Below, piece by piece: positions 1 to 64,000 of a DNA stretch of 64,000 nucleotides; positions within the stretch are counted from its first letter, which is position 1, and the number at the start of each line of letters is the position of its first letter. The translations under genes were made by a program, and so were the position numbers. The notes below the pieces were generated by a model. It saw only the letters and a list, made by a program, of their open reading frames with translations. It made no database searches and was not told the DNA's origin. Source of the DNA: Candidatus Hodarchaeota archaeon (GTDB taxonomy: Archaea > Asgardarchaeota > Heimdallarchaeia > Hodarchaeales > Hodarchaeaceae); the NCBI GenBank assembly GCA_016840035.1, contig JAEOTC010000111.1, positions 1-64,000 of the forward strand, given 5' to 3'.

Positions 1-864
1 ATATGGTTCGAGATGAACAATCATTGATGCATTAAGTTCCTGCTTCAAACGAGAAGTAACTTTTTCTGATACCTTATGACCTTCAAGAACTGACATCGAG
101 GGATCGACTAGGATGTGCATATCTCCTATGTATCCGCCTTGAATAGTGCGTACACGTACCAAATGAACTTCTTTAACTTCTGGAACACCTGAAGTGAGTG
201 CATGAATTCGTTGTAATACTTCTTCAGGGGGAGCTTTGTCCACAAGAATATTCCACCCTTCAATAAAGATTGTTAATCCAGTATAACCTATCAATACACA
301 GATAATTATGGCCATTATCGAATCTAGAATTCCTATTTCGAAAAAAGCAAATATCATACTTACTCCAACCAATATTGATGAAAAAACATCAGTTCGGAAG
401 TTTTTTGCATTGGCAATTAAAGCAGGGGAGTGAACTCTATTGCCGATGCCTAAGATAACATAAGAGATCAGAATCTTTAGAGCTACACTAAATACTGCGA
501 TCACCAAACCTGAAATATCAAATATAAACTGCTGTTGTGATATTAACTGATCCAATGCAGTCATAAAGATTTGAATACTAGAATAAGTTATCAAAACAAA
601 TATTCCGAGGGAAAAAAAGATCTCCATTTTTTCATGGCCGAAAGGATGTGAAGCATCAGGGGGTCTATTTGCTACTTTAACACCAATATATGCAAAGATA
701 GAGGTAATAATATCTAAGAATGAGTCTACTCCATCCGCTAGTAATGCAGTACTGCCGATAACAACACCAATTAGTAACTTAAGTATAGCCAGTAACATAT
801 TCACTGACACGGCCAGTATGGTGGCAAAACGTATTAACTGTCGGTCAGAATAGGTACTAAACAA
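1..864 (-). CDS. Cation diffusion facilitator (FieF/CzcD-like) transporter, 3' end runs off the window
   Basis: Not in the ORF track. Manual minus-strand translation from TTG at 864 gives ...ALLADGVDSFLDIITS...ANRPPDASHPFGHEKME, the CDF TM2 and HPFGH signature. Confidence 0.85.
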   Translation of the reverse strand, partial: MFSTYSDRQLIRFATILAVSVNMLLAILKLLIGVVIGSTALLADGVDSFLDIITSIFAYIGVKVANRPPDASHPFGHEKMEIFFSLGIFVLITYSSIQIFMTALDQLISQQQFIFDISGLVIAVFSVALKILISYVILGIGNRVHSPALIANAKNFRTDVFSSILVGVSMIFAFFEIGILDSIMAIIICVLIGYTGLTIFIEGWNILVDKAPPEEVLQRIHALTSGVPEVKEVHLVRVRTIQGGYIGDMHILVDPSMSVLEGHKVSEKVTSRLKQELNASMIVHLEPY

Positions 865-1124
865 AGCTCTTCACTCAAATTGGTAATTTTTAGTATACTT
901 TAAGTAAATCATGATTTATTTCTCAGAATAAATAAACCGAGTGTAAAAGTACTCTTTCGTCTGAACCCATCGTTTTAGCTAAAGACTAAAAAGGTCCGTT
1001 CTTCTTCGACATTCATGGATCTAAGGAGTAGGTTATTATAAGTTCAAACGATTTCTATGATTCCTTTGTCACGTCATCTCTTTTTTATACAAAAAAGAAT
1101 TCCCCAAAGGTACAATCTCTTTTT

Positions 1125-2429
1125 TTGGAGACACAAACAGAATCCACAGATATACTGTACATGGAAACTGATGATCCTGAACTAAATTCCTCTTCAGACG
1201 GGAGTACGTCACCAACTGTCGTATTATCTCCCAATATTACTCCAAAATCCACTTCAACTAGCACACAGATCTTACCAAAACATAAGATGGAAGTAAAACC
1301 ATTACCTTTATCCTCATTTTATCCTGAAGTTACTATCGAAAAAAAAATTGACGCTGGCACAATTAAAAAGAAAAAAAAGAAACAATCGAAAACTAAACAA
1401 CTTTTCTTAGATGCTCTAGCTGATAGTAAGATAAAGCTTAGCAAAATCAACGATAAAGGGCCATCCCTAAAGTCTAGCACCTTTCGAAAACAACGCCGTT
1501 TAATGAACAAAAAAAGAAAGGAAAAGGAAATAGAACGCACGATTACCTTGACCAATTTCATTCCTACGGAAGTACAAACTGAAATAACCAATGAAGTAGA
1601 CAAATCTGATCCAAAAACTGAGAATTATTTAAAAAAAGCAACTCAGATTAGACCAACCATAAGATCAGAAATCCCTGTGATAGGTAAAACTGACCAGTTT
1701 CCATTCACTACTCTTGCTGAATGGCTTATTTGGCACACCCATTTTCCAGAATTGGCGTTTGTAAGAGAAGCTTATGACGTAGATGCAGTACCGTCTGACA
1801 CTGATGAAATTTATTGGATTAATGTTATGAATGAGCCAGAATTTTTTACTTCCAATTGGAAAATGGCAGGTTCAATAATACACGACTTAAATCAAGCAAG
1901 AAGACTAGGCCCTCCCACCAGTGTGCCTGATTTCGATCTAGATTTTAGTCTTACAGAAGGATTATCCACACTGTTTACTGATACCTATTTGATTCTTACA
2001 AAAATGCCGAATGGACTAAAGAACCATCAATATCCCGTGTTACAGTTGGCTTTGAAAGGATTATTTCTATTGGAACTGATATATATGGATCATGGAAATT
2101 GGTTCGCCAAAGAATCAGAAGAAGTCTTGCATCAAAGAGTTAAAGTATTAGATAGGTTTATGCTTCTTCAGGAATCCGAAACAACATACGAAGAGGAGGT
2201 TAAATTGCTAATGGAATCAGGTGGATGGCAAGAGAGGATTGTATATTTTGATTTACTAATTTCTAAATCGATGTACTTATCCACATTCTCCCAGACACAT
2301 ATGACTGAAGAAGCGAAAGTAACCACTTTGAAAAAGTTACCTTATTCAGAAAGGATTCAATTAGAGTTGAAAAATATCAAGTTCTTAGATGAAAGAAGAG
2401 TAAACCTTCTCTCATCAAAGCTTTCATAA
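1125..2429 (+). CDS. Hypothetical protein with Ser/Thr- and Lys-rich disordered N-terminus and helical C-terminal domain
   Basis: 434-aa ORF with no recognisable motif; ATG at 1161 is an alternative start. Confidence 0.6.
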   Translation: METQTESTDILYMETDDPELNSSSDGSTSPTVVLSPNITPKSTSTSTQILPKHKMEVKPLPLSSFYPEVTIEKKIDAGTIKKKKKKQSKTKQLFLDALADSKIKLSKINDKGPSLKSSTFRKQRRLMNKKRKEKEIERTITLTNFIPTEVQTEITNEVDKSDPKTENYLKKATQIRPTIRSEIPVIGKTDQFPFTTLAEWLIWHTHFPELAFVREAYDVDAVPSDTDEIYWINVMNEPEFFTSNWKMAGSIIHDLNQARRLGPPTSVPDFDLDFSLTEGLSTLFTDTYLILTKMPNGLKNHQYPVLQLALKGLFLLELIYMDHGNWFAKESEEVLHQRVKVLDRFMLLQESETTYEEEVKLLMESGGWQERIVYFDLLISKSMYLSTFSQTHMTEEAKVTTLKKLPYSERIQLELKNIKFLDERRVNLLSSKLS

Positions 2430-2445
2430 AAAAATACTATATGTA

Positions 2446-3543
2446 TTAACGAGTAATCTTAAAACTCAAGACAGCATCACGAAGCTCACGTAATTTTGTA
2501 TTACTCTCGAAAGCGTTCCTCACAGGCTCAATGAGTTCATTCAAATAATAAGCGACTCCATTTTTCAAATCTGCAGGATGCAATTCATTTTTCAAGTATG
2601 CGGATTCTAAGGCTTCATATGTTGGATATTCAAGATCTCCCCCAAATTTCTTTGGCCGTTCGATCTTCATCTTTTCAAAGCTTTCAAAAACGAAATACTT
2701 TGCATAATCAAGGATCGGATTATCTTCTACAGTCTCGGGACAGTATGATTTATTGATCTTCTTCTTAATTTGAGCTTTAGTATCGGTCATATATATGGTA
2801 GCATCGGGTTTAGATTTAGACATTTTTAAATCCATAATACGATCTTCTAAACTTTCATAGGATTCCTTAGGTGCATTAAGTCCTAAAACCATATGATGAG
2901 AAATCACTACTGGTTTAGTGTCGTATAATTTAGGTCCAATTTCTCGTGCTAACATATTCACTTTGCGTTGATCCATACCTAGTTGGCATACATCAAGAGG
3001 ATTGCCATTGTTCAAATGAAAAATATCTGCACACTGCATGCAGGGATAAAGGATTTGTGATGCTTGTAATGCTTCTGATTGACTTCTACCCATAATTTGT
3101 GCAGTCCGAAGAATTCGTTTTAATGTTGAATTTCTTGCAATCTGCATTACTTTTTTCCAATACTCATCATCTTTAACAAGATCAGAGGCCCAAATAAAAT
3201 CAACATTCTTCAGATCCATCCCAGTTAATCGCCACACTTCAATTAAATATTCACCTGTGGTTTGAATGTTATCCAAGTCTCCACCAAGCTTATTATTTGC
3301 CCAAGCATGCCAATCTGCCACAAGCATTTTGAAGCGTGCTCCCGTTTTAATCATTTTGTTGACATTAATTGCACGTAAAACTCCTTGTGCAATATGGATC
3401 TGACCTGAGGGTTCAAATCCATCATAAGCAGTATATGTTTTTTTGGCATTAAGTAATTCTCTTAACTCATCTTCGGTTACAATTTCTTCTCCGACTGTTT
3501 TTATTAAGTTCATTCTTTTTTCGATATTCATAACATCTACCAA
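2446..3543 (-). CDS. tyrS: Tyrosine--tRNA ligase, archaeal/eukaryotic type
   Basis: YDGFEPSGQIHIAQG (HIGH variant), YPCMQCADI, QLGMDQRK, KMSKS, LHPADLK. Confidence 0.95.
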   Translation of the reverse strand: MVDVMNIEKRMNLIKTVGEEIVTEDELRELLNAKKTYTAYDGFEPSGQIHIAQGVLRAINVNKMIKTGARFKMLVADWHAWANNKLGGDLDNIQTTGEYLIEVWRLTGMDLKNVDFIWASDLVKDDEYWKKVMQIARNSTLKRILRTAQIMGRSQSEALQASQILYPCMQCADIFHLNNGNPLDVCQLGMDQRKVNMLAREIGPKLYDTKPVVISHHMVLGLNAPKESYESLEDRIMDLKMSKSKPDATIYMTDTKAQIKKKINKSYCPETVEDNPILDYAKYFVFESFEKMKIERPKKFGGDLEYPTYEALESAYLKNELHPADLKNGVAYYLNELIEPVRNAFESNTKLRELRDAVLSFKITR

Positions 3544-3632
3544 CTGCTATTTTCTGTATATATTGAACGTAAAAACTCCTAATATGATTCAGGATTCAGA
3601 TACACTAATAGAACGTTTTTTTCAAATATATC

Positions 3633-4400
3633 TTAACGGTTTTCTTGAGTGCTTTTCCACTGAGAATCATTGGTTCTTTCACCCCGATTTCGTAGTTTCT
3701 GAGCGGGTAATCCAATCCAGACCTCCCCAGGAGGAATTTTCTCCCCTTTTTTTACACCTGATTTAGCACCTAAAATAGAATTGTCACCAAATTCAACTCC
3801 ACAGGCAACAATACTATACGTTCCCACCATGCAGTTTTTTCCAATTTTAGTTGGACTTACAACAATAGAGGTTCCCTCGTTGGCATGTCCTGTCACAACT
3901 GAATTATACCCAATGAAAGAATTATCTCCTATTTCAACTAAACCCGCTGTCTCAATATAAGTTCGTGTAGTAATGTATACGTTCTTCCCAACCTTTAATC
4001 CGTATAATCGCATTAATTGAGGGAACAAAAGAATACCCCATATGAATGGTAAGGCAGTATAAACCTTTAACATGGACTTGAAGATTCCATCAGCGGTGAT
4101 TCGTACAGCAACTAATCTTCCTAGAGAGGAATAACGAGGGTAGATTCCAGGCTCGATAATAAATGGTAGGGTAAATCGGACAACAAATTGCGAATGAATC
4201 ACTCCAAAGAAGAGGACGGTGAATGAATATGTTAAAAATAGATACAACGGGGACAATAGATAATGAATTAGTCCTAGATCTGAAGAAGTGACAAGAAAAT
4301 AAACTAACCAACCTTCTGGAAAGAATGATAAGACTAAAACGATGAATGTAAGTGAAAAATATAGGATTATGCGTAAATCATTAATTACCGCCATGAACAA
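3633..4400 (-). CDS. Membrane-anchored hexapeptide-repeat (left-handed beta-helix) acyltransferase-like protein
   Basis: Two N-terminal hydrophobic segments; repeats VGKNVY, IGDNSF, IGKNCM, FGDNSI; WIGLPA end motif. Confidence 0.75.
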   Translation of the reverse strand: MFMAVINDLRIILYFSLTFIVLVLSFFPEGWLVYFLVTSSDLGLIHYLLSPLYLFLTYSFTVLFFGVIHSQFVVRFTLPFIIEPGIYPRYSSLGRLVAVRITADGIFKSMLKVYTALPFIWGILLFPQLMRLYGLKVGKNVYITTRTYIETAGLVEIGDNSFIGYNSVVTGHANEGTSIVVSPTKIGKNCMVGTYSIVACGVEFGDNSILGAKSGVKKGEKIPPGEVWIGLPAQKLRNRGERTNDSQWKSTQENR

Positions 4401-4496
4401 TAATTTTTCTTCAATGAATAAATCTCTTGAGATATTTCAGTAATCGTTCACTATTTAAACAAGACTTCAGCTATACGTTTCAACCCCTTCTTTTCT

Positions 4497-6179
4497 GTGA
4501 TTGGTATGGTAAAGATTAGATGTAGTTTGGTATTACTCTTGTTGGCACTTAATTTCTGTTCAGTTACTTCTACAAATGCTTTAAACACAAATTTTATAAG
4601 TACCATTCAAGTTCAAACAGTTAACTTCCCAACTAATACTACTCCATTAGAAGAAATTGATTTAGTTTACCCTACAGGTTACCATAATTTATCTCAAGTA
4701 TATGAAGAATTGAATTTTTTTAATAAATCCGCAGAAACCTTAATTGATTATTCTGATATTGGTCTTTCATACAGGAGTAATCCAATTCCACTTATAACTT
4801 TAACAAATGAAAAAATACCCGCCTATATGAAGGGAAAAACTTTCATTGTTGCCCATCATCATGCAAGGGAATTTTGCACAATTGAACATGTTCTCCGCAT
4901 GATCAAAGATCTACTCAACGAGTATGGGAGAGACGATCAAACAACTTTCCTTTTAGATCACTTTATAGTGTACATTATTGTTACATTAAACCCTGACGCG
5001 TTAAATATTGCTCTCTATGAAAATGAATGGCAAAGAAAAACAACTCGACCCATTGATGAAGATGGTGATGGGTTATATGACGAAGATCCTCCAGAGGATA
5101 TCGATAATGATGGACGTATTAGAGAATTTGCTATCGCTAGAAAGGGCATATGGGAGTGGACAGTCTTCTACGAGGGTATAGACAACGATAATGATTCATT
5201 AATCAACGAGGATCGAATTGGAGGAGTAGATCTTAATCGAAATTATCCATTCCATTGGAATGATAATTCCACAGATAGTGGTTGGGGTAATAATACCTCT
5301 TCGTTTACTTTTCCTGGATTTCATCCACTTTCAGAACCAGAATCGCTAGCGTTAACTCAGTTTGTGGTACAACACAATTTCACTCAATCATTAAGTTTGC
5401 ATTCTGGCACAAATACCTCAATGCTTGGATGGTCATACACAAATACATCTCAAGCGGAAGCTTCACTCTATACTACAATTAAATACCATCTTCAACTCCG
5501 AGAAGTGCTTCCAGAAAGCTTCTTTTCACAGGAAAATGAACTGGATTACACAACAGCGGGAGAATGGGGAGATTGGATGTATTCAACCCAAAATTCAATT
5601 CCTATGACATTAGAAATATACCATATGGAAGGGAGTGAAGATTGGTACTATTATGAGCAAAATTCGACTCATGAAACTTGGTCAAGAAATACTCTATGGG
5701 AATACTTCAATCCTCCAGCAGAGAGGATAGATTCTCTCCACGAAGATATAATGCCTTTTGAGAAATATTGGATAGGTTTAACTCCGTATATCAAATTTAA
5801 TGGATTTACGAATTGGAGTGTTTCAAACACTGAATATGAAATTATTGTAAATGTGGCCACAGGATCACAATTCTTTAATACAACAGATAATCCACGAATC
5901 ATTCTATCTTCTTCGCATAATAATATAATAGAGAATTATACTCGAACTCTTCCAACGCTTCTTCGTCATGAGACGGATAAAATTAGGATTCGGATAAACA
6001 AAGATATTCCAAATGGTTTCACGATGGATTTGAATGTTACTTCAGAATGGGCTAGTGATCTATTCCTCCATATAAAAGTTAATTCTACTCAGACAAGACA
6101 AACTGAGGGATTTAATCAAATATATCTTCTAGCTAGCATAGCGGTTCTAGTTATAATGATGAGAAGAAAAAATCGATGA
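4497..6179 (+). CDS. Secreted M14 zinc carboxypeptidase with C-terminal membrane anchor
   Basis: Signal peptide; HHARE (HxxE), NPD, GVDLNRN, SEPES, SLHSG; C-terminal EGF-TM-RRKNR tail. Confidence 0.9.
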   Translation: MIGMVKIRCSLVLLLLALNFCSVTSTNALNTNFISTIQVQTVNFPTNTTPLEEIDLVYPTGYHNLSQVYEELNFFNKSAETLIDYSDIGLSYRSNPIPLITLTNEKIPAYMKGKTFIVAHHHAREFCTIEHVLRMIKDLLNEYGRDDQTTFLLDHFIVYIIVTLNPDALNIALYENEWQRKTTRPIDEDGDGLYDEDPPEDIDNDGRIREFAIARKGIWEWTVFYEGIDNDNDSLINEDRIGGVDLNRNYPFHWNDNSTDSGWGNNTSSFTFPGFHPLSEPESLALTQFVVQHNFTQSLSLHSGTNTSMLGWSYTNTSQAEASLYTTIKYHLQLREVLPESFFSQENELDYTTAGEWGDWMYSTQNSIPMTLEIYHMEGSEDWYYYEQNSTHETWSRNTLWEYFNPPAERIDSLHEDIMPFEKYWIGLTPYIKFNGFTNWSVSNTEYEIIVNVATGSQFFNTTDNPRIILSSSHNNIIENYTRTLPTLLRHETDKIRIRINKDIPNGFTMDLNVTSEWASDLFLHIKVNSTQTRQTEGFNQIYLLASIAVLVIMMRRKNR

Positions 6180-6187
6180 ATTATTGG

Positions 6188-7231
6188 TTATCTTGTGATT
6201 TTCCCCGGTAAGTAAAAATTGTAACTCCTTCGAAGCATACGGGTCTGTAAGTATCGATCCATGCGACGTGCAGCCTGGAAAATTACCCATATCTGGCGGT
6301 CACCTAAAAATCCATTGTAATATCTATCAACCTCCAAGTAGCTTAACGGTTCTATTTCTAATTCTGGAACTTCATGTAAATAAAACTCGTTAACAAGTTT
6401 AATTAAGCTTGGTATTAATTCTGGCTTTTGTTCCTTAAAAAAATTTGCTAATAGATCAATGGTAACTAATCTAAAATCATAGTAACGACTAACAACTTCT
6501 TCCAGAAATAATGCCTCCAAGGCCCATCTTAAGAAGGATGGAGCACTTTTCAAAAATAGAATGGGTTCCATTGCATCGACAGAGTTTATTCGCACCATTG
6601 GTGTACTGGTATCAAGGTAGATTAGTTCTGATGATTCAGATATGCCTGGATCTTCTGGATCATATCCCTTTACTGCCCAATTTGAGATCTGTCCATCGAT
6701 TCCGACCTCCAATTTTTGAGATCTCTTGTTAAAAAGCCAAATCTTTGAAAGCTTCCTCATTATCAGCTTGACCAGTATCTTAATATCGTTTTGAGAAATA
6801 TCATGATGAATGATCGAATTCCCTATTGAGGAGGAACTAATTTTCTCTTGTGCACAATATAGAGCAATGGTTTCATCATTCGATTTAAGCCAGACTGAAT
6901 CCTCTGGAGGAATCTCAATACCAATTTTAGCCAATATTTGATGGTAAATCTCATATGCAGCAATATGTCTCTTTACCTGTCCCTCAGTATCAAATATTGG
7001 TAACCTTTTATAGGCAATGGGTTCAGTAGAGTTAACGAATTCGAATACCAAACTTATTTCTCCGTAACCCAATATGTGTATTGGGATTTTTCCTTTTTCA
7101 GGGTGTAAAGTATTAATAGATCTCTCAAATTCTTGAATTAGGTTGATATCGATCTTCATTTTGAATCCACAAATTCTTCCAATAGATATTACCTGTTTAG
7201 AGAGGCTTCCAGTTAAAAGGATTTGTGTCAT
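6188..7231 (-). CDS. DUF6206-like protein with protein-kinase-like motifs (alternative start ATG 7159)
   Basis: LGYGEIS, AYKRLP, IDGQISNW, YLDTSTP; family recalled from these motifs. Confidence 0.65.
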   Translation of the reverse strand: MTQILLTGSLSKQVISIGRICGFKMKIDINLIQEFERSINTLHPEKGKIPIHILGYGEISLVFEFVNSTEPIAYKRLPIFDTEGQVKRHIAAYEIYHQILAKIGIEIPPEDSVWLKSNDETIALYCAQEKISSSSIGNSIIHHDISQNDIKILVKLIMRKLSKIWLFNKRSQKLEVGIDGQISNWAVKGYDPEDPGISESSELIYLDTSTPMVRINSVDAMEPILFLKSAPSFLRWALEALFLEEVVSRYYDFRLVTIDLLANFFKEQKPELIPSLIKLVNEFYLHEVPELEIEPLSYLEVDRYYNGFLGDRQIWVIFQAARRMDRYLQTRMLRRSYNFYLPGKITR

Positions 7232-7316
7232 TCGTCTAAGTACCTCTCTGCATAGTATCTCATTCTATCCAATTCTTTATAATGGGAGTAAAATCTCCTA
7301 TTTTTTGATTCCTAAT

Positions 7317-7955
7317 ATGAGCTCACCAATAATCAGCTATTTTGGAGGGTCTTGCTTTCTATTAGAAAGTGAGTCTTTCAAGATATTAATAGATCCAGGG
7401 ACAAAGGGTATCGGACGAATGAAGGGAGACATAGTTTATGCTACTCATCGCCACTTTGATCACACAAGAGGGATCAAAGAATTTCTAGTATATAATGATG
7501 AATCGTCAATATTGATTAGCAATGAACAAGTAACAGAAAATTACAAAAGTTTTGGAGAGCGTGTTAAAACTATCGAGAGCGGAGAACAATTGATTTTTGG
7601 TGATTTAAAACTGGAATTTGTTCAAGCCAGACATGGAATATTTAAAAGCGAATTGAATTTAGCTATTGTAATAAGTACCCCAGATTTCAAATTTGCCCAT
7701 TTAGGGGATGCAGTCTCCTTCGAGGGTTTGATTGGAATGAAGTTAGATGTTCTAGCGGTACCAATCGGTGGATTCTTTACCGCATCACCGAAACGTTCAA
7801 TGGATGAATTAGCTAAATTTGACATACCACCAAAAACCATTATACCCATGCACTGGTTATTTAGATCTCCTAAAAGATTCTGCAAGAAAATTACAGAACT
7901 CTTTCCACAAATGAAATGTATTGTCCCGAAAAAGGGTAAAACTATATCTTATTAA
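7317..7955 (+). CDS. Metallo-beta-lactamase-fold hydrolase
   Basis: ILIDP, THRHFDH (HxHxDH), HLGD, IIPMHW; start moved to ATG 7317 to avoid overlap with the divergent gene. Confidence 0.85.
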   Translation: MSSPIISYFGGSCFLLESESFKILIDPGTKGIGRMKGDIVYATHRHFDHTRGIKEFLVYNDESSILISNEQVTENYKSFGERVKTIESGEQLIFGDLKLEFVQARHGIFKSELNLAIVISTPDFKFAHLGDAVSFEGLIGMKLDVLAVPIGGFFTASPKRSMDELAKFDIPPKTIIPMHWLFRSPKRFCKKITELFPQMKCIVPKKGKTISY

Positions 7956-7970
7956 TTTGGAGGAAAAATT

Positions 7971-8747
7971 ATGCATATTCAACTAGTATTCAATGTATGG
8001 GAAAGTAGAGCTTTCATTGCAAAGGCAATAATGAATCATCCTGATATTCAAGAGCATTTAACAACTGGAACTATAGCAATCGGTAGGGGTATAACAAATG
8101 CTTTCATTTTACAAGAATTTTTAAATGCTACAGGTAATTCGGATTTTGAAATTGATATTAATAACTATGTTGCGGGAGTGATTGATGGATCATTGTGGAT
8201 TTCACATCCTGACACCCGAACCCCTGAAGTTATTTTTCGCCAAGGAAAACCTCGCATAATACCTATTGCAGATTCAGTAGATTCGTGTAATCTCATTATT
8301 AAAGGAGGAAATACCCTTGGTACTGATTGGGTTGCAGGAGTACTATGTGCACATCCTGAAGGTGGCACAATAGGATCCGTTTATGCTACAGCTATTTCTA
8401 GAGGAATTAAAATACTCGTACCAATATCTGTTCAGAAATCAATTCCTTTTCCTGTTGCAGAAATTGTACCAGAACTTGGGGGACAAAACAAGATCGATTA
8501 TGCAAGGGGTTTACCTGTTAGTTTATTTCCTATAATAGGGGGAGAAATCTTCTCAGAAATAGAGGCTATGGATACTATAGCAACAGTTAATGCATACCCA
8601 ATCGCTGCAGGGGGAGTGTATAATGGTGCAGGTGCCTCTGTGTTTGAAGTTTCAGGACCCGATACTGAAGTACAAAAAGTAAAAGACTTATATGAGGAAA
8701 TAAAAGATATTAAACCATTAAATGTGAATTTGAAACCTCACACTTAA
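7971..8747 (+). CDS. Conserved hypothetical protein, alpha/beta enzyme-like
   Basis: GGAGG RBS upstream; Gly-rich conserved-looking motifs IKGGN, HPEGGTIG, AAGGVYNG. Confidence 0.6.
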   Translation: MHIQLVFNVWESRAFIAKAIMNHPDIQEHLTTGTIAIGRGITNAFILQEFLNATGNSDFEIDINNYVAGVIDGSLWISHPDTRTPEVIFRQGKPRIIPIADSVDSCNLIIKGGNTLGTDWVAGVLCAHPEGGTIGSVYATAISRGIKILVPISVQKSIPFPVAEIVPELGGQNKIDYARGLPVSLFPIIGGEIFSEIEAMDTIATVNAYPIAAGGVYNGAGASVFEVSGPDTEVQKVKDLYEEIKDIKPLNVNLKPHT

Positions 8748-9424
8748 AGATATTCGGACAAATCTAATTCTGTAAATGAATTGATTATCAGATCAGAATC
8801 TTTGAGTCTTTCTTCGGTAAAAGACGTCGTTATAGCAATTACAAACATTCCTGCATCTTTAGCTGCCTTTATCCCCGCTGGGGTATCTTCAATTGCAATG
8901 CATTTTTCTGGTGCAACGTCTAGACTCTCGGCTGCTTTCAAGAAAATATCTGGAAAGGGTTTACTTCTTAATCCTTTCTCCGCTCCTGTAAGAGAATCGA
9001 ATGAATTGTCAAGAATTACCTGTTTAAGATTGAACTGGATCTTTTTTATTGATCCTGAGGAGGCCACACCGATTTTCCACTCGAGTTTTCGTGCTTGATC
9101 AATAATTCCATCAATTCCGGGAATTCTGGTTAATTTACTTTTAGCTATTTCGAGATATACTTGATCTTTCAACTTAATTAGATAGGCAATCTTTTCTTCA
9201 GTCCCTGAGAGATTAAATAGATTGAAATAATGAGTTACAGATGCTCTAGATGTTCCCCCCATAATTGGTTCATAATCTGTTCCTATGTCTACCCCGTATT
9301 CTTTATCAAATACGATATTCCAGGCACCACAACTTAATGGTTCTGAATCGACGATTACTCCGTCACAATCAAGAATCAGAGCTTCTATAGACTTTGTGGA
9401 ATGGTGACTCGGTCTTTTCTTCAT
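8744..9424 (-). CDS. HAD-family phosphatase (beta-phosphoglucomutase/CbbY-like)
   Basis: DCDGVIVDSE, ASS, KPFPDIF, IEDTPAGIKAA. Confidence 0.9.
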   Translation of the reverse strand: MKKRPSHHSTKSIEALILDCDGVIVDSEPLSCGAWNIVFDKEYGVDIGTDYEPIMGGTSRASVTHYFNLFNLSGTEEKIAYLIKLKDQVYLEIAKSKLTRIPGIDGIIDQARKLEWKIGVASSGSIKKIQFNLKQVILDNSFDSLTGAEKGLRSKPFPDIFLKAAESLDVAPEKCIAIEDTPAGIKAAKDAGMFVIAITTSFTEERLKDSDLIINSFTELDLSEYL

Positions 9425-9440
9425 AAGTGGGAAGGAAAAT

Positions 9441-10733
9441 TCAGAGATTCTTTAATGCTGTGGTAATTCTCGTAAGAATTTCATGGATTTGGGATTCTGA
9501 GATAATCAATGGGGGTAAAAACTTACTAGTGGCTTTATGATTACCACAATAGTCACAAAATACTCCATTTCTTACAGAACTTAGTACAAAGTAAAGGGAA
9601 GTAAACTCATCAATAAATTCAATTCCCCACATTAAGCCCCTTCCACGAACTTCTTTTATCTGAACAGAAAACTCATCATGTAAATGTTTTAACCCATTAC
9701 CAAATATTTTACCCATTTTCTTAACATGGTCTAAGAATAATGGCTTTGATATTATGTTCAACATTTCGCGAGTTACGTAACAGCCTAATTCAGACCCCCC
9801 TGTGGTAGATATATGGAGAAATGGATCTTCCTCAAATACAGCCTCTAATTCGGGTATATAACTTGTTGTTGAGAGTGGATACACTCCTGCACTCATCCCT
9901 TTCGCCAAAACGATTATGTCTGGTACCACTTTTTCTGTAGGATAGAGTCCTCCATTAATCGCCCACATTTTCCCTGTCCTTCCTAGACCTGCTTGTACTT
10001 CATCTGCAATCATCATAACATTCTTTTCATTACAAAGCTCGCGTACTTCAGAGAAATAACCTTCGGGTGGAATCAGAATTCCTCCTGTTGCGGGGATGGT
10101 TTCAAATAGTACACATGCAGTTTCTTCATCAATCGTATTTCTTAATGCATCAATATCAGCAAATGGAACTTGTACAAAATCAGATGAATCCCAAAAGAAT
10201 GGATCTTTAAAACTAGGTGCACATGCCCCAAGAGCAAAACCTGTGACTCCATGATAGGCCCGTTTAGCCGATATAATTTTCCTTCTTTTTGTAAATGCTC
10301 TTGATAATTTTATTGCTAAATCTATCGCTTCACCACCTCCAACAGAAAACATAGTTTTTGATATTTTTCCTGGTAATAAATCTGCAAGCTGTTTAGCTAA
10401 TAAAGCTCTTTGTTCGCTTAGTAAATGATGATCACCAATATCAAGACCTAATTCCAAACCCTCTTTCAACGCCTTGTTAATTTCAGGATGGTGATGACCC
10501 AAATTAAATACTCCTCCACTTGTATGACAGTCTATTAATTCTAATGGCTCATTCCCATCCTTTCCTTCCAGCATATGAATTTTGATCCCTTCACGTTTGG
10601 CTTGAATTACTCCCAATCCAATTTGTCTGAAGAATGATGCCTTCGGTTCAGAAACATACTTTGCGTATAATTCTACTAATGTATCTTGATTCTTTGTTCC
10701 AAAAACCCTTTTTTCGTGCATATTCCCAATCAT
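9441..10733 (-). CDS. Class III PLP-dependent aminotransferase (putrescine/ornithine aminotransferase-like)
   Basis: FNLGHHHP, GGEAID, AYHG, IADEVQAGLGRTG, LAKGMSAG, RGRGLM. Confidence 0.9.
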   Translation of the reverse strand: MIGNMHEKRVFGTKNQDTLVELYAKYVSEPKASFFRQIGLGVIQAKREGIKIHMLEGKDGNEPLELIDCHTSGGVFNLGHHHPEINKALKEGLELGLDIGDHHLLSEQRALLAKQLADLLPGKISKTMFSVGGGEAIDLAIKLSRAFTKRRKIISAKRAYHGVTGFALGACAPSFKDPFFWDSSDFVQVPFADIDALRNTIDEETACVLFETIPATGGILIPPEGYFSEVRELCNEKNVMMIADEVQAGLGRTGKMWAINGGLYPTEKVVPDIIVLAKGMSAGVYPLSTTSYIPELEAVFEEDPFLHISTTGGSELGCYVTREMLNIISKPLFLDHVKKMGKIFGNGLKHLHDEFSVQIKEVRGRGLMWGIEFIDEFTSLYFVLSSVRNGVFCDYCGNHKATSKFLPPLIISESQIHEILTRITTALKNL

Positions 10734-10771
10734 GAATCAAGTAAAATAAAAACATATTGAGAGGCAGTAAG

Positions 10772-11731
10772 TTAGAGTGAATAAGCTGTTAGTAAGATTG
10801 GTGAGTATAACAACCCAAATATTACTGCTCCTCCTCCACTCGTTATAATAATCGTTTTAAATAATAATAAAGCGCCTTCCTGATCCTTTCTAATCAGTAA
10901 ATTACTAATAGCGATAATTTCGATTACTCCAAGTATAAATGGCATCCAGTTGGTTATCAGAAGGCCAATATTCATTAAATGGAGGTTCAGAAATACTAAC
11001 AAGAATACACGCAGGAGAACAATTCCTGCAGTCAAGTAGATTGCCTTTTCTCTACCCAAAAACACTACTGTAGTAATATCTCCACTTTCCTGGTCGGTTT
11101 CAATGTCCATCAACATAGTGGGTAGATGAATTCCCATCACTAAAATTAAATTCAAAACTATTCCTAGTAAGATTAGATCTACTTCAACAAGTAAAGTTGA
11201 TCCCAGTAGCCCAATATAGACTGGTATGAATAAACCTATGATCAGAAAGGTTGTTAAAACATCCAAAAATGGTTTTGCTTTAAAACGAAATGGAGGAACG
11301 GAGTATAGGACGGATCCAGTAATTCCAATTAAAAATGTACCAAAACCCAATAGTAATTTTTCAGTAGAGGTAGCGGTTGGAACCAAAACTATGTTGAATG
11401 GAATTGATAACATCCAAATTATGGATATCCAAATTAAAATGTGTTGTTTCTTTAGAGAATTTGAATTTGCTAAAGGATTCCGGAGTGATAATCTACGAGG
11501 GTTGAGTGTATCACTTTGTCTATCAAAATACCCGTTCAAACTAAAATGTCCTAGACTAAACAGAAAAATCGATACTGAACCTGCTAAAAGGGATTTAAGT
11601 GGCAATTGATAGAGGAGAGCTACCATAAGCGCTACTTGAGAGAAAATAAAACCCCATTCTGGACGAGACAATATAAATAAATTCCAAATGGATTTTCTCA
11701 TTGCTAGGAGATCAAATATCTTAATCCTCAT
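10772..11731 (-). CDS. UbiA-family prenyltransferase
   Basis: NGYFDRQSD, YSVPPFRFK, DIETDQESGDIT; multiple TM helices. Confidence 0.85.
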   Translation of the reverse strand: MRIKIFDLLAMRKSIWNLFILSRPEWGFIFSQVALMVALLYQLPLKSLLAGSVSIFLFSLGHFSLNGYFDRQSDTLNPRRLSLRNPLANSNSLKKQHILIWISIIWMLSIPFNIVLVPTATSTEKLLLGFGTFLIGITGSVLYSVPPFRFKAKPFLDVLTTFLIIGLFIPVYIGLLGSTLLVEVDLILLGIVLNLILVMGIHLPTMLMDIETDQESGDITTVVFLGREKAIYLTAGIVLLRVFLLVFLNLHLMNIGLLITNWMPFILGVIEIIAISNLLIRKDQEGALLLFKTIIITSGGGAVIFGLLYSPILLTAYSL

Positions 11732-11809
11732 CGAATAGTCTGCAGAATAATTCCTCTTAAATTCAATATTGAAGTTTGTTGAGGAAATCTATTTGGCCAA
11801 ACATATATA

Positions 11810-11851
11810 TTTATAAAGTGTCATACATGTATGCCTGTCATACTGACATAC
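11810..11851 (+). promoter_or_regulatory. TATA box followed by a repeat/palindrome operator array
   Basis: TTTATAAA 11810-11817; TGTCATAC 11819-11826 and 11836-11843; TGACATAC 11844-11851; perfect palindrome CATACATGTATG 11822-11833. Confidence 0.6.
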
Positions 11852-11882
11852 CAGTAATAGCGATGACTTGAAAAGCTTATAG

Positions 11883-12431
11883 GTGAAAAAAATGTCTGAA
11901 TTTAATGATTGGTCTAGTAAGGATATTGACGACTTGAAAAGAATGAAAAATGTTACAATTCGTGGAATTGACTCAGAAATTTATGATGAATTTTCTTCAT
12001 CAATCAAATCTCTCAAAATGAATATCGGAGAAGCTATCACACAAATGATGCAAGATGTTATGGAAGATTTTGGTGATACTTTTCCTAGCTTATCTGCGAA
12101 GGAATCACTAGGAAAATTAAAGAGGGATCGAATATCTATTAAAGCTCTTGACACACTAAGAATTTCAAAAAAAGATTTAGAAGAAGCAGGAGCTCAAGTT
12201 AAGTTTTCTCATGTTGGTAAATTGATATTTGAACCTGATGTCGATCTTGCAACATTCAATAAGTATGTAAGAGGAATTAACCATTGTGATTATGTAAGAA
12301 TACCTGCTTTTCTCCCAAAACTCTTATTATTATCCAAAACTCAGTATTGTGGAAGAGTTGAGCCTTACACAGTTGAAGAGTCAAAGAATAAAACTACAGA
12401 AGTGACTCAAGACTTTTATGAAGAGGAATAA
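11883..12431 (+). CDS. Ribbon-helix-helix-like domain fused to an uncharacterised C-terminal domain
   Basis: KNVTIRGIDSEIYDEF...NIGEAITQMM fits the RHH strand-helix-helix pattern. Confidence 0.6.
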   Translation: MKKMSEFNDWSSKDIDDLKRMKNVTIRGIDSEIYDEFSSSIKSLKMNIGEAITQMMQDVMEDFGDTFPSLSAKESLGKLKRDRISIKALDTLRISKKDLEEAGAQVKFSHVGKLIFEPDVDLATFNKYVRGINHCDYVRIPAFLPKLLLLSKTQYCGRVEPYTVEESKNKTTEVTQDFYEEE

Positions 12432-12457
12432 GAATTTAAATTTGCTAGGTGATTTGA

Positions 12458-13183
12458 ATGACAGCTCAAATTCTAAACACCGAACAACTTAAATCCTCTC
12501 TCTCTCATCAAATTGAAAAACTGAGAGACGATATCGAGTTAAATAATATTCCACAAGAGGATATTATCGAATTATTCAAATTATTACTTCAAGAACGAGA
12601 ATTCCTCTTAACTGAAATTGATAACCTACGAACTATACAACAAACCTATGAATCCGCGTTAAAAAGTAAATCCTATCCCTCTGTGATAGTTTTGTCTGAA
12701 ATCGATGAAAATCTATATAATGATTTCCAAAATATGGCAAGAAAACTTTCTCAAGATGATGGTGAATTATTAAACAAATTGATGAAACTATTTGTATTCC
12801 ACTATCAAAATGAGAAGTTTCCCAAAATAACCTCCTCTGATTTGATTAGAGAAGTTACAGGTTCTGATCAATTAATTAAAATTAAAAATCATAATTCTTT
12901 AACGATTACTGATGAAGATCTACAGAGTTTGGATGTAAAAATTGATTTTTTAAAAATAGATAAACTCTATCTCGACATTACTCCAGCTAATTTCAGGAAA
13001 TATATCAATTCAATCAATAATTGTCAGGAAGTGCACATTCCTTTCAAAGTGTCCAAGCTCCTTGTATATGCTAGAACTAATCAATGTCAAGAAATCCATC
13101 TCTCCCCTTCTGATTCAGAAAATTGTTTGGAATATGCTAGGGAAGCAAATCAAGTTGTAGAAGCTTGGGACAATGAGAAATAG
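12458..13183 (+). CDS. Paralog of the upstream RHH-like protein with an extra N-terminal coiled coil
   Basis: VIVLSEIDENLYNDF...GELLNKLM; FRKYINSINNCQEVHIPFKVSKLLV aligns with FNKYVRGINHCDYVRIPAFLPKLLL. Confidence 0.6.
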   Translation: MTAQILNTEQLKSSLSHQIEKLRDDIELNNIPQEDIIELFKLLLQEREFLLTEIDNLRTIQQTYESALKSKSYPSVIVLSEIDENLYNDFQNMARKLSQDDGELLNKLMKLFVFHYQNEKFPKITSSDLIREVTGSDQLIKIKNHNSLTITDEDLQSLDVKIDFLKIDKLYLDITPANFRKYINSINNCQEVHIPFKVSKLLVYARTNQCQEIHLSPSDSENCLEYAREANQVVEAWDNEK

Positions 13184-13266
13184 AGCAATTCACCAAAATA
13201 GGGTAAAATTTTCCAACAAGTAAAACTATAAAAATAAAAATGTAAGAGAATTACATAATTATAATC

Positions 13267-13938
13267 TTGGTGAAAGCAATTATGAAATTCGGTCCAACCT
13301 CCTTTTCGGATGATACAGAACTTACACAGCCTATTACTTCCTTTGGTCCACTGGTTGCAAAGGGAAATCTATATGCCCCACAAATTTCTACTAATGGGCC
13401 TTGTTCAATTGGACAAAACTTAGAAATTGACGTTTCATTGAAAGTAAATGGGCCTTTGATTGTTAAAGGTTCATTCACTTGTCATAGAGGAGCATCAGCG
13501 AAGGTAAATGGCCCAGCAACAATTAACAACGGTATTATTGGGGGAACTATCCGAATAAATGGCCCTCTCAGCACACGATATGTTGAAGTTGAATCTTTCA
13601 AAGTGAATGGCCCTTTAACCGTAACTGAGGATCTTATCGCGGAAGAAAACGTCGTGATTGGAGTTGGAAGGTCGAGTAAAAGACGGGAGAAGCAATCAGT
13701 CCTAGTTGGGGGTGTCATTGAGGCTCCTACTATTCGAATCACAAACTACTCATCTATGTTTTCCGCTACAAAGATTATCAAAAAAGTAATTGGGATGAAA
13801 AACAAATTTGATAGAGTTCTCACTCTAGAAGATTTAACATTTAAGGCTGATACACTTGAATTAGAAGGTATTGAACTAGAAAATTGTAATACTTCTGAAG
13901 TTGGGGAAATAATCTATCTCAAAACTAATAGAGATTGA
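13267..13938 (+). CDS. Beta-helix repeat protein, bactofilin/polymer-forming cytoskeletal-like
   Basis: Seven (F/N)GP repeats spaced 16-20 aa, with alternating hydrophobic residues. Confidence 0.6.
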   Translation: MVKAIMKFGPTSFSDDTELTQPITSFGPLVAKGNLYAPQISTNGPCSIGQNLEIDVSLKVNGPLIVKGSFTCHRGASAKVNGPATINNGIIGGTIRINGPLSTRYVEVESFKVNGPLTVTEDLIAEENVVIGVGRSSKRREKQSVLVGGVIEAPTIRITNYSSMFSATKIIKKVIGMKNKFDRVLTLEDLTFKADTLELEGIELENCNTSEVGEIIYLKTNRD

Positions 13939-13955
13939 TGGATGTACTTTCAAAT

Positions 13956-13988
13956 AGGAATGAAATTCCTTTCCCCTAATTTTTTTTT
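13956..13988 (+). terminator. Putative terminator
   Basis: AGGAAT-GAA-ATTCCT hairpin followed by a T-run just after the 13938 stop. Confidence 0.35.
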
Positions 13989-14131
13989 ATTAACTTAGGA
14001 GTAGAACTACGTCTAAGTATTCAATTTTGATTACTTATTACACTTATTTACTCGAATAATGGATGATTTTTCTGTCACAGAATAGTGAGTAGAAATTTAT
14101 TGCTCTCATTAAACTACAAGAGAATTTCAAG

Positions 14132-15037
14132 ATGAACGTGAACCCTAAAAAAAAAGAATTAAATCAAATTTCAATTGTTCAAACATTCAAAGGCCTTGTT
14201 ATACTCGCACGTCCCGCCGATGGGGTTATTATTGGTGGAACTGTTATTCTAGGAATGATCATTGGCTTACACAAGCTCCCCAACGCACTACAGATGACCT
14301 TAGGTTTAATAGGGGGAATTTTACTTCTTGGTGGGATGGACACATTCAATGATTATCTGGATCTTGAAATGGATTCTATATCAAAGCCTTGGAGACCCCT
14401 ACCTCAAGGATTAGTTAGTCCTACAATTGCCTTATTAGCTGCATTAATTGAAACCCTTCTTGGTTTAACAATTGGAATTATACTTTTCAATTCTCAAGTT
14501 ATAATTGTTGGTTTGATTGCAATAATCTTGGCTGTTGTATACTCAAAGAAATTGAAACCATATTTTTTAGCAAAAAATCTTATTGTAGCATTTAGTCTAT
14601 CCTTAGCCTTTCTGGGAGGTGTTTTAGCTGTCAATACAAACCCCCAATTCAATTTGCACTTCGTTTTAATTCAATTATTAACATTTTTAGCTGCATTGAA
14701 TTTTGAGATTCATAAGGATCTTGGAGATATTAGTGGAGATTCAAGATATGATGTAAAGACTATACCTTCTATATTCGGCCGGAAAATTACAGAAAAAGTG
14801 GTGATAGTTGGATATAGTTTATGTTGGATCATTGCCTCACTTTTTGTTTTACTATACGATTTTGACCTAATTTACTTACTTATCTTAATATTTGCCTTTC
14901 TTTTCTTAATAACTGTCTTCTTTTTATTAATCAAAGATTCAGAGAAACATATGGAATTAACCAGACGCATGACCAATTTAACTATGGCGTTTATTCTGCT
15001 AGGTTTAGCTAGAATTTCCTTAATATCTTTAAACTAA
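14132..15037 (+). CDS. UbiA-family prenyltransferase, digeranylgeranylglyceryl phosphate synthase-like
   Basis: ARP, NDYLDLEMDSISKPWRPLPQG, YSKKLK, KNLIVA, EIHKDLGDISGD. Confidence 0.8.
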   Translation: MNVNPKKKELNQISIVQTFKGLVILARPADGVIIGGTVILGMIIGLHKLPNALQMTLGLIGGILLLGGMDTFNDYLDLEMDSISKPWRPLPQGLVSPTIALLAALIETLLGLTIGIILFNSQVIIVGLIAIILAVVYSKKLKPYFLAKNLIVAFSLSLAFLGGVLAVNTNPQFNLHFVLIQLLTFLAALNFEIHKDLGDISGDSRYDVKTIPSIFGRKITEKVVIVGYSLCWIIASLFVLLYDFDLIYLLILIFAFLFLITVFFLLIKDSEKHMELTRRMTNLTMAFILLGLARISLISLN

Positions 15038-15051
15038 AACTCAGTTCTTGT

Positions 15052-16467
15052 TCAGGTTAAGTTTCTATTTATTGCTCTTCCAGCAATAATTCCAGATATA
15101 CTTGCCTGAACTAATGACCGGGTAACACCTGCACCGTCCCCTATTGCATATAATCCTGAAATGGTCGTTTCTAGATCTTTGGAAACCTTGATTTTACTCG
15201 AATAATATTTAGTTTCCACTCCGTATAGCAATGTGTTCGAGGAATTGACCCCAGGTATAATGTTATCAAGAACCTCAATCATTTCCAAGATGCTACATAG
15301 GTGTCTATAGGGAAGAACAAAAGATAAATCCCCAGGAATCGCTTCCTTTAACGTAGGTTCGATAGCAGATCTTTGAATTCGGTCCGAATTTGAACGTCTT
15401 CCTCGTCTTAAGTCTGCAAGTCGCTGAATTATTACATTACCTTTTGTTAATAGGTTAGCTAACTTACTGATAGATCTACCATATGCGAGGGGATCATCAA
15501 AAGGTTCTGTAAAGCGACTACTAACCAACAGAGCAAAATTTGTATTTTTTGTCTCATTCTCTGCATTTGAATAAGAGTGACCATTAACAGTAATCCATCG
15601 TTCTCCTGTTTCTGGATCATGAACTATTTCTTGAGTTACAATCCCTTTAGGACAAACACAGAACGTCCTGCATTCTTGTTCAAACGTTGGAGAATAATAC
15701 TTCGCCTTAAATTCATATAGAAGATCAGTAAGTTGTGAACTAATTTCTGCTGGTAATTCAACTCGTACTCCAATATCTACAGGATTATTTTCTAACTCCA
15801 AGCCTATTCTTAAAGACTCATTTCGAGCCCAAGCGGCACCAGAACGCCCTGTTGCCATTACTACAAATTTAGACTTATACATTCCTTTATTTGTTCTAAC
15901 CCCAATAACTTGAGATCTGTCAATAAGAATCTCCTTAGCAATTTCGTCAAAATATACAGAAACTTTGGTTGTTGAAACTAAATATTCATACATTGCCAAT
16001 AAGACATTAAAACATTGATCTGTCCCTATGTGTAACAACCGATAAGGAATAAGTGTGATTCCATATATTAAGGCCGTTTTTCGAATTTCATCAACTTTCT
16101 TTCCCTCTCCAGTAACCAATCGCTCTTTAGAGGCCCCGAAATGAATATATGTTTCCTCTACTTCACTAATATAATCTTCGAGCTTATTGAGAATAACATA
16201 ATTAGATAAATATCCCCCAATGTCAGCAGTTAAGGTCAGCTTTCCATCAGAGAAAGCTCCAGCTCCACCCCATCCCTGCATAATATCGCTCTTGCTAAGA
16301 TTCCTTTTTTTTACTCTTTCTGATAATTCACTACCACTCTCAAGCATTAGGATTCTAATATTGGTTTTTTGTGATTTTACTAACTCCAGGGCTGCAAAGA
16401 TTCCTGCTGGACCTGTACCGACAATGATGATATCGAATTGTTCTAAATTTTCAACTTCAGGTTGCAT
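15052..16467 (-). CDS. FAD-dependent oxidoreductase (COG2509-like)
   Basis: GTGPAG, GWGGAGAFSDGKL, RTFCVCPKG, VNGHS, GDGAGVTR. Confidence 0.85.
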   Translation of the reverse strand: MQPEVENLEQFDIIIVGTGPAGIFAALELVKSQKTNIRILMLESGSELSERVKKRNLSKSDIMQGWGGAGAFSDGKLTLTADIGGYLSNYVILNKLEDYISEVEETYIHFGASKERLVTGEGKKVDEIRKTALIYGITLIPYRLLHIGTDQCFNVLLAMYEYLVSTTKVSVYFDEIAKEILIDRSQVIGVRTNKGMYKSKFVVMATGRSGAAWARNESLRIGLELENNPVDIGVRVELPAEISSQLTDLLYEFKAKYYSPTFEQECRTFCVCPKGIVTQEIVHDPETGERWITVNGHSYSNAENETKNTNFALLVSSRFTEPFDDPLAYGRSISKLANLLTKGNVIIQRLADLRRGRRSNSDRIQRSAIEPTLKEAIPGDLSFVLPYRHLCSILEMIEVLDNIIPGVNSSNTLLYGVETKYYSSKIKVSKDLETTISGLYAIGDGAGVTRSLVQASISGIIAGRAINRNLT

Positions 16468-16495
16468 AGAACAAGGTACCTACCTAAGAAACCAA

Positions 16496-17938
16496 TCATG
16501 TATCCTTGATCCCAGAAAGATATTTAGCAATTTTTTTTCGAGCATCAACGTCGTATTGTTTTAGAATTGCGATATCTTCCATAACTGGGGAGCCTCCACC
16601 GTGTACTCCTGCTACTGCAAATACACCACCAATTGAGGAGCATAATGCATCTGATATCGATCTATAGAGTTTATAAACATCTTCAGCAGGTACATCTGCC
16701 TTACGCTTAATGTATTTCTGAAGAAGAGGACCAATTTTTTCCTCATCAAAGAAATCTTTCTCAAAAGGAAGTGTTGCGGGTAATCCACCTGATAAATCGG
16801 CAAGTGTATCTAATTCATGATAATAATTTTTTCCTGCGTGTTTTCTTCCTACATTACAGAACATCGGATCAGGAATCATTGTACCACATTCATCTTTAGT
16901 AGCTTTGTAAGCGGCAGCGATTCCACTAGCATATACGAGCTCTGCAACACTAATTAAATCTGCAAGTTTTGACTGGACATGCTTCTTTTCTTCGATACCA
17001 TTATACTCGCTCACTAAAGCGGAATATCCTAAAATAATGTCTGTTGACGATGGTTTGCATCCTGTATAACTATGACGATGATACAAAGCGAAAAGAAGTG
17101 CGAGCCATCCTCCGAATTGATGTTCACCTTCATATCCACCCAAGAATACTCTTTCATTGGGTATAAAAGTATCATCAAAAACCACTGTTGTTTCTACATC
17201 ACCAAAATAACCAGCAGGATAAGGATCAAATTCAGATTGTCTTTTTGATTCTGCACGAGTGACAAGATACACCCCTTCCCAATCTGCAGGGATTGCAAAT
17301 GCCACTGCATATTCATCCTCTTCTGAGGTTAAAAACCGAGTTGGAGTGACAATGATCTCTTCCGCAACAGAGGCAGCAGTAATATGATGCTTGGCTCCAC
17401 GGACAACTATTCCATCTTCTTTATGTTCAACAACTCGCAAATACAAGTCAGGATCAGCTTGTTGATGTGGCCTTAGTGATCGATCTCCCTTCGGATCGGT
17501 TTGTGCACAACAACCTACAGTATCATTATCTTGCCAGTCTTGTAACAACTTTAAAAAGCGTTGATTGTAAGGGCGTTCAGTCATCATTTCAGCTCTCGCA
17601 GTTATCACCGATAAAGCGTTTAGAGCATCTACTCCCATACACCGGAAAATACATCCTCCAGTAAAATGACAGATTTCTCGTGTTAAATCCTGTTTTTTCA
17701 ATAAGTCATCCACAGATTGATGGATGTGTGTGAATCTATTAATAGTCTTTTTAGTTAAATGTGACTTAACTAAAATTAGCTCTTTAAATTCTGGATCATC
17801 AACACAATCAAATGTCTTACAGAGTACATTTATGGCACCAGCAAGTCTTGAATCATCTCTTGCAACCTGTTCACCGTTTATATAGACATTTGGTTTCATT
17901 TGATACAATTGTTCTTTATATTGATCGGAAGTTTTCAT
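16496..17938 (-). CDS. abfD: 4-hydroxybutyryl-CoA dehydratase (AbfD)/HpaB family protein with [4Fe-4S] ligands retained
   Basis: CIFRCMGVD, QTDPKGDRS, RGAKHHIT, HRHSYTGCK, HGGGSP. Confidence 0.75.
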   Translation of the reverse strand: MKTSDQYKEQLYQMKPNVYINGEQVARDDSRLAGAINVLCKTFDCVDDPEFKELILVKSHLTKKTINRFTHIHQSVDDLLKKQDLTREICHFTGGCIFRCMGVDALNALSVITARAEMMTERPYNQRFLKLLQDWQDNDTVGCCAQTDPKGDRSLRPHQQADPDLYLRVVEHKEDGIVVRGAKHHITAASVAEEIIVTPTRFLTSEEDEYAVAFAIPADWEGVYLVTRAESKRQSEFDPYPAGYFGDVETTVVFDDTFIPNERVFLGGYEGEHQFGGWLALLFALYHRHSYTGCKPSSTDIILGYSALVSEYNGIEEKKHVQSKLADLISVAELVYASGIAAAYKATKDECGTMIPDPMFCNVGRKHAGKNYYHELDTLADLSGGLPATLPFEKDFFDEEKIGPLLQKYIKRKADVPAEDVYKLYRSISDALCSSIGGVFAVAGVHGGGSPVMEDIAILKQYDVDARKKIAKYLSGIKDT

Positions 17939-18053
17939 CTATTTCACGTACCAGTGTATTTTTACCCTTTACTAATTTCTGATAAACATCTTTTAAATCT
18001 TCAGAAGGTGATCTTCAGTAAAATATTGGAGAGAGAAATATACCAGAGTTGAA

Positions 18054-18410
18054 GTGAAAAATATATCTATAGTTACAATAATTTTAAACGATGCTCCTTA
18101 TGGATCAGAAAGATCCTATAACGGATTGAGATCTGCGATAGCATTACAAAAACAGGATGCACAGGTTAATGTTTTTCTTATGGCTGATTCTGTTTACTGC
18201 GCGCTGAAAGATCAAACCACCCCTGAAGGATATTATAACATTGGACGAATGATTCGCGGAGTTACCACAAGAGGAAAAATTGGATCATGTGGAGCCTGTA
18301 TGGATGCCCGGGGCCTTTCAAACCTAGAATTAATGAAAGGGGTTCATAGAAGCTCTATGGCAGAATTAGCAAATTGGATCTTGACCAGTGATAAAGTAAT
18401 AACGTTCTAA
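18054..18410 (+). CDS. DsrE/YchN-family protein
   Basis: APYGSERSYNGLR, VFLMADSV, CGACMDARGL, SDKVITF. Confidence 0.85.
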   Translation: MKNISIVTIILNDAPYGSERSYNGLRSAIALQKQDAQVNVFLMADSVYCALKDQTTPEGYYNIGRMIRGVTTRGKIGSCGACMDARGLSNLELMKGVHRSSMAELANWILTSDKVITF

Positions 18411-18433
18411 AACGTGTGAATAGTAGGTAATAA

Positions 18434-20806
18434 TTAAAAACTCATATGTTCCGTACGATGGATAATCTCATTTTGTAATTCCACACCTAAATTGACGAAC
18501 AAATCACTATATCCAGCAACCCTAACAATTAAGTTTCGATATTTTTCAGGATGTTTCTGAGCATCTCGTAAAGTCTCTACCGAGACTACATTGAATTGGA
18601 TATGATGACCATCCATTTTGAAATAGGAACGAACAAGATGAGCCACTTTCTGCAGTGATTTCTCATCATCCAAGAATTTTGGAGAGAATTTTTGATTTAA
18701 TAGTGTTCCACCAGTTCTCTCATGATCAATTTTAGCAACAGATTTAAGGACTGCAGTTGGCCCTCTGATATCAGCACCTTGAACTGGAGATACTCCTTCG
18801 GAAAGAGGTTCCTTAGCAAGCCGTCCATCCGGTAATGCACCGATCATCCTGCCAAAATAGACATGTACTGTTGTAGGAAGTAGATTTACCCGATGATGAC
18901 CACCCTTGGTATTAGGTCTCCCATCGATGGCATTCCAGTAAATTTCAAACACATCTTTCATCAAGTTATCTGCATAGTCATCGTCATTCCCATACTTAGG
19001 AGTTTTCGTTAGCAATCTCTCTCGTAATGAATTAAAATCTTTAAAGTTATCTTTTAAGGCAGTTAATAGCTCGACCATTGTCACATGATTGTTTTCATAA
19101 ATATTATATTTTATCGCCGCGAGAGAATCCGTAATAGATCCTAAACCTACTCCTTGAATATACGAACTGTTGTACCGCGCTCCTCCATCATTATAGTCTT
19201 TACCATTTTTGATACAATCCTTGGTAAGTAGTGACATAAATGGGGTGGGTAGGATTTGAGCCCACAGTCTTTCAATTATGTTATTCCCTTTGATTTTAAT
19301 ATTAATAAAATAATTCAACTGCTTAGTAAACGCATCAAACAACTCAATATAAGATTGAAATTCTATGGGATTACCTGTTTGTAATCCAAGTTGATTTCCA
19401 GTGTTAGGATCAATACCATTATTCAATGTTATTTCCAGAACTTTAGGTATATTAAAATATCCTGTTAGAATATACGCTTCTTTTCCAAAGACTCCTGCTT
19501 CTACACATCCCGATGCACCTCCAGAACGGGCATCGATAATTGATTTTCCTTGTCGGGTTAATTCCTGAATGATAGTGTCAGTATTGAACACAGACGGTTG
19601 ACCGTAACCGGTTTTAATGATATCTAATGCACGTTTGAGAAATCGATCGGGAGATTTCCTACTTATTTGAACCATCGAGCTAGGTTGTAATAATCGCATT
19701 TCTTCAATAACGTCAAGTAAAACGTAAGATAGTTCATTTACAGCATTTGACCCATCGCTTTTCACTCCTCCTATATTGATCAAACAGAAATCGGTATATG
19801 TATTACTTTCTTCCGCAGTTACTCCCACTTTGGGGGGAGCTGGCTGATTGTTAAACTTAATCCAGAAAGATTGTAATAATTCCCTTGCGGATTCTTCCGT
19901 TTGCGTCCCTTTCGCTAGATCCTGTTTATAGAGTGGATATAAGTTCTGATCTAATCGTCCTGGATTGTATGAATCCCATGTATTGAGTTCTGTGATAACT
20001 CCTAGATGAATGAACCAATAATGTTGCAAAGCTTCCCACATAGTTTGAGGAGCATTAGCTGGAACATTTTTACATATTTTTCCAATAGTTTCAAGTTCTT
20101 TTTTCCGCTCTGGATCAACTTCTGCTGCTGCTAACTCCAAAGCTTTTTCTGAATAGCGACCTGCGAATTGAATGAGAGCCTCTGCAGTAATATACATTGC
20201 TTTCAGTTCTTCTTTTTTGTCAAGAGCCTCTGGATCGTTGAAAAAATCAATGGATTGAATACTTTCTTCTATTTCTTTTTGAAAATCGTGCATTCCATGT
20301 GTCCAGAGATGTATTCCTCCTACTGTATGTCCAGGAGCTCTCTGTTCCATAAATTCAGTAAATATACCTGCGTTATACGATTCAATCCACTCACTATCTA
20401 CACTGGCAAAAATTTTATCTCTAATTGAGCGTCCTTTCCAAAAGGGAGTAATCGTGTTTGCTTGGATGTTCTTGACTTCTTCATCTACAGAGAAGCTAAT
20501 CTTCTCACGCGAATGTAGAATCTCGAAGTCTTGTTGTGAATGAGTACAAATCTCTGGATAAGTAGGTGTAGCTGTAGGTTCAGGTCCGCGTTCTCCAACT
20601 ATGAGCTCTCCCTTGTTAATACAGATTTTCTTATGTTCTAAAATATATTTAAAAGCCTGAGCACGTGCAACTGGTATCGAAACTTTATCAGCTGCACCAC
20701 TTTGGTAATATTCTGTTAGTAGCTTTGCTCTTTCAATCGATAATGAAGGTTGAGCATTAATGCTTTGGTCACGAAGTTGTTTTATGCGTTCATTCAAGTC
20801 ATCCAC
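18434..20806 (-). CDS. hypD: Glycyl radical enzyme, trans-4-hydroxy-L-proline dehydratase
   Basis: RVAGYS glycyl motif, SGCVE Cys loop; HypD-type EQRAPGHTV, ESNTYTDF, LPTTVH. Confidence 0.85.
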   Translation of the reverse strand: MDDLNERIKQLRDQSINAQPSLSIERAKLLTEYYQSGAADKVSIPVARAQAFKYILEHKKICINKGELIVGERGPEPTATPTYPEICTHSQQDFEILHSREKISFSVDEEVKNIQANTITPFWKGRSIRDKIFASVDSEWIESYNAGIFTEFMEQRAPGHTVGGIHLWTHGMHDFQKEIEESIQSIDFFNDPEALDKKEELKAMYITAEALIQFAGRYSEKALELAAAEVDPERKKELETIGKICKNVPANAPQTMWEALQHYWFIHLGVITELNTWDSYNPGRLDQNLYPLYKQDLAKGTQTEESARELLQSFWIKFNNQPAPPKVGVTAEESNTYTDFCLINIGGVKSDGSNAVNELSYVLLDVIEEMRLLQPSSMVQISRKSPDRFLKRALDIIKTGYGQPSVFNTDTIIQELTRQGKSIIDARSGGASGCVEAGVFGKEAYILTGYFNIPKVLEITLNNGIDPNTGNQLGLQTGNPIEFQSYIELFDAFTKQLNYFINIKIKGNNIIERLWAQILPTPFMSLLTKDCIKNGKDYNDGGARYNSSYIQGVGLGSITDSLAAIKYNIYENNHVTMVELLTALKDNFKDFNSLRERLLTKTPKYGNDDDYADNLMKDVFEIYWNAIDGRPNTKGGHHRVNLLPTTVHVYFGRMIGALPDGRLAKEPLSEGVSPVQGADIRGPTAVLKSVAKIDHERTGGTLLNQKFSPKFLDDEKSLQKVAHLVRSYFKMDGHHIQFNVVSVETLRDAQKHPEKYRNLIVRVAGYSDLFVNLGVELQNEIIHRTEHMSF

Positions 20807-21590
20807 CTACTTGGACTTCTAAACCATAGGTTTCAAGTTGATTTTTAATTTTATTTAGTTCTTTATCGGAGGGAGTCGTTAATTGATGTGTAAATCGGTA
20901 GGATCTATTCAACCTAGGGTATTTTCCCTCGCCTAGTCGATTGTAGGGAAGAATATTCACATTTCTGATCGAATTTAGTGATGCCGAAATAAACTCACTG
21001 ATCTCTTTGATGTTACTTTCTGAGTCTGTGACACCTGGTATGATAGGAATTCGAATGATTACCGGAATTTTCCTTGAATCTAAGAATTTCAAATTTTCTA
21101 ATATTAATTTATTTGACACACCAGTGTATTCTAAGTGTTTTTCATCATCAATAAATTTTAAATCATATAAATGCAGATTAACTTTCCCTAGAATCTGTCT
21201 CATTATATTTAATGAACTATATCCGGTAGTATCAAGCGTAGTATGAATGTTTTCTTTATTACATTCTTCAAGAATGGATATCAAGAATTCTGATTGCATA
21301 AGTGGCTCTCCTCCCGAAATAGTTACTCCACCACCCGATTCATCAAAAAAAATTATGTCCCTCCTTACTTCTTCCATTAGTTCATTTAAACTGATTTCTC
21401 TACCTACGACTTCTGAAACCTCAGAATTGGGTTTAAGTATTAATTCTGGTTCTAGCTGTTGACTTTCTGGATTATGGCACCACCAGCAATTAAGTGGACA
21501 TCCTTTGAAGAATACAGTGGTGCGAATCCCTGGTCCATCATGTACAGCGAACCGTTTGATATCAAAAATCATTCCTGATTGAGGTATCAT
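20799..21590 (-). CDS. Glycyl-radical enzyme activating enzyme (radical SAM)
   Basis: HDGPGIRT, CPLNCWWCHNPES, SGGEP; overlaps the GRE start; no ferredoxin insert. Confidence 0.92.
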   Translation of the reverse strand: MIPQSGMIFDIKRFAVHDGPGIRTTVFFKGCPLNCWWCHNPESQQLEPELILKPNSEVSEVVGREISLNELMEEVRRDIIFFDESGGGVTISGGEPLMQSEFLISILEECNKENIHTTLDTTGYSSLNIMRQILGKVNLHLYDLKFIDDEKHLEYTGVSNKLILENLKFLDSRKIPVIIRIPIIPGVTDSESNIKEISEFISASLNSIRNVNILPYNRLGEGKYPRLNRSYRFTHQLTTPSDKELNKIKNQLETYGLEVQVGG

Positions 21591-21664
21591 TTCAAGTAAG
21601 GAAGATTCTTCTTCATTTAAATTGATTAATACTCCAATAATATATTCTTAAGACAAAGAACAGT

Positions 21665-22834
21665 TTACTTTCTTCTTTGTTTCCGATAGATGATACTTGT
21701 AACTGAAAATATGAGTATTAAACTGACTAGACTAAAACCCGGAGTTGAAGTCGTTGTTGTTTCCTCATCGGTAGTTGTCATCACATCGGATGTTGTTGTT
21801 GTTGGATCTACTGTGGTAGAAGATTCAGAAGTTGTTGTTAATCCTTCAATTGCAGCAGATACAGAATAATTATAGACATAACTCATGTTTGGAGTAATTA
21901 CACCAACATCATATCCCTCACTAGATACCTCAACTAAGCAGAGATGATTAGCATCTGTAAAGTAATAGTCTTCAGGGAGATATGTATCTAATATTGGTCC
22001 TGCAATCAATATGTTAGAAAAATCTGAAGTTCCACCTCCAGAAGTTGTATACCACGTTCCATTTCTGAATGTATTATAGAAGTTATGAGCATGTCCACTT
22101 ATAACTAAATCTACACCATATTGAACAAATAAGTCATGCCATGCATCTCGAGTATTTTGTGCAGCAGTAAGTCGATCGGGAGAGGGATTCAGATTCCAAA
22201 ATGGGGTGTGGGTCATCGCAATTATTCGACTAATATTATTTGTAGCTAAATCATTCTCTAACCATGCCTGCTGTTCCGCAGCTAAGGTTAGATTCTGAAA
22301 ATTATTGTATGCAGCATCAATGAAAAAATATGTGTTCAAAACAATGATATGTGTGTCATTCTGTGGAGTATTAAAACTGTAGTAGACTTCATTTCCAGGA
22401 TTATCGACATTTGCAACATATGTTTCTAAAGTTGCCTCCGTTTGAAATCCATAATCATATTCGTGATTTCCTACTGCGTAAAAGATCGGTATTTCGGCCG
22501 CAATAGAACCGAAGTTTGGCCACCAGTATGTATCCCATTGTGCCTGAACAGAACCATCCCATACTACATCTCCTGAATGTAAGATGAACTCAATATCATG
22601 TTCCTGCTTCAACGTATTAATCATAGTAGCCAGTGTTTCGCATCCTGTATTATCACTTTCTTCTGGTCTTGTATCACCAAGAAAAATAAATTTATAGTTG
22701 TCAAAGCTTGTGACTTCGTCTAGTGTTTGATCCGAAGAACCTGTAGACACTCCATTACATAATATTAATGTTAGGAAAATACCTAGAATGGTTCCTACCT
22801 TAATGTAAATCCTCTTCATGTGTTTGCGCTCCAA
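21665..22834 (-). CDS. Secreted calcineurin-like metallophosphoesterase with PGF-CTERM anchor
   Basis: GD, SGD, GNHE, GHAH; Thr-rich linker; TPGF-TM-RKQRRK. Confidence 0.88.
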   Translation of the reverse strand: MERKHMKRIYIKVGTILGIFLTLILCNGVSTGSSDQTLDEVTSFDNYKFIFLGDTRPEESDNTGCETLATMINTLKQEHDIEFILHSGDVVWDGSVQAQWDTYWWPNFGSIAAEIPIFYAVGNHEYDYGFQTEATLETYVANVDNPGNEVYYSFNTPQNDTHIIVLNTYFFIDAAYNNFQNLTLAAEQQAWLENDLATNNISRIIAMTHTPFWNLNPSPDRLTAAQNTRDAWHDLFVQYGVDLVISGHAHNFYNTFRNGTWYTTSGGGTSDFSNILIAGPILDTYLPEDYYFTDANHLCLVEVSSEGYDVGVITPNMSYVYNYSVSAAIEGLTTTSESSTTVDPTTTTSDVMTTTDEETTTTSTPGFSLVSLILIFSVTSIIYRKQRRK

Positions 22835-22897
22835 GAAATAACGACTGTGAGAATGTAACTCTATAAATACTTTTCGTCATTTGACTATACTTATGAC

Positions 22898-23773
22898 TCA
22901 TTCTACTTTCTTTTTCAATTCTGTTTCCCTTATTCGTTGCTTTAAGACTCTTGAGCTGACAAATAGAGTTAATATCGCTAATTCCAACGATATCCAAGAA
23001 GTCTTTGAAGCGGAAGTTTCCCCAGGAAATGAAGTTGAAGCCGTATAAAATTCTATTATACTAGAATGTGTATTAGGATCAATAGTTATTGTATAATTAT
23101 AATAGATGGGAAGAGCAACCTCGACATAAGGAGAATCGGAATATCGGCCGGTTCTTTCCCAATATCCTTGGTAGTCAACACTTGTAATCTCGATATCTGT
23201 AAGCCATTTGATCCATTTATAACCATAAAACCTTGGACACACTAATCTAATCGGATAGCCATGATCTGGTGGAAGGGGTACTCCATTCATTTCATATGCT
23301 AAGATTACATCATTCCAAAAAGCCTGTTCAATTGTTAAACTTGTTGAATACCCCTGAGAGGAGTGATCAGGAGTTCTAAAAATAACATCGACTGCTGTTT
23401 CGAATTTAAGTTCCACTAAATTTAAGATCTCACTTAAACGGACACCCGTCCAGTTCGCAACTCCAGTGTATGAACGAGCTCCAGATTCATAAGCAACACA
23501 GGTAAGTCTGACAATCTCAGAAGTAACAGGAAGGGCTTTTATCTCACTCAAATTCAAGGTTAATGGATTATAAACATTACCAATGACTTTTAATTTATAC
23601 GTTTCAGAATTCAAGTCAAAAAAGTCGATTGCAGTCTTAAAGAATTCGTCATTAGGAGTTATAGGTGAGTCTATGAAAATTTGAGCATTACCTTTAGGAA
23701 AAATCCCAAGAAAACCATATAAAACTAAAGCTACTAAAAAAACAGCTTTCCAATTTTTTGTAAAAGAAAGCAT
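22898..23773 (-). CDS. Molybdopterin-dependent oxidoreductase (sulfite oxidase/MsrP family) with signal peptide and C-terminal TM
   Basis: LTCV, WTGVRL, LAYEMNGVPLPPDHGYPIRL, YGYKWIKWL, GYWE. Confidence 0.88.
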   Translation of the reverse strand: MLSFTKNWKAVFLVALVLYGFLGIFPKGNAQIFIDSPITPNDEFFKTAIDFFDLNSETYKLKVIGNVYNPLTLNLSEIKALPVTSEIVRLTCVAYESGARSYTGVANWTGVRLSEILNLVELKFETAVDVIFRTPDHSSQGYSTSLTIEQAFWNDVILAYEMNGVPLPPDHGYPIRLVCPRFYGYKWIKWLTDIEITSVDYQGYWERTGRYSDSPYVEVALPIYYNYTITIDPNTHSSIIEFYTASTSFPGETSASKTSWISLELAILTLFVSSRVLKQRIRETELKKKVE

Positions 23774-23899
23774 GCTAGTAGGTCGGAAAGAGTATTTATT
23801 AAGTCTTTTCTCCTTAATAACGATAGTGAATAAAAAATAAACTAAATTTCTGTGGAATTATTGATTAAATTTGAGAAAAAAAGAAATGAGTGTATAAAC

Positions 23900-24040
23900 T
23901 TATTTTAAATACCCACTAGTAGTAAAATAAGGGACTAGATATCCCATTATGACTCCCCAAATCACATGACCTATTCCACCAATCATAGTGAGTAAATTGA
24001 GATTAAATAAAGGAGCACCTCCCATCATAGGTACCATCAC
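23900..24040 (-). pseudogene. 46-aa hydrophobic ORF, probably the C-terminal remnant of a membrane protein
   Basis: Manual translation (GTG start) MMVPMMGGAPLFNLNLLTMIGGIGHVIWGVIMGYLVPYFTTSGYLK; below the ORF-track cutoff. Confidence 0.4.
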
Positions 24041-24049
24041 CCTCTTCAA

Positions 24050-25255
24050 TCATTTCCGTTTCCTTTGGATCAAGATGAAAACTATCCCAAAGATTAGATA
24101 AAACGAAAATGATGTTGTTTCCTCTGATGTACTAGGTATGGAAGGGATAGAGGAAGAGGAAATTGACATACTCGCGGTTGTTGTTGTTGGATCCGAAGTT
24201 GTTGGATTTGAAGTTATCGGATCAGTTGATGTCGATGTACTACTGATTGATGAAGTTACGTTGAAGGAATCTCCTAAGGTGATAGATTTATCCGTTTCGT
24301 TGAATATAAAAACTTCTACACCCAAATTTAATTCTCCTGCATTTTCAGTGACTGTTACATTACAGTAGTGAAATTCAGAGAAGTAGACATCGGAATCTTG
24401 CCATTCAGATGTATCTCCATTTGTGTATAAGTCTGCACCTGCTCCACCAGTTGTTACATATGTAATACTATTGCGAACTGTCCGATAGTAATAATGATCA
24501 TGCCCAGAAAATACCAAATCAACGCCATAGTCAATAAAAATTGGATCAAGTACTGACCGTACTTCTTGGGCATCATCTACACGTCCCGGGTCACGAACAG
24601 AGTAACACGGACGGTGGAAAACAGCTACAACGAATTCAAGTGTATTATTCTCGAGATCGTTAATTAACCAATTATATTGGTCGGTTGTAATATCAAATTG
24701 CCCAGTCCAATTTTCCTCAGTGTTAATAAAAACGAAATGTATTTGATTCATATAATCAAAGCTATAATACCGCTCATTTCCAGGCAGTTCTACGTTAGCT
24801 AGATATGTGGAAAAATCTTCGTCAGGAGGACCCCAGTTACTTGGGCCTAAAGCATAGGTATATCTTTCATGATTTCCTATTGCGTAGTAAAAAGTTACAT
24901 TCTCTTTCGTTGCGTTTTCGATATCTTCAAAATACCGATCCCAATCATCTTGTTCTCCACCAGAGTTCACTAAATCCCCAGAATGGACTATGAATTCTAA
25001 ATTTGGATTATTTTCTACTATAGAGGTAATAATGGCTGCTCTTGTAGGATTGCTACTATTCTCATGTGGATAGTTCATATTATCATAATCCCAAGGTTCA
25101 TGCTGTTGACGACTGTCACCTATTGCAATGAAGTACCAAGAGTTTGAAGATGTACTTGAAGCAATATTTTCAATTGATCTCTCACCTATCACAATTAGAA
25201 CCGAAAAAGTCATTAGTAGAATAAGTACGATGAAAATAGATTTATTTTTTGCCAT
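24050..25255 (-). CDS. Secreted calcineurin-like metallophosphoesterase with C-terminal anchor (paralog of 21665-22834)
   Basis: GDS, SGD, GNHE, GHDH; Ser/Thr-rich linker; TSF-TM-RKRK. Confidence 0.88.
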   Translation of the reverse strand: MAKNKSIFIVLILLMTFSVLIVIGERSIENIASSTSSNSWYFIAIGDSRQQHEPWDYDNMNYPHENSSNPTRAAIITSIVENNPNLEFIVHSGDLVNSGGEQDDWDRYFEDIENATKENVTFYYAIGNHERYTYALGPSNWGPPDEDFSTYLANVELPGNERYYSFDYMNQIHFVFINTEENWTGQFDITTDQYNWLINDLENNTLEFVVAVFHRPCYSVRDPGRVDDAQEVRSVLDPIFIDYGVDLVFSGHDHYYYRTVRNSITYVTTGGAGADLYTNGDTSEWQDSDVYFSEFHYCNVTVTENAGELNLGVEVFIFNETDKSITLGDSFNVTSSISSTSTSTDPITSNPTTSDPTTTTASMSISSSSIPSIPSTSEETTSFSFYLIFGIVFILIQRKRK

Positions 25256-25294
25256 TTATATCATCCTTGTCTATTTATCTATAAAGGTAAACGA

Positions 25295-26713
25295 TTATTC
25301 ACGACCACCCTTTTGAGCAAATGAAATCGCATCCTGAAGATACGCCAATACTTCCCTCTCTGATGGAGTTGCTTCTACACCCATAGTTGAAACAATATAG
25401 CGTCGAATTTCCGCCTCCGTTGGAGGGGATCTTACAATCATTTTTGTGAGATCTTGCATAAAACCATTTGAAACATCTGTCATTACTTTGGCCATCTGTT
25501 TAATAGATTGGGCTTTCATTTCAGCTTCACCCATGTCTGATAGAAATTGGACTCCCGCTTCTCTTAAACGCCGTGAAAGAGCCTCTCGAGAACCTAAAAA
25601 CTGAGATATGTTCGCTAGTGACCATGTCAAGATCGAGAATGCTACCAAATAACCAACAAGAATACCCATACCTGTCCAACGACTTGGGCCTACAATGTTA
25701 AAAGTTGAAAGTCCTAGAGTCCCTATTGCTGCTAAATATAGATTTTTCTGCAAAAACTTCGAATCCACATTCCTAGCAAATTTCATGAAGTTAAATGAAA
25801 TTGGGGCGTATGCAGCTAAAAGAAAAAGATTCCCCACAAATGTTACAATCGAATTCGCAATCCCAGCCTCCGCACTAACATTTAATATATTGGTAAAGAA
25901 CCATAAGAATAAAAAGAAGAATGGAAGGAAAAGTCTTTTTTGAGATCTTGACGCTTTTGCTTGATAGGGGACTCGCATACTTGATCCTGCAGCTGTTAAA
26001 TAATATATATAAACAATTAAAACAACTGTTGCTACTAAAAAGAGAACCATAAATATCATTTCTAAGTTTTCAGGTATCTCAGGTGGTGTTTGACCAAAAT
26101 GCTCATAATCGGTCCAGTAAAATATATATTGTAATGTGATCGTAATCAATTGGACCACAAACAAAATTATTATCGCTACTCCTACAATATAAAAAGATTT
26201 TACAAACTGGGCTTTGGAGAAATTGGCCCAAATTTTAAATTGTCTAGTCCAGACAGCAGCTGTGATGATACAACCACTTAATGCAAAGATATGATGGAAG
26301 AGTCTCATTACATGAGTTGCAAAAATCAATAATGTAGCTTGGTCTTCATTTGGGTCAATTGTGAGATACTCCGCTCCTAAAACTCCAGAAGAGAGGAAAA
26401 TCTCACTCAAATATGTACATAAACTTAGAATTCCAGCAGAGAACATAAATAAGACAGAAATCATTAGAGCGGTCCGATAACGCGTTTGAACCTTAGATTC
26501 TTCTCTGAGCATAATCCTTGATAATCTATAGGCTAGTATTAATATGAAGAGAGTTAATAATAATACAGAGGCCAATACTAGGACTGGAATTTCAGAAAAA
26601 TTCGATGGATTTGCAAGAAAAGTTGTTATTAATAGATCAACCCAAGTTAAAATCAAAACTATTATGAGAAGTGTGTCTACATCTGAAAGTGATCGTCTAG
26701 ACAATTTCGCCAA
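25295..26713 (-). CDS. Polytopic membrane protein with a helical C-terminal tail
   Basis: About 10-11 hydrophobic segments followed by about 100 soluble residues. Confidence 0.65.
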   Translation of the reverse strand: MAKLSRRSLSDVDTLLIIVLILTWVDLLITTFLANPSNFSEIPVLVLASVLLLTLFILILAYRLSRIMLREESKVQTRYRTALMISVLFMFSAGILSLCTYLSEIFLSSGVLGAEYLTIDPNEDQATLLIFATHVMRLFHHIFALSGCIITAAVWTRQFKIWANFSKAQFVKSFYIVGVAIIILFVVQLITITLQYIFYWTDYEHFGQTPPEIPENLEMIFMVLFLVATVVLIVYIYYLTAAGSSMRVPYQAKASRSQKRLFLPFFFLFLWFFTNILNVSAEAGIANSIVTFVGNLFLLAAYAPISFNFMKFARNVDSKFLQKNLYLAAIGTLGLSTFNIVGPSRWTGMGILVGYLVAFSILTWSLANISQFLGSREALSRRLREAGVQFLSDMGEAEMKAQSIKQMAKVMTDVSNGFMQDLTKMIVRSPPTEAEIRRYIVSTMGVEATPSEREVLAYLQDAISFAQKGGRE

Positions 26714-26762
26714 TATCCTTTTTGATGAGAACCTTAGTCTTTCCAGGAATTAATTCAGGATT

Positions 26763-27053
26763 TTACCAATCAAACCAAAAGGAAGTTTCTTGTTTAGGAG
26801 CATAGAGAAGGAAATGCTGATCTTCAGGAATAGCCCCATCCACAACAAGCCATCCTTGTGGTATAAATTCTTCGAAAAAAACTCTTAGCTTTTTTTCTCT
26901 CTCTAAAGATCCCTCATCCTCGTGTAGAGCATCTCGAAGTATATCATGAGCAGCCCATCTGTTGCCTTGCTGTGCAGATCCGATTTCAATTAAAACATCA
27001 AGACGATCTCGTCTCGTTTTGTATTTTGTTGGTTTAAACTTGATTTTTTTCAT
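26763..27053 (-). CDS. Small hypothetical protein, possibly winged-helix
   Basis: 96 aa; GAGGGG RBS-like sequence upstream; FEEFIPQGWLV resembles a wHTH helix-to-wing junction. Confidence 0.5.
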   Translation of the reverse strand: MKKIKFKPTKYKTRRDRLDVLIEIGSAQQGNRWAAHDILRDALHEDEGSLEREKKLRVFFEEFIPQGWLVVDGAIPEDQHFLLYAPKQETSFWFDW

Positions 27054-27119
27054 AATTTTCTACCCCTCTAAAGGATAATTAAGAGGATAGCTCTGATTAC
27101 GGACAGTAGAATCTTATAA

Positions 27120-28202
27120 ATGTTTGGAACATCTGTCGAAAGAAGCTATAGTTCTGGGGATCAAAGGATGCTTTACATGAACATAGGAAATAGAACAAGA
27201 AATGTGAAAGAACTAACAAAAAAACTAGTTAAAGAGAGATTATATGATTTAAATTATGGTTCTGACGTTCTTCACGCTTTTAATGCTACTAGTAAACCAC
27301 ATTCGGCATCAGAACCCATTTCTTTAGGAATAGCTCTCATGGATATCGCCTGGCAGGTTTCTGGAAATATTCCTTCAGAAAAAGAACTTGGTGAAGCGTT
27401 CTTCCCTATTCACTGCTTCTTTCTGGGAACTGCTTATCAAGATGATCTTCTAGATTCTTTAGATACTGAAATCCCAAGACCTCTTGTGGAAACACTAGGA
27501 AAATCCACTTGTATGATAATGGGGAATATTTTATACTGTGAAGCTTTACTCTCGTTGCACTTGCTAAGCAAAGATCATTTGACTCAGGTAAAGCTTCTTG
27601 ATTGTGGAGAAAAGTTAGTTCGAGACATAATGGAATCTGAAATAACTCGAAGAAATCATATTGGAAAAATATTACCTTCAACAGAATTTTTTCGGATGTG
27701 GCGTCGTTTAACTCCGAATGGTTTATGTGCAACAATTGGAGGGATCCTAGGAGACTCATCAGAAGAGGAAATTGGTTTATTGGTAGAAATTGGATTAAAT
27801 TTTTCTCTAATGGGAAGAATTCTTAAGGAAATCAGTGAAGTATACGGTTTGAAGGGAGATATTGCGGATAAATTCAAAAATAAACCACCTCAACTTCCCA
27901 TCACCCTCGCTTTTGAAGCTGCTAATGCTTTCGAACGAAGAAAAATCATAGATGCTATACAAATGTTAGCTAAACATCAAAGAGAGGATATAATTAATGA
28001 AAATAACAAAGATTTAGACATTTTAATTGATTATATTTCTAAATACGACTCACTTTCACATTGTTTGAAGATTTTACACGAAATCCTTAAAGAAACGAGA
28101 GATTTGATTAGGCAGCTTTCAGATTTGAACCATAGAGATCTGTTAACAAAGATATTAGATTCGAAACTCCCTCCAACAGCGTTTTCAGTAAAAAATCAAT
28201 AA
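27120..28202 (+). CDS. Polyprenyl synthetase-fold protein with degenerate catalytic motifs
   Basis: QDDLLD first Asp-rich motif, GNILY; second motif position reads ILKEISEVYG; QLPITLA. Confidence 0.7.
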   Translation: MFGTSVERSYSSGDQRMLYMNIGNRTRNVKELTKKLVKERLYDLNYGSDVLHAFNATSKPHSASEPISLGIALMDIAWQVSGNIPSEKELGEAFFPIHCFFLGTAYQDDLLDSLDTEIPRPLVETLGKSTCMIMGNILYCEALLSLHLLSKDHLTQVKLLDCGEKLVRDIMESEITRRNHIGKILPSTEFFRMWRRLTPNGLCATIGGILGDSSEEEIGLLVEIGLNFSLMGRILKEISEVYGLKGDIADKFKNKPPQLPITLAFEAANAFERRKIIDAIQMLAKHQREDIINENNKDLDILIDYISKYDSLSHCLKILHEILKETRDLIRQLSDLNHRDLLTKILDSKLPPTAFSVKNQ

Positions 28203-28326
28203 TCTAGTTTCATCACATATTCCCCCTGGTTTTCTGAATTAACCCTTTTCTTGACGAAACATCTTTCTTATCACTACCCATCCCAAAACATAGTTCTTAA
28301 GATTGAGATTTTTTTATTACAAGTTC

Positions 28327-28776
28327 ATGGCAGAAATTAAAGAAATTATTGAGTTTGCTATTAAAAAAGAGATAGAAGCATATGATTTGTACTCAGGTAT
28401 TGCAGAATCATCAAATAATCCTGCAGTTAAACAACTGCTTAGTGAGATAGCTAATGATGAACTTGGCCATAAAGAAGCTTTAGAAAATCTTTCGAGGGCA
28501 GACAAGATACTTAATTTCGATATTGATAAAGTCCAAGATCTTAAACTATCTGATCACCTGCAAGCGACAACTATTGATGAAGATTCCGATTTACAAGAGA
28601 CCCTCGTTTTTGCTATGAAAGAAGAAAAAGGGGCTTATGAATTGTACACTCGAATGGCTAAAGCAGCTGAGACTAAGGAGAATGAAACAGTATTTCAGAA
28701 ACTTGCTCAGATGGAATTGATTCACAAAAATAAACTTGAGTCTCTCTATGATGATATGTTCTACGCTGACAATTAA
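28327..28776 (+). CDS. Ferritin-like/rubrerythrin-family protein
   Basis: Duplicated FAIKKE...DELGH and FAMKEE...MELIH diiron motifs. Confidence 0.88.
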   Translation: MAEIKEIIEFAIKKEIEAYDLYSGIAESSNNPAVKQLLSEIANDELGHKEALENLSRADKILNFDIDKVQDLKLSDHLQATTIDEDSDLQETLVFAMKEEKGAYELYTRMAKAAETKENETVFQKLAQMELIHKNKLESLYDDMFYADN

Positions 28777-28810
28777 CTCTACATACGTCGAAAAATTGCA
28801 ATGGTTTCTT

Positions 28811-29419
28811 CTATCTTTCTATAAACTGCCTAAAGCTATCTAAAGCTACAAATTTATCCCAAAATCTAACTAATAATTCAGCGGATCCGAAAGGTTTTAG
28901 ATAGACATTTTCAGGTATCTCTCTATTTTCTTGAGAGATGATGAGAGCACCTGAACTAATGAGTGATGTTAGCATTCCACCTGGTATTAATGGTTGTGGA
29001 AGAATTACTATTCCTGGGACTTCCATATGTGGGAAAGGATTGGTTTCAATTATACCCAAATATACACATACTGATAACTGTAGATCATCTGAATTATAGA
29101 TCAGGAAAGGTGAAATCTCTTCGTGGAGATGATAGATCTGGGGTTTAGGGTCTTCCAGTTCACAAACCATTGTTTGTGTAGAAGTAATAAGGATACATTC
29201 ACATCCTAATTCCTCTAAAACCTCTCTTTTAGTCGCCTCAGTAATTCCTTCATTAATTTCTACATGACCACCCGTATTAGTGTATGTAATCTCCCAAAAA
29301 TCCCCAATTTTCTTCCAATACCTTTCATTTCCTAGAACAAAGAGAAAATCTTCGTTCCATCGAAGTAACACTCCCGTACCCCATGTTTCATATGATAAAA
29401 GATCTTTTATATTCACCAA
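28811..29419 (-). CDS. NUDIX hydrolase
   Basis: GGHVEINEGITEATKREVLEELG Nudix box. Confidence 0.85.
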   Translation of the reverse strand: MVNIKDLLSYETWGTGVLLRWNEDFLFVLGNERYWKKIGDFWEITYTNTGGHVEINEGITEATKREVLEELGCECILITSTQTMVCELEDPKPQIYHLHEEISPFLIYNSDDLQLSVCVYLGIIETNPFPHMEVPGIVILPQPLIPGGMLTSLISSGALIISQENREIPENVYLKPFGSAELLVRFWDKFVALDSFRQFIER

Positions 29420-29511
29420 TCAGCACCTAGACAACGCTTGTTCATAAAAGTATTATCCTCATCACTCTTAGGAGTGAAACATTTAAAGATTCTATTGGTA
29501 AGGCCCCCCTT

Positions 29512-30327
29512 ATGGTTTCTGCAGAGACATATTACTTCATTTTAGGATCCCTTATTCTTCTTCGTCTCCTCGGATTTGTCATTTTTTTTGATTTTTACCG
29601 TAAAAATAAGGAATTAAGGTTTTTCCACTTATCGCTGGCAACTCTATTTTATGCCTTAAGTCCAATCATCGATTTATTTATTCAAGATATTAGCGGAACG
29701 TCAACTTATGATTTCCTATATTTCATAAGCGAATTAACAACAGTTTTTGCACTGATTCTCTTTATCTATGTATTCATTCAATACACCTCAACAGATAATT
29801 CCTATAGATTATGGTTTGCTCTATCAATTATTCTTATAATGCTTGTTCTCACCTACCCAGTTATTGGATTTGAATTAAGCATCTTTCTGGTACATATTCT
29901 GAATTTATTCTTAATCCTAATAACCATCGCGCATATTATCCGAAAATGGGGAGTTTTAGCCCAAATTGCTGATAATAGTGCCTACTTCTTCTTCCTTTCT
30001 GCAATCATTATAGTGATAAATCTAAGTGTTTCATTCATTGCAGAAAGTCCTGAAACTGAATTTCTCCAGTATACAGCCAATGTAGCCATTTCTCTTCTTG
30101 CCATTTTTATCTTCGTTCATCTCGAGTACAATCGTTTATCCATTCAGAAATACCTCCTAAAAGATGATTACTCTCATGCAGTCGCTCAGATATTACAATC
30201 CCTGATAGGCAGACTTGAAACCTCACAACGACAGGAAAATAACGAAGCAGCAAAAACACTTATTGAAGAAGCAATTGAGGATTGCTTACGTGTTGGAGAT
30301 CAACTAGCAAAAATCAGAAAAATATAA
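29512..30327 (+). CDS. 7TM membrane sensor with a C-terminal HisKA-like helical hairpin and no ATPase domain
   Basis: Seven hydrophobic segments, then DDYSHAVAQILQSLIG (H-box-like); stop about 50 aa later. Confidence 0.6.
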   Translation: MVSAETYYFILGSLILLRLLGFVIFFDFYRKNKELRFFHLSLATLFYALSPIIDLFIQDISGTSTYDFLYFISELTTVFALILFIYVFIQYTSTDNSYRLWFALSIILIMLVLTYPVIGFELSIFLVHILNLFLILITIAHIIRKWGVLAQIADNSAYFFFLSAIIIVINLSVSFIAESPETEFLQYTANVAISLLAIFIFVHLEYNRLSIQKYLLKDDYSHAVAQILQSLIGRLETSQRQENNEAAKTLIEEAIEDCLRVGDQLAKIRKI

Positions 30328-30385
30328 GGAAGCACTCCTCTAATTGAGTAAATATATCTTATTCATTAAGGAAACTGTGACTTAA

Positions 30386-31198
30386 ATGACTATGCAGATC
30401 ATTTTATTGGGAACTGGGACTCCAATTCCTGATCCTAATCGCTCTGGACCAGCATTGGCTGTTATAAAGGGGGAAAGTGTCTATATTATCGACTTTGGAC
30501 CTGGTGTGGTTCGAAGAGCGGTAGCTGCAGGTATTAAGCCATCTCAACTTACGACAGCTTTCCTTACACACATGCATTCAGATCACACGACGGGGTATCC
30601 AGATTTGATTTTCACTCCTGCTGTTGAAGGTCGACGTGATCCATTAATGGTTTATGGCCCTGAAGGATTAAGTTCAATGACTCAAAAAATACTTTCTGCA
30701 TTTGATATGGATGTACAGGAGAGAAAAACTGGATTAGAACCAACACCAATGTCAGGTTATGAAGTGGAGGTGAAGGAAATCAGTTCTGGAGTAATCTACT
30801 CGAAAGATGAAATTATAGTGGAAGCATTTCCTGTAGAGCATGGATCTTGGCCTGCATTTGGATATAAATTCAAATCTCCTACAAAGACAATTGCTATTTC
30901 AGGTGATACCTCAAAATCCGAATCTCTCATGAAACATGTAAACAACTGTGATATTCTAATTCATGAAGTTTATTCAGCTGAAGGCCTAAAAACAAGATCC
31001 CCAGACTGGATACATTATCATTCGACTTATCATACCTCTACTTATGAACTAGGCAAGATCGCACGACGAGTAAAACCAAATTTATTGGTCCTCTACCATC
31101 AGCTTTATATGGGAAAGACTGATGATGATCTTATCACCGAGATAAGAACGGAATACGCAGGTCCTGTAGTCTCTGGTAAGGACTTAGATATATTCTGA
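30386..31198 (+). CDS. MBL-fold hydrolase, RNase Z/BN (arylsulfatase-like) family
   Basis: LLGTG, THMHSDH, VEHG, ISGDT, LIHEV, YHT, LYH. Confidence 0.85.
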   Translation: MTMQIILLGTGTPIPDPNRSGPALAVIKGESVYIIDFGPGVVRRAVAAGIKPSQLTTAFLTHMHSDHTTGYPDLIFTPAVEGRRDPLMVYGPEGLSSMTQKILSAFDMDVQERKTGLEPTPMSGYEVEVKEISSGVIYSKDEIIVEAFPVEHGSWPAFGYKFKSPTKTIAISGDTSKSESLMKHVNNCDILIHEVYSAEGLKTRSPDWIHYHSTYHTSTYELGKIARRVKPNLLVLYHQLYMGKTDDDLITEIRTEYAGPVVSGKDLDIF

Positions 31199-31211
31199 GT
31201 GGTGTCTTCAT

Positions 31212-31433
31212 GACTGAATTTGTCAGACAACTCTAAGAATAGAGCTCTGGACAGGATGAGTCACACATCCGCTATCCGGCAAATCGGTACTTCGTGGAGA
31301 AATACTGATCCTAAGGATTACTTTCGGGGGGAATACTGCACCTAAATCCTTTACTCTCAATCAACATCAGTCTATTCAGGTAGCTTCTCCTTCGCCTTTG
31401 ATGGGTAACTCATCTAACGTAGTTACGAAGGAG
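31212..31433. ncRNA. Candidate structured RNA (unclassified)
   Basis: Several nested inverted repeats in an unusually long intergenic region (see findings). Confidence 0.35.
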
Positions 31434-31562
31434 TTCAACCCAATTCTCGTAGGAATATTTCGACAATCACCTCTCCTAATAAATATCTACAGGGGATTTC
31501 CTTTTAAATTTGTTAGAGAGAGAGGTCTCCGAAACTACTAAAAATGACTGTGTCGGACAAAA

Positions 31563-32486
31563 ATGATAATGGAAATACTATCTAGACCATATAACAAGCA
31601 ACAAGATTTTCAGAAAATTATGTTATTCTTGGCAGACCTATTTAACAGGACTGGTTCTTATGAAAACTGGTTTCCTGATAGATTTGAAAATAGTAGCGAA
31701 TCTCGCGAAGACGGGATCAGAATCTGGGAATTAGATCACGAATCGATAAATTCAGAAAAAAACAAAATTATAGCATTAACAACCCGTGAATCACCTAAAG
31801 ATTTTTATCTTCATGTTGATCCATTTTATAGACACATTGAACAAGAAATGGTAGAATGGATAGAAAACTATCGTGCGAAGAATATTCCATCAAGCGTTAA
31901 GAAATATGAAGTAAAGATTAATATCCTAGAAGGAAATCCAGAACGGGAGAAACTCCTGTCAAAAATGGGTTATAAAAATCAAAATATCTATGGATATTAT
32001 CGAATAAGAAAGACTGGTGCTCCACTTCCAACCTTTCCCTGTCCTGAAGGATTCGAGATTAGAACTCTGAAAAGAGCAGATTACGACCAATTAGCCCTCT
32101 TGATTAGAAGAGTGTTCGGACATGGTGATTATTTCACATCAGAGATTTTAGAATGGCTTGCTAGTTGTTCATTTTATAAAAAAGACTTAGATCTTGTTGT
32201 TGTGACACCAGAAGATATTATTGCGTCATTTTGCACCTTTAGGCTGGATCCCACAAGTCGTATAATTAGTCTTGAGCCAATGGGTACCAATCCTGACTAC
32301 CGAGGACTTGGACTAGGAAAGGCCATACTTTCAGAGGGAATTAAACGATCTATGAAGTATGACCCTCCCTTTTTCTATATTGATGGAGCTGCCAATAATC
32401 CCGCAGCAAATCGGTTGTATGATGCAACTGGGTTCGCATCAGAATTTGCTATAAATTCTTGGGTAAAATCGATAAAATTAGATTAG
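31563..32486 (+). CDS. Tandem GNAT acetyltransferase
   Basis: LEPMGTNPDYRGLGLGKA motif A; NPAANRLYDATGF motif B. Confidence 0.88.
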   Translation: MIMEILSRPYNKQQDFQKIMLFLADLFNRTGSYENWFPDRFENSSESREDGIRIWELDHESINSEKNKIIALTTRESPKDFYLHVDPFYRHIEQEMVEWIENYRAKNIPSSVKKYEVKINILEGNPEREKLLSKMGYKNQNIYGYYRIRKTGAPLPTFPCPEGFEIRTLKRADYDQLALLIRRVFGHGDYFTSEILEWLASCSFYKKDLDLVVVTPEDIIASFCTFRLDPTSRIISLEPMGTNPDYRGLGLGKAILSEGIKRSMKYDPPFFYIDGAANNPAANRLYDATGFASEFAINSWVKSIKLD

Positions 32487-32494
32487 GATCCAGT

Positions 32495-35419
32495 CTATGA
32501 ACAGTTCACGCAACGAGCAACGACTTCTTCATTCTTAATTTTGACCTTCACTCGTCCACAGGTATCACAAACTTCTGTTCCACACTTCTTACAGACTGAT
32601 AACAGCTCTGGAGCAAAAGATTTTTTACATCCTTGACATTGTTTGGGAGTATGTTCAGGACAATAAGTTGCTTCAGTATTAGGATCAAATGCGCTGCATT
32701 CCCCGCATAAACTCTGTTCACAAACCTTACATACTTCAGAATGGTCAAGACAAGCAGTTTTTCCACATTTTTGGCAAAATGTGATGTGTTCACTACAAAA
32801 GAGTTTCAAGCAGGTTGTACATACAAAAGTGGGAGGAGAAATTTCAACAGCCAATAATGATTGATAGTAATTCTCAGTGCTTATCTGAGGACCGCATCCT
32901 TCACACATAAGTTCTGCATTACCATTATAGAGATTAAGATTCAAATGGAACTGATTAACAGTATCTTGATCACTTTGGTTTAGTTTGATTGAAAGAGGTA
33001 TTGATAAACGTGGAACCCAATAAACTGATTTTTCAATAATAGAAACATCTGCTTTTCCAGGTCGATAAAGATCAGGTGGTACTCCTTGGCTTTTAAGAAC
33101 CTCAATAGATTTATGAAAAGCCTCATAATTTTCCTGTTTTTCTTTAAATAATGCTTGCCGCTTTTTCTCATTGTTGGCGATTTGTTTTCTAAGTTCTTTC
33201 ACTCGATCTTCATGTCTCATCTGTTTATTAGAGGTAGAATCAATGGATCTTTCGATGGCTCTTATTGAACGTCCCTCTGCGGCACGTGCCTTCCTTTCAG
33301 CCTCTAGATTTTCAAGTCTCGAAAGAGTATCATCAAGCTTCTGATTCTCAGTTTGGAGTTTCTCCTCTAATCCACTAATTTGTGTGGATAATTTGGATAA
33401 CTCTTTTCCAACTTTCTTCCCAGCAAGTTTTGAAATCTCATTTCTCTCGAATTCTCTTATGCGTTCCTGATAGATAGATTCCGCTTCAGGAAACGGATTT
33501 TGTGTATAGTACCAAATTAAGTTCTCAGGTAGTTTAGTAATTACCTCTTTATCGAAATCAAGGAATTTATATCCAGTGAGGGGCTGAATTGCTAAATCCT
33601 TGGCAGGGAGGGAAGAAGCATGAATCCCTTCAATAGTAGTAGAATTCCAATCGATCTTTCGCAGATCAAATGTTCGTGACATTTCCTCCTTTATCTGAAC
33701 TGGAAATTGTAGTTGTCCTTCTTTAATAGTTCTTTTGATGTCTATCAAAGTTTTTGTAAAGTACAGTGGAGAGTAGAAAATATTATAGGCTCCAAACTCG
33801 AGATTAATTCCATCCTGTTCTGGATTACCTCTGAGGCTCAACCTCTCCATGATTACTGGGATGTACTCTTCATTTTCGGGCTTGATCTTAGGTTCAAGAA
33901 ATCTTTCGGTAATTTTCCCCATAGCAGGCTTCTTAGCTTTGACTGAAACTGCAGAAATAACTGTATCCTTTTTCATTTCTGGAGTTGGTTTCTTTTCTTC
34001 AGGTTGTACCTTTTTGGGTTTTGGGGGTTTAAGTGTAAGAGCAGATATTTCCGAATTCGTTAATGGTCCTTTATGTAGACTTAGTAACCACCGTGTTTGA
34101 AGCATATTAACTCCATATCTGGGATTATAAGCAATGAAATTCCCAGGTTTCAGTGCTCTAATTTTACTCATTAATGATCTAAATTCCTCTTCAGTTCCAC
34201 CACCACCTTCAAAGACAGGTTTTAGTGCACCTTGGACTTTAGCGATGTCTTGATTGGTTGCCAATCTACCCAAAACCCAAGTAGCGATATTTGATAACCC
34301 ACGATAATCTAAATCTCCTGGATTTTGAGTTGCTAGTACACATCCCAACCCTGCTGCTCTTGCCTGTTTTAACAAGATTAAAAGCGCTGTTTTTGACGGA
34401 GGACTCAGAGATCCAGCAGGCATGAATCCATATAACTCATCAAAGTACATGATGGCGCGTAAACGACTTGTACCTCCTTTTGACCAGGCCCACCTTTGAA
34501 CTTCCCCTAAAATTTCAGCAACAAAAGTATTTTTTTCGTCTGAATCAGTAATCTTACGTAAGTCAAAAACAATTATAGGTGTTTTCTTCTCTTTGGTTGC
34601 TAAACCAATAAGCTTATCAAAATCAAGCTCTACACCTGGAACTGCACGGACCATCAAAGCATTAATATTACGAGCTAATTCTTGACGTTTAGTAGTTGAG
34701 ATGAATTTATCAACAGAAAGAGAACCCACTTTTTTAAATGGGGGGTCTTGTATTCGTTCTATTAGAAGGTCTAAACCAACGGTATTTTGCTTTTCGTTCT
34801 CCCAAACATGTCGAATAATGTTATTTAGATAGATAACACGATTGTCTGTCGATGCTGATGTTCCAATTCCAACTCTTGATAGTAACAATTGTATTTTGAG
34901 ATCTAACGCGCTTAAAACCGCATCAGGCGATTCTTCCATCATCTTTGAATAATTCTTGGGCTTTTCAAAGTGTGGAGTAAGAGAAATCTGGACTCCAGAG
35001 GAATTTTTTGGAGTAATTAATACTGTAGCCACTTTATCTGAATACTCTGCCTCTGCGGAAAGGTAATCATCACCAAAAGATTCTTCAAGTTTTTCCTCAT
35101 ATAAATTCACCCAATCTTCAGCTATTTCCTCTGGATCTCCACCGCCACGATCGTCTGCCTCCACTTTTGCATGAATAAGTAATTTATCTTTCGAAAAATC
35201 CCCAAAACCAATCCCTAAAGCACCAATATCTCCTTTAGGATCAATAGCAATTACAGGGATATTTGATCTGACTGCTTCTTCAACTATTGACTTGCACACA
35301 ACTGTTTTCCCTGAACCACTTGCCCCTAATACCGCAGCATGTGTTAAAAAGGTTGTAGAAGGTAATTCAAATCTCTCTCCCTCGCTTAGTTTTCCAAGAA
35401 AAAACTTCGGATCAGCCAT
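32495..35419 (-). CDS. HerA/FtsK-superfamily ATPase (DUF87/DUF853-like) with coiled coil and Cys-rich zinc-finger tail
   Basis: THAAVLGASGSGKT, IDPKGD, YFDE, LLKQARAAG, ATQNPGDLD; C-terminal CxxC repeats. Confidence 0.85.
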   Translation of the reverse strand: MADPKFFLGKLSEGERFELPSTTFLTHAAVLGASGSGKTVVCKSIVEEAVRSNIPVIAIDPKGDIGALGIGFGDFSKDKLLIHAKVEADDRGGGDPEEIAEDWVNLYEEKLEESFGDDYLSAEAEYSDKVATVLITPKNSSGVQISLTPHFEKPKNYSKMMEESPDAVLSALDLKIQLLLSRVGIGTSASTDNRVIYLNNIIRHVWENEKQNTVGLDLLIERIQDPPFKKVGSLSVDKFISTTKRQELARNINALMVRAVPGVELDFDKLIGLATKEKKTPIIVFDLRKITDSDEKNTFVAEILGEVQRWAWSKGGTSRLRAIMYFDELYGFMPAGSLSPPSKTALLILLKQARAAGLGCVLATQNPGDLDYRGLSNIATWVLGRLATNQDIAKVQGALKPVFEGGGGTEEEFRSLMSKIRALKPGNFIAYNPRYGVNMLQTRWLLSLHKGPLTNSEISALTLKPPKPKKVQPEEKKPTPEMKKDTVISAVSVKAKKPAMGKITERFLEPKIKPENEEYIPVIMERLSLRGNPEQDGINLEFGAYNIFYSPLYFTKTLIDIKRTIKEGQLQFPVQIKEEMSRTFDLRKIDWNSTTIEGIHASSLPAKDLAIQPLTGYKFLDFDKEVITKLPENLIWYYTQNPFPEAESIYQERIREFERNEISKLAGKKVGKELSKLSTQISGLEEKLQTENQKLDDTLSRLENLEAERKARAAEGRSIRAIERSIDSTSNKQMRHEDRVKELRKQIANNEKKRQALFKEKQENYEAFHKSIEVLKSQGVPPDLYRPGKADVSIIEKSVYWVPRLSIPLSIKLNQSDQDTVNQFHLNLNLYNGNAELMCEGCGPQISTENYYQSLLAVEISPPTFVCTTCLKLFCSEHITFCQKCGKTACLDHSEVCKVCEQSLCGECSAFDPNTEATYCPEHTPKQCQGCKKSFAPELLSVCKKCGTEVCDTCGRVKVKIKNEEVVARCVNCS

Positions 35420-35550
35420 TTTCCTTTACCACATTATTGTATTTGATGAAAATGAATTAAATTAATAAATGAATCCTTTAGTTCACGGAATATATTAAAC
35501 TAGTCAATTGCAAAAATACCAAGCATTTTCTATTATTTTGGAGGTTGACC

Positions 35551-36576
35551 ATGTCTTCAGCAAAATTTCCTATAATTACCTTAGAAGGATCTCCAGAAGA
35601 GATAGGTATACAACACGGAGAAATTTTGAAAAATAAAATTCATTCTACAGTTACCTGGTATAAAAAGGTCATATCAAAAGAAGAAAAACAGATATTAACG
35701 CTAGTGGAAATTTTTAAATTAACAATCGAGAATTTTGATCCCACTTACGCCTCTGAAATCGAAGCCATTGCGACTGGGGCTGATATAAATTCTAACTGGA
35801 TCTATATGCTAAATTCACGTTCTGAAATCATGAATATCTTTCAAAATGAGTGTACTGCGGCATTTTTTAAGTCGTCAGCAATTTTAGGTCAGAACTGGGA
35901 TTGGGCCGAAGATCTCGAAAATCTTGCCGTGATCATGAAAATTAAGAAACAAGATGACAATAAACCTGACATACTCATGATGACGGAACCAGGCATTATT
36001 GGAAAGATTGGATTTAATTCAAATGGATTGGGAGTATGTCTAAATTTTCTTAATTCCGGAAAATTACCACGAGGTGTTCCAATACATATCCTTCTAAGAA
36101 AAGTATTGGAATTATCGAGTATTAACCAAGTTGGAAGATCTATTGGACCTTTTATGAGTGGAAAATCTGCAAATATTTTGATTGGAGAAAAGTCTGGAGA
36201 ATATATCGATATCGAATTTGCTAATGATGAGCATTATTATCCGAACACAACTTCAGATGCTTTTATTCACACAAATCATTATTTGATGAACAATGCTTTA
36301 AACAGTGATACAGAGAAATTAGCCAGTTCTTTCAGCAGGTACAATAAAGCCTTGAACATTATTAAGAATAATCCCTCTAAAACAGTAGAGGATATGAAAG
36401 GAATATTATTGGATCGCACGAACAAAGCTCTCCCTATCTGTCGCCCCTATGTAGATAATCCTGATATTGGGACAGTTGGTACAATATGTACTATAATCAT
36501 GGACCTGAAAAACGGAAAAATGCACATCACAAAAGGTAGTCCCCTGAATACTCCTTTTTCTTCTGTTGAACTATAA
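35551..36576 (+). CDS. Peptidase C45 family Ntn-hydrolase (isopenicillin-N acyltransferase-like)
   Basis: GIQHG, NECT autocleavage site, GQNWDW, GFNSNG, HTNHY. Confidence 0.88.
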   Translation: MSSAKFPIITLEGSPEEIGIQHGEILKNKIHSTVTWYKKVISKEEKQILTLVEIFKLTIENFDPTYASEIEAIATGADINSNWIYMLNSRSEIMNIFQNECTAAFFKSSAILGQNWDWAEDLENLAVIMKIKKQDDNKPDILMMTEPGIIGKIGFNSNGLGVCLNFLNSGKLPRGVPIHILLRKVLELSSINQVGRSIGPFMSGKSANILIGEKSGEYIDIEFANDEHYYPNTTSDAFIHTNHYLMNNALNSDTEKLASSFSRYNKALNIIKNNPSKTVEDMKGILLDRTNKALPICRPYVDNPDIGTVGTICTIIMDLKNGKMHITKGSPLNTPFSSVEL

Positions 36577-36655
36577 AGCGAGAATTATCTCTCCTTTACC
36601 ACATTGGTTTCTATTTAAAGGACCCTTTTTATCCATTTTTTAAGGTGTTACTCAT

Positions 36656-37696
36656 ATGACTGGATATTCTATCAAGGAATTTGATCCCCCAAACGTTGAA
36701 GATGATCAATTTTGGGATAATTTCTATTCTTTCTATACAAAATTTGTCAAGGACATACATCCTAACGATCCTCTTACTCCTAAACCACGAATAGTAAAAT
36801 CATTGAAAGATCCTCATCCAGACTATCACATCAACCATTGGTTGGTATATACTTCCGATAAGGAAATCGTTGGTTGGGCAGATAATTATATTTCAAAGGA
36901 AACTCATCCTGCATACGATACAAACAAACATGTGGCAGGTTGTGATACAGTTATATTAAAAGAACATCGTCATAACGGATTAGGGACACAACTCTTCCGA
37001 TACCACTTGAAAATCGTAAAAAAGTATAATCGTACAATAATCCAAGCTGGAACCTCTGAGGAATCAGGGCATAATTTCTTAAGGAAATTTGGTGGGAAAG
37101 AAGCAATTCAAGGTTCAGAGAATCGTTTGCAGATGAATGAGGTAGATTGGTCACTTATGCAGCAGTGGATAGATGATGGCCCAGAAAGAGCAAAAGAGGT
37201 GAATCTTGAACGATTCGTTGATGTTTCCGATTCTGATATTGAGGAATATTGTGTAATCTATACTGAAACCATGAATCAACAACCCTTCGGAGAGCTTGAA
37301 GGGAGAGTAAAGGAAACACCCGATTCACGAAGACAGAGTGAGGAGAGACATCGTAAAAGAGGAGGAAAATGGACAACTCTGATTTCAAGAGAGAAAAATG
37401 GAAGGATCAGTGGTTTAACAGAGGTTTTTTATTACCCAGATAAACCTTCAATGCTTTATCAAAATTTAACTGGAGTAAAAGAAGAATATCGAGGTAAGGG
37501 ACTGGGAAAATGGCTTAAAGCAACAATGCTCAAATGGATAAGTGAAGAATACCCAGATGTTAAAACAATTGTCACTGGTAATGCCACTACTAATGCACCC
37601 ATGCTTTCAATTAACCAGAGAATGGGATTTAAAGAATATAAGTCAGGATCGGAATATAAATTTCAGGTTGAAGAGCTTGAAAAGCTACTCGATTAA
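36656..37696 (+). CDS. Tandem GNAT acetyltransferase
   Basis: EHRHNGLGT; TGVKEEYRGKGLGKWLK; NAPMLSINQRMGF. Confidence 0.88.
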   Translation: MTGYSIKEFDPPNVEDDQFWDNFYSFYTKFVKDIHPNDPLTPKPRIVKSLKDPHPDYHINHWLVYTSDKEIVGWADNYISKETHPAYDTNKHVAGCDTVILKEHRHNGLGTQLFRYHLKIVKKYNRTIIQAGTSEESGHNFLRKFGGKEAIQGSENRLQMNEVDWSLMQQWIDDGPERAKEVNLERFVDVSDSDIEEYCVIYTETMNQQPFGELEGRVKETPDSRRQSEERHRKRGGKWTTLISREKNGRISGLTEVFYYPDKPSMLYQNLTGVKEEYRGKGLGKWLKATMLKWISEEYPDVKTIVTGNATTNAPMLSINQRMGFKEYKSGSEYKFQVEELEKLLD

Positions 37697-37948
37697 TATC
37701 CTTTATCAGAAATTGTTTAGTTCGTGAGAATAAGAATATTCGAATATTTTGGAAATGGAATCTTTCTTTAAAACAAATATATTTTCATATTACATATAAG
37801 GGTAGATCAATTAGATCACTTTACAAGTATCCCACCCATCTTAATTAGTTAGAAAAGCATTGATTGATCTTTAAAATAATAAGGATAGAAGGAAAGGAAG
37901 TTACAATACTTCTCACAATTATGATGATCAATAAGGAGATTTAATTTC

Positions 37949-38533
37949 GTGGTAAATGTTGGCATTTTAGGAGATATGAACTGCGGGAAAACATCAGTAT
38001 TTGTACGATTTATGAATTCATTAGCTGCCTCAAATGAGAAAATTATTGCTGGTTCTCCTGGAGGACCAGAAATGTATACTACTCAGACTGTAGATTTTAT
38101 TAGATTCACTCATAAGGGATTTATTCATGTCTTATACGGCACTGGAGGACACACAACACCTATCACTGATTATTACCGTGTTTACGTTTTAAGAAATGCC
38201 AACCGATTCCTTTGCATGTTTGATTTGTCGATTGAATTAGAACCTCAACTAGCTTTCTACAAGAACCTTGAGATTCCAACGAAGCAAGTAACAATCTTCC
38301 TGAACAAATATGATCTCGCACAAGAGAACTATGCTGAATATAAAGAGAAAGTAGAAGATTTTTTCATTAACGACCAGAAAAAACTGATCAAAGAAATTCT
38401 CCCTACAGTCGCGATAAAAGTCGAGGAAGGGAAATTCAAAAAAGAAACAGAAAATTGTCTGAAAGGAATCCTTGATTTGTGTGAATTTGATAAAGACGCC
38501 TCTGCATTCGATGTTTGGAATGGTCAAGGATAA
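37949..38533 (+). CDS. Atypical small GTPase (Ras-like/MglA-like)
   Basis: G1 GDMNCGKT, G2-like TTQTVDF, G3 position YGTGGH, G4 NKYD. Confidence 0.75.
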   Translation: MVNVGILGDMNCGKTSVFVRFMNSLAASNEKIIAGSPGGPEMYTTQTVDFIRFTHKGFIHVLYGTGGHTTPITDYYRVYVLRNANRFLCMFDLSIELEPQLAFYKNLEIPTKQVTIFLNKYDLAQENYAEYKEKVEDFFINDQKKLIKEILPTVAIKVEEGKFKKETENCLKGILDLCEFDKDASAFDVWNGQG

Positions 38534-38556
38534 GAATTAAAAAAAAGGTAGGAATA

Positions 38557-39462
38557 ATGGAATCTTCTGATCCTTTTGCTCAACTGGTTGAAACATTATC
38601 AGTAATAGAGCATCAGAATCGAATTTTATGCCTGTTGGCGGTGTATTTGGGTCAAAAAGCAGATCAGAATACAATTCAAGGTATTACTGATATTCTTTCA
38701 TCTCTTTTAGGGAAAGATGAGCAATTTACTACAGCGAAAACCCGAGGTCTGATCACTTCATTAGTGAATGGAGGAATCTTAGAACGGGAACGTGAGAAAG
38801 TAATAAGCTCTACGAAAGTTTCCTTCCATTCTATTAGTCCTCTTGGGTATATAGTCCTGCTATATGTCCTACAAACCTATATTATTAAGATTGACCCTGC
38901 TTCTATTAATTGGGATACCACTCGTTTTCAAGACTACGCCGATTCAGAAGAAAAAATGCTCTACTATACCATAGATGCATTACTTATTCAAGAGCCTAAA
39001 ATCAACCGAATTCTTACTTCCCTACGAAGTGGAAAGGATCCCAAGAAAATAAGGCTATCGAAACCACTAAATATTCCTTTAGAGAAACTATTTTCAGGAA
39101 AAACAGGGAATACAGTATTTAAAATTATGGAGGAATTGATCTGGGATTACTTGCATTCTAACACTGGATTAAGTAAATCCACACTCGATCAAACATCAGA
39201 TTCCTCAATAAGTAGTCCTTTGAAAAAACTTTCCACTTTTTTGATGGTAGAAGAAAATTGGGGCAAGGAAAGACGTTTTAGACTGTCAATTCACGGGATA
39301 TTTCTTTTACCTGTATTTGCTTTGCTTATAAAGCATTTTTCTGTGGATAAATCAATATTCCCATCATTAAAATTATCTCGCTTAGAAAAGGATGAGAATT
39401 ATTGGATTGCCCTTACAAAGTTAGGAAATTCATTCTTTAAAACAGTATACAGAATATCTTAA
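38557..39462 (+). CDS. Tandem winged helix-turn-helix protein
   Basis: Two wHTH-like units ending LVNGGILE...HSISPLG and LKKLSTFL...FRLSIHG; start placed at ATG 38557. Confidence 0.55.
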   Translation: MESSDPFAQLVETLSVIEHQNRILCLLAVYLGQKADQNTIQGITDILSSLLGKDEQFTTAKTRGLITSLVNGGILEREREKVISSTKVSFHSISPLGYIVLLYVLQTYIIKIDPASINWDTTRFQDYADSEEKMLYYTIDALLIQEPKINRILTSLRSGKDPKKIRLSKPLNIPLEKLFSGKTGNTVFKIMEELIWDYLHSNTGLSKSTLDQTSDSSISSPLKKLSTFLMVEENWGKERRFRLSIHGIFLLPVFALLIKHFSVDKSIFPSLKLSRLEKDENYWIALTKLGNSFFKTVYRIS

Positions 39463-39542
39463 CGCTATTTTTCTCTACCATTGCGTAAAGTTAAAAACGC
39501 AATACTTCTTAGAGTTCCGCCTAGCTTATTGAGGTTATATCA

Positions 39543-40940
39543 GTGCTGAAGATTTCTGATGAAGCAGGAAATCTACATTATCTCCCTCTTGTAGATATTC
39601 ATACTCACATAGGAAGGGTGAAAATAGCAACCACAAAGGGTAGTTCTCAACGAATAAACCAACCTCAAGACATTACCAACCTATACCAGAAATTACAATA
39701 TGAAATTACCTCACGGATTAGTCAGAACCAAGATAAGTATCCTATTAACATTCCTGATGCTCAGGAATGTGTAGAACCCCTTCTTCCTATTGTAAACACA
39801 ATATTAACCCATCAATCAGCAAAATCAAGAGCTTTCTTGGTAGATGTGATAGTTACATTCCCATTTAATGATATATTTCACTTAAAAACCTCCCCCAAAT
39901 TTGTAAAAAGCAATCGATATGTACGTTATCAAGTGAATACTTTCGATAACACCTTTAGATTTCTTCCCTTCTGCCGAGTAGATCCTACCGATTCTGATGC
40001 TGTAAATGAGATTCAGAGTTCTATCACTCAGGGAATGTATGGCTTGAAACTCCATCCACTGTCTCAAGGATGGATTGACAGAATTAAAACTGCAGAGACT
40101 ATGAATGTATTGAAAACTGCTGGAAATCTGAACATTCCAGTAATTTTCGATGTACCCAACAAGGGTGTGGCTCTTGATATTACAACCATCACACAAGAGG
40201 CGCGTCAAGAATCAGAAAATCCTGTCAAAGTAATACTAGGACATACAGGATTCGATTATTCTTCCTCAGAGATATTTGATTGTCTGTCTCAGGAGGGGAT
40301 GTATGCAGAGACTTCTGGTATGAGAGGAAAGGATGTTGAGATTTTTTTTAATAATGTCATATCGGTCCCTGATTGGGAAAATAAACTTTTATTTGGCACG
40401 GATCACAATTATTTTAGTGTTCTACAGGCAACAGATGTCATAACATTTCTAATTTCAAACAAGTTTCAAATAATGTTGTTAGAGAATGATATTGAAGCAA
40501 AACCACTAGAAATTGCATTTAAAATATTAGGAGGCAATGCTTTAGAGATTATCCCAACTGCATGGGATCCTATAACAGAAAAAACCCCTCAATTAAAATT
40601 TAAAGTTTTGAAAGACGTTTTCATACAATTTCTAAAGAAATACATAACTTCGGAGGGAAACTATCTGCGGGTTGATCAAGGCTTCGATGAATCCAGAAAA
40701 GAGGTAGTTCAAATCATCACTTTTGGAACTAGTAATACAAAATTCTCTTTTATTATATTTGAAACATCCAATCTACGAGAAATATTATTACAATCTATTC
40801 ATCCAGCTATTCGAAAAGTAAATTATAGTGAGCAAGCAATATTTCCCGTGCTTTCAACTTTAAAATCATTAAAGAGAGCAAAAAAACTTTCCCTAGAGAA
40901 ATTGCAGGCAACAGTGATTAAAATTTTGTCACAAGAGTGA
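39543..40940 (+). CDS. Amidohydrolase-family metallo-hydrolase (Amidohydro_2-like) with extra C-terminal domain
   Basis: DIHTH, GLKLHP, LGHTG, ETSG, LFGTD, ILGGNA. Confidence 0.85.
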   Translation: MLKISDEAGNLHYLPLVDIHTHIGRVKIATTKGSSQRINQPQDITNLYQKLQYEITSRISQNQDKYPINIPDAQECVEPLLPIVNTILTHQSAKSRAFLVDVIVTFPFNDIFHLKTSPKFVKSNRYVRYQVNTFDNTFRFLPFCRVDPTDSDAVNEIQSSITQGMYGLKLHPLSQGWIDRIKTAETMNVLKTAGNLNIPVIFDVPNKGVALDITTITQEARQESENPVKVILGHTGFDYSSSEIFDCLSQEGMYAETSGMRGKDVEIFFNNVISVPDWENKLLFGTDHNYFSVLQATDVITFLISNKFQIMLLENDIEAKPLEIAFKILGGNALEIIPTAWDPITEKTPQLKFKVLKDVFIQFLKKYITSEGNYLRVDQGFDESRKEVVQIITFGTSNTKFSFIIFETSNLREILLQSIHPAIRKVNYSEQAIFPVLSTLKSLKRAKKLSLEKLQATVIKILSQE

Positions 40941-43900
40941 ACATAATGGAATTAAAAGACTACATATTAGAGACACAATTATATTTTTCCCATGGGATAG
41001 AAGTTGAAAATCATTTAGTGAACGAAAGCACAGGGGAAGTTCTAGTCGGAAATGAACTGATTGAGACTTGGGAACAAATGTTTGCTGGTGCAGTGAAATA
41101 CTTAGAAAAGTTGAAAAAAGCAAAACACACACCAAAAGCCATAGCTAAGAAGATCGTGAAAATTGAGGTAACGGAGGAATTAAAAAGAGAGAAAAGACTC
41201 AATTTTATCTTCGTTCACTATCGATTAGGAAAAAAGACAATTCGAGTCAATGTCTTTGGTCCTGATCCAAATATATCCCAGATCACTTGGTTATTAGAAC
41301 TTGTTACCCCTCCATGTGAGTATTTGGAAGAAATTGCCTTCTGGATTGATTCTCTTTACGCTGCCGCTGCTCATGGCCTTTCAAAAGTAAAAAATAAATG
41401 TACTCTGTTACCTTTAGGATTAAATCCCATGGAAAAACGAGTACGAAGTGGTTTGACTTGTGGCGAACATCATCACATAGGTATTCCCTCCTTTTTCCGT
41501 GCACCCGTTTATAACATGCTGAGAAACTATATTCCCCACCTAATTGCGTTAAGTTCAACTTCTCCGTTTCTCGACCAGAAACCAAGTAGTAAAATAATTT
41601 TCAAGGAGAAAGATGGGAAAAAACAAGTGATTAGCAGAGGAATTCATTCGTATCGATTAGCAAACAATACTGGTCAAATGGGACCAAACATCCCTCAGTA
41701 CTTGCCTATTATTGATGATATGACATCTCGAGAAGACTTTGCCAACTCGATACGCAAAGTTCCCCCTGAGGATCGGATGATAGATCTTTTTCCATATACG
41801 GACTATTCGACAATAGAGTTAAGATTTTTCGATGCCCAGCCTTATAAAGAAAACCGCTTAGCTATGGTTTTACTTATCCAAGCATTAGCTCAGAAAACAA
41901 AAAAGTTAATTAAAGATAAATTACCTGTTCCAACTGTATCTTCAAAGAGTTTATATGAGAATCGCCGAAAATCAATTCAATTTGGTCTTTTAGCTCAATT
42001 TACAAGAGATGAAACCCTAACAGGCGAGTTTGCATGGTATTACAATTATGATATTGAGAATGGAGTAAAAGCCTCAAAACTATTACATTCCGTTCTAGCC
42101 ATGCTTATATATATTGAAGATGAAATACTGGATCTTGGTGAGAAATATGTCGACCAGGTACTATTACCAGTCTTGGGTTCAAAGAAATTTGCCCCTCCAT
42201 TCACGGTATGTGAATATCTTCTTTCTCTTTACACAGAAAAAAAAGAAAATGCAGCTGAACTACTCAAAGAATTATACTATGAGGAAAAGCTTTCATACAC
42301 TCCCGAAGTAGCAGGTGATTTCTCATCATTCCTTGTTGAAAATCCTCCTGACTCTTTCACAGAGGTCGACACTCAGAAAGCGAACTTAAGTCAGCTTTTG
42401 AAGAAAGATATTTCCACAAGAGATGTATTTGCAAGCAAGCCCAAACCAAAACCCAAAAAACGAAAAAAACCGAAACCAGTAGTTCCCAAAGAAGAACCAG
42501 TCGAAGTAACGAAGAAAAAGAAACCAGAGGTAGTACGAGCCAAAAAAGAACCTAAGAAAAAGGTTCCTAGTAAAAAACCAAAGGTTGTAGAGCCTACTAA
42601 ACCTAAAAAGCCTGTTAAAAAAGTTACACCTAAGAAGGAAGTAAAAAAGAAACCTATAGATCCGAAACTTACTCCTATCAAAGAAGAACCGCAGGTTTTC
42701 TCCGCATTTGATGAAAATGAGGATCTTGAGATCTATTCTCCGATGATCGAAATTGAACCTAAGTATCAGAAAATTAATTCTAAAATTGCGAATATAATGA
42801 GAACACGCCGTCAAGAAATTGAGACAAAGCGTGTAGTCTTCTTTCGTGAACATCTGAAGGAGGAAGAGTCGTCTTTCAAACCTTTCCCAAAAAAAAGAGC
42901 AGCGATTTTTCCCGCTCTATTTTCTGGCCCTGAATTATTTGGATATATTGAACTTACATTTGGTGACATTAAGAAAGTTATGTATCAATTTCGTAATAAT
43001 CCAATTACTCTGAAATTTTATGATAACCAAACAGACAAAGAAATCTCTTCCATTAGAACTTTTATTGATATTTCTAGAATTGAAAAACGTCAAATGGTAA
43101 GAATTCCATGTTCCGTTAACCTAGGAGAATTATATGGGAAGTTACAAATCAGAGTAGAAGCCGTCACTTCCACAAATCACAGATTACTACCTGAAAACTT
43201 TACATTTAAAACAGAACGCAAAGATGACATTAGTATTTCTCCTAAAGAATTCTATATAACAAGTAACTTTGGTTCTGTAGAGTGCATTTACAAAGCGACC
43301 AATGATTCCAAGAAAGAAGAACGAGGGGAATTAACACTCATATTAGCAACACAAGCAGCAGCAACACCAATAGTCCTTTATGAGGAGAAATTTTCTCTTC
43401 AGCCTCGTGCTTCATATGAGTTGGCCAGGAGTATTGATTTATCCATTGATTACCAGCATAGTTCTTTTTATATCATTGCCCGTGTAACTACAGGGATGCT
43501 TAAGAAAAATCGATCATTTAAGAGTATACGCGTACCAGTATTACGTGAAATTGTGGTTGATTGGTCTTATGAAACAAAGGCTGGTTCTAAAAATGACCTT
43601 TGGCAAGGGGTGGAATCCAAAACACACTACTCTGTCGATTTTGTTTTTCATTTTCTTCGATCTTTACCTCCTGTAACCATAACTATTTATATAAACACGT
43701 TTCCTCAAGGAGAAACAAAGAAATTAACGAGCTTACGGTTGAAGCGGTACATAGATAAAGGGGATGAGTTTCGTGCACCAACAGTCAAATTCAAAACCCC
43801 TAAAAAATGCGGTTACTTAATATTCGATGCACAAATTCGGACAGAAAAAGGTATTCTACCAATGCATTTAATCTCCGAACCAATTGGGGTATATGCATTG

Positions 43901-43945
43901 ACTACTAAAGCCACATTCGAAGAAAGACGAAATTTAGATCTGTAA
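40937..43945 (+). CDS. Glutamate--cysteine ligase family 2 (YbdK/GCS2) carboxylate-amine ligase domain + Lys/Pro-rich linker + beta-rich C-terminal domains
   Basis: GIEVE, LELVTPPC, CGEHHHIG, LRNYIPHLIALSSTSPF, SYR, TIELRFFD; start overlaps the upstream stop (GTGA). Confidence 0.8.
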   Translation: MNIMELKDYILETQLYFSHGIEVENHLVNESTGEVLVGNELIETWEQMFAGAVKYLEKLKKAKHTPKAIAKKIVKIEVTEELKREKRLNFIFVHYRLGKKTIRVNVFGPDPNISQITWLLELVTPPCEYLEEIAFWIDSLYAAAAHGLSKVKNKCTLLPLGLNPMEKRVRSGLTCGEHHHIGIPSFFRAPVYNMLRNYIPHLIALSSTSPFLDQKPSSKIIFKEKDGKKQVISRGIHSYRLANNTGQMGPNIPQYLPIIDDMTSREDFANSIRKVPPEDRMIDLFPYTDYSTIELRFFDAQPYKENRLAMVLLIQALAQKTKKLIKDKLPVPTVSSKSLYENRRKSIQFGLLAQFTRDETLTGEFAWYYNYDIENGVKASKLLHSVLAMLIYIEDEILDLGEKYVDQVLLPVLGSKKFAPPFTVCEYLLSLYTEKKENAAELLKELYYEEKLSYTPEVAGDFSSFLVENPPDSFTEVDTQKANLSQLLKKDISTRDVFASKPKPKPKKRKKPKPVVPKEEPVEVTKKKKPEVVRAKKEPKKKVPSKKPKVVEPTKPKKPVKKVTPKKEVKKKPIDPKLTPIKEEPQVFSAFDENEDLEIYSPMIEIEPKYQKINSKIANIMRTRRQEIETKRVVFFREHLKEEESSFKPFPKKRAAIFPALFSGPELFGYIELTFGDIKKVMYQFRNNPITLKFYDNQTDKEISSIRTFIDISRIEKRQMVRIPCSVNLGELYGKLQIRVEAVTSTNHRLLPENFTFKTERKDDISISPKEFYITSNFGSVECIYKATNDSKKEERGELTLILATQAAATPIVLYEEKFSLQPRASYELARSIDLSIDYQHSSFYIIARVTTGMLKKNRSFKSIRVPVLREIVVDWSYETKAGSKNDLWQGVESKTHYSVDFVFHFLRSLPPVTITIYINTFPQGETKKLTSLRLKRYIDKGDEFRAPTVKFKTPKKCGYLIFDAQIRTEKGILPMHLISEPIGVYALTTKATFEERRNLDL

Positions 43946-44050
43946 TGAAATACCTATGAATTTGGATTGACCTTAAAGGATGTAATTTTTAAAGGACACA
44001 TCAACCTAGACTGAAACAACTCAAGATAACTATAGCAAGGAGACTTTCTC

Positions 44051-45340
44051 ATGACCAAAATTCCATTGAATGTTGTAAATGTTGGCAATATTGAGGGAAG
44101 AGCTTATCTTCATCCTCAAGACATAGAAAAATTGGAAATTAATGAATTCGATTATGTAAAAATGGTAACTGAATGGGAGGATTGGGGAGCAGTTCAGATT
44201 CTTTTATCAGATGAGGTAGAGCAGGGTACAATTGCAGTAGATGGTAGCGTACTTTCATCAGCGAATATATCGGATGGTGATGCGGTTGAAGTCGACGTAG
44301 TTACTGCTACAGCAGGTATCAAATCGATTAAGCTGGGAATCGAACCTCTTGCTGGTCAAGAAGTGGAAGAAGCGATTTTATGGATTGCTACTGAATTTGA
44401 ACAACTTTCTACCCTTTTAAAAAATCGTCCAGTGTTCAATAATCTACAAATCGGATGGGAAGATTGTCCAATAGGTAATTTAACAGTCAGATTTCTCGGT
44501 GCAGACCCTCCGATACCTGAGGAGAATATTGGAATTGTGGATCCCACTGGAAGAGAAGTGGAGATTAATATAATTCCATTTACTGAAATGAGTTTTAACG
44601 CCGTATTGGTTCTTGATGTCTCAGGAAGCATGTCCAAGAAAGATATGAAAGTACAGAACATTAGTGGTGCATTAGAAGGTTTAAAAAAGGGATTAGATGA
44701 GTCAAATGAACTGAATCAGTTTATAGAAAAATTCCAAGATGGAAAGAAAGTTTCTAGAGTTGATGCAGCTGCGATGGCAATAATGTTATTCATGTCATTG
44801 AAGATTGCTAAAGGATGGGGAGAACAAATCCAATTGTTAACTTTTTCCGGTGAAGTGGAAAAATTTGCTCTCGGAGAGGCAAACGTAATCTCATGTGTTG
44901 GAGAAACGAAGAAAGCAGGAATCGAAAGCATCATAGACCATGTTGTTCAGAAAACTGCTGAAAGTACTGGTTTAACATTCCTAAGTGGTGCTATAGATCA
45001 AGCATATAAGAGCATCGCTAGTTTTGATGATAATCCCACTATCCAGAAGAAGAATCCAACCATGATTATTGTTCTTACTGATGGTAATCCAAATAAAGGA
45101 AATGGGCTAGGAGTCAATCCCATTCCAGTTGTCAAACAGCATGTTGAACAATTACCTGAAGTCGTGCTGTATGCAATTGGATTAGGAGAAGCTGATCGGT
45201 TAATGCTTCGCAAAATCGGTGAAATGGGTCGTGGGGGAAGCCTGATGGCGGACGACTTGGAAACACTGATCGATTTCTATGATTCACTTGCTCAGAATTT
45301 CCAGATGGTCGTAAAAATGAAGAAGGAGCCCGAAGACTAA
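44051..45340 (+). CDS. CDC48/VAT N-domain-like region fused to a von Willebrand factor A domain
   Basis: GRAYLHPQDIEKLEINEFDYVK...GTIAVDG...ANISDGDAVEV (double-psi barrel pattern); MIDAS DVSGS, GLT, LTDG, AIGLG. Confidence 0.75.
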   Translation: MTKIPLNVVNVGNIEGRAYLHPQDIEKLEINEFDYVKMVTEWEDWGAVQILLSDEVEQGTIAVDGSVLSSANISDGDAVEVDVVTATAGIKSIKLGIEPLAGQEVEEAILWIATEFEQLSTLLKNRPVFNNLQIGWEDCPIGNLTVRFLGADPPIPEENIGIVDPTGREVEINIIPFTEMSFNAVLVLDVSGSMSKKDMKVQNISGALEGLKKGLDESNELNQFIEKFQDGKKVSRVDAAAMAIMLFMSLKIAKGWGEQIQLLTFSGEVEKFALGEANVISCVGETKKAGIESIIDHVVQKTAESTGLTFLSGAIDQAYKSIASFDDNPTIQKKNPTMIIVLTDGNPNKGNGLGVNPIPVVKQHVEQLPEVVLYAIGLGEADRLMLRKIGEMGRGGSLMADDLETLIDFYDSLAQNFQMVVKMKKEPED

Positions 45341-45586
45341 TTTTATCTTAATCCTCCCCTTTATTTTTCATTTTAATTTTCTCCCCTACGACGAAAGTTC
45401 AATTTAAACCTTTATTCATCGCAAACACTCATGATTAAGGCAAAAATCGGGACTAAAAATCTCTAAACCGTCTTTAATCTAATTAAATTCCGTAGGAAAA
45501 GGACTAGATTTTTATACTTCAATCAAGATTGCAATGTCCCCCCTTTGCGAAAGGGTTAATTTCCATATAAAATTTTAGGTGAAGAT

Positions 45587-47110
45587 ATGCCAGAATACAA
45601 GGTCGTAACCTCTGATTTAGATCCAAAAGACGCTGTAATTGTGTCTACCGAAAATAATCAGCATATAGTAACACAAGCAAAATTCTCGTTATCATTTAAA
45701 GGAACTGAAGAAAAGGTTGGACAGGTTTTCAAATTAAAATGCTTTTTAGAAGAAGATGAAATAGGACTCTCGCAGGTCATGATGAATCGACTTGGAGTAG
45801 CAGAAGGGGATCTAGTCCGTTTGCAATCTATTGGAAGAACAATCTCCAGAAGCTTTTCTCTAATTAAGCAAAGAATAGCTCAACCAGGAAGAATGTTTAC
45901 TAAAAACGAAATAGATCAGATTATTAGTGACATCACTCTGGATAATATGACTCCACTTGAAGAATCCGTTTTTCTCACTTCCCAAATGCTCCAAGAGTGG
46001 AGTATCGGCGAGGTTGAACATCTAACCAATGCCATAGCTTATTCGGGACAAGTAATAAATTGGGGGGAAACTGTGATCTTTGACAAGCATTCTTTAGGTG
46101 GTGTTCCCGGTAACAAAGTTACACTTCTTGTTGTTCCCATCATTGCAGCTGCTGGTTTAACTATTCCCAAAACCTCATCTCGTGCCATTACAAGCCCTTC
46201 AGGTACAGCTGATACTATGGAAGCACTTGGGTGTACGATTGAATTCACAATTGATGAAATGGTGGACATGGCACATAAGGTTGGAGGCCTTATTGCATGG
46301 ACTGGAGGGTTAAATCTTGTTCCCGCAGATGAAAAGATAATCCGTGATGTTCAGTATCCATTAGGGATCGATCCAGAACCAATGATGATGGCTTCTGTGA
46401 TTTCTAAGAAAGTCGCCATGGGAGTGAAATTTTTAGTACTTGATATACCAACAGGTTATGGTACGAAAGTAGCATCTCTTGATGATGGAAAGCGAATTGC
46501 CCATAAATTTGCTGAATTAGGGCGATTACTTGGTATTAGAATTGAAAGTGGCATTACTTACGGTAGCTCACCTGTTGGTAACGCTATTGGCCCTGCATTA
46601 GAAGCACAAGAGGCTCTTACTAGTCTTAAAAATCCTTTAGAGGCCCCTCATTCTCTAGTAGGCAAGAGTACATCTCTCGCAGGGATCCTCTTAGAGATGG
46701 CTGGAAAAGCAATTACAGGTACCGGGCAAGAGATGGCGTATGAGATACTAAATTCTGGGAAGGCATATCAGAAATTTCAGGAGATTATAGAAGCTCAAGA
46801 TGCCGATCCAAATCTTAAACCAGAAGATATCGAGATTGGAAAAGCGAGTTATGACTATCTAGCCCCGCAAAGTGGGTATGTAGTTGAAATCAACAATAAA
46901 GTGATTGTTCGAGCTGCTCGTGCAGCTGGTGCTCCAATGGATAAACGTGCAGGAGTTTTTTTCCATAAGAAGAAAGATTCTGTGAAACGAGGAGAACCTC
47001 TATTTACGCTGTACTCAGCAAATGAGAAAAAACTTACCGCTGCTCAAGCAGAGTTAACTAAAGGAGATTTACCAGTAACAATTGAGGGTATGCTATTAGC
47101 ACGAGAATAA
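45587..47110 (+). CDS. deoA: AMP phosphorylase (thymidine phosphorylase family, archaeal type)
   Basis: DKHSLGGVPGNK, PKTSSRAITSPSGTAD, GPALEA, ARAAGAPMDK; archaeal N-terminal extension. Confidence 0.92.
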   Translation: MPEYKVVTSDLDPKDAVIVSTENNQHIVTQAKFSLSFKGTEEKVGQVFKLKCFLEEDEIGLSQVMMNRLGVAEGDLVRLQSIGRTISRSFSLIKQRIAQPGRMFTKNEIDQIISDITLDNMTPLEESVFLTSQMLQEWSIGEVEHLTNAIAYSGQVINWGETVIFDKHSLGGVPGNKVTLLVVPIIAAAGLTIPKTSSRAITSPSGTADTMEALGCTIEFTIDEMVDMAHKVGGLIAWTGGLNLVPADEKIIRDVQYPLGIDPEPMMMASVISKKVAMGVKFLVLDIPTGYGTKVASLDDGKRIAHKFAELGRLLGIRIESGITYGSSPVGNAIGPALEAQEALTSLKNPLEAPHSLVGKSTSLAGILLEMAGKAITGTGQEMAYEILNSGKAYQKFQEIIEAQDADPNLKPEDIEIGKASYDYLAPQSGYVVEINNKVIVRAARAAGAPMDKRAGVFFHKKKDSVKRGEPLFTLYSANEKKLTAAQAELTKGDLPVTIEGMLLARE

Positions 47111-47114
47111 ACTA

Positions 47115-47513
47115 TTGATTGGAATGAAACCATCCACAAAAGTACCCCTGGATATATTATCTCAATTTGTTGCTCATTGTAATTCTATACCCGAGAAAAC
47201 TGTTATTATTGTTGAAGGCAAACGAGATATTGAAGCATTAGAGTTAATTGGTATCAAGTTAACCAATGGTACTATTCTCGCGAAAAAAGGTCAATCTGTT
47301 TCCAATCTTGTAAATTTAATTCAACGTACTCCTGTAATCATCCTTCTCCCAGATTTTGATAAGGAGGGAAAGCATCTACGGGGCAAAATTCTCAAAGAAC
47401 TTCAGAAGTATAAAGGACATGGACTTATTGACCCCATTCCGAGGCAGCTCTTGTTTAAATTTTGTCGAGCCACCCGAATTAATGAAATTGAGGAGCTTAA
47501 ACAGTTTTCATAA
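47115..47513 (+). CDS. Small TOPRIM-domain protein
   Basis: IIVEGKRD and LPDFDKEG (E...DxD). Confidence 0.85.
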   Translation: MIGMKPSTKVPLDILSQFVAHCNSIPEKTVIIVEGKRDIEALELIGIKLTNGTILAKKGQSVSNLVNLIQRTPVIILLPDFDKEGKHLRGKILKELQKYKGHGLIDPIPRQLLFKFCRATRINEIEELKQFS

Positions 47514-47734
47514 CTGTCTTTCAGAACCAAAGATAGTTTTATTAACTGAAATCCATCTCCTTAAACGTGAAAACCATTCGATAAGCTTTCAACTGGGATT
47601 TTTTCTCCAATAGGAAACAAGTCACATGAAATATGAAACATGGTTTAATAAATTCACGTAAGATCTCCAGGTACTTCTTCAAGAGGAATATCACTTACAA
47701 TGTTACAATATAAACCATTTCAGGAGAGATACAA

Positions 47735-48565
47735 GTGATAAGAGATGAAAGACTCTTTTATCCCAAACGTACCACGATTGCCAGCTTTCCTGGAGGTAAA
47801 AGTGATCGGAAAAAACATTTACCTCTATATAATTCACTTCCAAAAAAAATTCCGTATCTCATTGAACCTTTCGCTGGCCTTGCTAATGTTTTCATTACAA
47901 TTTCTCCTCGAGTTTCACACGTCTGGTTAAACGACAAAGATCCCGAAATTTTTTCCCTTCTATCATGTTTAAATGACCCCTCATTATTACCCGAACTTAT
48001 AGAAACCATAAAATCATTAGAACCAGTTGAGAGATCTGATTATTATCATTGGAAACACCTTGCTCCAACTAATATTATGGATCGTACTATTAGACGATTG
48101 ATTATTCTAAACTGCTCCCCTAATGGAGCTGGAGGAGGGTACAGCAGTGAGAAAGCACATCGAAAGTGGTATCAAAACAAACCACCAATTTGGCAAACTC
48201 TTCACCAGTTATTCCAAGAAAAAAAGGTGAGAATAACTAATTGGGATTATGAAGAAGTTCTTGGATCACTCTCGCAGGATACCGAGATCAAAGAATGTTT
48301 TGTTTATTTAGATCCCCCTTATTATGATGTAGCTGAAAAAGGGGCATTATACGGCAAAAAATATAATCAAATTGATATAGAGAGATTGAAAACCTTCTTA
48401 AGTGCTTTACCAATGCAATGGTTATTATCAAATCGAGATTCTCCCATTGTTCGCGATATCTTTAAGGAATATTACCTATTGCGATATAATACATACAATG
48501 ATATGAATAATACCCGGAACAATAACCCAGAGCTTCTTATTAGCAATTATTCGCTAATTTCATGA
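47735..48565 (+). CDS. Dam-like (D12 class) DNA adenine methyltransferase, orphan
   Basis: FPGGK, EPFAG, LND, YLDPPY, ELLISNY. Confidence 0.88.
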   Translation: MIRDERLFYPKRTTIASFPGGKSDRKKHLPLYNSLPKKIPYLIEPFAGLANVFITISPRVSHVWLNDKDPEIFSLLSCLNDPSLLPELIETIKSLEPVERSDYYHWKHLAPTNIMDRTIRRLIILNCSPNGAGGGYSSEKAHRKWYQNKPPIWQTLHQLFQEKKVRITNWDYEEVLGSLSQDTEIKECFVYLDPPYYDVAEKGALYGKKYNQIDIERLKTFLSALPMQWLLSNRDSPIVRDIFKEYYLLRYNTYNDMNNTRNNNPELLISNYSLIS

Positions 48566-48620
48566 CCCTAAAATCGTTTTTCCACAGTTTGGACAAGTCT
48601 GATGGTCGAGGGTTAAAAGA

Positions 48621-49040
48621 TTAGGAAATTCTGTATCCACAAAAGGGACATGTTTGAGTCCCAAAATCTAATGATGACCCACAACCTTCACATGCATATG
48701 GTTCAGGTTCTATAAAATGCTCCTCTGGCACATCCATCAATCCACACTTCGAACATCTTCTCAATCCCTGTTCAAAACTGGCTCCACACTGAGGACAAAA
48801 TTCATTTTCCATTTCTGGTAACTTGTATACCTTTCCACCTTCTCTAATATTATGTAAACCTTTTTTATCTACAAAAATCTGAGTATGACCGCACGTAAGG
48901 CATGTCAAAGATTGCAGACTAGCTGTTCTCCCATTTGGGAGACTAATGACAGGCACAGTCCTACCAAATGGGAGTGTGACATAATGTGGGCCGCTTATCT
49001 TTGTACCTCCACATATTGGACATTCTTGTGTGAATCTCAT
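48621..49040 (-). CDS. Multi zinc-ribbon protein
   Basis: Six CxxC pairs. Confidence 0.75.
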   Translation of the reverse strand: MRFTQECPICGGTKISGPHYVTLPFGRTVPVISLPNGRTASLQSLTCLTCGHTQIFVDKKGLHNIREGGKVYKLPEMENEFCPQCGASFEQGLRRCSKCGLMDVPEEHFIEPEPYACEGCGSSLDFGTQTCPFCGYRIS

Positions 49041-49191
49041 TTTTTCTCACAGATATAGTGTTAAGGAGATTTAATAAAACTTCCTTTCTTGGAACTCTCC
49101 TCCTACTCATAAATTACACCTCGAGAGCGAAAGTTCAAAATGACCTCCAAGCAAACATATACCAAGTGAAATTTTGGAGTTTTATCAGATC

Positions 49192-50268
49192 ATGCAAGCT
49201 ATTATGAAGACTAAGGAAGAGAAAGGGTTTGAAATTCGTGAAACGCCGGAACCAGCCATTCAACATGGAAATGAAGTCAAGCTTAAGATTGATGTTTCAA
49301 GTATTTGTGGTACAGATCACCACATGTGGGTTTACGATCAATGGGCCCAAAAACGTCTTCCTCCAGCTATTCCTTTCGTAGCTGGCCATGAAGCTGGATT
49401 AGAAGTTGTGGATATTGGATCTGATGTAAAAAATCTTCAAATAGGGGATAAAGTGAGTCTTGAATGTCATGAGGCATGTGGTACCTGTTATCAATGCAGA
49501 TCAGATCGAATGCACATCTGTAGTAATACCAAGATTTTTGGTGTAGATAAGGACGGTATTTTTGCAGAATATGCTGTTATTCCAGAATTAAATGCAATAA
49601 AGAATGATGATAATCTTGATCCAGCCATTGCTTCTCTTCAGGATCCATTAGGGAATGCAGTACATACCATATTACCGAAGGATAACATAGAAGATATCGC
49701 AGGTAAAAATGTTCTTATCACCGGTGCAGGGCCTATTGGATTAATGGCAATTCCTGTTGTGAAGATGCTTGGAGCAGGTCAAGTATTCGTGACTGCAGGG
49801 GGGAATAATCTACTAAGATTAGAGACTGCGAAAAAACTAGGTGCTGATTTGGTTCTTAATGCCCGTGAAGAAGGAGATAAAATTCCCAAAATCATTAAAG
49901 ATGCCACAGATGGAGTAGGGGTTGATGTTCTTCTTGAAATGGCGGGAAATATTTATGCTCTCAAACATGGTCTAGAAGCACTAACGTATGGAGGTCGAGT
50001 TTCATTACTGGGATTCTTTCCAGGTTCCATTGAATTCGATATTAATTCGCTAATGATTAGTAAGGGAGCGAGTGTCTATGGAATTGCCGGTCGACGTATG
50101 TTCCAAACTTGGCAGGTCATGAAAGGCCTACTAAAGTCAAAAGAATTACAAGATAAATTAAAAAATAATATTATAACACATCGAATTAATATGAGTAATT
50201 GGGAGAAAGGTATGACAGAAATTCACGAAAAACGCGCTATTAAAGTCGTGATGGATCCATTCAAATAA
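49192..50268 (+). CDS. tdh: L-threonine 3-dehydrogenase, Zn-dependent MDR type
   Basis: ICGTD, GHE, CGTCYQC...HIC, DPLGNAVHT, GAGPIG, GIAGRRMFQTW. Confidence 0.85.
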   Translation: MQAIMKTKEEKGFEIRETPEPAIQHGNEVKLKIDVSSICGTDHHMWVYDQWAQKRLPPAIPFVAGHEAGLEVVDIGSDVKNLQIGDKVSLECHEACGTCYQCRSDRMHICSNTKIFGVDKDGIFAEYAVIPELNAIKNDDNLDPAIASLQDPLGNAVHTILPKDNIEDIAGKNVLITGAGPIGLMAIPVVKMLGAGQVFVTAGGNNLLRLETAKKLGADLVLNAREEGDKIPKIIKDATDGVGVDVLLEMAGNIYALKHGLEALTYGGRVSLLGFFPGSIEFDINSLMISKGASVYGIAGRRMFQTWQVMKGLLKSKELQDKLKNNIITHRINMSNWEKGMTEIHEKRAIKVVMDPFK

Positions 50269-50281
50269 AAAGGGACGTTTA

Positions 50282-51244
50282 ATGAACAATATACTTGTCA
50301 CTGGTGCCGCAGGTCAAATAGGTACGGAATTAGTTACTGCTCTACGCCAACGATATGGAAAAGATGCCGTTGTAATTGCTACTGGCCGTCGTACTCAACT
50401 TCCAGCATATATAAAGAATAGTGGCCCTTTCTGCTATTTAAATGTCTTAGACAAGAATCAGATAGAAGAAACAGCCTTTGAAAATAACGTTGATACGATT
50501 TATCATATGGCATCCATTCTAAGTGCTGTTGGAGAACAAAAACCACAACTAGCTTGGGACATCAACATGAATGGTTTGTATAATGTCCTTGAGGTAGCAA
50601 GAACATATGATATCAGTGTCATGTGGCCTTCATCGATTGCTGCATTTGGTCCTGACACCCCCAAAGTGAATACTCCGAATGATACGATTCTACGGCCTAC
50701 GACAATATATGGGGTCTCTAAAGTCGCGGGGGAACTCTTAGCGGAGTATTACTTTCAGAAATTTGGGGTCGATGTACGATCAGTTAGATATCCTGGTATT
50801 ATTAGTAGTGAAACACCTCCAGGCGGTGGAACAACAGATTATGCAGTAGCTATTTATTACGATGCTGTACAAAAGGGTTCGTATTCTTGTTTCGTTAGAG
50901 AGGATACTATTTTACCTATGATGTATATGCCTGATGCAATTAAAGCCTTGGTCGATTTAGCAGAAGCAGATAATTCTAGATTGACACATAGAGTTTACAA
51001 CATTGGATCCATGAGTTTCAGCGCAGGTACTCTTGCAGAATCCATAAAAGAATTGATTCCTGATTTTACGGTTAAATATAAGCCTGATTTCCGTCAAGAG
51101 ATTGCAGATTCATGGCCACAGTCAGTAGATGACTCATTAGCCCGTTCAGAGTGGAACTGGGAACCCAAATATGATTTACACAAGATGACGAAAGAAATGA
51201 TTGGAAAACTTGAAGCAAAGTTTAGTAAAGATAAGGACTTCTAA
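50282..51244 (+). CDS. L-threonine 3-dehydrogenase, SDR (epimerase-like) type
   Basis: GAAGQIG, PSSIAAFGP, YGVSK, PGGGTTDY, LPMMYMPDA, RQEIADSWP. Confidence 0.85.
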   Translation: MNNILVTGAAGQIGTELVTALRQRYGKDAVVIATGRRTQLPAYIKNSGPFCYLNVLDKNQIEETAFENNVDTIYHMASILSAVGEQKPQLAWDINMNGLYNVLEVARTYDISVMWPSSIAAFGPDTPKVNTPNDTILRPTTIYGVSKVAGELLAEYYFQKFGVDVRSVRYPGIISSETPPGGGTTDYAVAIYYDAVQKGSYSCFVREDTILPMMYMPDAIKALVDLAEADNSRLTHRVYNIGSMSFSAGTLAESIKELIPDFTVKYKPDFRQEIADSWPQSVDDSLARSEWNWEPKYDLHKMTKEMIGKLEAKFSKDKDF

Positions 51245-51534
51245 CGACCAAATATTCGTTCTTTCCACCCCTTCTTTCTGAAATGTTTGTGCCACTGTCT
51301 TAGTATCTCATCTGCGCAATCGTATGGCCCAGTAAGAGCATAAAAATCAATGCCAACGTTTACAGCGCATTTATGAAGATATTGTCGGTCAATTTGCGCT
51401 TCTGAAAGATGGATTGTCTTCATTCTTGTGATAGCCTGATAGAAAATTAACTCATATCCCTTTTCAATCCTTCTCATTTCGCAAAAGTAATTTTGACTTG
51501 AGGGCAGTTGAAATCGTATTTTCTCATCAGACAC
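51241..51534 (-). CDS. Hypothetical protein
   Basis: 97-aa ORF filling the gap, convergent with the SDR gene. Confidence 0.5.
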   Translation of the reverse strand: MSDEKIRFQLPSSQNYFCEMRRIEKGYELIFYQAITRMKTIHLSEAQIDRQYLHKCAVNVGIDFYALTGPYDCADEILRQWHKHFRKKGWKERIFGR

Positions 51535-51649
51535 TTGCTTAATCCCGATTTAAATTTCCTTAGTGTTTTTATAATCCTTTCTTATCATATGAATTTATAT
51601 TGAGAGATTTCTTGCATTTGAAGAAATAGAAGGAATGAGGGCAAATTTG

Positions 51650-53107
51650 CTATAAATTCGCTTCATTCTTTCCTTCCATCAAAGGATATTTTCGGAATAA
51701 TAATGCACCGAGAATTAGAATGACTCCCGCTACTGGCCCAACTAATAGTAAGCCAGCTGGTCCCGTATTCAATAAACCTGATTCTGTGGTAAACGTTTCT
51801 GAGAAATACTCTCTTCCAAACAATGTTAAGAGGATTCCTAAAATAAGATCACCTGCTGCAGCAAAAAACCAGTCTACTACTCCTTGAGCAGCAAAATACA
51901 TTGATTCTCTTCTCTGTCCTGTCAATTTTTCGTCATAGTCGATAACATCAGAGAATACAGAATAGCCCAATACCATTACACCCCCAACAGGGATTCCTAC
52001 AATTATAATTGTTAATAAAGTCTGGAAGAGAGTAAAATTTTTCCATCCGTCACTGGTTACTACTTGTAGAGTGTCATCAGCTGTAACAGTAAATGATACG
52101 GAATTTTCTGGGGTTATAAATGGAATTTGGCCTAGAAATATGATAAGCCAAGTTAGGATGCCAAATGAGAGACAGCAATAGTAGTATAATTTGGCTTTTC
52201 CGACACGTTTGGATAATATTGTAATAAAAGGAATAGAGGCAATAGCTGAAATTACAAATATTCCAGATATTAAGGAGACAAGAATATCATCTGGGGCCAA
52301 TCCAAGATAATCCTGAGCAATCATTGGGAGAGCTGCAAGTAACATTGATTCAGCTAACATTAGTGTACTTACCGTTGCTAAATAACTTGGAAAAAAACTT
52401 TTATTCCTAAAAGTCTGTTTAAGAGATTCAATCATTCCGAAATGAGCGGGTACAACGTTAGGATTTTCTTTAACCCCGAAAAATACCACAACCATTCCTA
52501 TAAATGTTAATACTGCAACTGGTAGGGTGGCATAAAAGGCTGTTATTTTTGAATCTCCTCCTGGTGTATCAAAAACTCCTCGGAGAATTGGGAACAATAA
52601 AATCCCCAGTATGGTTCCCAGGAGTACAAAAAAAGTTCTAAGTGAATTATATGTAGTTCTTTGATATTTCTCTGTGGCTATTTCAGGAAGGAGAGCAAGA
52701 TAAGGATTAACCACAGCCGCATTAGTCCATCGAAAACCCCCATAACTAATCAATAACCAAACTAAGATCATTAATGTATCGTCGAAAGGACATGCAAAAG
52801 TCAAAGCGAAAAAGAAAACCCAGACAGGAGTTAGGAAGAAGAAGGGCCGCCTTCTACCAAATCGAGTTTTCAAATTATCAGAAAATCGTGCCACAGGAAC
52901 ATTTATTAGTCCTTCACTAAGCTTGGCAGAGAATGTAACCCCAGTTACAAAGAGCGCATCAAAATTAGATGGGGTTATAAGTACTTCCTTCAAATAAAAG
53001 CCAATTACGAATACATTTAATATATTCGACATCATTGTGCTTCCAAAATTGCCAAAAGCCCATGAAAAACCCTGTAAACGTCGTGGTATATATTCAGCAA
53101 CAGTCAT
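51650..53107 (-). CDS. MFS transporter, GPH (MelB-like) sugar:cation symporter family
   Basis: SDNLKTRFGRRRPF, PYLALLPEI, SDVIDYDEKLTGQRRE. Confidence 0.9.
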   Translation of the reverse strand: MTVAEYIPRRLQGFSWAFGNFGSTMMSNILNVFVIGFYLKEVLITPSNFDALFVTGVTFSAKLSEGLINVPVARFSDNLKTRFGRRRPFFFLTPVWVFFFALTFACPFDDTLMILVWLLISYGGFRWTNAAVVNPYLALLPEIATEKYQRTTYNSLRTFFVLLGTILGILLFPILRGVFDTPGGDSKITAFYATLPVAVLTFIGMVVVFFGVKENPNVVPAHFGMIESLKQTFRNKSFFPSYLATVSTLMLAESMLLAALPMIAQDYLGLAPDDILVSLISGIFVISAIASIPFITILSKRVGKAKLYYYCCLSFGILTWLIIFLGQIPFITPENSVSFTVTADDTLQVVTSDGWKNFTLFQTLLTIIIVGIPVGGVMVLGYSVFSDVIDYDEKLTGQRRESMYFAAQGVVDWFFAAAGDLILGILLTLFGREYFSETFTTESGLLNTGPAGLLLVGPVAGVILILGALLFRKYPLMEGKNEANL

Positions 53108-53256
53108 TTTTGATTCACCAAAGAAATCATTAAGTAAAAATATGACCTACATGGATCGGTTAAATAAATTTTCATCAAACTTCATCCCTTCCAGTTGTTT
53201 CTTCCCCTATGATTATTTTAAAAGAAGATAATTAAAATACTCAATAATCCTTTAAG

Positions 53257-53796
53257 TTGAGTAGAATGAAATTTCAACAAATCATAACCTTGTTGAAAAA
53301 GTGTAGGATTGAGGGAGGATTTTGGATCGATGCAGGATGTGGGAATGGAACCTTTACCTTCCCTTTAGCTACTTTAGCTGATAGGGTACTTGCCATTGAC
53401 AAGAATAAGGATAATTTAAGTTATTTAAATTCGAAAATATCTACTGAAACAAATATATTCACACAACAAGTCAATTTTAACAAACCGAAATGGTATGATC
53501 AGTTAGTTGATGGAATTTTTTTTGGATTTTCACTCCATTATCACCCAGTTCACAAAATTGCTTTAGAAAATGCGTTTAATCAACTTAAAACGGGAGGAAA
53601 TATTATTATCTTTGAATATGCCTCAAAAAAACCTGTATCATGGGTTCCCTATCCATTACCTGTAGAGGAATTGACCTCAATCTTTAGTGAGCTTTCATTT
53701 ACGAATATAAAATTAGTTGATACTCTCCCATCACGTAGGAGAAGCCCTTTTTGGGATAACGGATCCTACCTTTTAAGAGCCGAAAAAACTCAATGA
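53257..53796 (+). CDS. Class I SAM-dependent methyltransferase
   Basis: IDAGCGNG, AID, SLHY, LKTGG. Confidence 0.85.
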   Translation: MSRMKFQQIITLLKKCRIEGGFWIDAGCGNGTFTFPLATLADRVLAIDKNKDNLSYLNSKISTETNIFTQQVNFNKPKWYDQLVDGIFFGFSLHYHPVHKIALENAFNQLKTGGNIIIFEYASKKPVSWVPYPLPVEELTSIFSELSFTNIKLVDTLPSRRRSPFWDNGSYLLRAEKTQ

Positions 53797-53957
53797 CAGA
53801 AAATTCTGTTTAATCTGTTCAGGAAAATTGCCTTTTGACAGATTACTATCCATTAAAGAGTAAATTCTTATTAAGTAAGGAAAATATTTTCTATTATCCT
53901 TTCTGTTTTATTAGTACTCTTTAAGCCTATTAATCATCAAATAATGGAGAATAAACC

Positions 53958-56075
53958 ATGAATAGACTTCCTGAAAGAATTAAATATCTACAAACTTTAG
54001 CTGAGAACCTGATTTGGGTATGGAAACCTAAGGCGCGTGAATTATTCAAAATCTTGGATCATCCTGCATGGCACTCAACTGGTCACAATCCTGTTCATAT
54101 GTTACAGATTATCCCCCAAGAAAGACTTAATGCAGCTGCTGAAGATCCTTCATTCTTAAAAAAATATGACTCTATGGTTCACACATTTCAGGAAATCTTA
54201 GAAACTCAGGATACATGGTTTTCCAAACAACATCCAGACTATAAAGGGAAAATTGCATATCTATCAACTGAATACGGATTGCATCAATCTTTACCTATCT
54301 ATTCTGGAGGCTTGGGAATTCTAAGTGGAGATCATGTTAAAGAAAGTAGCGATCTCGGTCTTCCTTTTGTGGGACTTGGTTTTATTTATCCTCAGGGTTA
54401 CTTTAAACAGACAATTCCACGAAATGGATGGCAACAAGCTGATTATCACTATCTTGATTTCTCAAAATCACCAATTAAACCTGTTCCAGAAAACGGTGAT
54501 ACCCAACTAATTATTGAACTTAAGTATCCTACTTCTCTTTTCCTTCGCGTTTGGACAATGAAAGTCGGTAGAACTCCATTATATTTAATGGACACCGATA
54601 TAGAACAGAATCAGCCTTGGGATAGAGGATTGTCTGCTCGTTTATATGGGGGAGATCGGGAAATGCGTATCCGTCAAGAAATCGTTTTAGGTTTCGGTGC
54701 ACTAAAAATTCTCTCACATTTTGGCTTTAACCCGGATATTTATCACCTAAATGAAGGTCATACTTCTTTTGCTACCCTAGAACTAATTCGAAGAGAAATG
54801 CTTGATAACGGACTGACTTTTAAGGAAGCAAAGGACGAAGTTCGGAAGAAAATAGTATTTACTACCCATACACCTGTGAGTGCCGGTCATGATCAATTTT
54901 CCTTTGCTCTAGTGGCTAAATATTTCCAGAATTATTGGGAATCGTTAAATATCAGCCGTGAGGACTTTTTATCCCTTGGTGCGTTTGACTGGGGTCACGG
55001 TCAGGGGCCACGATTCAATATGACAACTCTGGGTATCCGAATGAGTCGGTATCAAAATGCAGTTTCAAGACTGAATGGTGAAGTTAGTCGTGAGATGTGG
55101 AAAAATCTCTATTCCAACCCAGAATTCCATTCTCGTCCACCGTTATCATATGTAACGAATGGTGTTCATGTTCCCACATGGGTAAGTGGACCTTTTCAGA
55201 ATCTCTATAGACGATACTTAGGGAAGAATTGGTCCCGACAACAGGATAATCCTGATATTTGGGAAAAAATCGATGACATTCCAAATACCGAACTCTGGAA
55301 AACCCGTCTTGAAGCTCGTAAGCGTATGTTTTCATTCTTACGAGAAAGGACGCGTGCTCACCGTATTCAAGGTGATCGTGATTCACGATTAACACTTGCA
55401 GGAGGAGCTTTGCTTGATCCAGAAGCTTTAACCATTGGTTTCGCCAGACGCTTTGCCACTTACAAACGAGCGGGATTAATATTCCAAGATATTCAGAGAA
55501 TCAAAGCTAATTTGCTAGATCCTTATACTCCTGTACAGATCATCTTTGCTGGAAAAGCTCATCCACAGGATGACGCTGGAAAACATGTCCTTCAGGGGAT
55601 CTTCAAAAAGGTTGTTTCTGGGGAGTATGGCGGAAGAATTGCATTTATTGAGGATTATGATATGCAAATCGGGAGATATTTAGTCCAGGGATGTGATGTT
55701 TGGTTGAATACACCTGAAAAACCAATGGAGGCATCTGGAACTTCTGGTATGAAAGCAGCTATGAATGGAGTTGTAAACTTCTCGATTTTGGATGGTTGGT
55801 GGCCTGAAGGGTATCGAGGTAGCAACGGTTATGTGATTGGGGGACAAGAGTTCTCAGATTACGAAGAGCAAAATAGATATGATGCCGAAAGTCTTTACAA
55901 GATCCTTGAATCTGAGATTCGACCAATGTTTTACAAGCGAAATGCTGAGAATATTCCAGTAGAATGGTGTGAAGTTATTAAGAACTCAATCAAGACTGTT
56001 ACTCCGCAGTTTTCGGCCCGAAGAATGCTCAAAGAATATGTACAAAATGCTTATCTACCAGAAAAAGCAGATTAA
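53958..56075 (+). CDS. glgP: Alpha-glucan (glycogen/maltodextrin) phosphorylase
   Basis: YSGGLGILSGD, HLNEGH, TNGVH, FARRFATYKR, EASGTSGMK. Confidence 0.95.
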   Translation: MNRLPERIKYLQTLAENLIWVWKPKARELFKILDHPAWHSTGHNPVHMLQIIPQERLNAAAEDPSFLKKYDSMVHTFQEILETQDTWFSKQHPDYKGKIAYLSTEYGLHQSLPIYSGGLGILSGDHVKESSDLGLPFVGLGFIYPQGYFKQTIPRNGWQQADYHYLDFSKSPIKPVPENGDTQLIIELKYPTSLFLRVWTMKVGRTPLYLMDTDIEQNQPWDRGLSARLYGGDREMRIRQEIVLGFGALKILSHFGFNPDIYHLNEGHTSFATLELIRREMLDNGLTFKEAKDEVRKKIVFTTHTPVSAGHDQFSFALVAKYFQNYWESLNISREDFLSLGAFDWGHGQGPRFNMTTLGIRMSRYQNAVSRLNGEVSREMWKNLYSNPEFHSRPPLSYVTNGVHVPTWVSGPFQNLYRRYLGKNWSRQQDNPDIWEKIDDIPNTELWKTRLEARKRMFSFLRERTRAHRIQGDRDSRLTLAGGALLDPEALTIGFARRFATYKRAGLIFQDIQRIKANLLDPYTPVQIIFAGKAHPQDDAGKHVLQGIFKKVVSGEYGGRIAFIEDYDMQIGRYLVQGCDVWLNTPEKPMEASGTSGMKAAMNGVVNFSILDGWWPEGYRGSNGYVIGGQEFSDYEEQNRYDAESLYKILESEIRPMFYKRNAENIPVEWCEVIKNSIKTVTPQFSARRMLKEYVQNAYLPEKAD

Positions 56076-56095
56076 TATTCCTATTTGATCGATTT

Positions 56096-56686
56096 TTATT
56101 CTAACATGGCTAGAGCATTATCTTGCCATGTTTTAATCTGGGCATCAGATTTGCGTCCAATAAGGGTTGCAATCTCCTGACTGTGTTTTCCTAAAAGATC
56201 ATTAATGGTATTGATTCCAGCAGTAGTTAGCTTGTCAAAGGCTGCTTTTCCGATTCCCTTAACTTCTTGAACAGATGTTTCTTTTGTGAATTTAGGAGAG
56301 GGTTTTGAAACAGGTTTTACTTCTGGTTCAGCGATCGGTTCAGGTTTAGGCTCAACTTTGGGTTTGACAACTTTTTTAACAGGAGCAGCTTTCTTTTTGG
56401 GTTTTGGAGCTACAACTGGTTTTTCTTTTCGTGGTTTTGGCTTAGGAATAGCAATAGTCGAGGGGGTTTTCGTTAAAATTTTGCCAGTTTCCATGCATAT
56501 CCAGATATGTTGCATTTTTTCGGCACTCGGTAAATATCGTTCTCCTAGATCATAAATTGCCCCAGGACAAGACTCCTTGTGGTTTACTTTTGAGACTCTG
56601 TATTTTTTCGGAACGTGCTTTTTAAGCCATCGTTTTCCAATAATGTATTCTTCACCAGGTTTACCAAGCGTCTGTTTCCATGACAT
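56096..56686 (-). CDS. Protein with Lys/Pro-rich linker and C-terminal helix-hairpin-helix (DUF4332/HhH_5-like) domain
   Basis: VQEVKGIGKAAFDKLTTAGINTINDLL. Confidence 0.7.
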   Translation of the reverse strand: MSWKQTLGKPGEEYIIGKRWLKKHVPKKYRVSKVNHKESCPGAIYDLGERYLPSAEKMQHIWICMETGKILTKTPSTIAIPKPKPRKEKPVVAPKPKKKAAPVKKVVKPKVEPKPEPIAEPEVKPVSKPSPKFTKETSVQEVKGIGKAAFDKLTTAGINTINDLLGKHSQEIATLIGRKSDAQIKTWQDNALAMLE

Positions 56687-56843
56687 ACAATCAAATCCAA
56701 GAAATTCTAAGTATTAAAATTGGTTTATTTTGAAATTAACCTTGTTTCAATCCTCTGTTCTTTACGTTTTTTACGATTATTCTTCCTCCTTTTAGTTTCG
56801 AGTTAATTAGTTTCATAAATAATTGAAATACTCAGTATTTATC

Positions 56844-57827
56844 ATGTCTGATAGGAAAAAAGTAGGAGTTTTCTGTTCAGGAGGGGATGCACCAGGAATG
56901 AACGCTGCATTACGGTCTATAGTCCGAAGAGGGATCGCTCAAGGGTTAAATATTGTAGCAATCCATCGAGGTTATAAGGGAATTCTCGATGAAGCATTTG
57001 AAAAGATGATTCCTCGTTCAGTAGGAAACATCATCCAGACTGGGGGGACTGTTATCAAAACAGCAAGATGTGAGCGCTTTTACAAAGAGGAAGGAGTACG
57101 TCAAGCTGCTGAAATACTTAAGAGCTATGAATTTGATGGATTAATTGCTATTGGAGGAGATGGAACTTTTCGTGGGTTATTAGAACTCCAGAAAGTCTGG
57201 GATGGGCAGATAATCGGTATTCCAGGCACAATTGACAATGATATTTATGGTACAGATTATACAATAGGGTTTGATACTGCTATAGATACCGCCATTCAAG
57301 CTCTTGATAGAATCCGGGATACTGCAGATTCCCATGAGCGTGTATTTATTGTTGAGGTGATGGGACGACATTCTGGATTTATTGCGTTAAAAGTTGGCAT
57401 TGGTAGTGGTGCAGAGGAAATACTTATCCCTGAGGATGAACCCATAGACCTAAAAGCTGTTGCTAAACGAATAAAGGATGCAAGAGACAGAGGAAAGACG
57501 AGCTTGATAATTATTGTAGCAGAAGGTGTCAGTAAACCAGATATATTCACTTTTTGTAAAAAACTAACAACACAACCTGGACTGGAGTTTTCGACACATA
57601 TCTCCATTCTGGGCCATTTACAACGTGGAGGTTCACCAAGTGCAGTTGATAGATGGAATGCAACCCGAATGGGAGCTTATGCCGTAGACTGCATACTCGG
57701 AGGAGATTCTGGTATTATGGTGGGAGAACAGAATCTGAAGTTAGTTAAGGTACCCCTGAAAGATACACAGAAGAAAAAATCAATTGATCGGTATGCCCAT
57801 TCATTAATTCGGGATTTAGCTATTTAA
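56844..57827 (+). CDS. pfkA: ATP-dependent 6-phosphofructokinase, bacterial type
   Basis: SGGDAPGMN, GGDGT, PGTIDND, EVMGR, LGHLQRGG. Confidence 0.93.
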   Translation: MSDRKKVGVFCSGGDAPGMNAALRSIVRRGIAQGLNIVAIHRGYKGILDEAFEKMIPRSVGNIIQTGGTVIKTARCERFYKEEGVRQAAEILKSYEFDGLIAIGGDGTFRGLLELQKVWDGQIIGIPGTIDNDIYGTDYTIGFDTAIDTAIQALDRIRDTADSHERVFIVEVMGRHSGFIALKVGIGSGAEEILIPEDEPIDLKAVAKRIKDARDRGKTSLIIIVAEGVSKPDIFTFCKKLTTQPGLEFSTHISILGHLQRGGSPSAVDRWNATRMGAYAVDCILGGDSGIMVGEQNLKLVKVPLKDTQKKKSIDRYAHSLIRDLAI

Positions 57828-57838
57828 TTCTTTCAATA

Positions 57839-58576
57839 CTAGTCAATCACGCTAACTTTCTTGATGCCTAAATAGTGTTCTTGAATTTTTGGGGAATTTA
57901 AGAGTTCCTTAGAGGGTCCTTCATGCACCTTCTTACCAATAGCAAGCACATATCCTCTGTCACTAATTTTTAGACTTTGTTTGGCATTCTGTTCTACAAG
58001 AAGAATAGTAGTCCCTGAATCTCGAATTTCGATTAACTTTTTCAGGATTTCTCGAACAAGCTTAGGTGCTAACGCTGCTGTAGGTTCATCTAGACAAAGC
58101 AGTTCTGGTTTATTAACCATAGCACGTGCTAATGCAAGCATTTGACGCTCTCCACCTGAGAGATTACTTGCTTTTTCGGAATCACGTCCTTTAATCCCAG
58201 GAAAAAGATCATATAGCTCTGAATACGAATATCTGTCTTTTGATGGCAAATAAGCACCCATTTCCAGATTTTCCTGTACAGTCAATGCTCTAAATACATT
58301 ATTCAATTGGGGGACGTATCCAATACCTAGTTTTGCAATTTTATTTGCAGACTTACCTTCTACACGACGGTTTTTGAACGATATTGTACCATCAAATGGT
58401 TTTAGGAATCCTACGATCGTTTTCATTAAAGTGGATTTACCTGATCCATTTGGTCCTATAATGGATACAAATTCTCCCTTTTCAACATTTATAGAAATGC
58501 TGTCAATAATAATAGCCTTATCATACCCTCCAGTTACGTCGGAAACTTCTAAAAACACTTTACTCACCCTCATCAC
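57839..58576 (-). CDS. livF: Branched-chain amino acid ABC transporter ATPase
   Basis: GPNGSGKS, LSGGERQM, LDEP, VEQNA. Confidence 0.88.
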   Translation of the reverse strand: MMRVSKVFLEVSDVTGGYDKAIIIDSISINVEKGEFVSIIGPNGSGKSTLMKTIVGFLKPFDGTISFKNRRVEGKSANKIAKLGIGYVPQLNNVFRALTVQENLEMGAYLPSKDRYSYSELYDLFPGIKGRDSEKASNLSGGERQMLALARAMVNKPELLCLDEPTAALAPKLVREILKKLIEIRDSGTTILLVEQNAKQSLKISDRGYVLAIGKKVHEGPSKELLNSPKIQEHYLGIKKVSVID

Positions 58577-59363
58577 CTAGATATGCATCTAGAACATTGG
58601 GATTCTCTTGGATTTCTTTTGGAGACCCATCTGCAATGATTTCTCCCTTACTTAAGACAAAAACATGATCACTGGATTCCATGATAACATCCATGTTATG
58701 TTCTACAATGAAAAAGGTTGTTGATTCCTTTCTAAGTTGGTCGATTTTTTCAAATATCCGGTTTGATAAAACTGGATTGACACCGGCAACGGGTTCATCT
58801 AATAGGATTACCTTTCCAGAAGTCATCAATGCTCTTCCCAAGGCTAATAGTTTACGCTGTCCCCCGCTTAGCACTTCAGCTTTTTCCTTTGCTAGATGAG
58901 ATATTTCTAAAAAGTCGAGTATCTCCATTGCTTTCTTAGCAAACGTAAGTTCTTCTTCCTCCCAAGTAGATTTATGGAGTAACTTCCTAAAAACATCTAC
59001 TAGTACTTTTTTTAAATTCTCACCTGGATGAAACTGTGATGCGATAAGCATGTTTTCTAGGACGGTCAATTTCGGGAAAATTTGAGTAACTTGGAAGGTA
59101 CGTACTAATCCTTCCCGAGCAAGTAAATGCATCTTTTGGTCATTGATGATTTTTCCTTCAAAAAGGATATTACCAGTAGTCTCTTCATCCTGGGATATGA
59201 CATTTGTTATCAAATTGAATAATGTACTCTTACCTGACCCATTAGGACCTATTAATCCAATAATTTGTTGTTTTTTCAGAGTTACACTCACGTTTTTTAA
59301 CGCTTGAAGTCCACTGAAATTTTTATTTACATTTTGAGTTTCTAATACTGCGATTTTAATCAC
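58560..59363 (-). CDS. livG: Branched-chain amino acid ABC transporter ATPase
   Basis: GPNGSGKS, RTFQ, LSGGQRK, DEPVAGVNP, EHNM, AYLG. Confidence 0.88.
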   Translation of the reverse strand: MIKIAVLETQNVNKNFSGLQALKNVSVTLKKQQIIGLIGPNGSGKSTLFNLITNVISQDEETTGNILFEGKIINDQKMHLLAREGLVRTFQVTQIFPKLTVLENMLIASQFHPGENLKKVLVDVFRKLLHKSTWEEEELTFAKKAMEILDFLEISHLAKEKAEVLSGGQRKLLALGRALMTSGKVILLDEPVAGVNPVLSNRIFEKIDQLRKESTTFFIVEHNMDVIMESSDHVFVLSKGEIIADGSPKEIQENPNVLDAYLGDEGE

Positions 59364-60631
59364 CTACCTACTCGATCATCATTTCCATCGGCTTCCTCGA
59401 TAACTGAATCTGTCTTATTAACATGCTCTGAAACAGCTAACTCAGCCACTGTTTGTATTGGACGTTCTGGAAATATACCTTTTGGACGATATATAAGGAA
59501 TAGGATTAATAATATGCCAAAAAAGAATTGTGGGTAATATTCGGGAGGATTAATTACAACTATTTCTTGGAAAAAGGATATAGGGTTCAGTGATAAAAGA
59601 AAATCTCCTATGATTGGTATATGACTTGAGATTTGTTGGTAGAAATCGCTTAATGGGTTCAGAATCCCAACTATTCGACTAACAAGCGTGTCAATATCTC
59701 CCGTTAACGTTCGGGATATATATTCAATACTCCACACAAGCAGACTTCCGAAAATTACGCCCCTGTTATTTCCTATTCCCCCAATAATCACTATTATCCA
59801 CAAGAAGAAAGTATAATAAGGAGGAAATCCATCAGGGGAAAATCCAACAATATAAAGTGCCCAAATTCCTCCTGCAAGTCCTGCGAGAGCACTACTCACA
59901 ACAAATGCTTTGATTCTGTATTCAACAATGTCAACACCAAGACTTTCTGCAGCTAGATCATTATCGCGAATTGATTTCAATACACGTCCAAATGGAGAAT
60001 TATATATAATTTCCACAAACAGATAGACAAGAAGGAACACAGCAGTGATAGAAAAGAGAAAGAGGAAGTCAGCAATTAGGGTTGATGGTAGAACAATATT
60101 CCCTAAGACTAGGTCGGAAGTAATATTTGATCGGAAGATATTTTCTACAGTTAAACCCAAAGTTCCTCCTGCTTCAGATCTATTTTGAGGCCATGCTATC
60201 CACGTTTCTGCCCGTAATACTGTACGTACGATTTCACCTACTGCAATAGTAGTAATTGCTAGATAGTCTTCTCTCAGATCTAATGTTGGTAAGGCAAGGA
60301 GATATCCAAAAAACCCTGCAACGACCATACCAATAGGAATTGCAATAAAAATTGGAAATTTGAACAAATACATCAGTCCAGTAGTGTAACATCCCACCAT
60401 AAAAAACGCGATTTTTCCAAAATTAGAAATCCCAGTTACTCCGACTTCAAGATTCAGAGATAGGGCTGCAATGCCGAAAATACCTGCGTAAGAAAATAAT
60501 GGGAGCGTCAAGTTCAGTGGATTTGGAATAACAAAAGATAGAAGAAAAGTTAACAGGATAAAGGATGAAAACCAACCTCCAATAATCAGTAGAATTCTAT
60601 GACCCTTTAGGTATAATCTTGATGTTTGCAT
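59360..60631 (-). CDS. livM: Branched-chain amino acid ABC transporter permease
   Basis: LREDYLAITT, SPFGRVLKSIRDND, IIGGIGN, RPKGI. Confidence 0.85.
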   Translation of the reverse strand: MQTSRLYLKGHRILLIIGGWFSSFILLTFLLSFVIPNPLNLTLPLFSYAGIFGIAALSLNLEVGVTGISNFGKIAFFMVGCYTTGLMYLFKFPIFIAIPIGMVVAGFFGYLLALPTLDLREDYLAITTIAVGEIVRTVLRAETWIAWPQNRSEAGGTLGLTVENIFRSNITSDLVLGNIVLPSTLIADFLFLFSITAVFLLVYLFVEIIYNSPFGRVLKSIRDNDLAAESLGVDIVEYRIKAFVVSSALAGLAGGIWALYIVGFSPDGFPPYYTFFLWIIVIIGGIGNNRGVIFGSLLVWSIEYISRTLTGDIDTLVSRIVGILNPLSDFYQQISSHIPIIGDFLLSLNPISFFQEIVVINPPEYYPQFFFGILLILFLIYRPKGIFPERPIQTVAELAVSEHVNKTDSVIEEADGNDDRVGR

Positions 60632-60643
60632 TTTAATTTTCTC

Positions 60644-63097
60644 CTAACGATCTTTCGCCAAATCCTCACCATAGATACCTGTAGGTTTAATTAACAAAAC
60701 CATTACTAAGATCATAAAACCAATTGCTACCTGATAGAGCTCACCTAATAAACTTGGTTCCACATTAAAAACATGACTAGACAAATCACCAAGAATGATA
60801 GGTATTTCGAGTCGAATCTGTCCAAACGTTGTAGTTCGCATTGTAGAAATTAAAAATGCACCAAAAACCTCTGCAAATCCAATAATATAACCAGCCACAA
60901 TTGATCCTCGATAACTACCAATTCCTCCTAGAATTACTACCGCGAATGTTGGTAACAACAATAAAAATCCTCTGTCTGGAAAAAGTGTCATATTAGCTAA
61001 GAATCGCAATACTCCACCCATTCCCGCTAAACCAGCTCCGATTACCCAAACTAATGCAATAATAAGCCCTTTCGAGATTCCAGAGGCTTGGGCGAGATCA
61101 GGATTATCAGCCATTGCACGCATAGCCTTTCCAAGTTTTGTGCGTGTGATTAGCAAATCTATCATAATTACAAATATGATTCCAATAATAATTACGAGTA
61201 CATGAAGGTCATATAATGTTGGTTGACCCAAAATTTGAAGGGAGTGTTGCGAAAACGATTGTGAAAATGCATCAGTAAGTAAAACTCGTATGATAAATGA
61301 TACTCCAATACTAGCAATCATTAACGTCATAGGCGTTGCATCTCGAGCACGTAAAGGACGAAAAACTAGAAAATCGACAACTAAGGCGAGGAAAGCACTC
61401 GCAAGACAAGCAACTGCCAGATTAACAATTAGTAAAGGAATAAATGGTATTATTACGAAATTTATCCCGAGGACTGTACTCAAAAATTCTTCCAAAAACA
61501 CTAGCAGTGGAGAGACAATCGGCTCAATCGAGGTTACGATATTAGTAAACCCAGCATCAGTTAAAAATGCTTCTAGTGCAACTAGGAATGGTGGTAACCC
61601 AGTTATAACAATATATGGACCATAAACAACCAATTCTCCATGAGAGAAATTAGCAAAATTCAGAATTTTGAACGTTAGGGAGAGACCAATCCCGAGAAGA
61701 ATATAGATACTACCAATAAAGAATGAACTTCGGAAGATGATAAGTACAATATCCACACCAACCTCAGGAAGCCCATAAGACTCGAAAAATAGTAAGTAGG
61801 ATCTCAAAAAAACAATTAAGAATATGGGAAACGGAAATGCAATAAATTTCCATGAAGTTTGTTCTTTCAAGCTTACAAGGAAAGCCTGAAAATCTACTTT
61901 CGGTGTAACCAATTTCAGAAGTAGTGGCCCAATTAATATTTCAAAGAGAATTCTTTGGTTTAGATTTACAACTGAAGGAAATGGAAAGATCACACCTAAG
62001 AGAGAAAAAGTAGGCCACACTAAAACCACTTTAGAACCCAGAAAATCTAAGGGTATTATCAAAGTCAACCCTAATCCAATAAGGAATATCAACAATAATA
62101 TTGCCTGAGAATTGACTAGATTTGCTAATGAAGTTTTTAAAGTAATCCGTTGCGAAAAATATTTAACTATCTCAGCTTTCCAGACGTATAGAATGGCCAT
62201 TAGCCCATAAATTATATATAAAACTGTATATGAAGTGTCTGAAACTCCAAATAAGGAATTATTCAGAAAAAACGCAAAGAATCCCAATCCCCCGAACAAT
62301 AAAAAGATTAAACCCCAAACTGTAGACAATATTGTAGCTTGACGTTTTAGATTAATATCGGATTTAATCCTTTGAAAACTCCAAACGATTAATAGAATCC
62401 CGAAGAAAATTTCTAATCCAATTTTAATTTTGAAATTAGTTATTGCTGGGTAGGGAAAGTTAATTCCTATTTCAAATTGTTTCAAACTAATCCTTGCACC
62501 AGAGCTAATGAGTTCTAGTGGTACAATGACTAATAACCCTATTCCAAGGATGAGAGAGAAAATTGAAAATATGTTGTGACGAAAGATAACAGCCAATGGT
62601 GTAGTCATCTGATACACTTTTTGAGAGAAAGCAGGAATTCTTTCACGCCAGGTGTACACAAATAGCACAGGGCCGTATACAAGGCAAAAATACGTAATTA
62701 TATTACTTGAAACTCCAAATAGTGGCATATCCAACACAGAACTAAATACTCCAAGACAACCGAAGATAAAAAAGACGAAACTCCATAATAATGCTAGTAA
62801 TTTGATTAGAAAACTAGTTTGATAACGAGTATTCAGTTTAGGAATAGACCACAATAGAACTAGAGGTCCTAAGAAGAGCTCAATGAAAATTCTTGAACTA
62901 AAATTTTGTATGTCAGGATAAGGTATTACTGTTCCATTAAGTAGCATCTCACTCCAAACTATTACTATTCCAGAAGTAAGCAATTCAAGGGGAAGCACTA
63001 GAATTAATCCTGTTCCTAGCAGAAAAAAAAAGCGGATAACAGGTTTGGATTGTAAGGGGGACTTGAAAGAACTCGTACTCATATTTAGTTCACGCAA
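60644..63097 (-). CDS. livH: Branched-chain amino acid ABC transporter permease with a large repeated N-terminal membrane extension
   Basis: C-terminal half NFANFSHGE, TKLGKAMRA, LGGIGS, KPTGI; N-terminal ~400 aa internally repeated. Confidence 0.8.
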   Translation of the reverse strand: MRELNMSTSSFKSPLQSKPVIRFFFLLGTGLILVLPLELLTSGIVIVWSEMLLNGTVIPYPDIQNFSSRIFIELFLGPLVLLWSIPKLNTRYQTSFLIKLLALLWSFVFFIFGCLGVFSSVLDMPLFGVSSNIITYFCLVYGPVLFVYTWRERIPAFSQKVYQMTTPLAVIFRHNIFSIFSLILGIGLLVIVPLELISSGARISLKQFEIGINFPYPAITNFKIKIGLEIFFGILLIVWSFQRIKSDINLKRQATILSTVWGLIFLLFGGLGFFAFFLNNSLFGVSDTSYTVLYIIYGLMAILYVWKAEIVKYFSQRITLKTSLANLVNSQAILLLIFLIGLGLTLIIPLDFLGSKVVLVWPTFSLLGVIFPFPSVVNLNQRILFEILIGPLLLKLVTPKVDFQAFLVSLKEQTSWKFIAFPFPIFLIVFLRSYLLFFESYGLPEVGVDIVLIIFRSSFFIGSIYILLGIGLSLTFKILNFANFSHGELVVYGPYIVITGLPPFLVALEAFLTDAGFTNIVTSIEPIVSPLLVFLEEFLSTVLGINFVIIPFIPLLIVNLAVACLASAFLALVVDFLVFRPLRARDATPMTLMIASIGVSFIIRVLLTDAFSQSFSQHSLQILGQPTLYDLHVLVIIIGIIFVIMIDLLITRTKLGKAMRAMADNPDLAQASGISKGLIIALVWVIGAGLAGMGGVLRFLANMTLFPDRGFLLLLPTFAVVILGGIGSYRGSIVAGYIIGFAEVFGAFLISTMRTTTFGQIRLEIPIILGDLSSHVFNVEPSLLGELYQVAIGFMILVMVLLIKPTGIYGEDLAKDR

Positions 63098-63194
63098 ACA
63101 CTTTGATTTAATGGTTAACTTTGTTATTGGTTATTATTCATCAATTTTTCTAAAAAAAAAAGAGAATTGAGAAATGAAACCACTTTTAAGGTTT

Positions 63195-64000
63195 CTATTT
63201 CTTCTGTTTTCTCCTTCGTAGTCTGGATACAACAACCCATATTCCAAATAATGCAGTAACTATGGGAATTGCTTCAAAACCTGGTGTAGCTGTAGTCGTT
63301 GTTGTTTCCTCGGGTTCTGTGGTAGTAGTTGTCGTTTCTCCAGGTTCAGTTGTAGTTGTCTCTAATTGGAAATTCTCTGGATCTACAAAATTATTGTATA
63401 GTGTAACACCATCTGCTGCAGTCCAATTTCCTACAGCGTGTACTGAACCATCTTGGAATTGCCAAACATCATACGATGATTGGGTAACATCTCCAAGATT
63501 TGAAAATGTTTTATTTCCTGTGGCACCAACGTACCCCTTACCTGCTGCTGCCATTTCAGCGTTAATAAGGGCACCATCATAAGAACCAGCGGCCTCGATA
63601 GCATAAGCACCAACCATCAATGCATCATAGGCAAAATCAGAGAACAAACTAATTTGTCCACCATAATAGGCAAGACCTGCTGCATTGAGGGCTTGTAAAC
63701 TGGCGTTATAGTCATCAAACCTACCTTCACCTGTACCAAATGAATGAGGGCGAGTTCCCAAAGTATATTGAGCATCTTGCACTATAGTAGGTGTTGTGTG
63801 ACTAGAATTGAGAAGAGATGCATCAGCAATACCATCTGTTCCAAAAACAGGTAAATCTACTCCTGCATTACGAAGTTCAGTTATAAATGAACCTCCATCT
63901 GTAATATAGGAAATCAATCCAATTGCTTCAGCGGTAACTGCAGCTTTGATTGATGTTACGGTAACAGAGAAGTCAGTAGTCCCTGGTAAATAGCTGATTT
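63195..64000 (-). CDS. ABC transporter substrate-binding protein (LivJ/K-like) with PGF-CTERM, 5' end outside the window
   Basis: Frame open to the window edge (YLPGTTDFS); AYDA, YVGATG; Thr-rich linker; TPGF-TM-RRRK. Confidence 0.85.
   Translation of the reverse strand, partial: ISYLPGTTDFSVTVTSIKAAVTAEAIGLISYITDGGSFITELRNAGVDLPVFGTDGIADASLLNSSHTTPTIVQDAQYTLGTRPHSFGTGEGRFDDYNASLQALNAAGLAYYGGQISLFSDFAYDALMVGAYAIEAAGSYDGALINAEMAAAGKGYVGATGNKTFSNLGDVTQSSYDVWQFQDGSVHAVGNWTAADGVTLYNNFVDPENFQLETTTTEPGETTTTTTEPEETTTTTATPGFEAIPIVTALFGIWVVVSRLRRRKQKK

Follow-up and report, generated by a model that had tools for sequence, protein, structure and literature searches.

The locus studied here raises the question of whether five adjacent genes of a Hodarchaeota archaeon act together to modify proteins and, if so, which of them belong to the core. 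Of all known lineages, Asgard archaea stand nearest to eukaryotes, and reconstructions of the origin of eukaryotic protein handling draw on their ubiquitin, ESCRT and CDC48-type genes. Within the window, by which we mean the whole 64,000-nucleotide stretch of contig JAEOTC010000111.1 that was analyzed, the + strand carries all five ORFs, encoding in order an atypical small GTPase, a tandem winged-helix protein ("wHTH"), a metal-dependent hydrolase, an ATP-dependent carboxylate-amine ligase and a CDC48N-vWA protein. A sequence-only reading had described five co-oriented genes with gaps of 23, 80, -4 and 105 bp and had proposed that they form one pathway for adding, removing and reading a protein modification. 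The ORF coordinates reproduce these gaps, and the domain calls were likewise confirmed. The hydrolase and ligase genes had also been taken to be translationally coupled, and the 4-bp overlap is present in all seven of the genus loci examined. PADLOC defence models gave no meaningful match.

We assessed the co-inheritance of these genes across 151 Asgard genomes. The hydrolase, ligase and CDC48N-vWA genes (hereafter the triad) were all present in 60 genomes, at least one was found in 65 and none in 86, counts that include related, non-independent genomes. The families in which each of the three occurs are f1, f4, f10, f11, f12, f14, f23 and f28, and the other 19 families lack all of them; the proposed co-conservation of the cluster was borne out for the triad and failed for the GTPase and wHTH. 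Linkage of the triad, in varied gene orders, extends over Hod, Heimdall f4, Thor, Loki, Freya, Sigyn and Asgardarchaeia, with the hydrolase falling outside the region in view at the loci of Loki, Sigyn and the giant ligase. Families f12 and f23 contain the whole triad in duplicate, with every ligase gene adjoined by the vWA and hydrolase genes of its set, and the hydrolase, ligase and vWA gene trees show the same splits. Furthermore, P0271 is a natural fusion of a full CDC48N-vWA protein (profile E 3e-50) with the ligase domain, and a giant relative, a ligase of 2769 aa, is encoded between two vWA paralogues. Collectively, these findings demonstrate that chance does not account for the arrangement of three of the five genes and that the amidohydrolase, GCS2 ligase and CDC48N-vWA protein are a real Asgard module. 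No published description of the triad was found in literature searches that did not extend to the 2009 amidoligase paper by Iyer et al., where a GCS2-vWA link could be mentioned, and the triad may represent an undescribed protein-modification system. Its importance lies in the wide distribution of co-evolving genes that pair an amide ligase and a hydrolase with a CDC48-N/vWA adaptor.

The two upstream genes are distributed differently. The GTPase (194 aa; 37949-38533, + strand) retains a P-loop G1 motif, GDMNCGKT (GxxxxGKT), and a G4 motif, NKYD (NKxD), and its G3 reads GTGGH, without the Asp of DxxG; its family scores (GTP_EFTU E 6.4e-6, small_GTP 9e-7) both lie below the curated cut-offs. 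Orthologues with 46-50% identity are found in families f9 and f22, both of which lack the triad, and adjoin a different, unrelated partner of ~210 aa there. The wHTH (301 aa; 38557-39462, + strand), whose start is the ATG within the listed 38515 TTG frame, was assigned no sequence family by Pfam or NCBIfam, and ESM Atlas returned only sub-threshold leads for this protein, P0002 (archaeal regulators, DUF2250). Its AF2 model (pLDDT 76; one good model of five) contains two winged-helix units, with structural matches at Z 9-11 for residues 1-115 and at Z 8-9.3 (rmsd 1.5-1.7 Å) for residues 181-245. In this query the wHTH was present in six of seven genus genomes and in none of 143 other Asgard genomes.

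These distributions bear on whether all five genes form a single system, with the GTPase as its switch and the wHTH as an integral component. Consistent with such a system, the order GTPase-wHTH-hydrolase-ligase-vWA is constant where the genes are in view in the seven genus loci, a wH protein, a Ras-type GTPase and a longin-like protein sit directly upstream of the ligase in Freya/f23, a Ras gene lies between hydrolase and vWA in f4, and an EAP30 winged-helix protein is encoded upstream in type B. However, the Hod proteins bear no sequence relation to their Freya or type-B counterparts: hhalign comparisons of the P0002 family with the Freya wH protein and the L049 EAP30 region gave nothing significant, and BLAST of P0001 (the GTPase) and P0002 against the Freya GTPase and 338-aa protein found no match. 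A comparison of the P0002 family with the partner of the GTPase in f9 was equally without a significant result. Asgard genomes encode many small GTPases, such that proximity is weak evidence, and synteny within the genus is weak proof for either gene because the flanking housekeeping genes (HerA, Toprim and ADH) are equally syntenic. A T-tract and a possible promoter separate the wHTH from the hydrolase gene, the wHTH was found in the genus only, and f9 and f22 possess the GTPase without the triad. We consider a five-gene system improbable; the GTPase is probably not an obligatory part, and it and the winged-helix gene are local, genus-level additions outside the conserved core that may regulate the module in this genus.

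The ligase gene (40937-43945, + strand; an alternative ATG start is possible 9 bp further in) encodes 1002 aa in three parts, all on the + strand: a GCS2/YbdK-type ATP-dependent carboxylate-amine ligase domain (residues 1-470; 40937-42346), a Lys/Pro-rich and presumably disordered linker (~residues 480-595; 42374-42721) and a non-catalytic tail (residues 596-1002 plus the stop codon; 42722-43945). GCS2 (PF04107) matched at 28.4 bits against a cut-off of 21 and was the sole Pfam return at E <= 0.1, with no match to the Pup-ligase (PafA/Dop) or Gln-synt families, and the ligase-family profile matched YbdK 1r8g at E 1.9e-11. Invariant among 12 sequences spanning Asgard are G20-E22-E24, E121, G176/H178/H180, R196 and H201, together with SPF 209-211, R240 and TIExR 292-296; in the GCS2 family, GxExE, ExxT, GxHxH and ExR comprise the acidic and basic residues that bind metal and ATP. 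The analogy that had been drawn with PafA/Dop accordingly stands for fold and chemistry and falls for sequence family, in which the ligase scores as GCS2/YbdK-like. It shares the catalytic fold and motifs of YbdK/GCS2 ligases (PDB 1r8g, 1tt4), but YbdK is a stand-alone enzyme of ~370 aa, whereas the triad catalytic domain of ~460 aa is followed by the linker and a 400-aa tail.

Automatic annotation in the source names the protein a "glutamate-cysteine ligase family protein", and Asgard matches to GshA families have been counted (PMC7278568), both in line with a conventional GshA, the gamma-glutamylcysteine synthetase that serves low-molecular-weight thiol synthesis. The ligase nonetheless scores far below all NCBIfam GshA/YbdK equivalog cut-offs (59.8 vs 176.4 for TIGR02050, 58.8 vs 371 and 49.3 vs 409), is a 1002-aa protein with a structural tail, and has partners and fusions without a role in thiol synthesis, leaving this explanation very improbable.

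Closer inspection of the non-catalytic parts revealed a linker in which K, P, E and R make up a fraction of 0.57-0.77 per 60-aa segment, a charged feature confined to Hod and some f4 orthologues. In the AF2 model (pLDDT 87.7) the tail consists of a single long helix and, after it, beta-sandwich (Ig/MG/CARDB-like) domains, with structural matches to macroglobulin MG domains, transglutaminase C-terminal barrels and CARDB at Z up to 11.5 (Foldseek, VIA). Such a tail is usual among the ligases, varies between subfamilies and is missing in family f14; a profile of the Hod tail did not match any tail from another subfamily, and tail-to-tail BLAST gave weak links only, inside subfamily groups.

The third core gene (44051-45340, + strand) encodes P0005, which joins a putative CDC48-N-like double-psi barrel region (~residues 1-180) to a vWA domain (~181-429) and is the most conserved of the three (42-48% identity across classes). 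Pfam returned VWA (35.9 bits against a cut-off of 23.8; E 1.1e-8), VWA_2 and CDC48_N (PF02359), the last at 27.6 bits (E 3.3e-6), under its cut-off of 35.1; CDC48_N matches 13 of 16 adaptor-family members at E < 1e-3, the best value being 9.1e-11. The MIDAS residues D189-x-S191-x-S193, T309 and D344 do not vary among 16 orthologues and paralogues, indicating an intact site. A PDB sequence search with P0005 gave chance-level parvalbumin rows only, and its N-domain showed no similarity to the adjoining AMP phosphorylase, despite a weak TIGR03327 row. At the level of domain family, the protein resembles the substrate or adaptor modules of Rpn10 (vWA) and Ufd1/Cdc48 (CDC48-N barrel) in the eukaryotic ubiquitin pathway. 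In contrast to Rpn10 and Ufd1-Npl4/Cdc48, it unites both domains in one chain, without a UIM or AAA ring, and it is paired with a ligase and a hydrolase instead of the proteasome.

The first core gene (39543-40940, + strand) encodes P0003, a metal-dependent TIM-barrel hydrolase of Amidohydro_2 type (465 aa) with a catalytic part at ~residues 1-340 and a variable C-terminal ~120 aa. This assignment draws on invariant residues and an orthologue's Pfam match: the window protein scores 13.9 bits against Amidohydro_2 (PF04909), below the 26.4 cut-off, and orthologue L021 scores 39.6 bits, above it. D18, H20, H22, K169, H171, D203, H234, E256 and D287 are invariant in 16 orthologues across Asgard, and the metal-ligand pattern HxH...K/H...H...D is fully conserved. 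A PDB sequence search with P0003 alone found no match, and the family profile found only 3nur (E 0.5). The role of eraser given to this enzyme in the sequence-only reading rests on the family name, because Amidohydro_2 also includes non-amidase enzymes, decarboxylases and lactonases among them.

The characterized GCS2 members YbdK, GshA and EgtA use small molecules, the nearest solved relative of the triad ligase is YbdK, and the hydrolase and ligase genes, translationally coupled in this locus, are also neighbours in f4 and f14. Together with the non-amidases of Amidohydro_2, these observations make a FluG-like small-molecule pathway a serious rival, in which the ligase would make a gamma-glutamyl or other amide metabolite, the hydrolase would supply or recycle the substrate and the vWA protein would act as scaffold or regulator. 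FluG and SCO6961-SCO6962 offer the precedent, since in them an HxH/K/H/H/D TIM-barrel amidohydrolase is fused or adjacent to a GS-like gamma-glutamyl ligase of the GS superfamily, and a glutamylated metabolite has been proposed as the substrate of such pairs (PMC6478659). However, the triad ligase is of GCS2 type whereas that of FluG is GS type I, and FluG has no vWA partner, beta-sandwich tail or UBL neighbours. Such a pathway also leaves unexplained why a MIDAS-vWA/CDC48N protein should co-evolve, co-duplicate and fuse with the ligase, and it accounts neither for the tail nor for the UBL proteins of locus L063 described below. We judge it rather unlikely; were the product a small molecule, the triad would be unusual in tying a pair of metabolic enzymes to a vWA adaptor.

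The explanation we prefer, and consider about evenly balanced between right and wrong, is a three-gene Asgard module comprising a vWA adaptor, a ligase that amidates protein amines and a hydrolase that removes or processes the amide. A protein substrate is suggested indirectly by the beta-sandwich tail, the ubiquitin-fused adaptor paralogues, the UBL proteins of L063 and an EAP30/Vps36-type neighbour, and we infer from these that the triad acts on protein; the identity of the joined groups and the reversal of the ligase reaction by the hydrolase are likewise part of what we infer. The ubiquitin-fused paralogues and the L063 proteins also lend indirect support to the hypothetical writer, eraser and reader roles of the sequence-only reading. 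In such a module the vWA protein would serve as a ligase subunit or substrate adaptor, gripping a carboxylate on a partner protein through its MIDAS metal and a polypeptide segment through its CDC48N-like domain. The ligase would turn a carboxylate into an acyl-phosphate and couple it to a protein amine, for example as an isopeptide or by amino-acid addition, and the hydrolase would take off or process the resulting amide. As a small group of three soluble proteins, the triad is open to direct testing.

This proposed action has a parallel in pupylation of actinobacteria, in which the GS/GCS-fold PafA makes a protein isopeptide, the deamidase-depupylase Dop opposes it, and unfoldase/proteasome adaptors are tied in. 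Both would pair an ATP-dependent carboxylate-amine ligase with an opposing hydrolytic enzyme. Whereas Dop is a homologue of its ligase, the opposing enzyme of the triad is a TIM-barrel metal hydrolase; the triad ligase is GCS2/YbdK-type without a Pup-ligase family match, the third partner is a CDC48N-vWA protein, and the lineage is Asgard. The gaps between genes in the window are too short for the gene of a small disordered Pup-like tag with a C-terminal Gln/Glu, and no conserved small tag gene was found in the window or in most triad loci. A functional analogy also exists with the tubulin TTLL glutamylases and CCP deglutamylases, and with RimK, which perform reversible ATP-dependent addition of amino acids to proteins with a dedicated metallohydrolase eraser, but their folds differ (ATP-grasp ligases, M14 peptidases). 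If the triad does modify proteins, it would add to Asgard a new tagging chemistry analogous to, and separate from, pupylation.

Some paralogues of the adaptor carry at their C-terminus a ubiquitin domain whose last residues read ...STAG(G), and these lie beside ThiF-UQ_con-JAB on one Hodarchaeota and one Lokiarchaeota contig. These fusions belong to a sister branch of the adaptor family and not to the window gene, and the fusion of that sister branch to ubiquitin is of note in itself. A tentative and somewhat unlikely extension of the three-gene reading is that Asgard archaea possess a second conjugation system without E1/E2, in which the GCS2 ligase and CDC48N-vWA protein would attach an amide mark or UBL protein and the metallohydrolase would remove it, the adaptor family having also been recruited as a ubiquitin fusion into an E1/E2/JAB operon. 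Were this true, two tagging chemistries would be linked in the lineage closest to eukaryotes. Searches by phmmer with the L063 UBL proteins and the P0210 ubiquitin domain turned up no UBL gene, either in the window or at the other triad loci. At L063 itself, a single contig, two UBL-domain proteins are encoded between the hydrolase and the ligase, and the neighbour of EAP30/Vps36 type lies upstream of type-B ligases.

The window is contig C57 of an Asgard MAG (G000; 4.3 Mb, 87% complete), and its ORF coordinates bear out the five co-oriented genes, with gaps of 23, 80, -4 and 105 bp, that the sequence-only reading had taken for a protein-tagging system of writer, eraser, reader and switch. Family matches and a winged-helix model likewise upheld the domain calls for all five products. 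The first gene (37949-38533, + strand) encodes a P-loop GTPase of atypical make-up, in which G1 and NKxD are present but DxxG is absent and whose family scores lie below cut-offs; the product of the second (38557-39462, +), the wHTH protein, returned no sequence-family match, and its AF2 model, one of five being good, contains two winged-helix units. The hydrolase (39543-40940, +) is of the TIM-barrel Amidohydro_2 type, with a match that is weak for the window protein but clear for its orthologues, and has invariant residues D18, H20, H22, K169, H171, D203, H234, E256 and D287. T-rich tracts follow the wHTH gene (39463-39542) and the vWA gene (45341-45400) and an A/T-rich box precedes the hydrolase gene (within 39463-39542), suggesting that transcription may be split between a GTPase-wHTH unit and a hydrolase-ligase(-vWA) unit.

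The 1002-aa ligase (40937-43945, +) carries a GCS2/YbdK-type domain over its first ~470 residues, with GCS2 motifs that are invariant across Asgard. Because its scores fall far under the GshA and YbdK cut-offs and Pfam returns GCS2 alone, we assign it neither to those equivalogs nor to the PafA/Dop family; by analogy, pupylation would be the system nearest to the triad of hydrolase, ligase and vWA protein in its way of working. Given the GCS2 fold, catalysis would be expected to proceed through formation of an acyl-phosphate and subsequent attack by an amine. The ligase tail (residues 596-1002) is predicted (pLDDT 87.7) to form a long helix and then beta-sandwich domains resembling macroglobulin MG, CARDB and transglutaminase C-terminal domains, and would be a generic interaction scaffold that alone gives no pointer to function. 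Its sequence varies between ligase subfamilies and it is missing in family f14; a charged Lys/Pro-rich linker occurs only in ligases of the window's genus and some from f4. The adaptor (44051-45340, +) combines CDC48_N and vWA domains, and its MIDAS residues (D189, S191, S193, T309 and D344) are invariant, paralogues included. Acidic vWA C-termini are seen in the window's genus, f4 and Freya, whereas those of Loki and of type-B ligase loci are basic, so a uniform model in which the adaptor tail is the tag found no support.

Within the genus, seven loci have in common the order HerA-like (-), GTPase, wHTH, hydrolase, ligase and vWA wherever the genes lie on the contig, and the hydrolase and ligase genes overlap by 4 bp in every one of them. 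However, Toprim, ADH and HerA genes on the flanks show as much synteny as the cluster, so synteny at this level says little. For a phylum-wide comparison, we searched each protein of the cluster against one common set of 151 Asgard genomes. Ligase, vWA and hydrolase coincide in eight families (f1, f4, f10, f11, f12, f14, f23 and f28) and none was found in the other 19 families of this sample; all three are present in 60 of the 151 genomes, at least one in 65 and none in 86, and the five discordant genomes are mostly fragmented assemblies. The proposed co-conservation of five genes therefore held for these three but failed for the wHTH protein, found only in the window's genus, and for the GTPase, whose orthologues (46-50% identity) also occur in f9 and f22, families lacking the triad. 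There (L050:8121-10208 and L051:8884-10077) the GTPase orthologues are preceded by an unrelated, conserved ~210-aa partner (38% identity between the two families), and in locus L050 a JAB/MPN protein comes next. In the window itself, a 974-aa HerA/DUF87-like ATPase (32495-35419, -) is encoded divergently to the cluster; six of the seven loci in the genus have it in view, and no counterpart was seen close to triads elsewhere. Genes for an AAT protein (Ntn-type acyltransferase/hydrolase) and a double GNAT (35545-37696, +) separate HerA from the GTPase as an insertion in the window's genome only, with short remnants in locus L019.

The three core genes remain close, in arrangements that differ across lineages. 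The window's genus has hydrolase, ligase and vWA in succession; Heimdall f4 has hydrolase then ligase, with vWA about 6-7 kb off, and f14 a short ligase then hydrolase, with vWA 10-57 kb off or on another contig. Hydrolase and vWA are adjacent, with the ligase convergent on the pair, in f10, Asgardarchaeia and the f23 sets considered here (one gene intervening in f23 set A). In Thor the ligase is followed after about 6 kb by vWA and hydrolase, vWA precedes ligase directly in Loki and with one gene between in Sigyn, and in Freya the ligase is convergent on vWA, with hydrolase about 4 kb beyond. In f12 and f23 the ligase and hydrolase genes are each present twice and the vWA gene three times, and every ligase is adjoined by a vWA and a hydrolase of its own (as in G074:C1 at 2.918-2.926 Mb and 2.376-2.383 Mb). 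Maximum-likelihood trees built for each of the three proteins at 14 loci (quick searches for vWA and hydrolase) had in common the unrooted splits {Hod, f4, Freya, f23A}, {f10, Asgardarchaeia}, {Thor, f28} and {f23B, f14}, Hod being the window's genus; the triad therefore duplicated and diverged as one unit.

A profile search of 1.84 billion representatives returned 98 clusters at E < 1e-30. Among the relatives, the 962-aa protein P0271 is a natural fusion of a complete CDC48N-vWA protein (adaptor-family match over residues 3-410, E 3e-50) to a ligase domain (residues 451-891); together with the co-duplication, this fusion supports the view that the vWA protein would work directly with the ligase. 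Its gene (L060:10001-12889) lies at a contig end beside DNA-modification/defence-like genes (N6_N4 methylases, Mom, QueC/QueF/TGT, TIR and SLATT). Other relatives are proteins of 2200-3800 aa with the ligase domain at the C-terminal end, one of which, P0252 (2769 aa; L061:6197-14506), has full-length vWA-family paralogues on both sides (E 1e-64 and 1e-68). This protein has HHH_5/pol-lambda-finger motifs further up; these motifs and the Lys/Pro linker of the window ligase hint at nucleic-acid association. A compact cluster on a single contig of 43% GC (L063:311-6085) comprises a hydrolase, two UBL proteins and then a membrane-anchored 740-aa ligase and vWA, the three core proteins all matching the family profiles (E 1e-49, 3e-94 and 7e-76). 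Of the two UBL proteins, one aligns with ubiquitin over residues 10-75 (189 PDB sequences, about 16 bits per ubiquitin unit) and the other has a weak match to the Rad23 UBL; one of them ends in ...KGGVE.

Adaptor paralogues with 36-38% identity to the adaptor over its full length carry a C-terminal ubiquitin domain ending in ...STAG, STAGG or STAGK, in some cases followed by a few more residues. In one Hodarchaeota and one Lokiarchaeota locus (L052:10001-11764 and L059:2225-3964; P0211, P0214 and P0217 are also such fusions), the paralogue adjoins genes for ThiF (E1), UQ_con (E2), JAB and a RING-like protein, which places the adaptor family in a genuine protein-conjugation setting. By analogy with ubiquitin, the whole fused adaptor may itself be conjugated. 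A coiled-coil protein precedes each fused paralogue, two of them having a PPKYQI.SKTP motif in common. The window's own genome has two tandem stand-alone ubiquitin-like genes (G000:C3:2011-2928; L057, L058), which share 41-43% identity with the ubiquitin domain in one such paralogue, P0210.

Collectively, the phyletic pattern, co-duplication and fusion support the original interpretation only in part: hydrolase, ligase and vWA form a module, very probably a functional unit, in which GTPase and wHTH are not core members. The adaptor domains, ligase tail, ubiquitin-fused paralogues and UBL-containing locus incline us modestly towards a protein as the substrate. The main rival, a FluG-like small-molecule pathway, would account for the coupling of hydrolase and ligase but leaves the adaptor, the vWA-ligase fusion and the UBL neighbours unexplained. 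The finding is better framed as a ligase-hydrolase-vWA triad spread across Asgard, with accessories that vary by lineage and a predicted biochemical function. Our literature search, whose scope did not extend to a 2009 amidoligase survey, found no description of the triad. As far as could be checked it is undescribed, and it holds real interest for understanding protein modification among archaea related to eukaryotes.

The recurrence of accessory genes near the triad is no more than suggestive. At type-B loci, a ~800-aa protein is encoded two genes upstream of the ligase (L049:462-2879 and L047:10560-12944); the L049 protein has a C-terminal EAP30/Vps36 (ESCRT-II-like) winged-helix region (E 3e-19), and the L047 protein is homologous over the EAP30 part, although Pfam did not return EAP30 there, only a weak beta-sandwich (CarboxypepD_reg-like) match. 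Between the ~800-aa protein and the ligase is a conserved protein of ~220-260 aa. In Freya and f23, a wH protein, a Ras-type GTPase and a protein of 340 aa that weakly resembles longin are encoded directly upstream of the ligase (L030:7561-9243 and L044:12080-14472), resembling a GTPase-regulator set; neither these nor the type-B accessory proteins have detectable homology to the GTPase or wHTH protein of the window's genus. At f14 loci, an MIT+TPR protein adjoins the hydrolase (L040:6204-7232), and an actin homologue (L040:17349-18551) lies near an enlarged vWA gene whose 721-aa product has an extra N-terminal CDC48_N-like region.
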